The notes beneath the pieces are model-generated. The model saw only the letters and a program-made list of their open reading frames with translations. It made no database searches and was not told the DNA's origin. This document shows, piece by piece, positions 1-64,000 of a stretch of DNA of 64,000 bases. The first letter of the stretch is position 1. Each line of letters starts with the position of its first letter. Source of the DNA: Dimorphilus gyrociliatus (taxonomy: Eukaryota > Animalia > Annelida); the NCBI GenBank assembly GCA_904063045.1, contig CAJFCJ010000019.1:2796684-2860683 (forward strand). The letters are read 5' to 3'. Both the position numbers and the translations under genes were made by a program.

Positions 1-1914
1 AATGTTTACATAGCGTAATACGAGAAAGTAAAGATTCGGTCATTGAAATCGCCGCTCTCACTTTGCCTCACCTGCCTATACTAAAATGCTATTACATCAT
101 GAAAGTAACGGCGCTTCTTTTATTTGAATCTAATTAAGTTAGGCAAGGTAAAGTATAAAAGAGATTGATGAAAGCTAAGTCCTGTCGATAAGAATTTTGC
201 GGTGGCAAGGAATCAATTGTTTGAATAAAGAGACGGTCTTTGTGTCATCAATACAATAAACATTGGTCGATTGTTTGATACAAGAATATCACTCTTGACA
301 TTTTAGCTACGCAAACAGTTAGACTTTCTCACCCGGCACACGTATAAAATTCATTTTAGATTGCATATTTCTATTATAATACAAAGGGAACCGTAGATAC
401 CGCTCTAAATATATTCGCTAGTTTTTCAAAGCCTCAATATATAAGTTTTTGTATTTCCTGAAGGAAAACAATCGCAACAAAATACGACTCCTCTTTTCTA
501 TGTTTTTTCCCCTCTATCCTCTTTCCGTTTAGGGATAATACTTTTATGCCAACGTCAACTTTCTCGTATTTCTTATACTTGGTATTATAGGCAGTCGGAA
601 GTCGTATCTTGAAAGATACAATAGGCCTATTTTACTAATTAGATTTTGCTTAGAAAAAAGTACAATAAACAAAAATTGGGTGACGCGTATAAAATGTCAC
701 ATTTTGACCGCGGGCTGTGTAACAGTCCCCAGTCGCTGGTAAAGCCCAAGTCGTCAATTTTCACCTCATTTCCTCCTTCCTTTACATCTTTCGTCCGCCG
801 TTAATTCGACGCTTTTACGGAGCTCGCCCAATTAATCGCACTGCACTCGAATACTGTCTTCGGAGCGAATGCATCAAAATTTCTTCTTCAACACGCAGTT
901 TTTACGGTCGAATGGTTTGTAATAGGGTGAGAAATTGTCAAATTAAAGACAAGAAAGAAGGTGACGAAGCATTTCTGATGAACTGTCGAGATCACTGTGA
1001 AGAGTGCTTAAAAAGCGCTTTGCATTGACATCACCACAAGTCGATCAGAGTCCATTTGTTAATGGAAATGTGAAAGAAGCCGGGGGTGACTTCCAGCAAG
1101 ATATATTAACAGGGTGATGATGAGTACATGTTTATAGAAGGTAGACTGTTTATAGCATCACAAACTACGATAGACGTCATCAAGCTGTAATGCCTTAGGC
1201 ACCATCGTTTTGGCAATCTGCTCACATTCGAACGCCGTCGCTTCATCATTTCGTAATCAATGTAATAAATTGCATTTATATTACGTCTAACGAACACTTT
1301 GCTAACGCGTCGGCACGCGCCGAAGCGTCTCCTTTGTTTATTAAAAAGTTCAAAGTGTCAATATAGCTACGCTGGAGGCGTCGATGAAAAATTGACTGTT
1401 ATTTTGACGTATCGTCTTATTAAGATCTTAGTTAGTTAATGCTGATGAATGCTAATATAAGGTACCTCCTCCTCTTTCAATTTAATTACGATTCATTTTC
1501 GTCCCATATATAGGCTATAAGAAATTCGATTGGTCACAAGGTGGCGCTCAAATTAGCGAGTATTTTCGTTCCGACCGGCAGACAGCTGGCGAATGCCGCT
1601 AAGTTTATAACGTAGCAGTTCACTTTTACCAGTTGAATAAAATTTTTTTTAGCTGATTTTTTTTAATCGTTTATTTTAGTAATTCGTTTATAAAATTACG
1701 ACGCAGAAAACGGAGCAGATCTCTTTAGCAATAAAAAGGGAATGAATTTATTGTTATTTCACGACTAATAGTAATTTCCATTAAAGAAGGTAAGAGTACA
1801 ATGAATTGAATTTCGGGTAAACGACACGCCATTAATTGTCGATTTTCTAAACGCTTTTGCTGTTGAACCGTAACAAATATTCGATTGACAGGTCTCATCA
1901 AATACGGATTATAT

Positions 1915-4900
1915 ATGTTGCGATTCTTGCTATTCGTTGCCCACAGTTCGACTCTACTGCAATTTATAGAAGGTCGATGGACAATAGCAAATTATGTAGT
2001 AACTGAAGAGACAGACGGTGGTTCAATTTTGGGTAATATTGCCCGTGATTCTGGTTTTATTCAAGATATTCCATCCCAAAAGAATATAGAGTACAGATTA
2101 CTACAAAATGACTTTAGTAGTTACTTTGAGATATTTCCGTATAGCTCTGATTTGACATACTTAAAAATTGATAGGGAAAAAATTGGGTGCTCTGGAAAAA
2201 GAATTTGCGAATTAAATTTTAAAGTTTACGCAAATCGAGGCTCATCTGGTTTAGGACTTTTGCAATTTAAAGTTACAGTTAAAGATATTAACGATCATTC
2301 TCCTACTTGGCGGGAAAGCAGAAGAGAGTGGACAGTTCACGAATCGGTTGCTCCTAACAAGCAATTCCTTTCCATACCTCCGGCTATCGACCCTGATAGC
2401 CCCAAGTTCGCGTCACCTACTTATAAATTGGAAGACGATCATGGTGGAAGGTATCGTCTGCAGTATAACAATGCATCGAACAACGTAAAAATTGTTTTAT
2501 CGAAAACACTAGATAGAGAGGCTCAGGACAGTTATCAATTGCGTTTAATAGCAACGGACGGAGGGGGCAGGAAGGGTGAACTTCAAATTGACGTTCGCGT
2601 AAAAGACGCCAATGATAATGTGCCTAAGTTCGATCACAATTCGTATAGTGCAAAAGTTCCCGAGAATTTAGCTATAAATTCTACAATTCTTATAGTCTCT
2701 GCTCAAGATGATGATGTAGGAGACAACTCAGTTATAATTTACTCATTGCCTTCGTCGTCTGCTCAACTGACCAACGTGTTCAATATTAATAAACATACGG
2801 GTAGAATAACGTTGGCTTCTTCCCTTGACAGGGAGACCACTAGCGGCTACATATTTTATGTTCAAGCCAAAGATTCTGGTCCTTATGCAACACCTGTGGA
2901 GACTCTGGTTAACATAACGGTTGTAGATATCAATGATAATGCTCCATCTATACACACGTCACCGCTTCTTCAAAGTTCAGATAGCAGCCTGACTATTTTA
3001 GAAAATGACCAGGTTGGCAGATCGGTTGCTATGGTCTACGTTTCTGACCCAGATGAAGGACGAAACGGCAGATTTTCCTGCACTATTGACAGCAACAAAT
3101 ATTTTACTTTAACTGATTTTTCACCTTCTTCAAGGGATAGACATCAAAGAGAATACGAAATTAAATCTAATTCGATGTTCAATTATGAAGAACTTAAGGA
3201 AATTACAGCTGTAATCACTTGCAAAGATAATGGCAATCCTGCACAAACTTCAACATCGGTCCTAGAAGTAAAAATACGAGACGAAAATGATAATGATCCA
3301 ATTTTCGAAAAAGAATTATATAAAACCGAAGTGACCGAGAATAAACCAATAAATCGATTTATTGCGCAAGTTAAGGCCATTGACAAAGATTCTGGTGATA
3401 ACGGAAAAGTGAGTTATTCGTTAGACGCCGCTAGCCAAGCCTATTTCAATATTATTGCCGATAGCGGTAAAATTTATCCAAAGGGAATATTAGATAGAGA
3501 GGAAAAGGAGTTTCATAATTTGACTGTTATAGCAAGAGATAAGGGCACAAAGCCAAATGAAGCCAAAGCATATGTTGAAGTAACAGTAAAGGATGTAAAC
3601 GATTGTATCCCGACCTTTGTTAAGCATGCCAATTTCCCTGTATTATCAATATCAGAAAATGAAGCTCGTGAAACACACCTATTAGGTAGTGTCGCTGCGG
3701 AAGATTGTGATATTGGAGAAAATGGCAAAATTACATATTCGATAGTTTCTGCACGTGATCAACCGTTCTCTATCAATAAGAATACAGGTGTTATATCGAC
3801 AACCGAAGTATTGGATAGGGAAAATACGAGCAGCTATCATTTACTTTTAGAAGCTCGAGACGGTGGTAGTCCAAGTCTTTTTTCTACAATTTCAATGAAA
3901 GTTCATGTGATAGATCGCAATGATGAGAAGCCACATTTCACATTCCCTTCAGCAAAAAATAATACACTCCAATTTTCTGCACATGCACCTGTCGGCACAG
4001 CAATAACAAAAATACAAGTATCCGACAAAGACTTTGGAAATAATGGAAATGTAAATATCTATTTTCAACAGACAATACTTTCATTTCTGAAGCAAAAAGA
4101 CTCTGGGGTTTATACCTCATGGTCTTGTTTCCAAATGAACATTGAAACGGGAAATATAAAGCTGGTGAAGGATTTGAGTACCTTATCTAACAAAACCGTC
4201 ACTATTGACTTAGAAGCCCGGGATGGTGGTTCTCCCTTTCAATTCACTCGTACTCAATTGATAATTGTCTTCAACGATTCTATTCCTTGGCATGACTCGC
4301 ACAGTTCATTATTATCAAGGAGTAATTTATTGATTTTAATAGCGGTCGGAATTGGATCTTTCGTCGTCATTCTGCTATTAATTTTATGTATATGTTGTCT
4401 TCGTCAATCGAAGAAGGACAAACAACAATTGCGATACAATTGTCGAACAGAGGCCTTGAAGATTCTTTATGAGAAGAATGGTGGTCCTACGATCATTCGA
4501 GATAGCGATAAGTGCAAACACTCGCCTCGTGAAATGAAGAGTTTGAATTACGAGAAGGCTCTCGACCCAAGTCATATAGAATTTGTGGTAAGTAGAATAG
4601 AGGAAAGAGTAGGCAAAATATAAATATATATAATTTCCCCCTTTCCCTTATAAAACTCCTTCCTTGCTCGATTTTTGAGGAAGGAAGGAAGGAAACCGTA
4701 CCAGCAACCACGAGTTTCGATAAAGTCGTGGACTGATGACATACGTTATCCGAGATTACCTTATTTAGTACGGCTTCCAACGTTTCTTTCCCTTTTTAGT
4801 CATCTATATATGGGCTTGTAATCATAAGGCTTTTTCTAATTTGCAAATTGCCGTCAATTTATAGTATGGTTCGGAGGAAGAGGTAGGTAATAGCTTGCTT

Positions 4901-7900
4901 CATATTATAAGCTTGCCGCCTATGTATGCTTTTATATTTCACACCTTGCTTTTGTTTGCATTCTAAAACTCTTAATTGTTGCTCAAACGTGTCAACATTT
5001 ACCTTGTTCAGACTAATGCTTGTATATATTTTTTTCTAAAAGCTTTTGCAGTTTCGTGTTCAAGCTAGTCTCAAATTTGACTCTTTCTTTCAAAATGTGG
5101 CATGGCCTGATAACACCTCTATTAAACTGAAGAGGTGGCGTCGTTTCGAACGCCTTTAAAATCCGTCAACCCGACACTTAAGATCGTATAGCCAACGGTT
5201 ACAGCGATATGTTTTCTTATTTCTTATTGAGGAGAAATCTTGCCTTCAGCCTAAAAAAAACGGATTAGCGCAAGATTGAATCTATAACAACGTCCTTCGG
5301 CTATATACGTGCATAAATAGTTAGTGAACGCTGTAATTTCTTATAATTATACGGGCCAATCGATAGCGATAAACGAAATGAGTTTAGGAAGGGGCGCAGC
5401 TGGTGACGCTGGACGATGCGGCGTTTTTGTCGCTAACGCTTGTAAATAATTAGTTATTATACTCTATTTCGTATTCGACTCAGAACTAGGCGAATCGATG
5501 CAATACAACGACGCAGAGCAATACAGATTGTCATTTTATCAGATGACTGAACAAGTATTTGCGCTGCGTCAGATACAGAACTGTCTGGTCTTGACTTGTA
5601 ATTTGTAAACGATGGGAAGGAGGTCCAAGAGGGGAAACCTTTGCCTTCTAATGCCACTGTATTGCTAAGTCTGCCTTCTTGAGAAGAGGAAAGTACAAAT
5701 AAGTGAGTGAGAGAGCTGATGAGTGAATAAATGAGTAAATGGACAAGTAAACAAAGTAGAGGAAGAATGAGAAAGTGAGATTCATATGTGCACGCCCAAG
5801 GAATAAGACAGGCGGCAGTTAAAGAAAAAGACAGCCGGCAGCTGATTGAAAGGAAGGATGGATTAAGTAAATTCAGGCGAGCGTCTATTTTAAGTAAAGC
5901 AGTTAGCCGATTCGTTCTCCTTTCTTCCTACTATCCTCTCTCCCTTTCATTCCTGCTCGTCAGAAGATTATCATACTGCACTATTTCCAGTATTGCGTGA
6001 GAGAGAAAGCAGATTGTAGCGACGACTTGATAAGCTGGCATGCCGCCTATGGATTTCCAATATGCTTACTATTCTCCTCGTTAAACGTATTACGGGACGG
6101 CGCCGTTTTTACGTCTAATTCTTCCGCAATAAGAGCAACCCGCGTTTAATATGCAAACTACGGCTGACGGCTATACGATAATCTATAGAGATACAAATAC
6201 ACCGGTAACGTTGACGTCAAAAGCTAGCATGCAGGCCACGTTGACTGCTAGTCAATAAAAAGCACGTTTCCCTCTTTCTCCTCTTATGTATTCCTCAATT
6301 TTTTCTCCTTTTGAATTCCCCTTTTATCTATGCTTTTTTTCCGTCGCCCCTCGTTTTTCTACTTTGGCGTTTTTCATTCCGTTTCTTTTTCCCTTAAGTA
6401 GCGTAAGATAATAGGCTAAGTAAAAAAACAAGAGGCACGAGAGAAAAGAAAAGGGAATAAGAGACGCCTATTGTCTTTTTATGACGTTCGTGTATGTTTC
6501 TCTTTCATTTGAGTTTATATTTTCCTACAAACGTAAAACCTTAGAAGAGCAAATGAAGACAAGAAATTTACTTTTTTTTTTAATAATTTACACAGATTCC
6601 GGTCGCGAACAGCTCATTATTAACGGCTACGCCACCTGGCGCCAAACGACAGTTTAAACACCCTCTAGCACCACCACCACCCTGTAGGGGCAGACTTAAT
6701 CAAAAAGATGTTGAGGTTTGACGTTTTCTAGTTTTTTTTTTCACACTGGCTTAAATAACTCTGCATAGACAACGCGTGACGCTCAATCACATCCCTAACT
6801 CTGCCCCATGAGGCGTCTAGCGCACCCTGTCCGGCCGTTATCGGCAGAGGCCGAGACGCCCTGTCCTTTCTAAAAAGTAAATTAGCCTGCAATCGCTACG
6901 ACGCCTCCAAGTCGTTGTCCAACTTATTGATTGCCGTCTTCTGCAGTATAAAAAAGGCATACATACAGTATATGAGGTCTTATACCTGCTGCATTTCTCA
7001 TTTCCTAGGTGTTAACCAAATGAATAGCCTTCTCAAAAGAAGTTTTTTAAACATATAATGATCATTTGGATATCAATGACAGCTTAAAAGAGCTGCTTAG
7101 TCTGTAGTACTAACCAGTTTATATACGTATTCTGTTTGGAGATTAGGATTATATAAAATCCAATTGGCGTAAAAATTGGCTGGAGTAGTATAAAGAAAGG
7201 GAAAGGCAATATACAGACGTCAGAATATCCAGCTTATCAAACGACCAATAAAAGATTAACGAACTGCAATTTTTCTACTGGTCAAAAAAAAATTTTTGCG
7301 ATAATTTTCTTCTATATATACGGCAGAGTGTTGCTAGAAGGGCCTAGGGCGGATGTAGAAATTCTTGGACACAGGGAATAAATCCCTTGAGTGTCTTTAA
7401 TTGAATAACGTCGGCGAACTGCCGGGTCTATAGATACGACCTAATTTGCGGTTGTACGAGTTTTTATGTAGTGCGAAAATTGTGGTCAGGAACACAATTT
7501 AGGAGCTTATAAATTTTGTAGCGTTGCTGAACGTCCCTTTGCAGACTTGCTCCTCTCCTGCTTTCTTTACAACTTTATATTTTCAAAGTGTCATTATTAC
7601 TTTCATCCATTGATTGCAAGTGTTTGATTAAGGCAGCTTCAGAGCTCTTCCGTAAGTCGGAAGAAATCTAATTTAACGAGTAGCCAATACGGAAAAGATT
7701 GATATAAGCGAGTTAAACGACGAGTCGACAGCAAAATATTGGCAGGAGACGTTCGATAGTCCTTAATTGACTGTGCGACGTCTAAAAGTGACGGTCGTAG
7801 CTAATGATCATTATTACGTGTATACGGTTTATTGATTGATCTAGATATAAATAAATTCGATTTTTTCCACTTTAGCAGCTCCGAACGTTCGTAAATGGGG

Positions 7901-8542
7901 AGACCGATAGCGCCTACAGTGTTGGAGATTGCTCAAATACAGATAGTGGTAAAGGGGCTAGCGACGCTGGAGAACAACAGTTCGTGGAAGGTTTGCAATA
8001 AATTTTTTTTTACTTTAGATTGATGAGTTAGGGGGTAAATAAGCGACCGATCGTTTCTTTTCGTAGGTGGCGTTGCAATAATAATCCACTTCCTCGTATC
8101 GTGTTTCTATTTTACCTCCTTTCTATTAGGCGTCTAGTTGTATCCCTTATGGAGAAATCTATAAAAAATCGATCGTTTGTTCTCGCTAATTAAATCTACT
8201 TTTTTTAATCGCAATCTCGTAGCTCTAAGGAATGGAAGCTCTGAGGGCTATAAAGGCTCATTGAATCGAGCGTTCGCTCAAACACCTTCTACATCTTCTT
8301 CACCTCAACGGCAGATGTCGCATTCTTCCAGACCTAAGTTCACGCCATCTAGCAGGCCAATCGAAACTACGCTCTATTCTTGTCGAGACGTTTCTGATGT
8401 TTTGCGTTCGACTATGCCAACAATTACAGCCAACGAAACAGCCGAAGAGGAAGGTAGCACAACTTCCGGTTCCTATGTGGTTGACGCTAATGATCTTTGT
8501 AACGAAATTGACGACTTATTTTTTCGAAGTATGGTCGTTTAA
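1915..8542 (+). CDS. Protocadherin, delta-1-like (signal peptide, 7 cadherin repeats, TM, cytoplasmic tail). Exons approx. 1915-4587, 6596-6715, 7879-7990, 8223-8542
   Basis: ORF 1885-4623 has repeated DxNDxxP and (L/I)DRE cadherin motifs and TM LLILIAVGIGSFVVILLLILCICCL. A 5'UTR intron (gtaag near 1790, ag near 1891) makes ATG 1915 the likely start. GT donor at 4588. Downstream exons join in frame and give a CM1-like DSGKGASD and C-terminal TTSGSYVVDANDLCNEIDDLFF. The middle exons are less certain. Confidence 0.9.
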
Positions 8543-11359
8543 ACGACATTTCGAATGTGCAGGTGCTAAAAAATAAAGGCTATAGCGAACCCTGCTCAGG
8601 TGCTCGTTATCAAGTTTACTTGTGTGTCTGTAAATATTAACAGAGTTGGCTATAACTTTTATCTGCACATTCTACCCTCGTTTCTTTCTTATTCTGTTTT
8701 TAGTATGTTTTTACTTTTTCCCATCATTCACAAAAAAAATCTCTTTCTTTTCGCTTAAATTGATGGTTTTGTTGAATAAAAGAAATTTTATTATTGAATT
8801 TGAACATAAGTGAATAGCATTTCATCAAGTACTTGAATTATAAAAAAAGAAACAATTAGGCAAATTGCTTGATAATCGAATTTTACGAGAGCGCTTGTGT
8901 AAAGCTTATGTAATTTTTTCATTGCCACATCATGACGGCTTCGTGCACTCAAACTAAGTGTATGTTATGAGACAGGTGTCGCCACCGGGAATAAACTACT
9001 AAAATATTTAACAGAGTAAAACCAGCTAATAGAATTCAAAAGATAAAATTTTCTCATAAACATTAAAAGAGTATCTATATAAATATATATAGCCAATCGA
9101 CATGACTTATTGAGCGCGATTGAAAAGGGTGTTTTAATTCTATTATATTCCTTTTTACGCTTATCTTTTCTTAGATAGACCACATCAAAAGGAAAATTGT
9201 CAATTCCATTTTATTTACCAATTCAAAACGCGTCGTTTGGACTTTTGAATATAATATTAATCACCCTTAACTAGATCCCTGCTCTTTTTTGAAATCGAGT
9301 ACCCATGCGTTCGATAGATGGCGCTATAAAAATAAAAAATAAATCTATTGTATGGGAACGATGTACGAGTGTGGGAGTAAACGGAAGGGAGAACTTATAT
9401 AGTTTGTCAAACCGTGCGTCGATCGTCACCTGCTTTGTCATGTATAATTAACGAGCATCAAACACGCTAGCTCATCTCGTATTCAATTAATTTGCTTGTT
9501 TCACATTTCGTCTAGTTCAATAAGCTTAACAGGACGTTTGTATGACGCTCGTAGACGGTCTCTTTATGCACGCTTAATTGCCTACTGATTACATTCCGCG
9601 TCGTCATTGATCGGTACTCGCGCTCTAAGCGCCGAGCCGTTTAAATCTCATATAATATCTATATTTAAATATACGTACAAATTATACGCATTAAACGATT
9701 TTTATAAAAGAATAATCTCTCGACACTAGTTTTTTTACTCAATAGAAAAAAGAGAGCGTCGCCTAGAAAAACAATCACAGCGTCAGTCGTCACTCAATCA
9801 ATCAGAGAACAAGTTAGACGCCCCTGATGAACATAGATGTGCCTCTAGAGAACGACGCGGCTATTTGGATGCAAATTGAAAGCGGCTCGCTGTAAAATAA
9901 TATTTGGCTGTATAAAGCATCTTGTTGGGCAAATTTATTTATTGACCGGTGTAAATGCATTAGCTTTGTATGAGTGGTTAGTTTATGGTACTTATTGTGT
10001 GGTCCACACCCAAAAAAAGTGAAACTATTTCTTTTCCCTTTAGATACGCACAGAAATGACAGTAGGAAGATGAGACGGCGATGCGTTTGGCTGGCGTCAC
10101 TTTCCCTTCAATCTAACGCTATATGCGCTGATCAGCGGTGCATGTAGAACTTGTAATCATAACACTGACCGCTCAACGCATTTGCATTTTATAGATAACT
10201 TTTACGCCCGCCGCCCATTATAAAAGGCACATTTAGTTTCTATTTATGTTTTAGTGCGTGATAGTTTTACAACGAGCGGCTGATTGTGTCAATTAATTGT
10301 ATAAGCGAGAGGCGGCAACTTCAATGCGTCTGCTCACCATCATTTATCATAGTCAATGAGCCGAGCCACCGTCCCTTTGCCATCTGCGTTCATCATCTCA
10401 CTTTGTCCTTTTTCAACGGCGCACGCATTAAGATAATTCATTAGAAGTTAAAAACTATAGAATAACTGTTTCCTTTTCTACTTACTGTATATCTCCGCCC
10501 AGTTCCTGCTCTTCCCTCTATTTTTCGTTTAACGACCATGTCATAAAAGTACAAAAAGAAAGAAATCGGGGAGAAAAAAAACCTATTTCCTATTCTTTAA
10601 ATCATTTCTCCGACCCCGCAAAGGCCTATTTAATTATAAGTTATATATGACAAGTGTGATTGACTGAAAGTATCTAAGGGGCAAGGCATTCTCTTGCGTC
10701 TGCTATATCAATTTATTTTTTTCATTTAAACCGTACACCTATTCTTGTTGGTCTAAAGCATTGAATTAAATGGATGATTGATGACTTTGCGACACGAAAA
10801 AGCAACAAATAATTATATATCACTATAAAAAAATTCCGAATTTAATTCGAAAATTTCATGTTTTTCTCAAACAGTTGACATCCACGTATTCACAAGGAAG
10901 AAAACTAAATTAATCTGCTGCTGAGAAAAAAAATGAGATGAAAATTAACCAATCATAATATATATATTTAAATTTCTTTATAAAGTAATAAGATATTAAA
11001 CCGTTATATAAGTTCAAGTGAGTGTAAGCTATTTCTTAAATTAAGGTCGACCACGGAAAAATTGGGTAAGGATAACAGGAAAGAAGGTAGGACGGTTTAA
11101 TTATGGCCATCAATTTAAAGTTAATGAAGGCAATTCCAAAAACATGCAGTGCTATATCAATAAGCGAAGTAATGAATACGAAAAGAACTGAAATGGAAAA
11201 TGGAATTAGCTGAGGGCAAGTTTATTTTGTTGTTGATTAAGCCATGTGGGAGGAGCTATGTCGATGATTGGCGGAGAGGACTGCTAGTTCATTGGTCGCT
11301 GCTTGGATATTGATATATCTTTTTAGGGCAGTTAGCGGAAAACGTCAACAGTTCGGAGT

Positions 11360-14275
11360 ATGCTAGTCACACCAGACATGACCAGCTGTAGGCCTTGGTT
11401 TCCTGCATATCGTCAAAACCCTCTTTTTCCTTTACATCTTCCTTTACCTCAACCTATAACTCCTTCTCCTCCAATTACCAAATCTGGTAAGTTTACTTTT
11501 GGATGTTTTGTTTCGAGTCGCTTTCTTTGAACGATATCTTTTGTTTCTGAAGACGAAGAGGATAACAGTCCTGAAGGCAAGCGTCGTAGAACAAGAACAA
11601 ACTTCAGCGGATGGCAATTGGAACAATTAGAAATAGCTTTTCAGGTAATGTAAAAGTTACGATTGATTTACTTCATAAATTTATTATGTAAGAGACATTA
11701 TTAAAGCTTATTTCTACTTAGTAAGACGTACTCTTTCCTATAGGATCAAAGACGCTTATATAATGCATTAAATATACATCATAAGCTTATATAATGCTAT
11801 TAGATCACGTGCAAACGATATGTCATTCAATTTACTTTTTTTCTACCTTGCCTAATGCGAAGGTTTTAAGCCGCTTAGGCGTTAATAAATTATAGATATA
11901 ATATCCGTGTAATGATTCTATCTTATAGAAGGTTACATACGCTACGAAAAAACCGAATAAAGGGTAAGAGCGGTCGTGTCTACTTAAAAATTCCCCGTTT
12001 TTGAGTAGCGTTCATTCTACTGTCAACTTTTTTTATTTAAGCTAAAATCAGGAGCTTTTTAATTATGAAAGAACAAAAAAAAACTTTACTTTATAAAAGA
12101 TATTTCAAAAAAAGAAACAATTAATGGAAGCAATATTTCACAATATGAAAGTGATCGATTTACTCCCGTTTCGGCACGATTTGCTCACTAGAAATTATTT
12201 AGAGAAATGTTCAATATCCGATTTGGGTGATTGATTATAAATATTAATTTAAAACGCTTCTCTCGCTAACGGGCGTTACTAGTTTCACAGGAAAAGCGTT
12301 TTGTAGGTATTTTATTTATGCTAATGAATATACTTTCTTTTTTCCTATTGTATTTCAACCTTTTATAAATATATACGCTTCTATAAAACCATCAGAAGTT
12401 TTTTTTTATGGCGGTTAGAGCCAAATATAGTTTTATATACCCCAAATTTAAATTATTTTAGTGCAGTTTGAGAAAAGACTTTAAAGGCTTGCAAATATTC
12501 ATTTAAAAAAGTAGTAATTATTTGAGAATCTTGTATTAAATCGAGTGAGGGAGGAACTTTGATTAATCTGGTTTTTTTGCGATAAACGGCAAAAGGGGGC
12601 AGCAATTACATTGAAAGAATTCATTTAATTGATGTTTATCCTTACCGACGCCAAAATATATTTATACTCTCCTAGTTTATTACGTGAATATAATTAAAGC
12701 GTTTACGGGGGGTGTATATTTATAAATTTTATGACCCGTAACAAAAACTCTTTCTTCTCTAGCAAATTACGTCGTAAATCATGTATGCCAATTGCACAGC
12801 GCGCATACGTACTTTGATGTGCACAAGGCTCATACATTTTTTTCCTAAGTTGATAGTGAAAAATATCTCTTTAAATATTATTTAAGTAATGTTTATATGA
12901 CTAATTTTCCCATCGAAATAAATTACTGAAGAAAGAACTTAATATCTAACGCTTTAGATAGTTTGCTAAACGGTTTCTATTATTCCCTCCTCTCCCCTAT
13001 AAATAAATATATATATACGGATATTAATTTATTACTTTGGGGGAAGAGCAGAATAAATATTTTCTTTTATCTAAATTCAAGTTTTGTTACGGATAGAGAT
13101 ATAAATGTATACATTTTTTTAAAGAATATTATAAAGACCCCGCATTGCTCATCAATCATAGTGTTATTCGTTTGCGCGCGCAAACTCTTGTAAAGCATAC
13201 AATTCTCGGGAAATTTTACAAAACGTTTATACAACGTAAATATATATATATATATTATATATTATATATATATAAAGCGTGTGTATTTAGTAGAGTGAAC
13301 GCGATTTAATATTGAAAATTCGATATTTTCCTGAACAGGATAGCCACTATCCAGACGTTTTTATGAGAGAAGCCCTCGCCCTTAAACTCAACCTAGCCGA
13401 ATCACGAATACAGGTAACAATATTCAAACAACTTAATTGGCGTTCGCAAAGCGAGTTTGATATCAATTAGAGCCTTGTTTGGCGAGCATTTTACGGCCGT
13501 AGTTGTTTGCTCGAACGTGACTATTACGGCCGACCGCCTATAATGAGCGCGCGCGACATTTTTGCCATGAGAAATTCTCGGGCGTTTAATTGAAATGCTT
13601 GTAACCATTACTGACATCGAAAAAATCGGAAGGGAGGGGTAGTAGGGGGTGATAGAGAAAAAGGCAATGGATGATTGGATGGCGTGATAGAGCTGTGTGG
13701 CCTCGTGTCTTGTTAAGGTAGCTGATGGATGTTCATTGTAGCGTACTAGCCTGAGGCCTGTTGGCGCCACGCTATGATAAATGAGCGTGCTTTTGTTGCA
13801 GGTGTGGTTTCAAAATAGACGTGCAAAGTGGCGCAAAAAGGAAAATACGAAAAAAGGTCCTGGTCGACCCCCTCATAACGCCCATCCGCAAACCTGCAGC
13901 GGCGAACCGTTGACGAAGGACGAATTAGAAAGAAGGGAAAACGCTCGAATGGAAAAGAAACGGAGGAAACAACAAGAAAGAAAGTTACATCAAAAATCTG
14001 GCGGTGACTCAAATGGTGAAAGAGAAGACGAAGACGTTGATGTTGTCGGAGGTGTTGAAGAACCTGATGTTTCACCAGATTGGAAAAACTCTTTCAGTAT
14101 AGCTAGTCTCTTACAAGCCGATAAAGTTCCACGAGGACGGCGGCCCAACTGCAAATACCCTCGCGTACAAGCTTGTAAAACTCAACCTTTAGCCGCTCTT
14201 GGTATGTTCCATCCACTCTTCCCCATCACCCAACCAGCCGGCTTCCAAATTCAAGCGCCTCCCGTTTCGGAATAA
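11360..14275 (+). CDS. unc-4: Unc-4/Uncx paired-class homeobox transcription factor, 4 exons
   Basis: Spliced homeodomain KRRRTRTNFSGWQLEQLEIAFQ|DSHYPDVFMREALALKLNLAESRIQ|VWFQNRRAKWRKKE. It is followed by the Unc-4-typical NTKKGPGRPPHNAHPQTCSGEP and an eh1 motif FSIASLL. Splice sites are canonical. Confidence 0.93.
13239..13272. repeat. (TA)n run in Unc-4 intron
   Basis: Direct observation. Confidence 0.85.
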
Positions 14276-15864
14276 GAAGAAAAGTGGCAAAGTATATATA
14301 AAGGAGTCGGATCATTTTTCTTTGCAATAATTGTTTTGGCGCTTGAAGCACGCCGCTCCAAAGTGTACACAGCGGTTCGAATTTAATTTCATTTATTAAG
14401 TGTTTGTCCATACAACTCGAGTTTCGCTATTGACCGTTCTAATCGTGCACCTGCTGCGAAAAGAAGAAAAATTGCCGGTATAATTATATATTCATCAATC
14501 TATATGTATTTAGGTCATGAGTTAAATTATATACTGTACATATGTATCACATCACGTTTGAATATATATAGAAGAGAAAAAAAAATGGTATAAATTATAC
14601 GTAAATAGATGAGTGTAATGCGCAACTAACGCCCTATAGTGTCAGAACAAATCCACCAATTTCCGTTGCAGTATTCCGCCGATTATTGCAGTCTTTCACT
14701 CGGCCACGCCGTCGTTACCTTTTCCTGATTGAATAAATATTCGAACGAGCTCGGCGAAGCGAATAGGCGGACACTTGTTCATACATACAAATGCCGGAAC
14801 GGCTTATCATATGCATGGGGCGGTTTTATTCGATCGACGCTCGTCGTCTCGGTCCGTCGGCGTCGAGTTAAACGTTCATTACGAAATACTCGGCCCCATC
14901 TGCCTTCCAGTTTTCCCCTTCGTATCGTTTTCTATATCTTCCGGCGTCTATTTTGACGTTCGACGACCGAAATGCTCGCCAATGGCTTCGGGCTAATTGA
15001 AAGGCAATGAAGAATGCGACTCTCAATGGACTTGCTCGTTTACCAGAAACCCATCAACTTTTCTTTCTATTTATTTTTGCTCATTGCTTTCTGATTATAA
15101 CCGCTGCCAGTTTCTATTAGCCGCCTCACTTTCCCCAAATATCCGTCCATAATTATTTATGTGTAATGTTTTATTAATAGCTGTCGTAAACTAATTACGA
15201 TTGATTACGACCGTGAAAAGGCGTAAATTAATCTCGGTTATAAAACAAAGGGTACAAAGCGCCTGCCTTTGCATACATACTGTATACTTAATTTGTATAT
15301 ATACAGTACACGAGCATCTCCATTTGCATAATGTATCGTTGAGCATTTGGCGAGACGTTTCGGCGGCATCGATATCGTATCTAAATCGTATTTCCTACTC
15401 CCTTCGCTCCCTTGTCATTTCTTTCTCATTTCCAATTTTTAATTAACGATATTAATTTACATGTTATACAGCATTTCCCCTACACTTACCCCTTGAGACA
15501 AAAAAAATTATATTCAATCTCAAAATGTCGGATAGATAAAATTAATAAAGATTATGCGGTGCCACCTGCTATTTAAAATCTTTCTGTCCCTACCGCCATC
15601 TACACGGATTTTATTACGGCAAAACTTATTTATTACTGTAAATGATTTTGATTAGCGGAAAAGGTAGGGGGGTTGGTTTAGAGGTAAGGTAGCCCGATTA
15701 AAAGGGAAGTAAGGAAAATTCGAAAGTATTTATATAGTTTTATTATAATAAAAGTAATTGTGTAAATAATGTATTTATACAAGTGGCGAGCTCGGCGCGA
15801 GGTGAGCTACGTTCTACAAATAACGATAATTAAACATTGAGCCTGATGCCGCAAAACGTTCATA

Positions 15865-17693
15865 TTACAATACTTGAATAGCAATTGGAAAAGATGATAG
15901 ATATTCATGAAGATCGTGATCGAAATCATCCAATTTGTCAACCAATATGGGTAAAATGCTACATAAACCCGAAAATCTTTCACTCTCCTTCGGAAGGATT
16001 CTCCTTAAGATGCTACCATGTTTCATTTTCGTCCAATTGAAATCAATTTTACCGCTATTAGTGGCTTCATTAACTCTATCTCTTAGATCCTTGTGAAATT
16101 GCCTTTGAGAGGGACTTTCACATTGCATGTGTACTTGCGCAAGGGGATACAAAACACCTTCAGTAAGGCTCGCCCAGAAATTAACTACATCGCCAAGAAT
16201 TTGGCAAAATTTGTTAATTAAATCCAAATTAGCGTACTTTTTGCCTCGTAAATGATCTTCCACCAAACTAATTAAGTGCTGCCTGGATTCAACCACAATG
16301 TCCTTTGGCAAGAACCTCTTTAGGCCTAGTAGCAATTCGCTTAGGCAATTGTTGATTGAAGAGGCTCCTTTATGAAAGTTTTGTAGTTGCGGTTCGATTT
16401 GTTGTTTTTGGAATGTTTTTACGAGTCTTAACATATATAAATCATTGGCTGAAAAACATTACAGTCCTATTTAATAATTCTTTGTTGGTTGTTGAAGACA
16501 CTTTCGACTTACGTTTATCGACCAAATTGAACTTGCTATCGGGCAGCGAAAGTTCGTTTTTACAGCCTTTATATTCGTCCTCGTACAGTCGCACCCTTAG
16601 ACGTATATCGGTTATTCTTAGATTCTCTTTCATCGGGTAGCCGACTAACGTTGACTAAATTATAATAAATTATAATGTTTAATTCACTTTTACCAGATAT
16701 TTACTATTCAAGCAGTAAACAATAATTAAAAACATTTATTACCAAATCAGAAAGTTTTAATTGTTTTATATCGATTTTAAATTATTTTTATTTTACCTGA
16801 AGGATGTCTTGTAATTGATTCGTTTGATGTTGGGACCAAACTTCTTCAATTGCCTCCATATCATTTAAACCAATTTTCATTACAATACCTATTTTAGGAA
16901 GTTTTATTAGACGCTGTGACACTTGCACCTATTGTAAAATAGTAAATAACCTTTATCGAAACTCTCGATAATTACACCCTTCCAAATTCTCTGCTTTTCG
17001 AATAATCCTTTAATTTTATCTAGTCGAGTATTTTGCAATTCAGAGAGAAATCTCTCTTCCAAATCCTATGCATTTACAAGGAATGTAAATAATTAACGAT
17101 TAATTACATTTTTTTTCTGTTTTTCTGTCTTTTTTTTTTGATTTTCACACCGAAAGACAAATTGTAACAAAGAGTATAAAGAATAATTAGTTACAGTTAT
17201 TTCTTCAAATTCCCTTAACAACAACTACATCCTCTTAAAATAAATTTATGCATAGATTTCTTAAATAAATAACTATATATATATAATATAATATAAAATA
17301 TATGTCAGCTATATGTCGGTTTATTTAGTTCGCTTATTAAATAAAACAAATAATGTATTCGATGTTAAACGTTCTATAAGTATTTTAAATTACGTATATA
17401 TGTATATATATTTACGTATATCGATATACTATTCATTATTACTGCTCTTCTATCTTTATACATAAAAACAGAATTATACTTGAATGTAATAGTGCCTCAA
17501 TCCGTATTCATCCTTATTTTTAGGAACGGCTTCAATAATGTCCATATATATTCCAATTTGCCCTTTTTGTCATAGGGAAAAAAAGAAAAAATATTTGATA
17601 GTAAAGTATAGACTATTATTAGATAAGCATCGAAAATAGGTACTTACCAAAGGACCTTTCGAAAACAGGGCGATTTACGTCGTTCTCTCCCAT
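15865..17693 (-). CDS. About 350 aa uncharacterised protein with a TRADD-N-like/DEDD C-terminal-like domain plus a helical C-terminal domain, 6 exons
   Basis: Exons approx. 17693-17648, ~17565-17483, 17065-16951, 16888-16797, 16654-16513 and 16448-15865 join in frame. The segment GIVMKIGLNDMEAIEEVWSQHQTNQLQDILQ...ITDIRLRVRLYEDEY resembles by eye the DEDD C-terminal pattern (I.F..L..LD.FW.DY..G.L...L...IKLLVNVDEEDY). Confidence 0.6.
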
Positions 17694-18206
17694 TCTTATC
17701 TATTTGTCAGTCTAAACGACCACACCAATGCCGTTCAGCTATTTATAATAATCGTTTTGCGGGCGTATTTTCTAGCATATTTCGATTGAAAACAATTGAT
17801 TTAAAGAAGAAAAGCGTCCGAATCGCTCCGTCAGTCGTGCAAAACCTGACAGGCACGTTCGGTTGTTGACTTCGCGTTTTTATAGATTATTACGTACAGT
17901 GCTTGAATAAGCTCCGATTCGCTGGTTTAAATAAACGAGTTATGTTTCATTACATTTGACGCATGCGGCCCAAATGTATAATCAATTCGATCCCTTTTTT
18001 TATGAAAATGACAAAAAATTTTATTTGCTATTTGCGCGTTATTTAGCGAGGAAATTACGTTTAATATAATAATTACGATCTAGAAATGCAGTTTTGTATT
18101 GATTTCGGTTCTTAATTAGTCAATCATACCTCAGGATTGAAGGAAAAGTAAAACGTATAAAATATGTATATATTTTCGATAAGCGATAGATGGAACTACT
18201 GTAGAA

Positions 18207-20050
18207 TCAAAATTCATATTCAAACTCGACGTCTAAATTCTCAATGAAGTGTCCTTCAGTGATAGCTGCTTTTCTTTCGTAATTTTTGCGATTCTTTTCT
18301 TCCGGCGGTAACTTAATGGGATTCGTAGGTTTTTCATCATCTTCGAACGTAACTTTTGATGAAAAACTTTGATTAGGCCTCGAGTCACTGTCAATTAAGT
18401 TCCTAGACGAACGTCGAATTTTGTAATGATGACTATAACCTGTAATTAGAAAGTATTGTTGCGTAAATAGAGCGACTGTTCTAATAGGTTTTTTTACCTG
18501 ACGAAGTACTTGGAAAATAGGTTGGACCCTCGCCCCTGGCATATCTATTATAACCAAAAAAGGTTGGCAGTTAGCAACGTGTAAAGGTCATAAAATTTGT
18601 GGAATGTTTAAACTTAGTACCTTCTTGAATATCTATAACTTTGATTTAGATTCTTATGACGTCGGCCACCGAAACCAGATCCCCGAAAGCAAGGGCCGAA
18701 GAAAATTATAATTATACAGACCATTATTGGTGCACAAACAGATATGAAGATGATCGCAATCAAATAACCAGCACCAAGCTTTCTTTTTTTAAAATTGATT
18801 GAATTATATTCTAAACACCTGCCAGACTTTCTAAATTTCCTATAAATTAGTTTAAAAACAACCATATACAACTTGAAAAACATAAATAACCTTAATTATT
18901 TTTCTCCTACCAGTAAGAATTAATGAGAGTTTGAATGTTGGTTGAAATGCTCGTTGCTTTTAAATTCTTCTCTCCTAAACACTTTTGAAGATTTTTGTCT
19001 GCAGCCCAGGCTACCTATAAAGAATATGCATTTTTAATTATATAAGAATATGTAATGATTGAGAAACAGAAACAGAAAGCGAGAGGGAGAGAGAGAGAGA
19101 GAGAGGTAAAAGCTTTTAAAATCTTCTTTCTACTCTTCTTTATAGTTAATTAGCGTGCTCCATATTTTATCAATGATTCTAACTAACCTTAGCTTTCTCT
19201 GTGTCACATATAATTAGTACTGGTAAGTGGCAAGCTATTGCAAATGTATCATTCTTTAGTTCATTGATAAACTGCCTTGATAGGTTCGTGTTTCTGTAAA
19301 AATTAAAAGGAAGAGAAAAAGTCGATATAGTCCATTAATCAGATCATACTTAAAAAAAGTTTTAGCCTATATAGGGATTAAAATGATTCCGTGATGTAAC
19401 AACTAATGAGGAAACTAAGAGTTAGTTGATTACTTTTAATCGCTTGTCCTAAAAAAAATTGTTGATTTTGCACTCCTAGCATTGGAAATTAACAAGCCTG
19501 TAGCCAATAACATCAAAGTCCTCAATATTATTATACACAGTCGGTGTAAATAAAACGGTAGCCGTTTGATAGGAGAAACGGTCGTTTTATTATATCTGGT
19601 ATATCGTTATATCATTACCTTTCTTTCAAGAAAACCACTATAAATTTTGCTAAAGGACAGGTACATCGCTGTCGGCATTCGTCTATTAATTGATCATTCG
19701 CCCATGTCTCTGTATGCAGTAAATATCAGATATAGTTAAATAACCTTTTTTATACGTATTTTTTTCTAACACATGACAAAAGATAAGTTTTGTAAAGATT
19801 TAAAAGAGTTTTACTACCAATCTTTGAATAATTTAATAAAACAATAAATTATCAACATTCTATGTCAATACTTACTGATAGAATTTTCCAGCATTTGCTG
19901 GGGATCACATATAAACGTTTTGTTATCCCTCAGGCAGTTTAACAGTGAAGAGATATTGTTGGATAAAAAGTAATCTCTGTATCCTTCAATGTTATAGCGA
20001 ATCATTGACAGAAAATAAACTATATTGGCAAGAATTACAGTAGAACGCAT
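18207..20050 (-). CDS. Single-pass type I membrane protein with a MOLO1/TPM-like ectodomain, about 7 exons
   Basis: Signal peptide MRSTVILANIVYFLSMI. The spliced ectodomain reads ...FICDPQQML...CRQRCTCPLAKFIVVFL...FINELKNDTFAIACHLPVLIICD...VAWAAD, similar to the MOLO1-type CDP and CxC pattern. TM GYLIAIIFISVCAPIMVCIIIIFF. Tail ends LDVEFEYEF. All joins are GT-AG and in frame. Confidence 0.55.
19081..19105. repeat. (GA)n microsatellite in an intron of the MOLO1-like gene
   Basis: Direct observation. Confidence 0.85.
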
Positions 20051-20256
20051 TATTTCTTTACTTCAAAAACCAGTCCCACGTTAATCTATAAACTCCATTA
20101 CAGAAGGAGAGCGAGAGAGACGAAATGAGAAAAAGAGAGAAAAGCTTCTCTATAATTCGAATACACACACGAATCCATATCGAACAGCGCTTTAGTGAAA
20201 AACGAGGAACGAACTGGAAACATGCTGGTGAATAAGTTGATTAATTATGCAGATAC

Positions 20257-20263
<7 letters not shown>

Positions 20264-20313
<50 letters not shown>

Positions 20314-20325
20314 TTATATATATAT
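20264..20325. repeat. (TA)n microsatellite
   Basis: Near-perfect TA dinucleotide run seen directly. Confidence 0.95.
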
Positions 20326-20472
20326 CTCATAAAGATTTTTTATGTCTCTGATATTTCATAATTTTTTATTTGAATATTTATACACTTTATACATAGTTAC
20401 GTATTAATATTTTGACGACATATAGGATTTCCATATAAAAATCTTTGACTATTAATACAATTATGTATATGC

Positions 20473-20549
<77 letters not shown>

Positions 20550-20567
20550 TGTATATATATATATATA
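20473..20567. repeat. (TA)n microsatellite, interrupted
   Basis: About 95 nt TA run. A smaller TA-rich run follows at about 20676-20722. Confidence 0.95.
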
Positions 20568-21665
20568 GTATTCTAATTTAATTAATCAATCATCTTAATT
20601 ATTAATAATAGTTTTCCTATGTTCTGTGGACTTTGATTTTAGTTTTTAAATCTGAATATATACTAATATATTAGTATATATATATATATTGTATATACTG
20701 TATATATATACACATATATATATTATTCGATGATATATAACAATATAACTAATAAAGACAGTTGAACGGTCAACTGGATGTTGATCGGGAGAAATATCAA
20801 TACGATTTACAGTACGCTTCAATGATAATTACGAACTGTGCTAATTTCGTTACTATATTTCATACTCATTATTATAGGGTTAGTCTAATTAAATGCTAAT
20901 CATTGGACAAAGATTAGCAAATTTTAAGAAAATTGTTAGAAAACTTATCATCCTCTTATTCAGGGCGTATTTACGGCCTATTCTATGCTAGATAAAGCCA
21001 CTATTTGCTAATAAACGAACAAGGGTTTTCTAAAGGTTTCTCTAATCATTGCATTTCAAATTTTCAAATCTAACAAGTGGCTGAAAGTTCTAAAAATAAG
21101 GCGAAACTAATAGGTTGATTGTTTCCGCCCGATTAAACTGGGTAGCAGTCATTCTTCAGCCGTCCACCATTGCAGATAATCTCGTTCGATTATACGCTCA
21201 GATGTATATGGAAATGCTTTACGTCGTGACGTATTTTCTGCAAACCACAAAGCATTTGAACCTCTTTAGGCGTGTAAGAAGTGCTTTTTTTTTACAGCTA
21301 ATAAATTTTGTCAATAACATTTTTGCTGTAGAAAGAAGTAAACTTTTTAAAATGTTCTTAATTTTTTCAATAGTAACAATAACAATGAATAGCTGAACGA
21401 TTACTATCGAACGCCATTTTTATATAATTATTAACATTAAAATATTCATTTCAATTTAGTTTATCATGAGTAGATCAGAGATTACAATCGGAAAATGTAT
21501 CATATGGAATAACAGGTAACTTAAAAACACCCTCTTACAAAATTGAAGTTGTGTTGTATTTTATACAATTTTCTTGAACCATTATCGTTTCAAGTTCTAT
21601 TTTCTTTGGCCTATAAAAAGTATCACGTGCCACTTGTGTCTTAGACCAGTCACATGATAAACAAA

Positions 21666-23580
21666 ATGGAGTTGAACAAAATATTCTATGTTTTTGTCGT
21701 CTTATTATGTGTGAGCATAATAAGTAGTTGCCATGCAACTCAAAATGAAGGTTTCTTTCTATCAGATTAAGGTTTTGTTAAATTATATGATTAGTAAATT
21801 TAATTAGAAGCAAAGCAAAGGTGGAATTACGTAAACGTTCGACGGAATGCCCATATGTTTTGGTGGTTGTACTACGCTGGTGAAGCAAACAAACCTCTTA
21901 TTTTATGGCTTCAAGTTAGAATATTCTCTAATAATATTAATTAAGGCTTAGTTATCCATAACTTTTAGGGAGGACCCGGTGGTTCATCAACAGGGTTTGG
22001 GAATTTTATGGAAATTGGTCCAAAGGATGTAAATTTGCAACCTAGGAATACCACATGGGTTTGATATCAATCCCAAATATGATTGAATTATCTCTATTTA
22101 GATTTCTATTCTTGAAATTTCAGCTCAAGTTAGCCAACCTTCTCTTTATTGATAATCCTGTAGGTACAGGATTTAGTTACGTGACCTCACAAGACGCCTA
22201 TTCTACAAGTGTTGAACAAATCGCATTAGATTTAGTTCAAGTAATGAAATCATTTTTAAAAGAAGTTAAGGAATTTAAAAGCATTCCATTCTATATTTTT
22301 TCTGAGTCATACGGTGGCAAAATGACCGCTGCTTTTAGTAAAGAGCTTTACAAGGTACTCTAAAAAAATTACATTGGCAATTGATTAAAAAAATCTCTCT
22401 TAAGTACAATTGAAATCGTTTTTCAGGCTATCAAAGCCAGTGAAATAGAATGCAATTTTAAAGGTTTTGCCATGGGCGATTCGTGGATATCGCCTCTTGA
22501 TTCTGTTCTAAGCTGGGCTCCCTATCTTTACTCTACCGTAAGTACCTTTCAACGTTCCAATTTTTCAATCCTATCTATCGTAATAAAAATTGAACAATTC
22601 AGTCGCTTGTCGACATATTAGGGTATCAAAAAGTAAACAATAAGGCATTGGACATAAAGAGCTTACTATCTGATGGAAAGTTTAAAGAGGCTACTAACCA
22701 ATGGTCAGAACTCGAAAGTATCATCGAAAGCGAAACTGCCGGGGTGGACTTTTATAACATTTTAAGATTTGATTCCCAATCCAATAGCTTACACAATTCC
22801 AAATCGGAAATTGGTACTTAGAGATATACTTTACCTTGACCCTTATTACTTCCTAACTATTCTATCCATAAATAGATTATTTATATAAACGCCATGTAGG
22901 AAGATTGAACAATGACCTATTAAGTAATCTAATGAATACGAAAGTTCGTCGAATGTTGAGAATTATCCCAGAAAACGTTACTTGGGGAGGTAGAAAAGAA
23001 TTTCGCTTCAACTAATCTGAATAAAATACTTTTTATTTACTTTTGTAGGACAATCTGGCAATGTTTTTAAATACCAGAGTGAAGAATTTATGAAACCAGT
23101 GGTATCAATAGGTTTTTATGAGCAGATTATCTTTTTAAATATATCTACCCTTTCATTTCTTTGTAGTTGATGATATTTTAAAAACTACGCCTCTCAAAGT
23201 TGTTGTTTACTCAGGCCAATTGGATTTAATTTGTGATACTCTAGGTAAAACTATAAATATTTCTTGAGTATAAATAATTTAGAGTAAGAGAATAAAACAA
23301 AATATATAGGAACTGAACAATGGGTGGGAAGTTTGACATGGCCGCACATGAAAGATTACTTTATGGCTGAAAGGAAAGCTATAAGAAATAAAATGGGAAT
23401 CCCTGAATTATTTTATAAGACATATAAACAATTTCAATTTTATTGGATTTTGAAAGCGGGGCATATGGTAAAACTTTCTTTAGCGAATGACTATAAATAA
23501 TATATTCCTTCTGAAACTTTTAGGTTCCATCAGATGCTGGAGATGCAGCTTTAAAAATGGTGGCAAATGTTCTTATTTAA
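21666..23580 (+). CDS. SCPEP1: Retinoid-inducible serine carboxypeptidase (S10 family), many short introns
   Basis: AHMFWWLYY, WLQ|GGPGGSSTGFGNFMEIGP, LLFIDNPVGTGFSY. Catalytic triad motifs SESYGG, GQLDLIC and AGHM|VP. Signal peptide at ATG 21666. Confidence 0.93.
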
Positions 23581-23937
23581 ATTATCTTCTATACAAAGCA
23601 TTAGAATAATTATTGTCATTGAGAAGCTTTTATATCAATACCATATTCATAACCTACAATCCATGCTTAATCGATTTTGAATAGAAACGTTTTTGTAGAA
23701 CTCTTTTATTTTTCATAATTTACAGAAACTTAAGTAATAACATGCAAATTGCATATTACCAGTGGATTTTTATTAAATGTTCATTAAAAAATAAATATAT
23801 TATGCTTTTCTATTGTATCTATTCATAACTACAGTAACTATAAAAAAAACATAGAAATAGCACTAAAATGTATTTGAAAAAAGAACTAAAAAATTGCTTT
23901 TGAAGTAGTATTTTCATAATAATGATATAACATTCAA

Positions 23938-23954
23938 GGGGTGGGGGGGGGGGG
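23938..23954 (+). repeat. G-tract (GGGGT followed by G12)
   Basis: Direct observation in an otherwise AT-rich intergenic spacer. Confidence 0.9.
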
Positions 23955-24617
23955 AATCACCATTTCGTATCTGTATCTTACCCGTTTTCGTTCAATCATT
24001 TCCTACCAGTATAGTTAGGCTGGTGAATAGACTTTAAAAAACTTCCTTTATCAACCGACATTTCTCTTTTTTTAAAGATTTCAACTTTTCGAAATTTACG
24101 ACGGTAGGTTCTTATTTAGTAGCCTTTTTTCTTAACAAAAGATAAATTTAGCCCATTGACCACAATTCTAAGTTGTAAAATTTAGAAGCAAAAAGGGAAT
24201 AGATAGGATTTTTTAACATTTTATTTACTTAGAATCTATAGTATATCATTACTGTAATTATGTAAAATCATTGAAGCGTTTATTATAAATTCACTTTATA
24301 GTTTAAACTGTCGATATGTGAATAAATTAAAATAATTAGCTATTGAAACTATAACTATAAAATGCTATCTTTATAAAAGACTAAACTATCCTTTCTTTTA
24401 ATAGTTTTTATACGTAATAGGTAAAATGGTGAATCAATAAACATGACCTATTATTGAAACATCTTTTATATTTATTTTAATACTATACAGTATATTCAGT
24501 ATTCTCACAAAGTATTGGTAAACTAAAATTTATATGACAAAACTATACTTCTTCTATTAGATTAAATACTTAATAGATGGAATGAATTATTATTTTTAAT
24601 GTCGAATTCTTTTAGTT

Positions 24618-25971
24618 ATGTCTGAAGCTTTGGATAATTTACTCGAGGATGAAAAAGATTGGAAAAATTTAATAGAAGATAATTTTGCGATTATTACGGA
24701 AATTCTTAGACCGGACGATGTTGCTAATTGGTTAAGGCAAGAAAAGATTCTACGTCAGGCAAACTTTGAAGATGTCACAAATCCACATAGCAACAATAAA
24801 AAAAGAGCACGTAAATGGGCTTGTTTCGTTTTGGTTAAAAAATAGCCTTTAAGTCTATTCTTTTTTAGAAATACTACTCGATATTGTTTTGTCTCGAAGT
24901 AGTCATGGAATAAAGAAATTTTTAACTATTATTAGCTATGAATATCCAGTACTCTTTACTAAAATCACTGGTTTAGAACCTTTTGATCTTCCTGACGGTG
25001 AGAAAATTGCATACAAAAACAACGAAAGTGATTTCTATTCAATTGAATATTCTGTTTTCGGTTTAAAGATTACACTCCAAAGAGGTTATCAACTTACGCA
25101 ACAAATGTTTGCAAAAAATCTCTTAAAACGGCTATTAATAAATATCAACTAGCCCATGTTGAACTGGATACAGCCTTAAAACTTGAGTTAAATAAATTAC
25201 TTCAAGGAGGAGATTCACGTGTAAGTTCTTATTCAAATTTATTGATTGTTCAATAGTAAAAAAAAAACAAAAAAAAAACTTCTTTCAGCTGACTGAATTG
25301 AGGTTTAAAATTGACGAACTTCAAGAACAATCTGACTTTTATAAAGAGAAATATAGTAAAGCAATTTGTCAGAGCAGTATGTTTTCTCTTAAAAATATAT
25401 AGAAAAAACAATATATTCAATACTATTCACTTTTTAGCTGAGTTAAAAGCTGAAAATGAGAAGCTAAAAAGATATCTTCAACAATATGAAGCAGATTTTA
25501 ATTCAAACGGTGAGATAAAACCATTGATTTATATAGTACAAAAACTAAGTGAAAATTTTCTTCAGACAACTCTCATCCCGTCTCCTTACGTCAAAATAAT
25601 GCTTCATCATCCTCACTATCTGGTCGAATGGTAATAGTATAACCTAAGAAATGTAAATTAATTCATTTAAGTTTTCTAATTAGGGAATAATTGTCGAGAA
25701 TGAAATCATTGGAAGTTCAAGTAATATTAATCACAGCTCCCTAAATCAAGTATTTGAATTAGCATCTTCCAAAAGACTTGAAGAGACAGAACGAGAATTA
25801 AAAGATAAAATAAATGCAATGGAATACTGGAAGGAGCAAGCATTGTATCATAAAGATAGATTTGAAAAGATATATGAATTATTAGTAAGTATCAAAATTT
25901 CCTATAAATTTAAAGTATAGATTATATAATTTTATTATTATTTTCTGTAGAAAGATCCCAGAATGCCATAA
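24618..25971 (+). CDS. CARD plus coiled-coil protein (CARD9/CARMA-like CARD), about 306 aa, 8 exons
   Basis: Spliced N-terminus WKNLIEDNFAIITEILRPDDVANWLRQEKIL...RAQILLDIVLSRSSHGIKKFLTIISYEYPVLFTKITGLEP follows the CARD9/CARD11 CARD pattern (YLRQ..., RAGRLLDIL..KG..G...FLESLE.YYP.LY...TG.EP). Later exons encode heptad-rich segments. All joins are in frame. Confidence 0.75.
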
Positions 25972-26714
25972 ATATGACAATATTGAGTTAAAATTGGATA
26001 TGTTATGCCAGAAAATGAACTCACGAATTTTTATATTTAACTAATCCATATTGATTTATAGTCTGCAATCAGTGCTTTATAATTTATATAAAGCAAAGCT
26101 GTAATATCATAGAAGCATGGTAAAGAATATAAAAAAGCTATAATTGTACATAAAAAAAAATCACTTAAACTAAAAAGAGTTTAATTCTCAAAAAACTCAT
26201 CAAAAAAAGAAGAAAAAACAGATTAATTAATCATTTCTTTTAATTTTGTTACTCGAAAAGGTAAGTGTTAAATTTAATCAGAAAATTATATAAAAAAGAC
26301 TACATTTAATAGCTAATTCATGTAGTTTTTGGGGTATGATTAATAGTCATTACTCTCCTAGAAATGCTTTGGCTTGTTATTTTGCATTGTTTATATATTG
26401 AAAATTTATAATAACTTTTTATTAGGTGAAAATGCATTAAATACTAAAGAATCATATGTAAATAATAAGCACTTAGACTGTGGTTGATTCGAGATTTTGT
26501 ATTGATTTATAGAGTGCTTTTGTCTATATTGATCGTTGAATGATAGCTTTTAGTAGTTTTTGCAGTTTGCAATAACTTTTGTTTATTAAATAATCAAAGA
26601 CATAAACAAAATAAACTTCCAAAAGTCCTCGATTGTCTCATAAAAATCTAAATATTCTTAACGCTTTGTAACTTTACGTAAAAAACAAAAAACACCAGTT
26701 GATAGCAGTCACAC

Positions 26715-29700
26715 CTACATGGTGGAAGAAGTAGACGAGGTACTTTTTGTCCGTTGTTTACTTCTTTTGGTTAAGGCAAGGTATGAAAAGATATTCAAAT
26801 CGATGATTTCCGCAGCCTTTGGTCTAGATTCAGGATTTCTATTTAACATTTTTGTAATGATATCTGTTTCTTCAAAATTCTCTTCAGTAAACGTTTTGTC
26901 AAAACTCAGAGATTTTGCTTTTTCCAAGGTCATTCTACGTTCCATCTCCGTGCTAAACAAATTTAACAATTCAAAAAACAATAATCCTAATGAATATATG
27001 TCAATTTTGTTATTATAATGTAAACCATTAATTTGCTCTGGACTCATATACAATTTTGTACCAACATCTCTAGTATGTTTACTGGAGCGAGACGTATTGG
27101 TATCTTGCAGGTCTTGAAGCCCTTCCTCTTCTATAGCTAGGCCGAAATCTCCCACCTTTATCTGTTCATCCAAGGAGAAAAATATATTCGATGGCTTTAA
27201 ATCTCGATGTATAAATCCATTTAAATGTATATATTCTACAGCACTAACAATTTGGTAAAAGATACCAAAAGATTTTTCCTTGCATATCATATCTCGAGAG
27301 AATAGCCAATCTGCCAAATTATTTTTTTCGCACAACTGCATTTGTATATAGAGATAATTCTTTGGAGATGGCGGCGTAGAAGCAGAGTTACTAAATGTAC
27401 TTTTGCTTTCTGTTTCGACTGTTACAGTTTTTCGATTTCGAATTTCTGAACGATATTCATTACTTCGTTTGTCCTTTGAATTGCATGCAGAACTTTCTTC
27501 GAAAACAATTGAAATACTATCCGAATAATTATTATTTGAAAATTTCCTCACGTGACAGTTATCCGAATCGGATTGTGAAGAAGGGTCTAATTCAAGGTTA
27601 CTGTCTTCATATTCATCGTCTCTGGGGAATGTATAGCTAGTAGTGAGCTTACTAGAAAAATTAACTGTGGGTAAGGTTTCTGTAGCAGTTGGATTTTGTG
27701 AATATTCGCTTCCGCTAATATAATCTTTCAAGTGACGATTGAGAACATCTCTCTCTTCTTGCCAACCAAGGGGAGGACGCTCAACCCAAGATTGATAATA
27801 ACGAACAATTCCTGGATGGTCTAGCCTAGCTAAAGCTTGAGCTTCTCTCAAAACTTTTCTCTCGGTTTCCTTGCTTGAGCCAGTGCATATCCGTTTAACG
27901 GCATATTTAGCCTTATCAATATAATTTCGAGCTTCAAAAACAACACCGAATCCACCTCTTCCTAGAACAGCCAATTGCTCGAAATCATTTAAATACCTCG
28001 AGAAAAATTCCGAATCTTTAATTTGATCATCAGAATTTTTATCCATCTCAATAATAGTATCGGTTTCGGATTTTGAACTCTAAAATATGAAAATATACCA
28101 ACATAATTAGATTGTGAACTTGGAGATTTGATCTTACAATTGAGCTGGACATTGATTCATTTTTCGTTCTTTTTCTAGTGTTGCACTTGAGATAGATGGT
28201 TCGTACAAGGACAATACAGACAATGAATGCAGCTAATAGGCTTCTCCTAAAAGTAATTAAAAATATACAGCATATATTAATACAGAATATAATCTCAATC
28301 TCTGCAATTGATTAGAATAATTACTAACCAATCCATGTAATGAATGGTGAATATAGCATATTCATTTATGACAGACTGATTAGAGAATATTTGAGTTGTT
28401 TTATAAGTCGTTTTCTTAATGACTTTAAGGGGTTTGTCCGGAAATAAGTAGAGCCCGTTTTCTACAACATTGTAATCATAGTATACATTTCCTAAGTTAT
28501 TATTTAAATCATTACTGTATGAATCTGTATGCTGCCAAATAGAGACATCTGTAGATTTTGTCGAAGACCAACCAATTCGAAGTAAATTTAGAGGTCCCGT
28601 AATTGCTTGTGTTTTGGATGGAGCTATTGAAAAGACAATTAGCACAAACATTGTGTTAAACGTATTATTACCCACCATTAGCCATATACGGCTTCCACTT
28701 TAATTTGGGCATATTTGGTGACATAGATCGCTTAGACTCAAGGTAATTTTGCATCGAAGAAGAAGGTTTTACGTAAAGTTGATCCTTATAAACTCCTACA
28801 ATAAATATATATTTATGAATATATTACAATTTAAACTATATCATATGATAATACCTATATACAAAGCCGCACTAAGGGCGACTTCAGTTTTATCCGATGT
28901 ACTCGCTAAAGAGGGCACATGTTTTGAATCAAAGAGGCTTAATTCAGAAATTTCTTCATTACGAATTTGCCATATTTGCGCCAGAGGAGATTCAAGCTAT
29001 TTTTAAATATATAAATATATACACATATAGTTTGTACTTTCGAAAAAGGAATGATAATCATATATTATACATTTTGTTTCCAAACAATCGCTGAATTCCC
29101 TGGACTACAAGCGCTTATTATTCCATCGGCCGTAATGAAATTATAATCTAATGTCTCATGTGTATGTGGTCCAGCGTTTTGAGATTTATCATCTGTATAG
29201 GATATATATATATATATGTTTACATAAGTAATGTAGCTCTAAAAAAGAAACTAGTTTACGTACCGTCCATTGGACAAGATACAACTTCAACATCATCAAT
29301 ATTATCATCTGAATTTTTTGAGATTTTTGGTATATACTTAACTTCATGATCTCCAACGCTAAAATTCCATCTATTTTCAATATAGCATAATATAAAAGTT
29401 ATATAAAATCAAAAAATATCTAAAAATACTTTTCTATTCCTGATTCTACTTCTACTGATCTTACAGTCTTAGAGTTTCGATTTAGAACTACAGTTCCTTC
29501 GCTTTCTTGCACGGAATCTGCTTCGAATTTCTTACAACCCTTAACTGAACACTGATATTTTAGCTGTAACGGTTTTTCGATAAGTAGAGAGCCTAAGTGT
29601 ATTGATTTTATTTAGGATGCTTACGCGGCCAGATAAAATGTCGATTCCATACGTTTCCGAAGTCTTTCCACCAACTATTACTGAATCATCGCTTAATTTA

Positions 29701-30205
29701 AAGGAGGAGCTTAACAAAGTATCAGCGTTCAACGGTAGTGGTTCAACACTTTTCCCATCAAACTGGTATAGGGAACCGTCCAAAGATGGAATTAAACGAG
29801 TTCGGATGCCATTTCTAGTAACCTATAAATATTTCTGATAGATTAAAAGAAATTCTGTTGTAATAGACATACTTCAAAGCTTCCAATGCTTGATGAAAGT
29901 AAAGATTCTCCCACTTTATGTGACCATTTCAAATCACCATTTTTCGAATTTAACAAAGAAAATTTCCCATCAATAGTACTCACTAACAGATAATCTCTGA
30001 AGAAATAGTTTTCATTACATATAGATAACTGGTTTTTTGAATCAGTAACATACTTTTTTGCATTATAACAGTTAATACTTCTAGAAGATTCCTCTGAAAT
30101 GTCCTCAACTCTTATTGTGTGGTCCGAGGCACAAACTAATAGTAATAGAGTTAACGAAAAAATAAAATTGATTTGAATAATGGTCCTCAAGTGATCTGCT
30201 CGCAT
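26715..30205 (-). CDS. EIF2AK3: eIF2-alpha kinase PERK, about 8 exons
   Basis: Luminal motifs LLVSTIDGKF, LIPSLDGSLYQFDG and KWNFSVG, then a TM segment. Kinase RYLNDFEQLAVLGRGGFGVVFEARN...YAVKRI, large insert, YLYIQMQLC, HRDLKPSNIFF, DFG, VGTKLYMSPEQ. Confidence 0.96.
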
Positions 30206-30254
30206 CCTTTTGTTTAATGGGATACATTTATTTTTTTTGACGTTTGACACGCTG

Positions 30255-30340
30255 GAAATCCGCCATTTTTTGTTTACAAGTTACATCGTGATCATGTGAC
30301 AGCTGTCTGTACAATAGTTGGTTGAAAATGGCGCCAAAGG
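30255..30340. promoter_or_regulatory. Putative bidirectional promoter core at the PERK 5' end (two outward-facing YY1-type AAAATGGCG motifs flanking TCATGTGAC)
   Basis: CCGCCATTTT at 30260-30269, ATCATGTGAC at 30291-30300 and AAAATGGCGCCAAA at about 30325-30338. Confidence 0.4.
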
Positions 30341-31024
30341 TGTTTACTTTTTATTCCACTCTTTTCTGTAACTAAAAATTTCTTGTAATATTCAATGTAA
30401 CACAATAGTAATTAAGTTTCTGTAGAATATCACAAAGTTTTCTTTTTGATAACAAGAGGAATTTGACGAAAAATGACTTTTTATTGAATATATAGGCGCT
30501 GCAACCAATGAGCGATTTTGTATTATCGACGCAATATATTATCTGATTACTGATTGGTAATTTGTTTAGATCTTTCGAGATGTTAAAAACACGTAAGCTT
30601 AAAATTATCATAGCTATTCCGTGTTAATTCTTTTCGAAAAGAAATATATTAAGTAGGCCAGTCAGCTAAGTTATTATTATTTAGCCAAAACTTTATTAAA
30701 AGTAAAATCTCTAGGTTTTATTAGAAGAATTTCCTAAAGAAAGAAATTGGCTAAATTCGATAAAAAAATAATTATTTTGGTTTATCCAATCGATCCTATC
30801 AAACTAACAACATATACAAATTCTATATTGATTTTAATTATGATCATGTAATTCACATTGCTATTTCATCATACTGCATATCATATTAGTTTTAAAAGCT
30901 CGTTACTATTTTTAAATAGCAGGGGAATTTGATAAATCGATTTTTGGTTTTTAAAGTTATCTCTTTCATTCGATTTAGTGTATTATGAACGATTTTCATA
31001 ATAAAGTAAAAAAGAATGATACGG

Positions 31025-31035
31025 CAGATGGCGCT
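31025..31035 (+). promoter_or_regulatory. CTCF-like motif CAGATGGCGCT between PERK and SLC6
   Basis: Motif match. The same 11-mer recurs at 51633-51643, and TAGATGGCGCT occurs at 9315-9325 and 37133-37143 (-). Confidence 0.45.
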
Positions 31036-31601
31036 ATCTGCCGAAAATATTAATAGTGTTATTCTAGTTTTTTGTCGCGATTTCTATTGACTTTTTTACT
31101 GCTTATTCATTAAAATCATATATTTAAATTAACTAGAAAAGCTAATTCGATTAGAATTGGGGATATTTTTTACATATCTGTTATATTTTCTCTGGAAGCA
31201 ATTACGTACACTTTTACTATAATACTATTCCAATAGTATTGGAAAACTGAATGAATAGTTTGGAATAGTAATAAAAGTTTTATATTCTATCTAAAAACCT
31301 TATTTATTGGATCATTGAACGTTTTAAGGTGATTCTTTCGTTGTGTTCACATGATATTTGTTTTGGAGTCTTCAGTTTAGTTAACAATGTAGCAAGATGC
31401 AATTGATGCAAGTGAAATTTCTCACAGATGGAGCTGAATTCGTACAAAACTGTAAACATTTAAAGGTAGGCGGCGTGCGTACAGCCAGCGAAAACTCTCT
31501 CCCGTCCAATTTGGATACTAGCTGTTAGTATGTACAATCACGTCTGTGGACGGTCTGAATAATATTGAATAACATTTATATATTATGCTTCAAAATTCGA
31601 G

Positions 31602-34600
31602 ATGGCTGAGAGTTTTAACGCTAACGACATTGAAAAGCAACCGGACTCAAATCAGAGCACCGCTAAACAGGCAAATGTCTCATTGTCTTCGCAAAAAGAT
31701 GGCAATAGTCTAAAATCGGACGCAGCCGATTTACCTGAAAGGGATCAGTGGGCGAACAAATTGGATTTTGTCATATCCTGCATCGGGTTTGCCGTTGGAC
31801 TAGGAAACATTTGGAGATTTCCTTACCTATGTTACAAGAATGGTGGAGGTAAAAAAAAAAAGTTAATTTTCTCCACTTTTTGCAGATTGACATTGTTAAT
31901 TCACTACGAAATATCAAACCTATAGGCCCTAGTATTCTTTTAACAGATCTTAACAATATACGTACAGCTATCTAAAGGGATCTTGTTCTTAGATAACTCA
32001 TTAATTGAGATTGACATTTTCTATATAAATTTAAATGTTTAAACTAAGTAAATGAATATACTACTAATTTTCATATAGTAATAAACAAACAAACATAAAC
32101 TATAGATAAAATAGAAGAAGAACACATTAAAAAGTGGCAAGTGTTTTTTACTTTCATTATTATAGCTGTACTTTAAATCATTAATTTTCTTTTATAATGA
32201 ATTTTGTTATAATAATAAAATAAAATTCAACTTTTAAAAAAGTTGAAACTAATAACAAAAGTTAAAACCGATTATTTCAACAAATCCTATTATATATTTA
32301 AAGTAAACGTTATACTTTATATGTTGTTACAGCTTTTTTTTTACCCTATCAATACATATTTGTATTTTTCTATTACAGGGGCTTTTCTTATTCCATACTT
32401 TATCTGCCTAATATGTGGTGGAGTTCCAATTCTCTTCTTAGAAATTTCACTTGGTCAGTTTATGAGGCAAGGAGGGTTTGGAGTTTGGAAAATCTGTCCT
32501 ATATTTCAAGGTTAATTGAATATTCAATATTTTGCTAGATTGAAAGAATCAAATTTACACAACTTTCATACGACACCTTTTCAAATATTGTTGTTTTAGT
32601 ATTAAATTTATGAAAAAAAAGTAATCTTCTTTCCATATTTAAACTCTGAATATCAGAGCACTACATAGAGCGTATTTATACAGCCCTACTTTCGACAGTG
32701 AGCTAACTCAAGTAGGTCAAGTTCCTTCATAGAATTTTATATGGAGCTAGCTCCTTTTGAGATTAAAAGATTTTAATATGACTCGATTGCTAATTTACAT
32801 AATTTCTAATAAATTTAATCCATTATACATTCATTAAGCAATTCAAATCATAGTTTAAAGATTTGAAATTAATCTAAAATGATTCAACTTTATAATCTAT
32901 TCTAAAGAATATTAATGACATATAAATCTGGATATATGTAGCATATAGTTGTGTGCAAATAGTATTATTAGTCTATAGATTTTCAACTAAAATATCTATT
33001 CAAGCGTTTTTTTTTTAAATACTTTTGAACGTTAAAATGTTATTTCAACAATGAATTGAATTCTATTGGTATTGAAATTCGTTCTTGTTCTATCTTGTTG
33101 TATTAAACAATTCAATTTAATTTAAAAAATCAAACGAGATATATTGGTTCAATGTTTATATTTCTGAAATATTTTGAAAGAGAACCATATTATATGAATA
33201 GAATGACGTCATCTGTACTAAAAAGAAGCTATGCCATGCTAGTAAATAAGAGAGGGAACAAATCGATTTTTTTTATCTCGCCTATATTTCATTCTTATTT
33301 TTCGTCATCTTTGTAGAATTACCACGCAAGTGAAATCCTTTTGTCATTTCGTATAGAGAAGATAATCTACCAAATCGTTTTATAATTGAAACTATCTAAT
33401 TAGACATGTTAATTATTTAATCATAAAACAACTAATAGAAATTTTTTATGACTTTTGACAGTTAAAAAATCATTTTGCATTTATCTTTGTTTAAGATTAT
33501 TCTTAGTAAAAACAAAGCTTTTATTCAAGTATGAAAATACAACTTTTAAAATGTTAATATTTCCGATTGAAAAATCTGGTACCCAATCAATCCAGGGTTG
33601 TTTTTTTTTTTTTTTTTAAATAAAACCATCAACTGGATATTAGTCATAGTTTGTAGTCATGGTCATCCCATGTTTGTTGTTTTCAATGTAGTATAGTAAC
33701 CTCATCTATTCATTTCAAAAAGGTGTATATACTTTCGAGTAAAAAATAGACGAGTACGGGGTTCTGTTATAGATAATTAATTAATATTGAAATATAGTAA
33801 AACGCAAACTTTTCCTTTCTTTCCTAGGAATAGGATGTGCAACAACGGTTATAGTATTCCTTATGAATTGTTATTATATTTTGGTAATTGCCTGGGCAGT
33901 TAATTATTGCGTTATGTCTTTTAACTCTGTTCTTCCTTGGTCACATTGTAACAATACTTGGAATACTCCAAATTGCTCGACTTTTGAAACTTCCATAAAT
34001 AAAACCAACGTAACAGGCCGACAAGATTCTGTAATTGAATTTTGGGATAGGAGGATTTTGGATATTTCCGATGGAGTTGACAATCCTGATGGTATCGTAT
34101 GGCAGAATGCTGTATGCTTACTATTCGTTTGGATTGTTTGCTATTTTTGCGTCTGGAAAGGGGTTAAGTGGACTGGAAAGGTTGTATATTTTACAGCACT
34201 TTTTCCATACGTTGTCCTGACCATCCTGCTCATTCGTGGAGTTACATTAGATGGAGCCTCTAAGGGTATTACATTCTACCTGAAACCTGATTTTAACAAA
34301 TTGAGTGATTCACAAGTTTGGATTGATGCGGGAACACAAATTTTCTTTTCCTACGCTATAGCTTTGGGAGCAATGACTGCTCTGGGATCCTATAACAAGT
34401 TTAACAACAATTGCTATAAAGATTGTATTATTGTTTCTATTGCTAATTCTGCAACAAGTTTATACGCTGGATTTGCAATATTCTCTGTTCTTGGCTTTAT
34501 GGCTGAACAGCAAAATGTTCCGATTGAGGATGTTGCTGCAAAAGGTCCTGGGTTGATATTCATCGTATATCCTAAAGCTGTAACTCAGATGCCTATACCA

Positions 34601-36780
34601 ACGCTGTGGGCAATCCTGTTTTTCTTCATGATATTCCTTCTTGGCTTGGACAGTCAGTTCGTAGGGATGGAATCTTTTGTCACTGTTATCGTCGATTTTT
34701 TCCCTATGCTTAGGAAGAAATGGTATAAAGAAGGTTTTGTGGCTTTATACGTTCTGATATCATTCTTGATCGGCTTAACCATGGTAACCAGAGGAGGAAT
34801 GTATGTGTTTCAGCTCTTCGATTATTATTCAGCTTCCGGTATGACACTCTTATGGGTTTGCTTTTTTGAATCAATTACAATTGGCTGGGTTTACGGTGGA
34901 GTTAAGTACTACGATAATCTAGAATTAATGTTTGGATTCAGGATAAATCCTTGGTTTCGAATCTGTTGGATGTGTATTACACCACTTGTAACTTGTGCTA
35001 TACTTATATCAATGTGGGTACTCTTCGAACCGTTAACATACAATGAAACATATAAGTATCCAGCTTGGGCCCAAGCAATTGGTATGTGTATGGGTTTTGC
35101 ATCAATGATATGCATACCATTGTACGTACCATACTCTCTCCTAACGGCGCCAGGAACGACATTTTTAGAGGTATGCTATATTTTATGTTTTTCTGATAGG
35201 TGAATAGCGTGTGCAAACAACTGCACCCATTGAGCATTTAATGACAGTCGCTATCATTTAAAGAGTTCTTTTGCTTTCAATTTCCCTTTTTATTGTTCTT
35301 AACAATGATATAATTTAACTGATTTTTATCTTTATAAGGCTGATTAATTAAAAACTGAAGAAGAGGCGACTTCTTTGTTAGTTACTTTTTCCGCTTTAAA
35401 AATTAAAGTTCACTTTTTACTTTGCTTTGGTTTCTATCAAAGTATTTATTATACTGTAAAACCGTAAACTGCTCAGTTTGATCTGTGATTTTTGCATATA
35501 GCTGATATATTTTTTTATGCCATCTTTTATTATTATACAAACTAGTCAGATGATGTATTCTCTCTGTTAAATAACATCTGCAAATTTTCTCTGTTTATCA
35601 TGAATACTTTGGCGCCATCTACTCTATTCAAATATCAAAATATCATTATACATCTTGACTTATTAATTATGAGTAATTGATCATATAAAAATATTTAAAT
35701 ACTTATATTTTATATTAACTCCTATCAAAGAATATTCAATAGGAGGTCTAAGCAAATTTTAATAAATCTATATCGACAGGAACATTGTATTTTATAAAGC
35801 TTAGTTAGCCTTTTCTCTGTGTAAGATCTTACTGTAAATTGTCAAGCCGAATAGCGGTTGCAAAAGTATGGAAAAACCCCTATGGCGTTTCTCTTTTTCG
35901 CTGGAGATTTTTCTTTTATCTAAATCATAAAAAACACTATCTACCTTTTAACAATAAACCAGCGCAAATAAGTTAAATAGCTTGGTATTAACGTAGTTTT
36001 TTATTAAAGATAATATTTAACCAACTTATATCTTGTTCATCAATGAACACAAACAATAAGTGATAACTATTACGTAAATAATCAGAAAAAAGCTTCTCTT
36101 CGTGAATAATATATTCTGTCAAAATGATAAGCTTTGCTAAGTTTCTTACTGATAAAAATCTTTTTCATTTCCTGTCTTCTGCATGTGCTTATTTTGCTTA
36201 ACTAACAGCGACTAAAGAACTCTATCACTCCAAAGTTGGAAGACTATCAATTAGAAAAAGAAGCGGAGGATTATGGAAAATTTAAAGAAATAACTGCAGA
36301 ATGCATACTTAAACCATCTTTAGAATCTCTCGTACCTTTAAACAACGATATTGGAAATTAAAAGAAATCTTTTCACTTCTTTCATTGACAATTTGATCTC
36401 GAGTAGGTTTAGCTCAATTTTTGCATATTTTCTCCAACACGATTCTCCCTTCTTTTTTTCTTGACTTTGCTATCAGACAAATATTTACTTTCATTTAAAA
36501 GTAATACCCTTTCTTATTGAACAATATTAAGTTACTAATTTGACTTAATTATACGGGACGCTCAATCCTACTTTACTTTTCTTTTTATTGATGGACCAAA
36601 ATGTGTTGTTCTATTGGGCGTTTTCCTTTAGTCTTATAATCAAATTTTCTTTCGAAATTTACTTTACAGCGTTTAGCATATCGTTTCAAGCCAATATATC
36701 CTCCGGAAGTAAGGAAAGCAAAGCACGCTATGCAAGAAAATACAACAGATACCGTAACAGTTAATGTTTCGGAAATGTAA
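31602..36780 (+). CDS. SLC6 Na+/Cl- dependent transporter, GABA/taurine/creatine clade. Exons 31602-31849, ~32379-32510, ~33828-35170, last exon 36670-36780 (alternative last exon 36209-36361)
   Basis: [56 protein letters not shown] and LGLDSQF motifs, with multiple TM helices. Confidence 0.95.
36209..36361 (+). CDS. Putative alternative terminal exon of the SLC6 gene (RLKNSITP...NDIGN*)
   Basis: Branch-point-like ctaac and acceptor cag at 36208. Phase 0 matches the donor at 35171. The 50 codons begin with the SLC6 C-tail RLxxxITP pattern. Confidence 0.65.
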   Translation, partial: RLKNSITPKLEDYQLEKEAEDYGKFKEITAECILKPSLESLVPLNNDIGN

Positions 36781-37345
36781 ATTTTTATGAAAATACTTCT
36801 AATTCTATATAAGCAAAAGAGTTTGACTCTTTTACATTTGTTTTTAAATACCTTATCTTTTCGACAACATCCATTAAATAATATTTATATTTAATGCTTT
36901 AAATTTATATGTTTCTTTTCGTATTGTAAATAATCTATATTAATGTTTCTAGTGTAAAGATTTTATCTGTAAGTTTAAGAGAAAATGATTATTGAGTGTC
37001 GTGACTTGTTGTTTCTATATCGTTGTTCTTAAACATCTGATTTTCAATTATTATTTATCAGTATCGTTTCTATAAATAAACAATACAGCAATATAAATAC
37101 AAGATATAGTTAATTTTGTAGGTTTAATAGCGAGCGCCATCTATATGTAACTAGGAAGTGGTTATCTGTGTTGGATTACAAGATAATCTTAGTTTGAATT
37201 AAAAGTCCTCATCTTTAGTCAAATTACAATAAAAAACCGTATCTAGTTGTTAGGAGGAGATTGATGTTTTCGAATTTTTACATTACAAGGATAAATAACA
37301 AAATCTCCAAATAGCTATGTATCAAATGATTTTGTTTTTCGTTCT

Positions 37346-38873
37346 TTATTTAGCAGTTACCATTTTTAAGTCGCAGTTTGACCTCGTTTTCTCATACAAA
37401 TATTTTGTAAATACAAGGGCGTTTCTCCTCAGGAACTTTAGGTTTTCTTCAGTTGCCGTTCTCTCCATATTATCACAAGGAAAATGGTAACAAGTCCTCA
37501 TATAACCACGAAAATTGGCTGTGACAATTACATCTATATTATACTGTATGTCTGTTTGAGAATAGAATCTTTCGTACCTGTGTCTGTAATAAATAATGCT
37601 TTCAGGCCAACATCGGTGAAATTTCCATCGTAAGTCCAGAAGCTGGTATGATCACTCCTTAAGAAATCACTATTTAATGTAAACAAAAGTTGCTGATTCA
37701 ATTTTTAAAAGAATTATAAAGTCTTACTAGAGGCCAGAAAAAAACCATTCAATAACATCAACCCATCCTCTCTTAGGTATTTCAATTCCCAAAGCATGGA
37801 ATGGTGTTACATGATCATCGTCAACAGTATAGTACGTGTCGCTCAACTCTTTCATTATTTCGTTTTCATCTTGACGACCAATTATCGCTAGAAAATCACT
37901 TTTCATTCCTCTATCTCTTAATAACTTTACTAGGTCAGGAAATAGTAATTCTGTTCCAAAAGGTAACGTCTGAGTCTCATTAGCAAAATCATAATTCATT
38001 ATAGTTTCCAGGATCAGAGCTACTTGAAATGAAGTGTCAAACTTTTGTAAAATGTTTGGTAAAAGCCAATCATCGACAAATTCTGCACTGCCTTGTAAAC
38101 CCTTAACGAGAAATGAAAAAGTAAACTTTCTGCCAAGATTAGAGAACAGTACCTACAAATTCCTCAAAGTCGAAAGCTGCAAATACTATAGTATGTTCCT
38201 GGGGGCAGTTAGCGTTAGTTAACAACTTGGTAATTTCATATAATGCCGCCATACCGGAACCACTATCGTCAACCCCTTTTAAAGTTAATAAGACTTATTT
38301 TGGTTGTAAATGAATTATTAAGAATCAATCAAACCCGAAGTATTTGTTTGAGAATCATAGTGACTACCGATAAGAATGACATTATCCGCAGAAGTACCCC
38401 AGTTTGAACCTTTTAGGACATAAATATAATTTGCTCCTTCGGCCTAAAATACAACAAAACTCAGGTATTAATTGTTAAATAACACGTATACATTAGATAA
38501 GTAATATTCTGCAAACCAAATTTCCATTATCATCTTCACTATTGGAAGTAAAATTGTGGACGTCAACAAAAGCTTTCTGACTATTCTCATTAGCTAAATC
38601 AACAAAGAAGTCGTGAATGTGATGTCTGCAAATTTCTTTTGCCTCTGGCTGAAAATGACTGCGCTTGAAGCTAAAGCTTTTTTCCAAATGTCCTCGTAGA
38701 TTATCTATGCTGATATCAAAATTATCCTTATTTTTTGCCACATTTCTTTTTTCGGCCTTTACTGATGAAAATGTATGTTAAAAAATAGAGATTTTTGAAT
38801 TTTGATGCCAACCAGCAAAATTGCTGTACAAGCATAAGCAAATAAGGAAAGTTATTGAAAATCCTCTAATCAT
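37346..38873 (-). CDS. Secreted M28-family zinc peptidase, YfbL-like subgroup
   Basis: Signal peptide MIRGFSITFLICLCLYSNFA. Metal-ligand motifs IGSHYDS, GVDDSGSG, FDFEE, LILETI, RSDHTSFW and ITDTANFR...CYH are recovered across canonical introns. Confidence 0.85.
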
Positions 38874-39466
38874 TTTTCAGTCGCGAAAGCTATAGAATTC
38901 AATTATTTTTTCATTTTATTCAAGACACTGTACCACATGTTCTGAGAATAGCCATATGTTGTCTTTAACTGATTAGTTTATATTCTTAGTGTTCGACTGA
39001 AATAATTAGAATCTAATCATTTCTTTTCTAATATCAATTTTGTATTAAAAGGTTTGACCTATATTATAAGGTAATGTAAATAAATATATACTAATATGCA
39101 GTATATATAGTATATTTATAGATATACTGTTTATATACAGTACTAATATAAAGAATAGAGAATTTTTGTATAGTTCCAACACAAGTTCATCAATATGGAC
39201 AACATCTTCATACGCAAAAAGAAACGACCATAGATGTATAGCTGTAGTGTTTTTATACTGATAGACAGCCTAATGTCTAGTTTATACGTATTATGATATC
39301 TAGCAAACACTGAAGGCGATCAGTTGGACCATCCACTCTAAAAAGGGTAGAGATAATGAAGAGAACACCACAATCAAGTTGAATTACTTTTTCTGTAGAG
39401 AAAACTTTCAAAAGGAAAGGTGCAGTTATCAGTCAAAGATAAATAAAGTGAATATGCATTATATAA

Positions 39467-40852
39467 TCAAGAAAAGTCTAGGTAGAACGAAGATACCATT
39501 TGTCTGTTTGCCAAGAACAACCTTTTAGCATTCGGGCAATATTGCATGTGGAAAATATTCGCAAGCGAATAATTGAGAGTATCCATTCGTTCACCAAGAT
39601 AATTAAACAATATTATTGTCTTTTGAAATTCGCTATTAGCCAAAAAATAGCTATCGTTTATCTGACAAAGACAATTTGGTTCATCAATGTCAATTTTTCG
39701 TAGACACTTTCCGTCCTCTAGTGAACGAATATGAATGCTATTCGAATAGGAATCAGTAACAAATATTCTACCTTTCAATAGTAGAACCTCACTTAAACTT
39801 CTAAATCCTTTTTCTGTCCATAAGATTTTTCCATCTTTTATACGCATGATATGAGACTTACTAGTCGCTACTATATCTTTATGACCAACAGAGCGGAAAT
39901 TTTGCAGTTCATGCAGGAATTTACTAACAGATAGTTTCTTGACGTGTTTGGTTTGTAAATTAAATTTAACTGTTAGACAATTATGCGAATCGTTAAAGTC
40001 ATTCATGTAAACTTTTCCCTTATCAACAAAAGCGTTAGTCAGTTCATGATCGTGTTTAGAAAATATTTGTCCATTTTCAAGATTGAAATCTTGCTTTACA
40101 ATTGTAAAACTTTTATTCGGATAGATTCTCTCTTCCAAAGTATATAAATGTGAATTTATAAAAAATATTCCCCGGATAGAAATATCTTTTTGTTCAAAAT
40201 TTACTGTCCTCGAATTTTCTGTTAGATCAAAATTTTCTTTTGTTTCAACTTGCCTTACTTTTCCTAAATTAAAATCTGCTTCTATAAATTTTATTGAGGT
40301 TTTGACGACTTGTTTAAAAAGTTGACAATTGGCTATATCAGATGAGGATTTGGAAGTTGCTTGAAACTGTAAACTCGGTTGATTCATATTTTGTTTTTCC
40401 TGTTGAATCTGAAAAAATCTTTCAACTTGCATTTTTAATTCTGAGTTATTTTTATGAACGTCAGTTTTCATAAAAGATTCTAATCTATCCACTTGTAAAT
40501 CAATTTGATTCATAATCATTTGTCTTGTTCCAGCCACATTTGCATCATCTATCTTCAATCTCTTCTCTATGTCGTACTCTTTATTTTGATTTTGTTTTAC
40601 TGCATTTGAAAACATAATATTTCTAGGTAACTTACTCACATCACGTGAGACTAAAGGATGAGCCGTTCGACAACTAGGGCAGGTCAGAATATATTTTCCA
40701 TTGTATCTCACTAAATTTTGTATGCATTTGGAGCAGAATGTATGACTGCAGTGTAATAGTATTGGGTCTTTATGAATCCAACATGTTAGACAAATAGCAC
40801 ACATAACATCTTCCTCTGGAACACTCCAAAACTTGGGCATTTTCATAAACAA
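39467..40852 (-). CDS. Intronless RING-HC E3 ligase with coiled-coil and degenerate NHL-like beta-propeller (TRIM-like, no B-box seen)
   Basis: 461 aa ORF. C3HC4 motif CAIC...CSHTFCSKC...CPSCR. The C-terminal half is rich in beta-strand repeats (IFVTDSYSNSIHI, FLANSEFQKTIILF). Confidence 0.75.
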   Translation of the reverse strand: MFMKMPKFWSVPEEDVMCAICLTCWIHKDPILLHCSHTFCSKCIQNLVRYNGKYILTCPSCRTAHPLVSRDVSKLPRNIMFSNAVKQNQNKEYDIEKRLKIDDANVAGTRQMIMNQIDLQVDRLESFMKTDVHKNNSELKMQVERFFQIQQEKQNMNQPSLQFQATSKSSSDIANCQLFKQVVKTSIKFIEADFNLGKVRQVETKENFDLTENSRTVNFEQKDISIRGIFFINSHLYTLEERIYPNKSFTIVKQDFNLENGQIFSKHDHELTNAFVDKGKVYMNDFNDSHNCLTVKFNLQTKHVKKLSVSKFLHELQNFRSVGHKDIVATSKSHIMRIKDGKILWTEKGFRSLSEVLLLKGRIFVTDSYSNSIHIRSLEDGKCLRKIDIDEPNCLCQINDSYFLANSEFQKTIILFNYLGERMDTLNYSLANIFHMQYCPNAKRLFLANRQMVSSFYLDFS

Positions 40853-42074
40853 ATTCTCTAAACAAAATATTATTGGCTGTTTGTTTCACTACTGTGTGAA
40901 GGCCATTTTTATTGACTAATGTCGCTAACGCCATCTGCATATTTTTACTGATGGTTAAAACATATACTGTATAAAAACTCGCACTACATTTATATCAGAA
41001 CGTTTAACCAAACTTCTTTTTATAACTTTTACTATAATAACCATTATATATAAAAAATATTTGCTAATTTCCCTTATTATCGCTGTTAAAGATAAATCTC
41101 AAAACAATATAAAAACTTACATTATACAGCAATATTTTTCAAATTCATTAAGCTTATATATTTAATTAAACACTCTTAATTCATATATTATCCCCAACCG
41201 ATTGTTAAAATAATGATTTTCAACAACCTCTTTTCCAGTAGCAATCTTTACTGAATGACTCAAGTGAAAAAATCCTTTATTTTTTTAATTAAAATTTCTA
41301 ATTTAGAAAATATTTAGTCTAAAAAAAGTAATTGGAAAATGCTAAAGTATTTTAAGAAAAGGGTAAAAAAAAAAGATGGTCAACTTCTCTGATTGAATAT
41401 AGTCTTTTGTTTATTTTATTTTACTCTATAATACTCTAAAATAAAAAAAAAACACGATTTTTTTATTATTATCAATGAAATAGATTAATTATTTATTTTA
41501 ATTAGTAAATTTTGGTAATTAATAATGTTACAAATTAATTATACTTGTTTACCTAATATTAGATATGGGATAGCCAATCAGATCCATGTTTTAGGAATGA
41601 CCATTAACGGTTCGTGATTGCAAAGTGACCATTAACCTCCAGGGAGTCATCAGTTACTGATTAACTACCGATTTTAAATAGCCTGAAACAGATATTTGGT
41701 AATTTTTTTTCCATAGTAAAGTTAGCGTAACTAATCGATAAATGAATTATTAAAACTATTTTAAATTTAATCTCTAGATACATTCTTTTGAAAATTAAAT
41801 TAAATGGCGATGTATTAACCGTTGAAAATCGGTTGATTTCGCTTATAAGTTCATAAATAAGTTAAATTTTTGGGCTAAACTTGAATTAAATGTGTAATTT
41901 TATTAATAAATATTGATAAATCAAAGTATACTTAGAAAAATTATAATAAAATAGGTTATTAAATAAAATATTCTTGTTGTTCCGACGTTGGCGCCAAAAT
42001 TTACTGCGTAGTTCGTCTATTTGCGCATGTTTACTTACTCCATAGCTTATATTTTCTTCTAAATAGATTTGAAA

Positions 42075-43048
42075 ATGAATAGAAAATATTACGTAAGTCA
42101 CGAAGAACTAGTCGATTCTTACTCAGATGAACTTGTTAAAATGGCTAGATGTAACAAAAGATCTGTAAATAGCAATCCAGAACCCAGAATAAAATTACAC
42201 TTTAAGAGAACTATACCAAGAAGTGTTTCATCTAATTTATTCAGTCAGAAAGTATTTATCGGTGGAGCTCCTCCACACATGACCGACTTAGATATTAATG
42301 AAGCATTCTCAAAGTATGGCAACTTTAAAGTTGAAAAGAAGAAAGCTACAGATGTTAACAATTTCTTCTACCTTATATATGAATCCAGTGCCTGTGTAAA
42401 GAATTTACTCAATTCTTGCGCTAAAAATACAGTCGGCGAGTATTTTACATCTTTAGGTAGCCAAACAGTGCAAGTCATTCCTTGGGAAATTAATAATTCT
42501 CATTTTGTGCCAACGAATAATCAAACTCTTCTCGACAACAAAAAAGTAATTTTTGTCGGAGGTCTGCACGGAAAAATGACAGCCAAGTTTCTAGCAGACA
42601 TATTTAGCGGTTTTGGACAAATTGTTATGGTTACGATAGATGTTGACAAGTTCAAGTACCCAATTGGATCGGGAAGAGTGGCCTTTGCCGACAACGACGG
42701 TAAGAAAGAAGATACAGTTAATTGTTTATTTAAAACTTATTATCATTTCCCTTAGGCTATCGCAGAGCTATTGCCGAAGAGTTTGTTGATGTTCAAACTC
42801 CCGAGTTTAAAAAAACTATTCAAATTACTCCCCAACTTGAAGATTCTATGTGCACTTTTTGTCAAGAGCGAGCAGGGCCCTTCTTTTGTAAAAATTTCGC
42901 TTGTTATCGCTACTTTTGTACACTCTGCTGGAAGATAAGACATTCGGAGAAAGGATTTGATCAGCATCAACCATTAATGAGAAATAGCAAGCATAAACCA
43001 AAACTTGGTCCAGTCTTGTCAAGTCTTTCTAACCTTTCAATCTCCTAA
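42075..43048 (+). CDS. CPEB1: CPEB1/Orb-subfamily RNA-binding protein (RRM1-RRM2-ZZ), about 305 aa, intron 42700-42755
   Basis: KVFIGG, VQVIPW, FVGGLHG, DKFKYPIGSGRVAF and ZZ domain CTFC...C...C..YFCTLCW..RH...H.PLMRN. The true N-terminus is uncertain. Confidence 0.88.
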
Positions 43049-43915
43049 TTGAGAGAAATTTGTCCCTTTTTTTTTAATAAGGCTTATATTAAAGTCTCTG
43101 TTTCTTTTTTTTCGTTTTCCATAGTTCGAATTTTAAAGTTTTACTAACAACGAAAATATTTTTATATTTCTTTTTACTACTTTATTTGTTTTATTCCTTT
43201 GAACCATTTTTTAAACAAAGATATTAACTCTCAAGATTTTGAAATAGATTTTTGTTTGTATCTTACAAACTTGAAATCTTTCATTGCAAAACCAATCTTT
43301 TTTGATAATTTCTTGAGATGATATTTTGTTTTATGTACATATTTAACAAATTTTTATAAGTGACAAAGAAAGCAATTATTAACTTGTTTATTATTTTTTT
43401 CTTTATTTTCTAATACATTATCTTTTTTTTTTATGGGATCATTCATTATTTTTCTTTGATAGTAACAATATTTAATATACAAGTTAGACATCCAAAATAT
43501 TACGCTAAAGTTATTAAAAAAGAGTTGAGTCAACTTTTAAATTTATTGACCAAATATCAAATTAACTTTTAATCCCCATATATATTGGTCTACCTTTTAG
43601 ATACGGTGAATGTGATGAAATTTGAGCGTCTGTAAGTAAAAATCTAGCATTATTTTCTTAAATATTATTGTCAAACGATGAAATTTAATACTGTTTCTTC
43701 ACCCCCCAATCCTTACATAGACTAATGCATTAAAGTGAACACGAAATACTTATTTGCGAATAAGCCAGATTCTCTTTTGGGTAAACTCACAACTTCCATA
43801 TTTCCGTAAGCCTTTACACAACAGGCCTACAAAACCATTTAAAAAGAATACCTGTTGTTCAATCACTATTCAGTCTGTTCAAGATCAAACTTTGTACACG
43901 GCTCATAAAACGGTA

Positions 43916-44925
43916 ATGTCTCAGTACATCTGCAAATTTGATGATGAAACAGCAAAGAAAGCTGAGAAAGAATTAAATGAAACACCAACTGTCAGAAAGG
44001 AATCGATTGAGAATCTAAGAGCTAAATTGAAAAGAAATAATCTACTCGTATGTCCTGTTGAGGATGATAAGTATCTTTTGAAATTTCTGAGACGAAGTAA
44101 ATTTGACGTAGAAAAAGCTGAATATCTTTTAACGAATTACTTCAGAATTAAATCGGAACATCCGAAATTCTGTAGTAACATCTTACCGTCAGCAATTGAA
44201 ATATTTCTTCAACAAAAAGTTTCTTGTATATTACCTGGCCGTACTGAAGATGGCTGTGCTGTTTATATGCTAAGACCAGGTAACTGGAATCCCGATTTAA
44301 CGGATCTTTCCTATATGTACAAGTTACACATTCTGAACCTCGAATGGCTTTTGGCAAACTACGAGGAAGTTCAAGTACACGGGATTCACGTTATTGCTGA
44401 CCTTGAACAGGTGGGATGGAGTCAAGTTCGAAATTTCAGTAAGGAATATGCTCTATTAATGACCAGCTTATATCAAGATGCTTTTCCTCTAAGAATGAAA
44501 GGTAGGTGTCATTCAAATTCTGTGATGTGTTTATTACTAGTAATGAACCTTTCCTTCCTATCATAGGTTTCCATTTTGTTGCTGAACCGAAAGTTTTCTC
44601 TTATCTCTTTGCTATAATTAAACCGTTTTTGAAATCCAAATTCCTATCGCGAATTGTTACTCACGGCTATAATCTGGAATCTCTTCATTCTCACATTAGA
44701 AAAGAGATCCTACCTGCACACTTGGAAGGATTCGCTGGTACATGGGAGGATATATATGATAATCATGTAAAAATTTTAAGAGAAAATGAGCAATTTTATT
44801 CTGAAATTGGTAACTATAAATTGCATCAGAGTACCGCTGTTGGAAATACTGGAAAGAGCACCGAACAGGTCGGTGACGGAAGAGCGGGAGTATCTGGAAC
44901 CTTTCAAAAGCTTAACGTAGATTAG
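43916..44925 (+). CDS. CRAL-TRIO lipid-binding protein (alpha-tocopherol transfer protein/RLBP1/clavesin-like), intron 44502-44566
   Basis: AEKELNET, DDKYLLKFLRRSKFDVEKA, QVHGIHVIADL, FPLRMK|GFHFV, LHSHIRKEILPAHLEG, GTFQKLNVD. Confidence 0.92.
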
Positions 44926-47900
44926 AGCTTTGAGGAAAAATCGTGGTTAATGAATTTCTTCAAATGTATACTTTTTATTTTAATATAAACATGTTCCTAT
45001 AAAGAAATCGTGCTTTTCAATAAGTTTCAACAGTATACAAACTTGCACCTTATCCAATCGTTCATTCATTTCTTCATTATATTTAATCATTTATTTAATA
45101 AGTGTAAACCGAACTGTTAGAAAACGTGTTCCCCACTCTAAACTTTGCTTAATTTTTAATATTAATACTTTTCAAATATAAATTGTCTATTTGTTGTGTA
45201 TAAGTTATACCTTTAGTGCACTTTGAAAGAAACTAAGATTTCCGCGCACCCTATTGCCATCTAGTGATTTATTTCGTATCGTTTTCTAGGACAGGGAAAT
45301 TTTTTTATATTAAAGATAATATTGAGCTTTGAAAGTATAGTGACGATTTATATAAATTTTAGGCGAAGGTTCGAAAATTTTTAAAGTTTTAGCCTAAAAG
45401 AACAAACTTTGTATCATTCTTTCTCACGATCATTTATGAAATTTGAGCAGTTTTTTCTTTATGTACATTTATATTATGCAAACTTTATAACATTCACATA
45501 ATGAAAGTAAAATTCATGCTGATTATGACATTTAACATCTAAGGGAAAATTCGCACATAGCTATGCAGATTTTAATGACTCTTTTGTCTCATTCTTACGA
45601 TTATGAATTATTAATATCAGTGTGTATCTATTTAACAGGAACAGCTACTTTAGACAGTGGGGCTTTTGAATTGGGCACACACACCTTTCTAGAAAGAACT
45701 AAGTAGAATTCGCAAACATCAATTAGTTTTCTATGTAGCTAAGTTGAAGATAGAATGGGAGTGGTAAAATACATATTCTTAATATAACGTATTAAAGGTA
45801 TGCTTATAGATGGAAGACTAGAGCTGTTAATGGTCTTAAAGTGCTGGTTACAAAAGAATTCAATGTACATGTAGGCGTTAGATCTCTTCCGCACCAAAGC
45901 TTAAGATTAGCTGTTGAAAAGTATATCCCTTCGAGGAAAATTTGCTTGTAAAGAACAAATAAAATACTAAGAATTTTAATGTCTTCCTAATCCATTAAAG
46001 GTTTGAAGAATGTACCTGGGATTTGGTTGGTTGGTTTTTTATGACTACTTTCTCAAAAGAGGAGAGAAGTGGGTGTCAATTCTATTCGAAATTGATACGA
46101 CATGTATTAATTATCGCTTTTTAGAAAAAATAAGCTTTTACAGTTGTTTTTCTGAACTTCCATTCACAAGTATCGATCTCTACACATTAGCAAATTCTAG
46201 TTACGTCATAGGAAAACATCGATAAAGAATTATGAATAGGAAAATATTCTATCTAGATTTAAATTGCTTAAAGTACACTAAAAAGTTCTGCTGACATAAA
46301 TTTATACTCTATGGGATTTAAGATTTATCTCCACTTCTGACACAATATTTTACCAATTAATAAACATCTTCAGAACTCTCCCACATCGAAAGTAGCTAAG
46401 GCCTAATCGTAAATCAATTGTTGTTGTTACGATAAAAAAGCACAAGTCCTGTCAAGCATTTTTATATATACGCTAGTGTTACAGTTATCCGAGCAACCTA
46501 ACGTTGACTCAGTCCGTTGTCAAAGTTGCGAATCAATGTGATTCAAGCTTATCACATATTGTATATACAAGAGCTCGTTCGTGGTTAATTCTAAGTTATG
46601 GCAAAAGAAGAAGGATCGTCGCTCATTTGGTTTACTATTACAAAAGAGGAAGAAGGACAGGAAAAGAAAATAGAAGGTTAGACTTCTAAACACTTGTTTG
46701 AAAAAGTCTTTTTTGTGTTTTTGCCAATATTCTTTGCTATGTATTTGAAGTGTTTAGCCGAAATAGGCCGCTATTACTCCGGATTAAATCGAATGATTTA
46801 GCAGGGATAACAGCTTATGAACTAATAGAGCTTATTTCCTAAAAAACAGTTAAATAAAACTCGTAATTATCGCTAACATTAGGCCAACCGAGCATATAAA
46901 ATGCTAGTTCTTGCTTTGTACGGAAATCGGTTCGATTGATCGCGAACGGTCAATTGAACGCTAAAGCCATTTGAATTAAAAGCGATTTTCATAAGTCGTA
47001 AAAGTTCTTTAGAAGCAACTCGTTATGACGTCATAACCCTTTCGAAAATTGGCCATGATCCAATTTAAGAGCGTTTTTTTTTATTTTGTTTTTCAATAAA
47101 GATTTATACTTTTCGAGTATACAAGAAGTAGAAAAAGGAGACGATATAACATGCTTAATCTAGTCGAAAACGAGACCCAGGCTAAAATTTCGAACAATTA
47201 ATCGAATAGATGTTGGTAGATATGCTGATCAAAGGTTTAGATAATTATAACATTCCGCACTTTTCTACTAGATTAAATACTTTTATAATGCAAAAGGTCA
47301 ATTTTTTTACTAATCCTGATTATGTTGAAGCTTTTTAACTAAAAATTAATAAAACTTTCCAGTCAATTTAATTTAAAAAGCTATAAAGCTTATTGGATTT
47401 AGAGCCGCTCATTTGAAAAAAAAAGTTTAATGCTTAGAATTAATTACCGCCCTTATGACACAAATTCCTGTTGAATAATAGAAAAAGTTAGCGAAGACTA
47501 CTGTTTTTGTTTCGTTAAAAAAAGTGACTCGCTTGTTGTTTTGAAACAATGAATAAATATAATTGTTTAAAAACAACGTGGGAGAGGATAGACGCTTGTA
47601 TGAATCGTATGAATGAATTTTTTTATGAATGATTGTCCGCCTGCCGCAAGAGTGCATTCTATTACAAAAGATAGAAGGTTATAAAGTAGCCAATAAACAC
47701 AATTGAACTGGAGAGGAAAGGGCGAAAAAAGTACTGTTATATGAATTTTCTTAAAGTAAAACCTAACGAGCTATCGAATAGCACTTGAACAAGTTGATTA
47801 TAAACAACTAAACGGTAAGCTTATAATAAACGGCCGACAATAACCAATCAGAAGGTACGTCACTAAGCTTGATAGGCTTGGTTTCATTGTCAACACTTTA

Positions 47901-48206
47901 ATCGAATTACCCATAAGTTCAGAGCGCCAACTCGATTCCGCTTGATCACTTGTAAAAATCTTGACTGACGTTTATTGACTGTAATTCAATTTCGATCAGT
48001 GTGTTTGTAAAAAGCTGACTGTTTGTTTCAGTCTTAGTTACGCTTAACGGTTCGTTGAGTGAATACTGTTTTCAGTTTTGTTTTACTTTTTCTTGAGAGT
48101 GAACTCATTTTTAGCTAAACAAATAAAGATTGACGAAAAATAATAAATCGGATATTATTCAAGAAATGATTTCATTTAAATTCTCTTCTATTATATTCAC
48201 TCAATA

Positions 48207-49921
48207 ATGGAGACAAATTTTACAGAAGAACGAAAGAAAATGGCTGGTGAAGATGTATTCCGAACAGAATGCAAATATGATGATGGTTAGTCTTTTTTTA
48301 TAAATAAAAAGTAAATGCAAAGAGATTAAAATTGTTTATTTTCTATAATACCACTAGATATTGTGATATTTAACCACAATGATAAAGATATAGTAGCTTA
48401 AGGTTGTCCTTTGTATATACAGTATCTAACAAACATTTTTCAATAGCTTTGTTAACAAAATTTTAAGTATATTTATTTTGTACGTTAAGAATGAATCCTT
48501 GAGAACATAGATATATTGTAATCGACACACTCCCCTCTTCAGAGAATAGTTTGTGAACTTAATTCTTCGTACCCTTTCAAGTTTCTTTTTATCTTTTTTA
48601 GAAAAAGAAGAAAAAGTAATTGAAGATGCTAATACAGGCTCGGTAAGTTCAATGGGGCGTGTGAAGAGTTTTTGCCTTTTATATTTTAATTGAAAAGTGA
48701 ATTTTAAATCTTTAGCCTCTGAAAAGTATTTCTCCTGAACGTCGATTATCAGTAGAGTCGACAGGAAGTAATTCAAGTGCAAGTCGTATATCTCAAGTCT
48801 ACTTGTCGAGGAAACAAACGCCAGTAAAACTCAATAATGGTGCTCAAGACTCTGAATACAGTGCCGATGAACTTCTACAGGATTTCTTATCCAAGAACAG
48901 TTTAACAAACGTTTCACCTACGACTGTAAAAATACTCATAAATAAGGCTGTTCAATGCCTTGTTGGAGAAAATACAAAACTTACCACAAAAATTGAAAAA
49001 CTAGAAGAAGAAAAAGCTAAAATGCTATCTGATATTCAAGACTCTTCTGGATCTTTAGATTCTAAATTAAGAGAAGAAGAAGAAAAGTGCAAAAAATTAG
49101 TATTACAGTTAGAAAATATAAAAAATAAAAACGAAATATTAATGAATGAAAATAAAAAAATCATCTCTGATAGAGAAGTTGATGTTGAAAAGTTGAAGAA
49201 TGAATTATCTACCATTCAAAGGGAACTGGAATCAAAAGATCGGGATAATGTGAAATTGAAGAAAGATTTGGATAATATGAAAAACGAATTGACATCCAAA
49301 GAGAGTTCTCTCGCTGCAGCTCAAAGGAAGATGGAGGAATTAAAGGAAAAGAAACCGCCTCCAATTACTACAAAGCAACCTGTAACGCCAGCGTCATCGA
49401 AGAAAAATTATATAGAATTAGAAATTCTTCACGAAGTAGACATGCTAAAAAATGCAAAAGAAGATTGGATAAGAGAAAGGAGAGATCTTGAAAAAAAATA
49501 TTCTACTCTCAATCAGGAAGCTGGAGATTTACAAAGAAAGATTGAGGAGCAGGCCAATGAATTACGCAACGAAAGAAAGCGTCACTCTTTACTAACTCGT
49601 CAATATAACTCTTTAATGGAGGAGAATAATAGACTGAAGCAGAAACTAGGACTTAAACTTGTTTCGAACAATCAGCATAGACAACCAGAAAACGGTCGGT
49701 TATCTGCTAGACAGGACCGCGCTGTTATGATTGTACCTCCTCATAATGTTCATAGAAGTAAAACAGAAATTATAGGATTAAATAACTCCAGACCAATCGG
49801 TTTAGATGGAGAAAGGATATCCGGTAAGAGGTTAGTTGAACGTCCAAGTTCAAGTAAAGCCTCTGTACCATCAAATGGTTTTCCCCAAATACGATCTAAA
49901 TCGAGGGAGAGAATTGGTTAA
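48207..49921 (+). CDS. Uncharacterised coiled-coil protein, 3 exons
   Basis: Exons from ATG 48207, a short KEEKVIEDANTGS exon and the acceptor at 48715 join in frame with the 372 aa ORF. The protein has long E/K/L heptad runs and a basic low-complexity tail. Confidence 0.75.
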
Positions 49922-51260
49922 AGCATTTATCGGATTAAAAAATCAGTATTCATTAGCATTTTTTTCTAACTTATTTATTTATTACCTAAATAGGGAATTT
50001 TCAGTGCCAAATATTTAAAGTATGCATATTTTATTTACACATTGCTTTTAGATACAAATGTAGTTAAGGTAGTAAAGGGGTTGTGTGCATATATTGCATT
50101 TATGAGCAATATTAACAAAAGCATATTTGTAAACATGCATGTTTTGTACTGTACTGTACTTGAATTTTATTAATGTTTTATGTTGATTTAATATTTGCTA
50201 TAATCTGTCTACCTTTTCTTGGAAAACAACTGATAATTTATTTGCACTGCTTGTGCGCACACTGTTAATTGCTGTTCTTTACTGTTAGTCTAACCGGTTT
50301 TTTCTTCCGGTTAAATATTTTTTGAGCTATTTTCCCTTTTAGATAATGGAGAAAAAAAATTGAATTTGTGCCACTGGACAAGATTCCATTCAAACTAGCA
50401 TTGTATCTTTATATATATACTGTATACATATAGTTGGATACTTTTTTTTTAATTCTTCTTAGAAGTAAAGATAGATAACAAGAAACTAAATAATGGATTT
50501 TAACTATACAAGTTTTTAAATGACTGAATAATTTTTTCACAACAATTTTTTAAACACTTTCCAATAACTTCAATACATAAAGTTTATCATATGCTATAAT
50601 AAATACTAAAATTTATGACGTATCATAGGCTATTTACTCCTGGATTGCCATGTAATCAAGAGATTATTTTGATATCAGATTATTTCTCCGATACAAGTTA
50701 ACTAAGCTGTGTTATTACTCAGCAAAAAAATATATTAATATTTTACTATTCCTTTTCGAAATCTCTCTTAGAGAACGACAGATGGAGCTGACTTTTATTT
50801 TGTAATAGGATATTAGAAATTCTATACAAATAATTATTGAAAGATTATACTTTTTCTTTTAATATAATCCTTTAAATAACAAGATTATAGCCAACAAGGA
50901 GTTGATAGGCTATCAACAAAGAAAAAATCATTCGCATCGATTTCTTTAGGGTAATTTTGCAGTATCAACTGAATTGCTTTTAGCCATGTATAAACTTTGG
51001 CAACAGATGTATACAGTTTACAACTCCCGATTGGCTGATATATGCTTTTAAAGAGATTTCTCTCATAGAATCTGATTTGTTCTTTTGCTAACGGGAAATA
51101 GCGAAATTGTAGTATTATCTCATTCAACTACATCCTAGCTTAAGATACGTGACGTGATCGAAAAATGGATTGAATCACCTTTGATTACTATAAATATTCA
51201 ATCGGGGATTTGGCCTAATACTATTAGTTATACCAAATTAATTACTACTTAATCATGGTT

Positions 51261-51333
51261 GCCGGAATAGCTCAGTTGGGAGAGCGTTAGACTGAAGATC
51301 TAAAGGTCCCTGGTTCAATCCCGGGTTCCGGCA
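51261..51333 (+). tRNA. tRNA-Phe (anticodon GAA), intronless
   Basis: GCCGGAATAGCTCAGTTGGGAGAGCGTTAGACTGAAGATCTAAAGGTCCCTGGTTCAATCCCGGGTTCCGGCA folds as a cloverleaf with a GCCGGAA/TTCCGGC acceptor stem and A and B boxes. Confidence 0.98.
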
Positions 51334-51343
51334 GGGTAATTTC

Positions 51344-51348
51344 TTTTT
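51344..51348 (+). terminator. Pol III T-run terminator of tRNA-Phe
   Basis: TTTTT 10 nt downstream of the tRNA 3' end. Confidence 0.7.
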
Positions 51349-51701
51349 GGTGCATTTACAAAATATATCTATGTATAAAGAAAATACATTATTTTGTCTC
51401 TATTTTTTATCTTTTACACATGGCAACTAAATTCTTTCGATGTAAATATATGGCTACTATCTTTGACATAATCAGAACGGTTAAAGTCCCTAGAGGTCTA
51501 AAATATCGAAAGGTTCTTAAAAGCTTTGTAGAACTTGCTTATTTTTTTACAGAGAATTTTCTAAAAGCGGTAGACGAAATAGGAATTTGAGATAACTTTC
51601 ACCGTGGTATATATGAAAAATATTATTATTAACAGATGGCGCTACTGTATGATAACGGAAGTTCTCTAGCAGACCAGTTGAATAATAGTTTAGCGGTAAA
51701 A

Positions 51702-54700
51702 ATGTCTTATTGTGTTGAATTAAAAGGCGGTTCTCCTTGGGGATTTCGACTCCAAGGTGGGCGAGAATTTGGAGAGAAATTAAAAATAGGAAGGGTAAGT
51801 ATTTTTTTTCTTCAGAAAAACCAATTACTTACGGATTACTATTCTATTTTAACAAAGTTGTAACTTTAAATAGTTTGTTCCTTAGACTTTAATATACAAC
51901 TCAACAAAATTCTCTTTTATTCTATTCTTTTCGTTAAAATTATGATCTTTAAAAAATCTTTGACTATTTAACAGCTGAATAATTTTCTGTTTCATCGACC
52001 TCTTATACACTCGATAAAGCGTGTAATATGAACTATTGACAACTTTTTGAATTATACTATTTTGGCAACTGATCAAAGAAGCGTTTGTAAAGTAATCCAT
52101 TCTTGACAATATGAAAAAGATATTCGAACAAACAATACTTTTCAATTAACTTTCTTTTCTTATTAATTATTCTTGTGTAAAATTATGTTAATTGACTTAT
52201 AAATTATTTCAGAACACTTAATAAGTGTTTTACTGTATATAGAAATCAATTATGTTTTTACTTTTTATATTTAATCCTTTTCTTCCCTCTATCTCTCTCT
52301 CTCTCTCTCTACTCTTACCCCTCTCGCCTTCTCTTTTGAATTCTTCAGTGGAAAACTGTTAAAAATATTTTCGTTAGCCCTAAGCAATGTGTTTGTAATA
52401 GTGATTCCTGTAGGAGGAAAACACTAACAATGATGTAAATCCCAGCTTTTTAGTATCTGTATATTAGAGTTAGCACGTAAAATTTTATGTTAAGATTATT
52501 ATAAGCTCTCTTTTCAAAATTCTACGCTGTAGTGGATAAATATATTTAAACTGAAAACAGATTATCTTATACAAGTGAAAGAGGAAAAGAACTGGGAAAG
52601 AGTAGGGAAGGAGGGGGTGGGAAAAAAATAAAAAGAAGAAAAGAAAGCAAAGTGAACGAAATATTTTAACATTCTTTCTTTTTCACGCCATTTTTCAACG
52701 ATAGAAAAAAATCCTTTCTAATTTGAAATTTTATTCAAGCCTTTCCTTTTTTACTTTCCTTCTTGTTACTATTCATCCGTCTCTTAAAGAAATTTCTCTT
52801 CTCAAATTGCTTTCTACCAAAAATGTCAAAAACCCCATATATTGTGATACATTTTTGTCAATATAAATTACTTTTAACAGAATAATTCATCCTATATTTG
52901 AAGGGCTTCAGAACTTTCAGTATTTATTTTTAAGTATTTAATCAATGATTAAGCACATAATACAACGGGGAAAATTCCAATCGTTCTTTACTTGTTAGTA
53001 TAACAGTACAGGCACATAGAAAAAGTTTATTGAAGACATTGGTTCGTTATTGTCAATAAACTGTTAGACGAGAAAGAGGTGTCAATTGGTTCGGGCATAT
53101 TTTGATTTCTTTTCTTCTTCTTTTTTTATAATCAAAGTTGAAATTTTTAGAATAGAATGGGGGCAAAGTTTGTTTTTATACCCTAAAACATACTCTAAGC
53201 ACTTTAGCGTTAGTGGATTTATTCGTGTAATAACCGATGACTAGTTATGTATATTTTTTCATACGAATCTATTGGAGTTTGTTGTTTTAACATTTTTGCT
53301 CATTTTCTATTTGTATATTTATACGAGTTCGTGCAGGTCATGTTCTTGATAGGCTCCGTTTGTCAGAGAGTTTATCGTATAATTGTTTAATGCAAATATA
53401 TATAGTATAAAAGTAAATCATTTAAAGTGGATTATTTACTTATAAACACGGTTTTATACCAACGATTTAATGAATATTACTCGTCTACCAGGTATTTGTT
53501 TATTCTTGATATTTTATATTTTAACTAAACAATATTTTATTCTTACGGGTATCATAAACGTATAATTTATAGAAATTCTTAGGTAAAGTGTAACTAGACT
53601 ATCTGACCTAGATTTCTTCTCTCATGGTCGTTTCTCAGATTTCTATTCATTCGTATAGAAGTGATACCCTTGGTGATGATAAAAAGGGAGATACTTAGAA
53701 CTAAATTAACTTGATTCTACCGAATTTAAGTCACTAATTAAGCAGATAAAGTGGTGGTCGAGATAGCAGGTTCCCTTCTATTCGATATTAGTTAAAGCAT
53801 AAAATTGAAGGTAGATTATGGGATTGCTATTATAAAAAGTTGCGTGAAAGTTCCGTTTAGGCTTACTAGGATAAATTCTGTAGTATAAAAGAAGAAAAAA
53901 TAAACATAATTGAGCCTTTAAAAAAACGTTTAGCTACGTCAACCGTGCACTTTTAACTTTCCGTTGATGAAGAGCAGTCTGGAAACTATTGCTGCTTTGC
54001 TTCCAAAAAAACGATACTATCTATTTTCTTTATCCCTGCTTTGATTTTTTATTTGCTACCTCGTAAATGACTGAAAGCAGGTGAAGCGATTAGCTTTCGC
54101 TCTTTTTACAAACGTAAAACAAACGTTTACTCCTAAGAATGTTTTGCGTGGCTCCATCTATTGTTTATGCATTAAACAGTTTCGGTCATAAGCAGTGTCT
54201 TATTTTAGTTGGTATAAATAACTTTTGAATAGTTTTACCTTATACTTACAGTTGAGCCTTCTAGGAAAAGCAGGAGAAACAGGAATGCAAGTCGGAGATA
54301 TCTTAATGGAAATTAATGGCAAGTCTGTAACTGATTTAACTCATGAACAATCTGTCAACTTGATCAAAAATAGCATTGAAACCTTAAATTTACGATTGAA
54401 AAGGTAAAGTAACATCAATATAAGTATCTTCTTTGTTTGGAAACGGCTTTTCACAAAATTTAGAGATAAAACGAACGACTGCCAACAAAATTCACCTGCA
54501 AAATTTCAAGGTCATAAAACGTTTTTCAATTGTTTATAGTGAGCTTTGTAAATATGCTTAGCACTTGTTTTACAGTGTGTCCCGCTTTAACTACGTCGAA
54601 TGCTCTGGAAAGAGAAGATGAGACCATAATGGATGATGATAATATATCATTCAGTTCAGAAACAGATTCTCAACCAGGAACCTTTAATATGAAAAAACCA

Positions 54701-57700
54701 TTACATCTCAAACAAAAAAGTGGTGCGATTTAATTTTTAGATCATAAAGTTAACGTAACTCGAAGGCTTTTAGGCCACTCTTAGTTTATTTCATTTTTTG
54801 TAAACTTAATTAATTCGATTTGCTACTTAATTCTTTGAGGGAAATTCATCCTTTGATCTATTGTTGTTTCTTGTTTGTTCGTTTTCTAAGTCTAAGAATT
54901 TCTTTTTACTTTTTTTTTAAATAGTAATAATAGATTTTCAACAACTCAAACAATTCAATTATTTATAAAAAACCGTGGAGAATTAGTCAACATTAGTTCT
55001 TTTCAATTTATCAGAAATAAAATTTCAGGTCCGTCAATCAACCACGAAAGCAAATGTTCAGATATAGACAAGCTAAATTCTTTGGATATGCAGGGTAAGT
55101 TTTCTTTTTTCGTCAATATTACTTTTATATTAACGATTAAACTTAAAAATTCACCCGCTAAATTATATGTAAAATTAGGACTATATTTGATCTTGAGCTG
55201 TTGCATTAAGTATCACTTCGTCGTAGGTAACACAAAAAGTTTATTATTAAATGATACAGAAAAACAGAATTCAACACCAATTACGTGGCAAGAAGCGAAA
55301 TTAATGCCACTCAGGGCCAACTCTCAAAAAGAATTACTTATTGATACTTCAAGTCCTACTCGAATTGCATCTCCAATTTTATCTCCAGCTCAAAGGCGGT
55401 CGCTACTGGCCGGATCTTCGCCTGGAGAACGAATTCCCCCAGTAATCTTACAACCAGACATATTACTTAAACAATCAAAGAAATCTTCAAACGGCGAAAC
55501 CCTATCAACAAAAGAGGGAAAAACTTCCGGAAGTATTATTAATAAAGAGATATTGAGGAATTCAAATGATAATTTGGAAGAATATGAGAGTTGTAATACT
55601 TCTTCATTCCGAAATATTGATAAAAATCTAGGCAATTATTCTCGTGGAATGTCACATTCGAACTTAGTTTATGACTCTTTTTCAAATGATCAACCTATTC
55701 AAAAGTATTTTGTCAGAAGAGAACCGCAATATAATCAATCGCCATCATCATCGTATTCTTATACGGCAACAGGAAAGGGAAATATAATACCCCACCATAA
55801 ATTAATTGCTAGGCAATCGCCAGATTGTACAGCAAGTTGTGATAGATCGTTAACACCTACTTTAATGTCATTCAGCAACCCTGTTAATTTTAGGGAACTT
55901 AGAGATCGTCAATGCAAACGATCGATAACTCCTATTCTAAACTCGAAAGGGGGGGAGTTAAATAACCATTTTAACCACTCTTTCAACCATCTAGAAGAAG
56001 TGCAACTTAGACCCACTTCTTACTCGCAGGAAACGTGTCTTATAGGTCCCGATTCAAAAATTAACGAACCTTTTATTGAGGACAATTACTTGGGTAATGG
56101 CAAGTCTTGGAGCTCAAAAAAAACTATTAGCAAATTAGACGAAGAGGAAGAAACTTTTACCCAACCTGTAAAATCAAACGACAGTTACAAACAACATTAT
56201 TGCCATACCGCAAACATAAATTATGAAAAGTGTTATTCCCCCAATAACTTTGAGTATTATAAAGAAGAATATGTGCCTAATACAAAAAGTCCAGGGAGAA
56301 TATCTTCTCCCTTCTTAAGTCATGATAGCAATGATAATATTAGCAGAAATTTTAATTTCAACGGACAGGGAAAAAGAGAAGTGAAGCTAGATCAAACTAA
56401 AGTTGATTGGTTATCCTCTCAGGAAAATAGTTCCGCTCTAGAAGCTGCAGTCAATGCTAATAAGTTTACCGATTTAAAAGTAGGAGTGATCTCTTCAAGT
56501 GAAACAACATCTGCCCGTAATACCTTTTTAGTAAATGATAGTTCATCATCCAAATTTCAACCTAAAGGAAAAAAGTTTGAATATCATGATTGTGCATCGC
56601 CACAATTTAAGAAGACAGATTGTTCACTGGAGAAAGTGCAGTTGAAAGATCAATTAAAAACTCCACAAATTCAGACAATGTCTAGTCCTGCAATGCCCAG
56701 TCCTGCGCTAAATTACTCTGTCCTGCCAAAAACATCCGATATCACAGAGGCTATAAATAATCTGACTTTAAAACTTAACTCAAATGTTGATATCTTAGGG
56801 ACAGATTGCCAGCAAAGTAGTAAATACATTTTAAGCACGCCACTAAAGGGTAATAAGGAATCTTTTAGAAAACAGGGTTATAGAAAAATCTCTGTTCCCT
56901 CTCATGATTACTCTTATGACGGTCTAACAGGTGAGATGAGGTCTAAATTATTTGCGGAGTTGTGAATCCAAAAAAGAATAATAATTTATAATACTTATAG
57001 CTATATTGTTTTATTTTTTTTACAAGCTTTTAATGCATGAAAACATTCTATGCCTACCTATGAACAAAGTTCCACTTTATATCAATTTAGTTCCCGTATA
57101 CTAGTTGCTATTATTATCTTTTACCGTTTGCAGGAAATCAAGAACAATTGCATAGTTGGGAACTTAATGACGAAGGTATAGCATTTGTATATCCAAGATG
57201 GTCATATCAAAATTCAATTGTCACAGATACTAAGAATATACTTTCCACTTCCCCTCTAACTATTTCTTGTAACAAAACGCTCAAAATAGGCAAACAAGTT
57301 CAATCGTCATCGCATCATGCCTTAAAGCTAACTCGTTTACAGTCTACCACACCTGAAATCGAACGGCCTTCCAGCCCAATTGTTTCAACTTTTGTAAGTG
57401 ATGAAGACATAAAATAAACAAACACACCGAAACATAAAATGTTTTTAACAAAAGTATCAACCTAGTTTTTTTAATTTCCTTTTTTTTTAAAGACAGCAAA
57501 AAGGGAAAGTTATGGAATCAATTGGCAAAAAAACAGCAACATTCAATTAATGCTAGATAATAACACTAATACAACAAGCAGTTTATCAAAATCACTCAAT
57601 CCACCTATTATAAATCACGAAAAAAGAAAAGGTATTTTTATTCTTTATTAGCTATTTTACAATTATTCAGTTCAATTATCAAAACCTATTTTTAGAAGCG

Positions 57701-60240
57701 TCTAATTACTTTTACTAATATTAAAAAAGACATTTTATTAGTTCTACTTTATGTTTTATACCAAAAAGATTATGAAAATGTATTGTGTATTACTTAGTAT
57801 CTTTTTATATTTTTACCAGAATACTTTATAGTAGTATAGAACACTTTTTGCCTTTTACAGCCTATTAATTATAGTAGCTCGACAAAAGTAATATAAAAAA
57901 AGCTTTTGATTTTTTATTAATTGTATGATTATACGGTGAGAGTTTTTAGTTTTCGTTTGTTTTAAAAAAATAAGGAAGAAATATCTATTCCACCTTGTTT
58001 ATTTCAATGGTATACTCTAAATTTAAAATAATACTGTATTTAACGTTCTCGTTATTCAGATAATTATCCCCCTGAAGACTTCATTGGTAGCATCGAAAAG
58101 AGAATCAGAAATGATTCGCAGAAAGCTGATCAAATAGAAAGGAATGTTGACCAAAGACCCGCTGAAAAATCTTACAACTGGTTAACAGAAACGTCGTTAT
58201 CTAATAGGAATAGAAAAGATTTCAATGAAGATCTATCGTCTGAAAATCACTCTTTTCTATATAACGATCGATCCCCAAGAGATACGTTTACTAATGAGAA
58301 GAGATTATCATCAAGTTCAAGATCGGTAGGTTTAATCATTTTTAAAAGAAAGCTCGAAATCCCTCCAAAGAGTTTAGTTTATGTAACAGTTATAAAAATG
58401 AGCGATTTTACAAATTACAAATTACTAAAAATTGCATTAAAAACTCCCTTCCTCTGAGTATCATTTGGCGTCCAATTAATTCAGCACGATGCATCACATA
58501 TACTTCCTCTTTCGAAGAAAGAGATCTAATTAAGAAATTTTCAAAAGAGATTGATTTGCAGGGGGTTAACGAAAAAGAGCAAAAAAATTGGTATAGACAA
58601 GTATTTAAATCGTTGCACAAAAAGAAACCCGAGCAAGGTTTGTTCTCTTTCGCTTCTTCCTCACTGTTACTTAAACAATAAGCTTTTAAAAAAATCGTTA
58701 GCTTATTAATCCCAGAGTGATCTTTTAAATAGCTTTTTTTTTCTGTGTAGTATTTTTATCTTCTGTTCTTTTTCCAGAAATGAACACTTATGCACCTACT
58801 TATAAATTTTCAGATTTTGAATATCCAAAATTTTCAGGTAGATCAGTTTTGAACACACTTTTTATGTTTTTAGTTATTAATTTTAAAATAATTAGCTAAT
58901 AATTTTAATTTACGCACACATAAATAGTGGAGAATAAGGAGAATATTTATGACAAAACAGCTAGTCATAAGTTAAGGGATGAACTCTCCTCTCAAAAATC
59001 TACAATATATTTTAATGGTAAAAGAGAAATAAGTTCCACGAAGCACTTTCTATTGAATTCTATCTATTTAAGTTATTAATTCTTTTATTAATGCGTTCTT
59101 CTTAGATCCATCGAGAAATAAGTTTAGTTCAACAGAAGATTCTCATCCTAGTGAAAATCTATATTCGAGGCGAATACAAACTCAATATGATCAACCTCGT
59201 TTAAGAGAGCACGATCGTTGTTCACCCGCAGAAAAGTGTATAAAAAAAAAAAGTTCGTTTTTCGATAAGAGGCAGTGTAAAAGGAATCGTTTCAAGGATT
59301 TACGATTTTGTGAACCAAATAAAGAAACTTTTTATAGTAAGTTGTATGTTAGGAATTTTTCAAGAAACTTCATATTACCTCATCTTTATTTTTATTAGAT
59401 CGGGCAAGTAATGAAAATTCGATTCGAGATCACTCAGAGGATATTAAGAGGCCCGTAATGTATACACCCCACGAATTAAACGGAATAGCTAGGGCTAAAT
59501 ACAATTTTACGGCTGAAAAAAAGAACGAATTGACATTAAAGAAGGGTGATATGATCAATCTCGTTCGGCAAATAGACCAAAACTGGACTCAAGGTCAATG
59601 CAATGGGCATATAGGTGTTTTTCCAACAAAATATGCTGAATATCTAGGCCATCCCGAATCAGAAATATACATTAAGGAAATCACAGCAGAAAGGGCGTTG
59701 GCATTATATAATTTTAAACCACAAACTGATATTGAATTGCCTCTTCGCAAGGGCGAAACAATCAAGTTAATCCGAAGAGTTGATCAAAATTGGTGGGAAG
59801 GTCAAATTGGAAATAGACAAGGAATTTTTCCGTCATCATATGTAAAAGTAATTACATTTCCCCCTAACCAAATGAATGATTTTATTAATGGGGAAGTCTT
59901 ACATACATCAAGCAACGACGGATACTCGTCTTCCAATTCATATATAAATATGAAAAAGCAGACGCATGATGAAGGAAAGAATCTGTAAGTGTGATACATC
60001 GAATTACTTCTTGCTCTTTTTTTTACTTAATATACCAACAGATATCGAGCTCTATTTAAATATGTTCCCCAAAGTTATGACGAACTAGCATTGGAAGAGT
60101 CAGACTTAATCAGCATAACGGAAATTTGCCGTGATGGTTGGATGGTGGGAGAGAATAAGAGAACGGGTAAATTCGGAACTTTTCCCGGAAATTATGTTCA
60201 AGCAGTCTTCAACTTTCAAGTACCGTGTTATAAAAGCTAA
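51702..60240 (+). CDS. Sorbin and SH3 domain adaptor (SORBS/CAP/vinexin family) with N-terminal PDZ, SoHo-like motif and three C-terminal SH3 domains
   Basis: Split PDZ GGSPWGFRLQGGREFGEKLKIGR|...GMQVGDILMEING. SoHo-like NWYRQVFKSLH near 58586-58620. SH3 domains ARAKYNF...GVFPTKY, ALALYNF...GIFPSSYV and YRALFKY...GTFPGNYV. Some internal exon joins are not fully resolved. Confidence 0.82.
52291..52310. repeat. (CT)n microsatellite in SORBS intron 1
   Basis: Direct observation. Confidence 0.85.
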
Positions 60241-60277
60241 TTTGTTTTTTTTTTCAAATAAAAGTGCAAAGTTAACA

Positions 60278-60290
60278 GTGCCATCTGGTG
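60278..60290 (-). promoter_or_regulatory. CTCF-like motif CACCAGATGGCAC between SORBS and RasGRF
   Basis: Close match to the CTCF core consensus CCASYAGRKGGCRS. Binding is not demonstrated. Confidence 0.5.
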
Positions 60291-60500
60291 TTATAGATAA
60301 TAAAGACGTTGTCGTCGACGTCGCTCGCATATGTCAACAGGTACGCGGCAGTACAGTGACGCAGTGCGCTCGATGATTTATGTTAATTGCGCATAACTAA
60401 CGCCGTCTACTGTTGTAGTATATACTAGTTATAGTATAGATTAAACGCGCGCTTTTGCTTCGGTTACCATGTCGTCCGTCTTAATAGATAGTTTTTGACG

Positions 60501-63500
60501 ATGCAAAAAGCGGTTCGCGTGAATGAATCGCAACTTTTGTACTTGTCGAGCAAAGCGAAACAGGAAAATACAAAGTGCGGATATTTGCATAAGAAGAGCG
60601 TCGATACTGGAAAATGGCAGCAAAGATACTTCATCCTCTACCAGAATCTACTGTTTTATTACGAGAATGACCAGATCGTTCGACCGTCCGGCGTCGCATT
60701 GCTGGAAGGTTCCTACTGCGACCGCGTCATTACCCCTGGAAAAGGTGCTGACAAACAGGTAGGCGCGCGTTCGCTGCACTGGCGGCGTTTGTTGCCTAGC
60801 AACCTACTCTTAAACGTTCGATTAATCCGCCTTTTCAGTACTGTTTCGCAATCTATTATCGGAGGGAGGGACAACAGTCGAGGCAATATGACATGCGAGC
60901 AGAAACCGAGGCCGAATGTTCCGTATGGGTAGATGCCATTAAGCAGGCAAGCTTCGCCAAAGTCGTCGAGCAAAAAGAGTGCTTGGAGAAGAAGCACTCT
61001 CATTTACTGCAGATCTTGGAGAGCGAACGACAGGCGAAATGGCACTATGTTCAACAAACGGAAGAGTTGAGCGCCGAAGTGAAGCAACTAAAGTGCGAAA
61101 TGAAGGACTACAAACGCGAAAGACGCGCCTCCGGCGGCGAGCAATCGTTAGAGGAGGAAGGCGAGGAGATTCGCAAGATTAAGAAGGTTCAAAGTTTCTT
61201 CCGCGGTTGGCTATGCAGACGTCGCTGGAAGCAGATAGTTGACAAGTACATACGTTCTGAACACGCAGAGTCGATGCGCAAGCGTAATTCGATCGTTTTT
61301 CGATTGGTCGAACAAGAGGAAGAGTACGTCCAGCAGTTGTCCGCCTTAGTCACTGTCTTTCTGCGGCCACTTCGAATGGCTGCCAGCAGTAAGAAGCCGC
61401 CGATTACGCACGAGGACGTCAATAGTATTTTCCTTAATGCGGAAACTGTCTTGTTCCTCCATCAAATCTTCTTAAAGGGTCTTATGGCGCGTATGGAGAA
61501 TTGGCCCACTCTAGTACTTGGTGACCTCTTCGACATGCTTCTTCCGATGCTTGGGATCTACCAGGAGTATGTTCGTAATCACCATTATAGTTTGCAGGTT
61601 CTAGCAGAGTACAAGCAAAAGGCAGAGTTCAATATGCTCCTTAGACGCTATGAGGAAAAGTCAGTTTGTGAGGGTCGAACTCTAGATCAATTTCTTACTT
61701 ATCCAATGCATCAGGTACGTACAATTTATCCTCTTTTTGCTCTATAGCGTAATGGCGCCTCCGTTTACACTTTTTTAAATGTTTCAATCTATACAGTGTT
61801 ATATATTTATATGCGTAAACTTTGCACGCGTTTTTACGGTTTCGTTTTCACGCCTCGAGTAGAATTGATGCTAATTAGCTTTTTATATAAATATACGTGA
61901 CGCCAACGCCGTTCTTTCACTTTCGCTTTTTCGATCCGTCGCATTCCTAAAGCCGCTCTAAGCAGGCTTCGGAATTATGCGATTAGAAAGGAAAGTAAAG
62001 AAAACGGCGTCGGTGTATGCTGCGAAAACGAACCGTTTGTTTTTTTCCTTAATACTTTCATATTAAAACGGGGCTATGGCACCGTTTACAGTTGCAGTTG
62101 CAGTTTCAACGCAGTCGAGCGGCCAGTTATGCTCATGCTGCCGATTCCCTAGGCCTTCAACTTCCGGACGCAATAAAAAGAGCGTCAATTTGTTCTACTA
62201 GCGGAGCAACGGATAGCAATACCAGCACATTGGAGCAATTGCTTACCTACCCGATGCATCAGGTTTTCTATTCGTTGTACAAAAATATCAAGCCCTTGAT
62301 GTTTCACTATCCCTCCTTTTATTCTTTCTTTACGCTTTCACGCACCTATGCCGCACTTTCGATGAATTCAATAATTCCTGGTTGTACTATTACAACAATA
62401 CATAGTTTTTAGAGAGCATTCAAATAGTTGTAGAGGCAAACGAATTTTTTCTCCTTCCTCCTTTAGATTCCCAGATACATCATTACAATCCACGAACTAC
62501 TAGCTCACACGCCGCACGATCATGTGGAACGTAAGAGCTTGGAGTACGCCCAGGGCAAGCTGGAAGAGTTGTCACAAATCATGCAGGATGAAGTTAGTGA
62601 AACGGAGAATATCCGAAAGAACTTGGCAATTGAAAGGATGATTGTCGAAGGGTGCGATATTCTTCTAGATGTCAATCAAACGTTTGTTCGTCAAGGGACA
62701 CTTATTCAAGTTATAAACGAACCCCGCAAGAATAGTAGAACCCGTCTTGGTTCTTTCTCTTCAACATTTAAAGAGTCTAAGAAAGAAGCTGTGAGACAAG
62801 TCTTCTTGTTTACTAATCATATGCTTTTGACAACCAGAGGATCGTCAGGACGCTTACATTTAGCAAAGAATGAAGACATCTCATCGTGGAAAAAAGTGAT
62901 AAGGGATTCTGGCGGGAAGACTTACGGAAAAATTTCATTATCCGATTGCACGCTAGTAGAAGATACGAGTTCGGATACGTTCTACTACGACGAAGAGGAT
63001 TATAGCAATGTTCGAGCTGGAGATAGCCTTCTCCCCACAGCCGCCCAACAAGATAAAGCCGACTACAACGGATTAGATTTTCGATTAATTGTTGACAATC
63101 GTACTCAAAATGGTCAACCTTGGCTCATAACTCTAGTGGCAAACAGTGTTCAAGAGAAGGCTGCATGGTGTTCTGACATATCGAGCTGCATTGAAAACCT
63201 ACATTATTCCGATCTTCTGCAAACCTCAATGGCTGAAACATCGGCTGTTACGATGCCTCAACAAGTACGCTCTGATCCTAAACTCTTCCGAGACGATATT
63301 GACATCAAGTTCTCGAGAACGCTCAATTCGTGTAAAGTACCACAAATTCGGCACGCGACCGTCGAGAGATTATTAGATCGTTTGACTGATCTGCGCTTCT
63401 TGTCAATCGATTTTCTTAACACCTTTCTACTAACTTATAGAGTGTTTACGTCAGGCACTGATGTAATTTGCGCTCTTCGAAAGGTTTATCATTCACCTAT

Positions 63501-64000
63501 AGAGAACGCTAAAGTTCCTATAACAACAGATGAGAAATGCGGACATGATGTAACGCACAGACACTCGTTCGATCATGAAATGCTTAGAAACGCAGCAGGG
63601 AGTCCACCCTCCAATTTTCATGGACGTCTTGCTCCCAAAGATAATAAACTACTCATTAAACCACAAGCCGAAAAGGTTCGTCGCATTTCAACGGGCGGTT
63701 TGCGTATTGAAGTGACGGGCGAAAAGCAAAAGATTGATGTTTCCGGAGCTAGTTCGTTTACTCGGTATGACCGAGCCGATTCAATAGAAGAGGTCGATGA
63801 ACCCCCTGCCTTGTATATACCAACTAAGGCAAAGTTGGCACCGATAGCTAGCTGCGAAACGTTAAGTGATCAAATTCAAAAAACCCCCGAACGTGCATCA
63901 AGTAGTGGGGACGATGACGATGATGACGATGACAAGGAAACCTTAATGCCTCTTGCTGTTCTCAGTAGACGAACTGCCGTTCGATTTTCAACAACCCCAC
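60501..64000 (+). CDS. RASGRF: Ras-specific guanine nucleotide-releasing factor (PH-CC-IQ-DH-PH-REM), 5' partial, continues beyond the window
   Basis: MQKAVRVNE... start, [52 protein letters not shown]...LTYPMHQ|[65 protein letters not shown]. Confidence 0.96.
60791..60803. promoter_or_regulatory. RFX X-box-like motif GTTGCCTAGCAAC in RasGRF intron 1
   Basis: Imperfect palindrome matching the RFX/EF-C consensus. Confidence 0.4.
62092..62262 (+). CDS. Putative alternative 57-codon RasGRF cassette exon ending in a second [12 protein letters not shown]
   Basis: Acceptor tttacag at 62091 and donor cag|gt at 62263. The 171 nt exon is phase 0-0, stop-free and in frame with both neighbouring exons. 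Confidence 0.7.

What the first reader, a model, noticed from the sequence alone, without database searches (positions are those of the whole stretch)
61679..62466. Hidden RasGRF cassette exon that re-encodes the DH-domain CR3 motif and carries kinase sites
Seen in sequence: the constitutive exon ends [12 protein letters not shown] (61679-61714, act cta gat caa ttt ctt act tat cca atg cat cag|gt). An intronic phase 0-0 exon (62092-62262) ends [12 protein letters not shown] (aca ttg gag caa ttg ctt acc tac ccg atg cat cag|gt) just before the IPRY exon at 62467. The two 36-nt copies differ mostly at synonymous positions (act/aca, cta/ttg, act/acc, tat/tac, cca/ccg), which indicates selection on the peptide rather than a fresh duplication. 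The 45 aa in between contain RSRAAS (RxRxxS, Akt/RSK and 14-3-3-type consensus) and KRAS (PKA-type). Established: LxxxLxxPxQRIPRY is the conserved CR3 region of Dbl-homology domains, which contacts the GTPase. Inference: inclusion gives two copies of one helix segment separated by a phosphorylatable linker. This could be a splice- and phospho-controlled switch for the Rac-GEF/DH module, with the copies competing for one structural slot. Tandem in-frame acceptors (cag ttg cag ttg cag) could fine-tune the linker length.
Basis: partly seen in the sequence, partly recalled or inferred. Interest (0 to 1): 0.8.

Follow-up and report, generated by a model that had tools for sequence, protein, structure and literature searches.

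The report
Conserved hidden coding exon in RasGRF
A 57-codon stretch inside an intron of this small worm's RasGRF signalling gene is a real protein-coding exon kept by selection; it repeats the half-helix that the intron interrupts, so including it would add a loop without breaking the domain, but I had no RNA data to show when it is used.

Summary
Exon 2 of a RasGRF gene ends [12 protein letters not shown]|GT at 61714. The 752-nt intron holds an open, phase 0-0 segment (62092-62262) that ends [12 protein letters not shown]|GT, and exon 3 starts IPRY at 62467.

New evidence comes from two sister lineages found in public assemblies (synonymous divergence 0.2-0.4):
- The segment is intact and has no indels.
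- 13 of 14 variable columns are third codon positions (p = 6e-6).
- dN/dS is about 0.02, and its dS equals that of the flanking exons.
- Only this reading frame is open.

It is therefore a translated exon, not a relic. A structure model of the Capitella orthologue shows that the intron cuts one continuous helix (CR3). The 12-residue copy is exactly that helix's N-terminal half.

The most likely function is a regulated cassette that adds a 57-residue loop, rich in Ser and Ala and carrying basophilic kinase motifs, in front of an intact CR3 helix.

The upstream intron part (61715-62091) is about ten times more conserved than synonymous sites. It folds into a very stable hairpin.

The cassette is absent from Capitella and Owenia.

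Inclusion versus skipping, acceptor choice and any phospho-switch remain inference.

The parts
60501..60758 (+). RasGRF exon 1 (start codon to the first donor; N-terminal PH region)
   Evidence: The translation matches the Capitella and Owenia RasGRF N-termini. The donor is CAG|GTAGGC.
60759..60838 (+). Intron 1, 80 nt
   Evidence: Frame analysis. It is invariant against the sister lineage L002.
60839..61714 (+). Exon 2 (876 nt, phase 0-0): coiled coil, IQ, and DH domain up to mid-CR3
   Evidence: Pfam RhoGEF E = 1.4e-24, profile positions 2-139. dS 0.32-0.42 and dN/dS 0.007-0.01 against the sister lineages.
61679..61714 (+). Copy 1: [12 protein letters not shown], the N-terminal half of the CR3 helix, followed by the strong donor GTACGT
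   Evidence: It has 5 variable columns among the three lineages, all synonymous. The donor scores 5.65.
61715..62091 (+). Intron part A: highly conserved non-coding sequence
   Evidence: It is 2.7-3.5% divergent, against dS 0.3-0.4. Variable columns are 5 of 230 paired versus 16 of 148 unpaired.
61895..62022 (+). Long, stable, conserved hairpin within intron part A
   Evidence: MFE -52.5 kcal/mol, z = -5.86, 0 of 200 shuffles as stable. The changes between lineages lie in the apical loop or in bulges. No Rfam match.
62085..62103 (+). Three in-frame candidate acceptors (AG at 62090-91, 62096-97, 62102-03)
   Evidence: They are invariant in all three lineages. The AG at 62090-91 is the first AG after the in-frame stop upstream.
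62092..62262 (+). Cassette exon, 171 nt (57 codons), phase 0-0
   Evidence: Only this frame is open. 13 of 14 variable columns are at codon position 3. dS 0.31-0.35, dN 0.0076, and no indels.
62110..62127 (+). RSRAAS (RxRxxS basophilic kinase motif)
   Evidence: It is conserved in the three lineages. 3.1% of composition-preserving shuffles carry such a motif.
62176..62187 (+). KRAS ([KR][KR]xS, PKA-type motif)
   Evidence: It is conserved. 6.6% of shuffles carry such a motif, and 0.27% carry both motifs.
62227..62262 (+). Copy 2: [12 protein letters not shown], followed by the weak donor GTTTTC
   Evidence: There are two synonymous changes among lineages. The donor scores -2.9.
62263..62466 (+). 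Intron part B, conserved in blocks, ending in a strong polypyrimidine tract and AG
   Evidence: It is 6-9% divergent with small indels.
62467..64000 (+). Exon 3 (runs past the window end): second half of CR3 (IPRY...), PH2, then REM and Cdc25
   Evidence: Pfam RhoGEF profile positions 141-177. In L002 the reading frame continues without an intron through RasGEF_N and RasGEF.

Best explanation
Window 62092-62262 is a genuine, translated cassette exon of the RasGRF gene. It most likely arose from an old tandem duplication of the last codons of exon 2 together with its donor site. The ancestral intron cuts the CR3 helix of the DH (Rho-GEF) domain in the middle. An exon inserted there can keep the fold only if it supplies the N-terminal half of the helix again, and that is what its last 12 codons do.

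Spliced between 61714 and 62467, the exon would leave an intact CR3 helix (copy 2 plus IPRY...). The original half-helix (copy 1) and a 45-residue Ser/Ala-rich linker would become a 57-residue loop in front of that helix. The linker carries one RxRxxS and one KRxS motif. The loop probably modulates the Rac-GEF module, possibly through phosphorylation.

Weak splice sites and a strongly conserved, structured upstream intron suggest that inclusion is regulated and not constitutive.

Shown: the coding constraint, the anatomy, and the helix geometry in an orthologue model. Inferred: which splice partners are used, that the exon is alternative, and every functional effect.
For: Sequence and anatomy.

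Copy 1 versus copy 2: pS 0.84, pN 0.07, p = 9.5e-5. This points to an old duplication with the peptide kept in both copies.

Two sister lineages were recovered through P0269 and P0374:
- The cassette peptide is 56/57 identical.
- 13 of 14 variable columns are at codon position 3 (p = 6e-6).
- dS is 0.31-0.35, the same as exon 2, and dN/dS is about 0.02.
- There are no indels, while both intron parts have indels.
- All five other frames contain stops.

An in-frame stop 17 codons upstream, and a stop 10 codons into the retained intron, mean that translation requires splicing from a phase-0 donor. The only good phase-0 donor is 61714.

The AF2 model of Capitella DH-PH shows one helix, residues 140-163, which the intron splits after residue 150.

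Copy 1 also stays ancestral-like and changes only synonymously. This argues that the skipped form is used as well.

The cassette donor is weak (-2.9 against 5.65) and the acceptor has no adjacent pyrimidine tract.

Intron part A is 2.7-3.5% divergent against dS 0.3-0.4, and it contains a hairpin with z = -5.9.

The intron is 752 nt; the reported median intron in Dimorphilus gyrociliatus is 66 bp (PMC7854359).
Against: No transcript-derived protein of this lineage appeared in the protein searches.

The exon is absent from Capitella and Owenia and from 268 RasGRF proteins and fragments. It is therefore lineage-specific, and its conservation is measured over three close lineages only.

The 45-residue linker has no detectable homologue or Pfam family.

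I could not model the included isoform, because the joined sequence was not to be submitted.

The kinase motifs are simple consensus matches.
Confidence: 0.62

Rival explanations
1. The segment is a constitutive exon. The 752-nt 'intron' is really two introns (377 and 204 nt), and every RasGRF protein of this animal carries the 57-residue insertion.
For: The coding constraint is as strong as in the flanking exons. No RNA data show skipping.
Against: The donor is weak and the acceptor lacks an adjacent pyrimidine tract. The flanking intron is strongly conserved, which is typical of regulated exons. Although synonymous sites between the copies are saturated, copy 1 still has the ancestral CR3 sequence. 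That is expected only if it still forms the helix in a skipped isoform.
Confidence: 0.15
2. The cassette is used with an alternative donor inside exon 2 (for example CAG|GT at 61597/61598). It then replaces the last ~39 residues of exon 2 rather than adding to them, making it a mutually-exclusive-like swap.
For: The swap is frame-compatible, and the GT at 61598 is conserved. An unrelated metagenome animal has a tandem duplication that starts at the same QVLAE position. There is a faint S-V/I-C similarity upstream of the copies.
Against: All internal phase-0 donors score poorly, at -0.6 or lower; 61598 scores -3.2, against 5.65 for 61714. The 45-residue part has no significant similarity to exon 2: 1912 of 2000 shuffles score at least as well. 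The swap would delete part of helix 85-117 and all of helix 120-130 of the DH core. Yet the strict conservation of copy 2 implies that the DH fold matters in the cassette-bearing form.
Confidence: 0.1
3. The segment is a non-functional relic of a partial duplication (a pseudo-exon), or a decoy splice site that acts only at the RNA level.
For: Duplications of the exon end plus donor do occur in this intron without coding capacity. In Ridgeia there are 118 copies of a 34-nt unit that contain stops.
Against: 13 of 14 variable sites are at codon position 3, dN/dS is about 0.02, there are no indels, and only one frame is open. An element acting only at the RNA level would not show a codon-periodic substitution pattern while its synonymous rate matches that of the neighbouring exons.
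Confidence: 0.04
4. The conservation of intron part A reflects an independent element hosted in the intron, such as an enhancer or a hairpin or small-RNA precursor, and not splicing control of the cassette.
For: Long introns of this species are reported to be enriched for open-chromatin peaks (PMC7854359). The hairpin at 61895-62022 is very stable, with a variable apical loop.
Against: Conservation covers the whole 340 nt up to the cassette acceptor, not only the hairpin. Rfam has no match. There is no compensatory change to prove any structure: 0 of 115 pairs. This rival concerns only the intron, and it is compatible with the exon being real.
Confidence: 0.3

Closest known systems
Alternative exons born by tandem exon duplication (mutually exclusive exon pairs; general literature, cited from my own knowledge)
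   Same: There is an in-gene tandem duplication, both copies are kept under purifying selection, and the synonymous sites have diverged.
   Different: Only the last 12 codons plus the donor are recognisably duplicated. The other 45 codons have no similarity to exon 2. The lengths differ. In the simplest splicing pattern both copies end up in the same protein instead of excluding each other.
Conserved, regulated cassette exons with conserved flanking introns (the class known from vertebrates and insects; cited from my own knowledge)
   Same: The length is a multiple of three. The splice sites are weaker than those of the neighbouring exons. The flanking intron sequence is far more conserved than neutral sites.
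   Different: Inclusion and skipping have not been observed. No Rbfox-type GCATG motif occurs in the intron. The conserved flank is a 377-nt, highly structured intron part.
RasGRF1/RasGRF2 (PH-CC-IQ-DH-PH-REM-Cdc25 exchange factors)
   Same: Exon 2 is 76% identical to Patella RasGRF1. Pfam finds RhoGEF, and RasGEF_N and RasGEF lie downstream. The intron position after TYPMHQ is the same in many animals.
   Different: None of the 268 RasGRF proteins and fragments retrieved has an insertion between TYPMHQ and IPRY. The phosphorylation sites known in mammals lie elsewhere in the protein (my own knowledge, not tested).
Splice-junction minisatellites in the same intron of Ridgeia piscesae RasGRF
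   Same: The same intron carries a duplication of the exon 2 end together with its donor.
   Different: In Ridgeia the duplication is a young array of 34 nt x 118 copies, 96% matching. The copies contain stop codons, and there is also a 59 nt x 27 array of the exon 3 start. Nothing there suggests coding use.

Membership tests
RasGRF (Ras-specific guanine nucleotide-releasing factor) | A DH (RhoGEF) domain followed by a PH domain | tested here: met
   Pfam PF00621, E = 1.4e-24 in exon 2, continuing in exon 3. There is a weak SOS1_NGEF_PH hit.
RasGRF (Ras-specific guanine nucleotide-releasing factor) | C-terminal REM (RasGEF_N) and Cdc25 (RasGEF) domains in the same gene | tested here: met
   In the sister-lineage contig L002 the exon 3 reading frame continues into a 980-aa ORF with PF00618 and PF00617. 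In the window itself this part lies beyond base 64000.
RasGRF (Ras-specific guanine nucleotide-releasing factor) | An N-terminal PH domain, coiled coil and IQ motif, with high identity to named RasGRFs | tested here: met
   The IQ hit has E = 0.0012, just below the Pfam cut-off. Identity is 76% to Patella vulgata RasGRF1 over 274 aa. The N-terminus aligns with Capitella and Owenia.
Alternative cassette exon | Flanked by AG and GT, with a length that keeps the frame and no stop codon | tested here: met
   AG at 62090-91, GT at 62263-64, 171 nt, open frame.
Alternative cassette exon | Protein-level purifying selection on the exon | tested here: met
   dN/dS is about 0.02 and 13 of 14 variable columns are at codon position 3 in three lineages.
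Alternative cassette exon | Both the included and the skipped mRNA are observed | not testable with these tools
The junction scan of metagenome contigs found 0 hits.
Mutually exclusive duplicated exon pair | Two exons that are homologous over their whole length and of similar size | tested here: not met
   Only 12 of the 57 residues match exon 2. The other 45 show no similarity. The lengths are 57 codons against 292 for exon 2.
DH-domain CR3 helix | The duplicated peptide is part of the conserved helix that continues into IPRY... | tested here: met
   The AF2 model of Capitella DH-PH (27-sequence alignment, mean pLDDT 77) has a single helix at 140-163, with the intron after residue 150. That this helix contacts the GTPase rests on established DH-domain literature and was not tested here.

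The most novel reading that the evidence does not exclude
The exon is a splice-controlled 'spare half-helix' switch. In the included isoform, two nearly identical N-terminal halves of the CR3 helix compete for the single slot next to IPRY. The linker between them, which carries basophilic kinase motifs, would decide by phosphorylation which copy docks, tuning or gating Rac-GEF activity. Inclusion itself would be set by the highly conserved 377-nt structured intron, whose outer stem pairs the region just downstream of the constitutive donor with the cassette acceptor.
Probability: 0.12. Interest if true: 0.75.

Novelty: new variant of a known kind. Interest (0 to 1): 0.55.

Why it matters
The case shows one clean way for a new coding exon to be born inside an intron that interrupts a structural helix. 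The exon end is duplicated together with its donor, so the new exon brings its own copy of the half-helix and the domain still folds.

The result would be a lineage-specific, probably regulated loop in front of the CR3 helix, the region that DH-domain literature describes as contacting the GTPase. RasGRF couples Ras and Rac signalling.

The case also offers a compact test system. The whole unit is under 1 kb, in a genome whose introns are mostly short. It could be used to study how intron RNA structure and weak splice sites control a cassette, and how loop insertions next to CR3 affect exchange activity.

It is also a reminder that gene models for this genome may miss conserved alternative exons hidden in the few long introns.

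Tried and rejected
2. A word-based protein search with the 106-aa intronic ORF found no candidate.
3. A full-length search with Patella RasGRF1, residues 230-480, listed 120 RasGRFs but none from this lineage and none with the insertion.
4. An exact look-up of the window's own 284-aa ORF found no record.
5. A junction-pattern scan of metagenome contigs gave 0 hits. I did not use the second scan.
6. Rfam on 61500-62600 gave only a chance-level riboswitch hit, E = 0.41.
7. A search for homology of the 45-residue linker to exon 2, at protein and DNA level, found nothing significant.
8. The pairing of the constitutive donor with copy 2 (repeat I1) was rejected, because the sister lineages weaken it.
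9. The idea that the cassette descends from a whole ancestral exon was rejected. In other animals the ancestral exon starts near GDLFDM, not at QVLAE.
10. The intron is not a repeat found elsewhere in the window.
All searches were done exon by exon, by reference.
12. My first tblastn run used an out-of-frame exon 2 query. I replaced it with a peptide-window scan.
Full report
**The observation**

The window carries the 5' two thirds of a RasGRF gene on the + strand.
- Exon 1 is 60501-60758.
- An 80-nt intron follows.
- Exon 2 is 60839-61714.
- A 752-nt intron follows.
- Exon 3 starts at 62467 and runs past the window end.

Exon 2 ends [12 protein letters not shown], followed by GTACGT. Exon 3 begins IPRY. 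The Pfam RhoGEF profile runs from positions 2-139 in exon 2 straight into 141-177 in exon 3.

Inside the intron, 62092-62262 is open for 57 codons, is preceded by AG, and ends [12 protein letters not shown] followed by GTTTTC.

The two 36-nt copies differ at 8 sites: 6 synonymous and 2 conservative replacements. pS is 0.84 and pN 0.07, Fisher p = 9.5e-5. No shuffled intron comes near the 10/12 peptide match.

**Is it a real exon?**

I used evolution instead.

A word search with the end of exon 2 returned one near-identical 284-aa ORF from public run assemblies (P0269) and a 294-aa cluster mate (P0374). Their contigs (L002-L005 from four runs, L006-L007 from two runs) represent two sister lineages. 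They are 91-95% identical to the window in DNA.

Against them, exon 2 has dS 0.32-0.42 and dN/dS of about 0.01. The upstream, weakly constrained DNA differs at 25-45% of sites and has many indels. These lineages are therefore far enough apart to reveal constraint.

In the 171-nt segment:
- The peptide is 56/57 identical in all three lineages.
- There is no indel, while both intron parts have some.
- 13 of 14 variable columns are third codon positions (binomial p = 6e-6).
- dS is 0.31-0.35, the same as the neighbouring exon; dN is 0.0076, so dN/dS is about 0.02.
- In the other two + frames nearly every change would be a replacement.
- All five alternative frames contain stops.

This is the signature of a translated exon. 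It rules out a decaying relic or a purely RNA-level element for the segment itself.

**How it must be spliced**

Read-through from exon 2 stops after 10 codons. The cassette frame has a stop 17 codons upstream of 62092. The AG at 62090-91 is the first AG after that stop. Translation therefore needs a phase-0 donor upstream and one of the AGs at 62091, 62097 or 62103.

The constitutive donor at 61714 scores 5.65 with a generic donor matrix. No internal phase-0 GT of exon 2 scores above -0.6. The simple cassette pattern (61714 to 62092, then 62262 to 62467) is thus the most likely, but it is inferred.

The cassette donor is weak (-2.9). Its acceptor has no adjacent pyrimidine tract; the T-rich stretch lies 27-55 nt upstream. 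This is what regulated exons usually look like.

**What the duplicated 12 residues are**

I aligned 27 RasGRF DH-PH segments and modelled the Capitella one. The model has mean pLDDT 77 and block means of 71-78 over this helix.

Residues 140-163 ([24 protein letters not shown]) form one continuous helix. The conserved intron falls after residue 150, in the middle of that helix. Many ORF-level hits from other animals read through at exactly this point, so the intron position is ancient.

The 12-residue unit is therefore exactly the N-terminal half of the CR3 helix. An exon inserted at this intron would break the helix unless it ends with that half-helix, and this one does.

With inclusion, copy 2 plus IPRY... 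restores the helix, with D-to-E and F-to-L changes. Copy 1 and the 45-residue linker become a 57-residue insertion in the loop between helix 120-130 and CR3.

The linker is Ser/Ala-rich (16 of 45 residues). It has no Pfam family and no similarity to exon 2. Its only four basic residues are arranged as one RxRxxS and one KRxS. Only 0.27% of composition-preserving shuffles have both motifs. This test is post hoc, so it is suggestive only.

**Alternative or constitutive?**

Synonymous sites between the copies are saturated, so the duplication is old. Yet copy 1 still has the ancestral sequence (9/12 identical to Capitella and Owenia) and changes only synonymously among the three lineages. If the cassette were always included, copy 1 would be loop sequence and free to drift. 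Its retention argues that the skipped isoform, in which copy 1 forms the helix, is also made. Together with the weak sites and the conserved intron, I put alternative use at roughly two in three.

**The intron**

Intron part A (61715-62091) differs by only 2.7-3.5% between lineages, about ten times less than synonymous sites next to it.

It folds into a long hairpin at 61895-62022, with MFE -52.5 kcal/mol, z = -5.86, and 0 of 200 shuffles as stable. Outer stems surround the hairpin. The outermost stem pairs 61749-61759 with 62079-62090, directly before the cassette AG.

There is too little variation for covariation: 0 of 115 pairs show a compensatory change. However, variable columns avoid the paired positions (5 of 230 against 16 of 148, p = 7.7e-4). 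One caveat applies: the structure was predicted from these same sequences.

Rfam has no match, and the sequence is not repeated elsewhere in the window.

Splicing control by RNA structure is my preferred reading. An independent enhancer or small-RNA precursor is a live alternative. The genome paper reports that long introns of Dimorphilus gyrociliatus often carry open chromatin and that the median intron is 66 bp (PMC7854359). The species name comes from earlier notes of this scan. I did not verify it independently.

**Distribution**

- Capitella has a 114-nt intron here with no second copy.
- Owenia has a 342-nt intron here with no second copy.
- Among 268 retrieved RasGRF proteins and fragments, no annotated RasGRF shows an insertion between TYPMHQ and IPRY.

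The exon is therefore specific to this lineage, at least among the sampled animals.

The same intron is prone to junction duplications:
- In Ridgeia it holds 118 copies of a 34-nt unit made of the exon 2 end plus donor, and about 27 copies of a 59-nt unit made of the acceptor plus the exon 3 start. All contain stops.
- A metagenome scaffold from an unknown animal shows a fresh in-frame duplication of the exon end plus the intron start.

The cassette looks like one such duplication that was recruited for coding.

**Limits**

There are no RNA data. The sister lineages are close relatives of unknown name. The phosphorylation, competition and tandem-acceptor ideas remain hypotheses.

**Verdict**

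This is a real, selected, previously unlisted coding exon with an unusual design that repairs the helix it interrupts. It is a new variant of exon birth by tandem duplication. Its regulation and function still need to be shown.

Noticed in passing
L009 (Ridgeia piscesae, GCA_025642075.2) 26867-30871 and 32653-34219: The orthologous RasGRF intron (about 7.3 kb) holds two arrays. One is 34 nt x 118 copies, made of the exon end plus donor (ITYPMHQ|GTAACA). The other is 59 nt x 26.6 copies, made of the acceptor plus the exon 3 start (IPRYIITVCQLL). That amounts to over a hundred decoy donors and about 27 decoy acceptors. The copies contain stops.
   Followed up: partly
L001 (ENA metagenome scaffold, 598 nt; protein P0061): An unknown animal's RasGRF fragment has a perfect in-frame tandem duplication of QVLAEC...TYPMHQ plus the first 7 intron codons. 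It is either a young duplication of the same type or an assembly artefact.
   Followed up: partly
window 60300-60900: The 5' end of the gene (5' flank, exon 1, the 80-nt intron 1 and the start of exon 2) is almost invariant against the sister lineage. There are 0 mismatches in 60700-60899, while dS is 0.3-0.7 further downstream. Synonymous sites and a short intron seem to be constrained here for an unknown reason.
   Followed up: no
window 61895-62022: A 128-nt hairpin with about 50 paired positions, z = -5.86, is conserved in three lineages, with the changes in the apical loop. It has no Rfam family. It could be a splicing element or a small-RNA precursor.
   Followed up: partly
window 62467-64000 and L002 7575-10635: Exon 3 appears to encode the rest of the protein (over 1000 codons: PH2, REM, Cdc25) without any further intron. 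The 36-kb Capitella gene has many introns. Synonymous divergence in exon 3 (0.6-0.7) is about twice that of exon 2.
   Followed up: no
proteins P0001 (491 aa) and P0151 (Adineta steineri, 1056 aa): Both database proteins contain large, near-perfect internal repeats of the DH region. In P0001 the repeat starts right after TYPMSQ. These are probably assembly or annotation duplications, not biology.
   Followed up: no
window 59458-59988: An SH3-rich ORF lies immediately upstream of RasGRF on the same strand. The gene order is conserved in L002 and in L006/L007.
   Followed up: no
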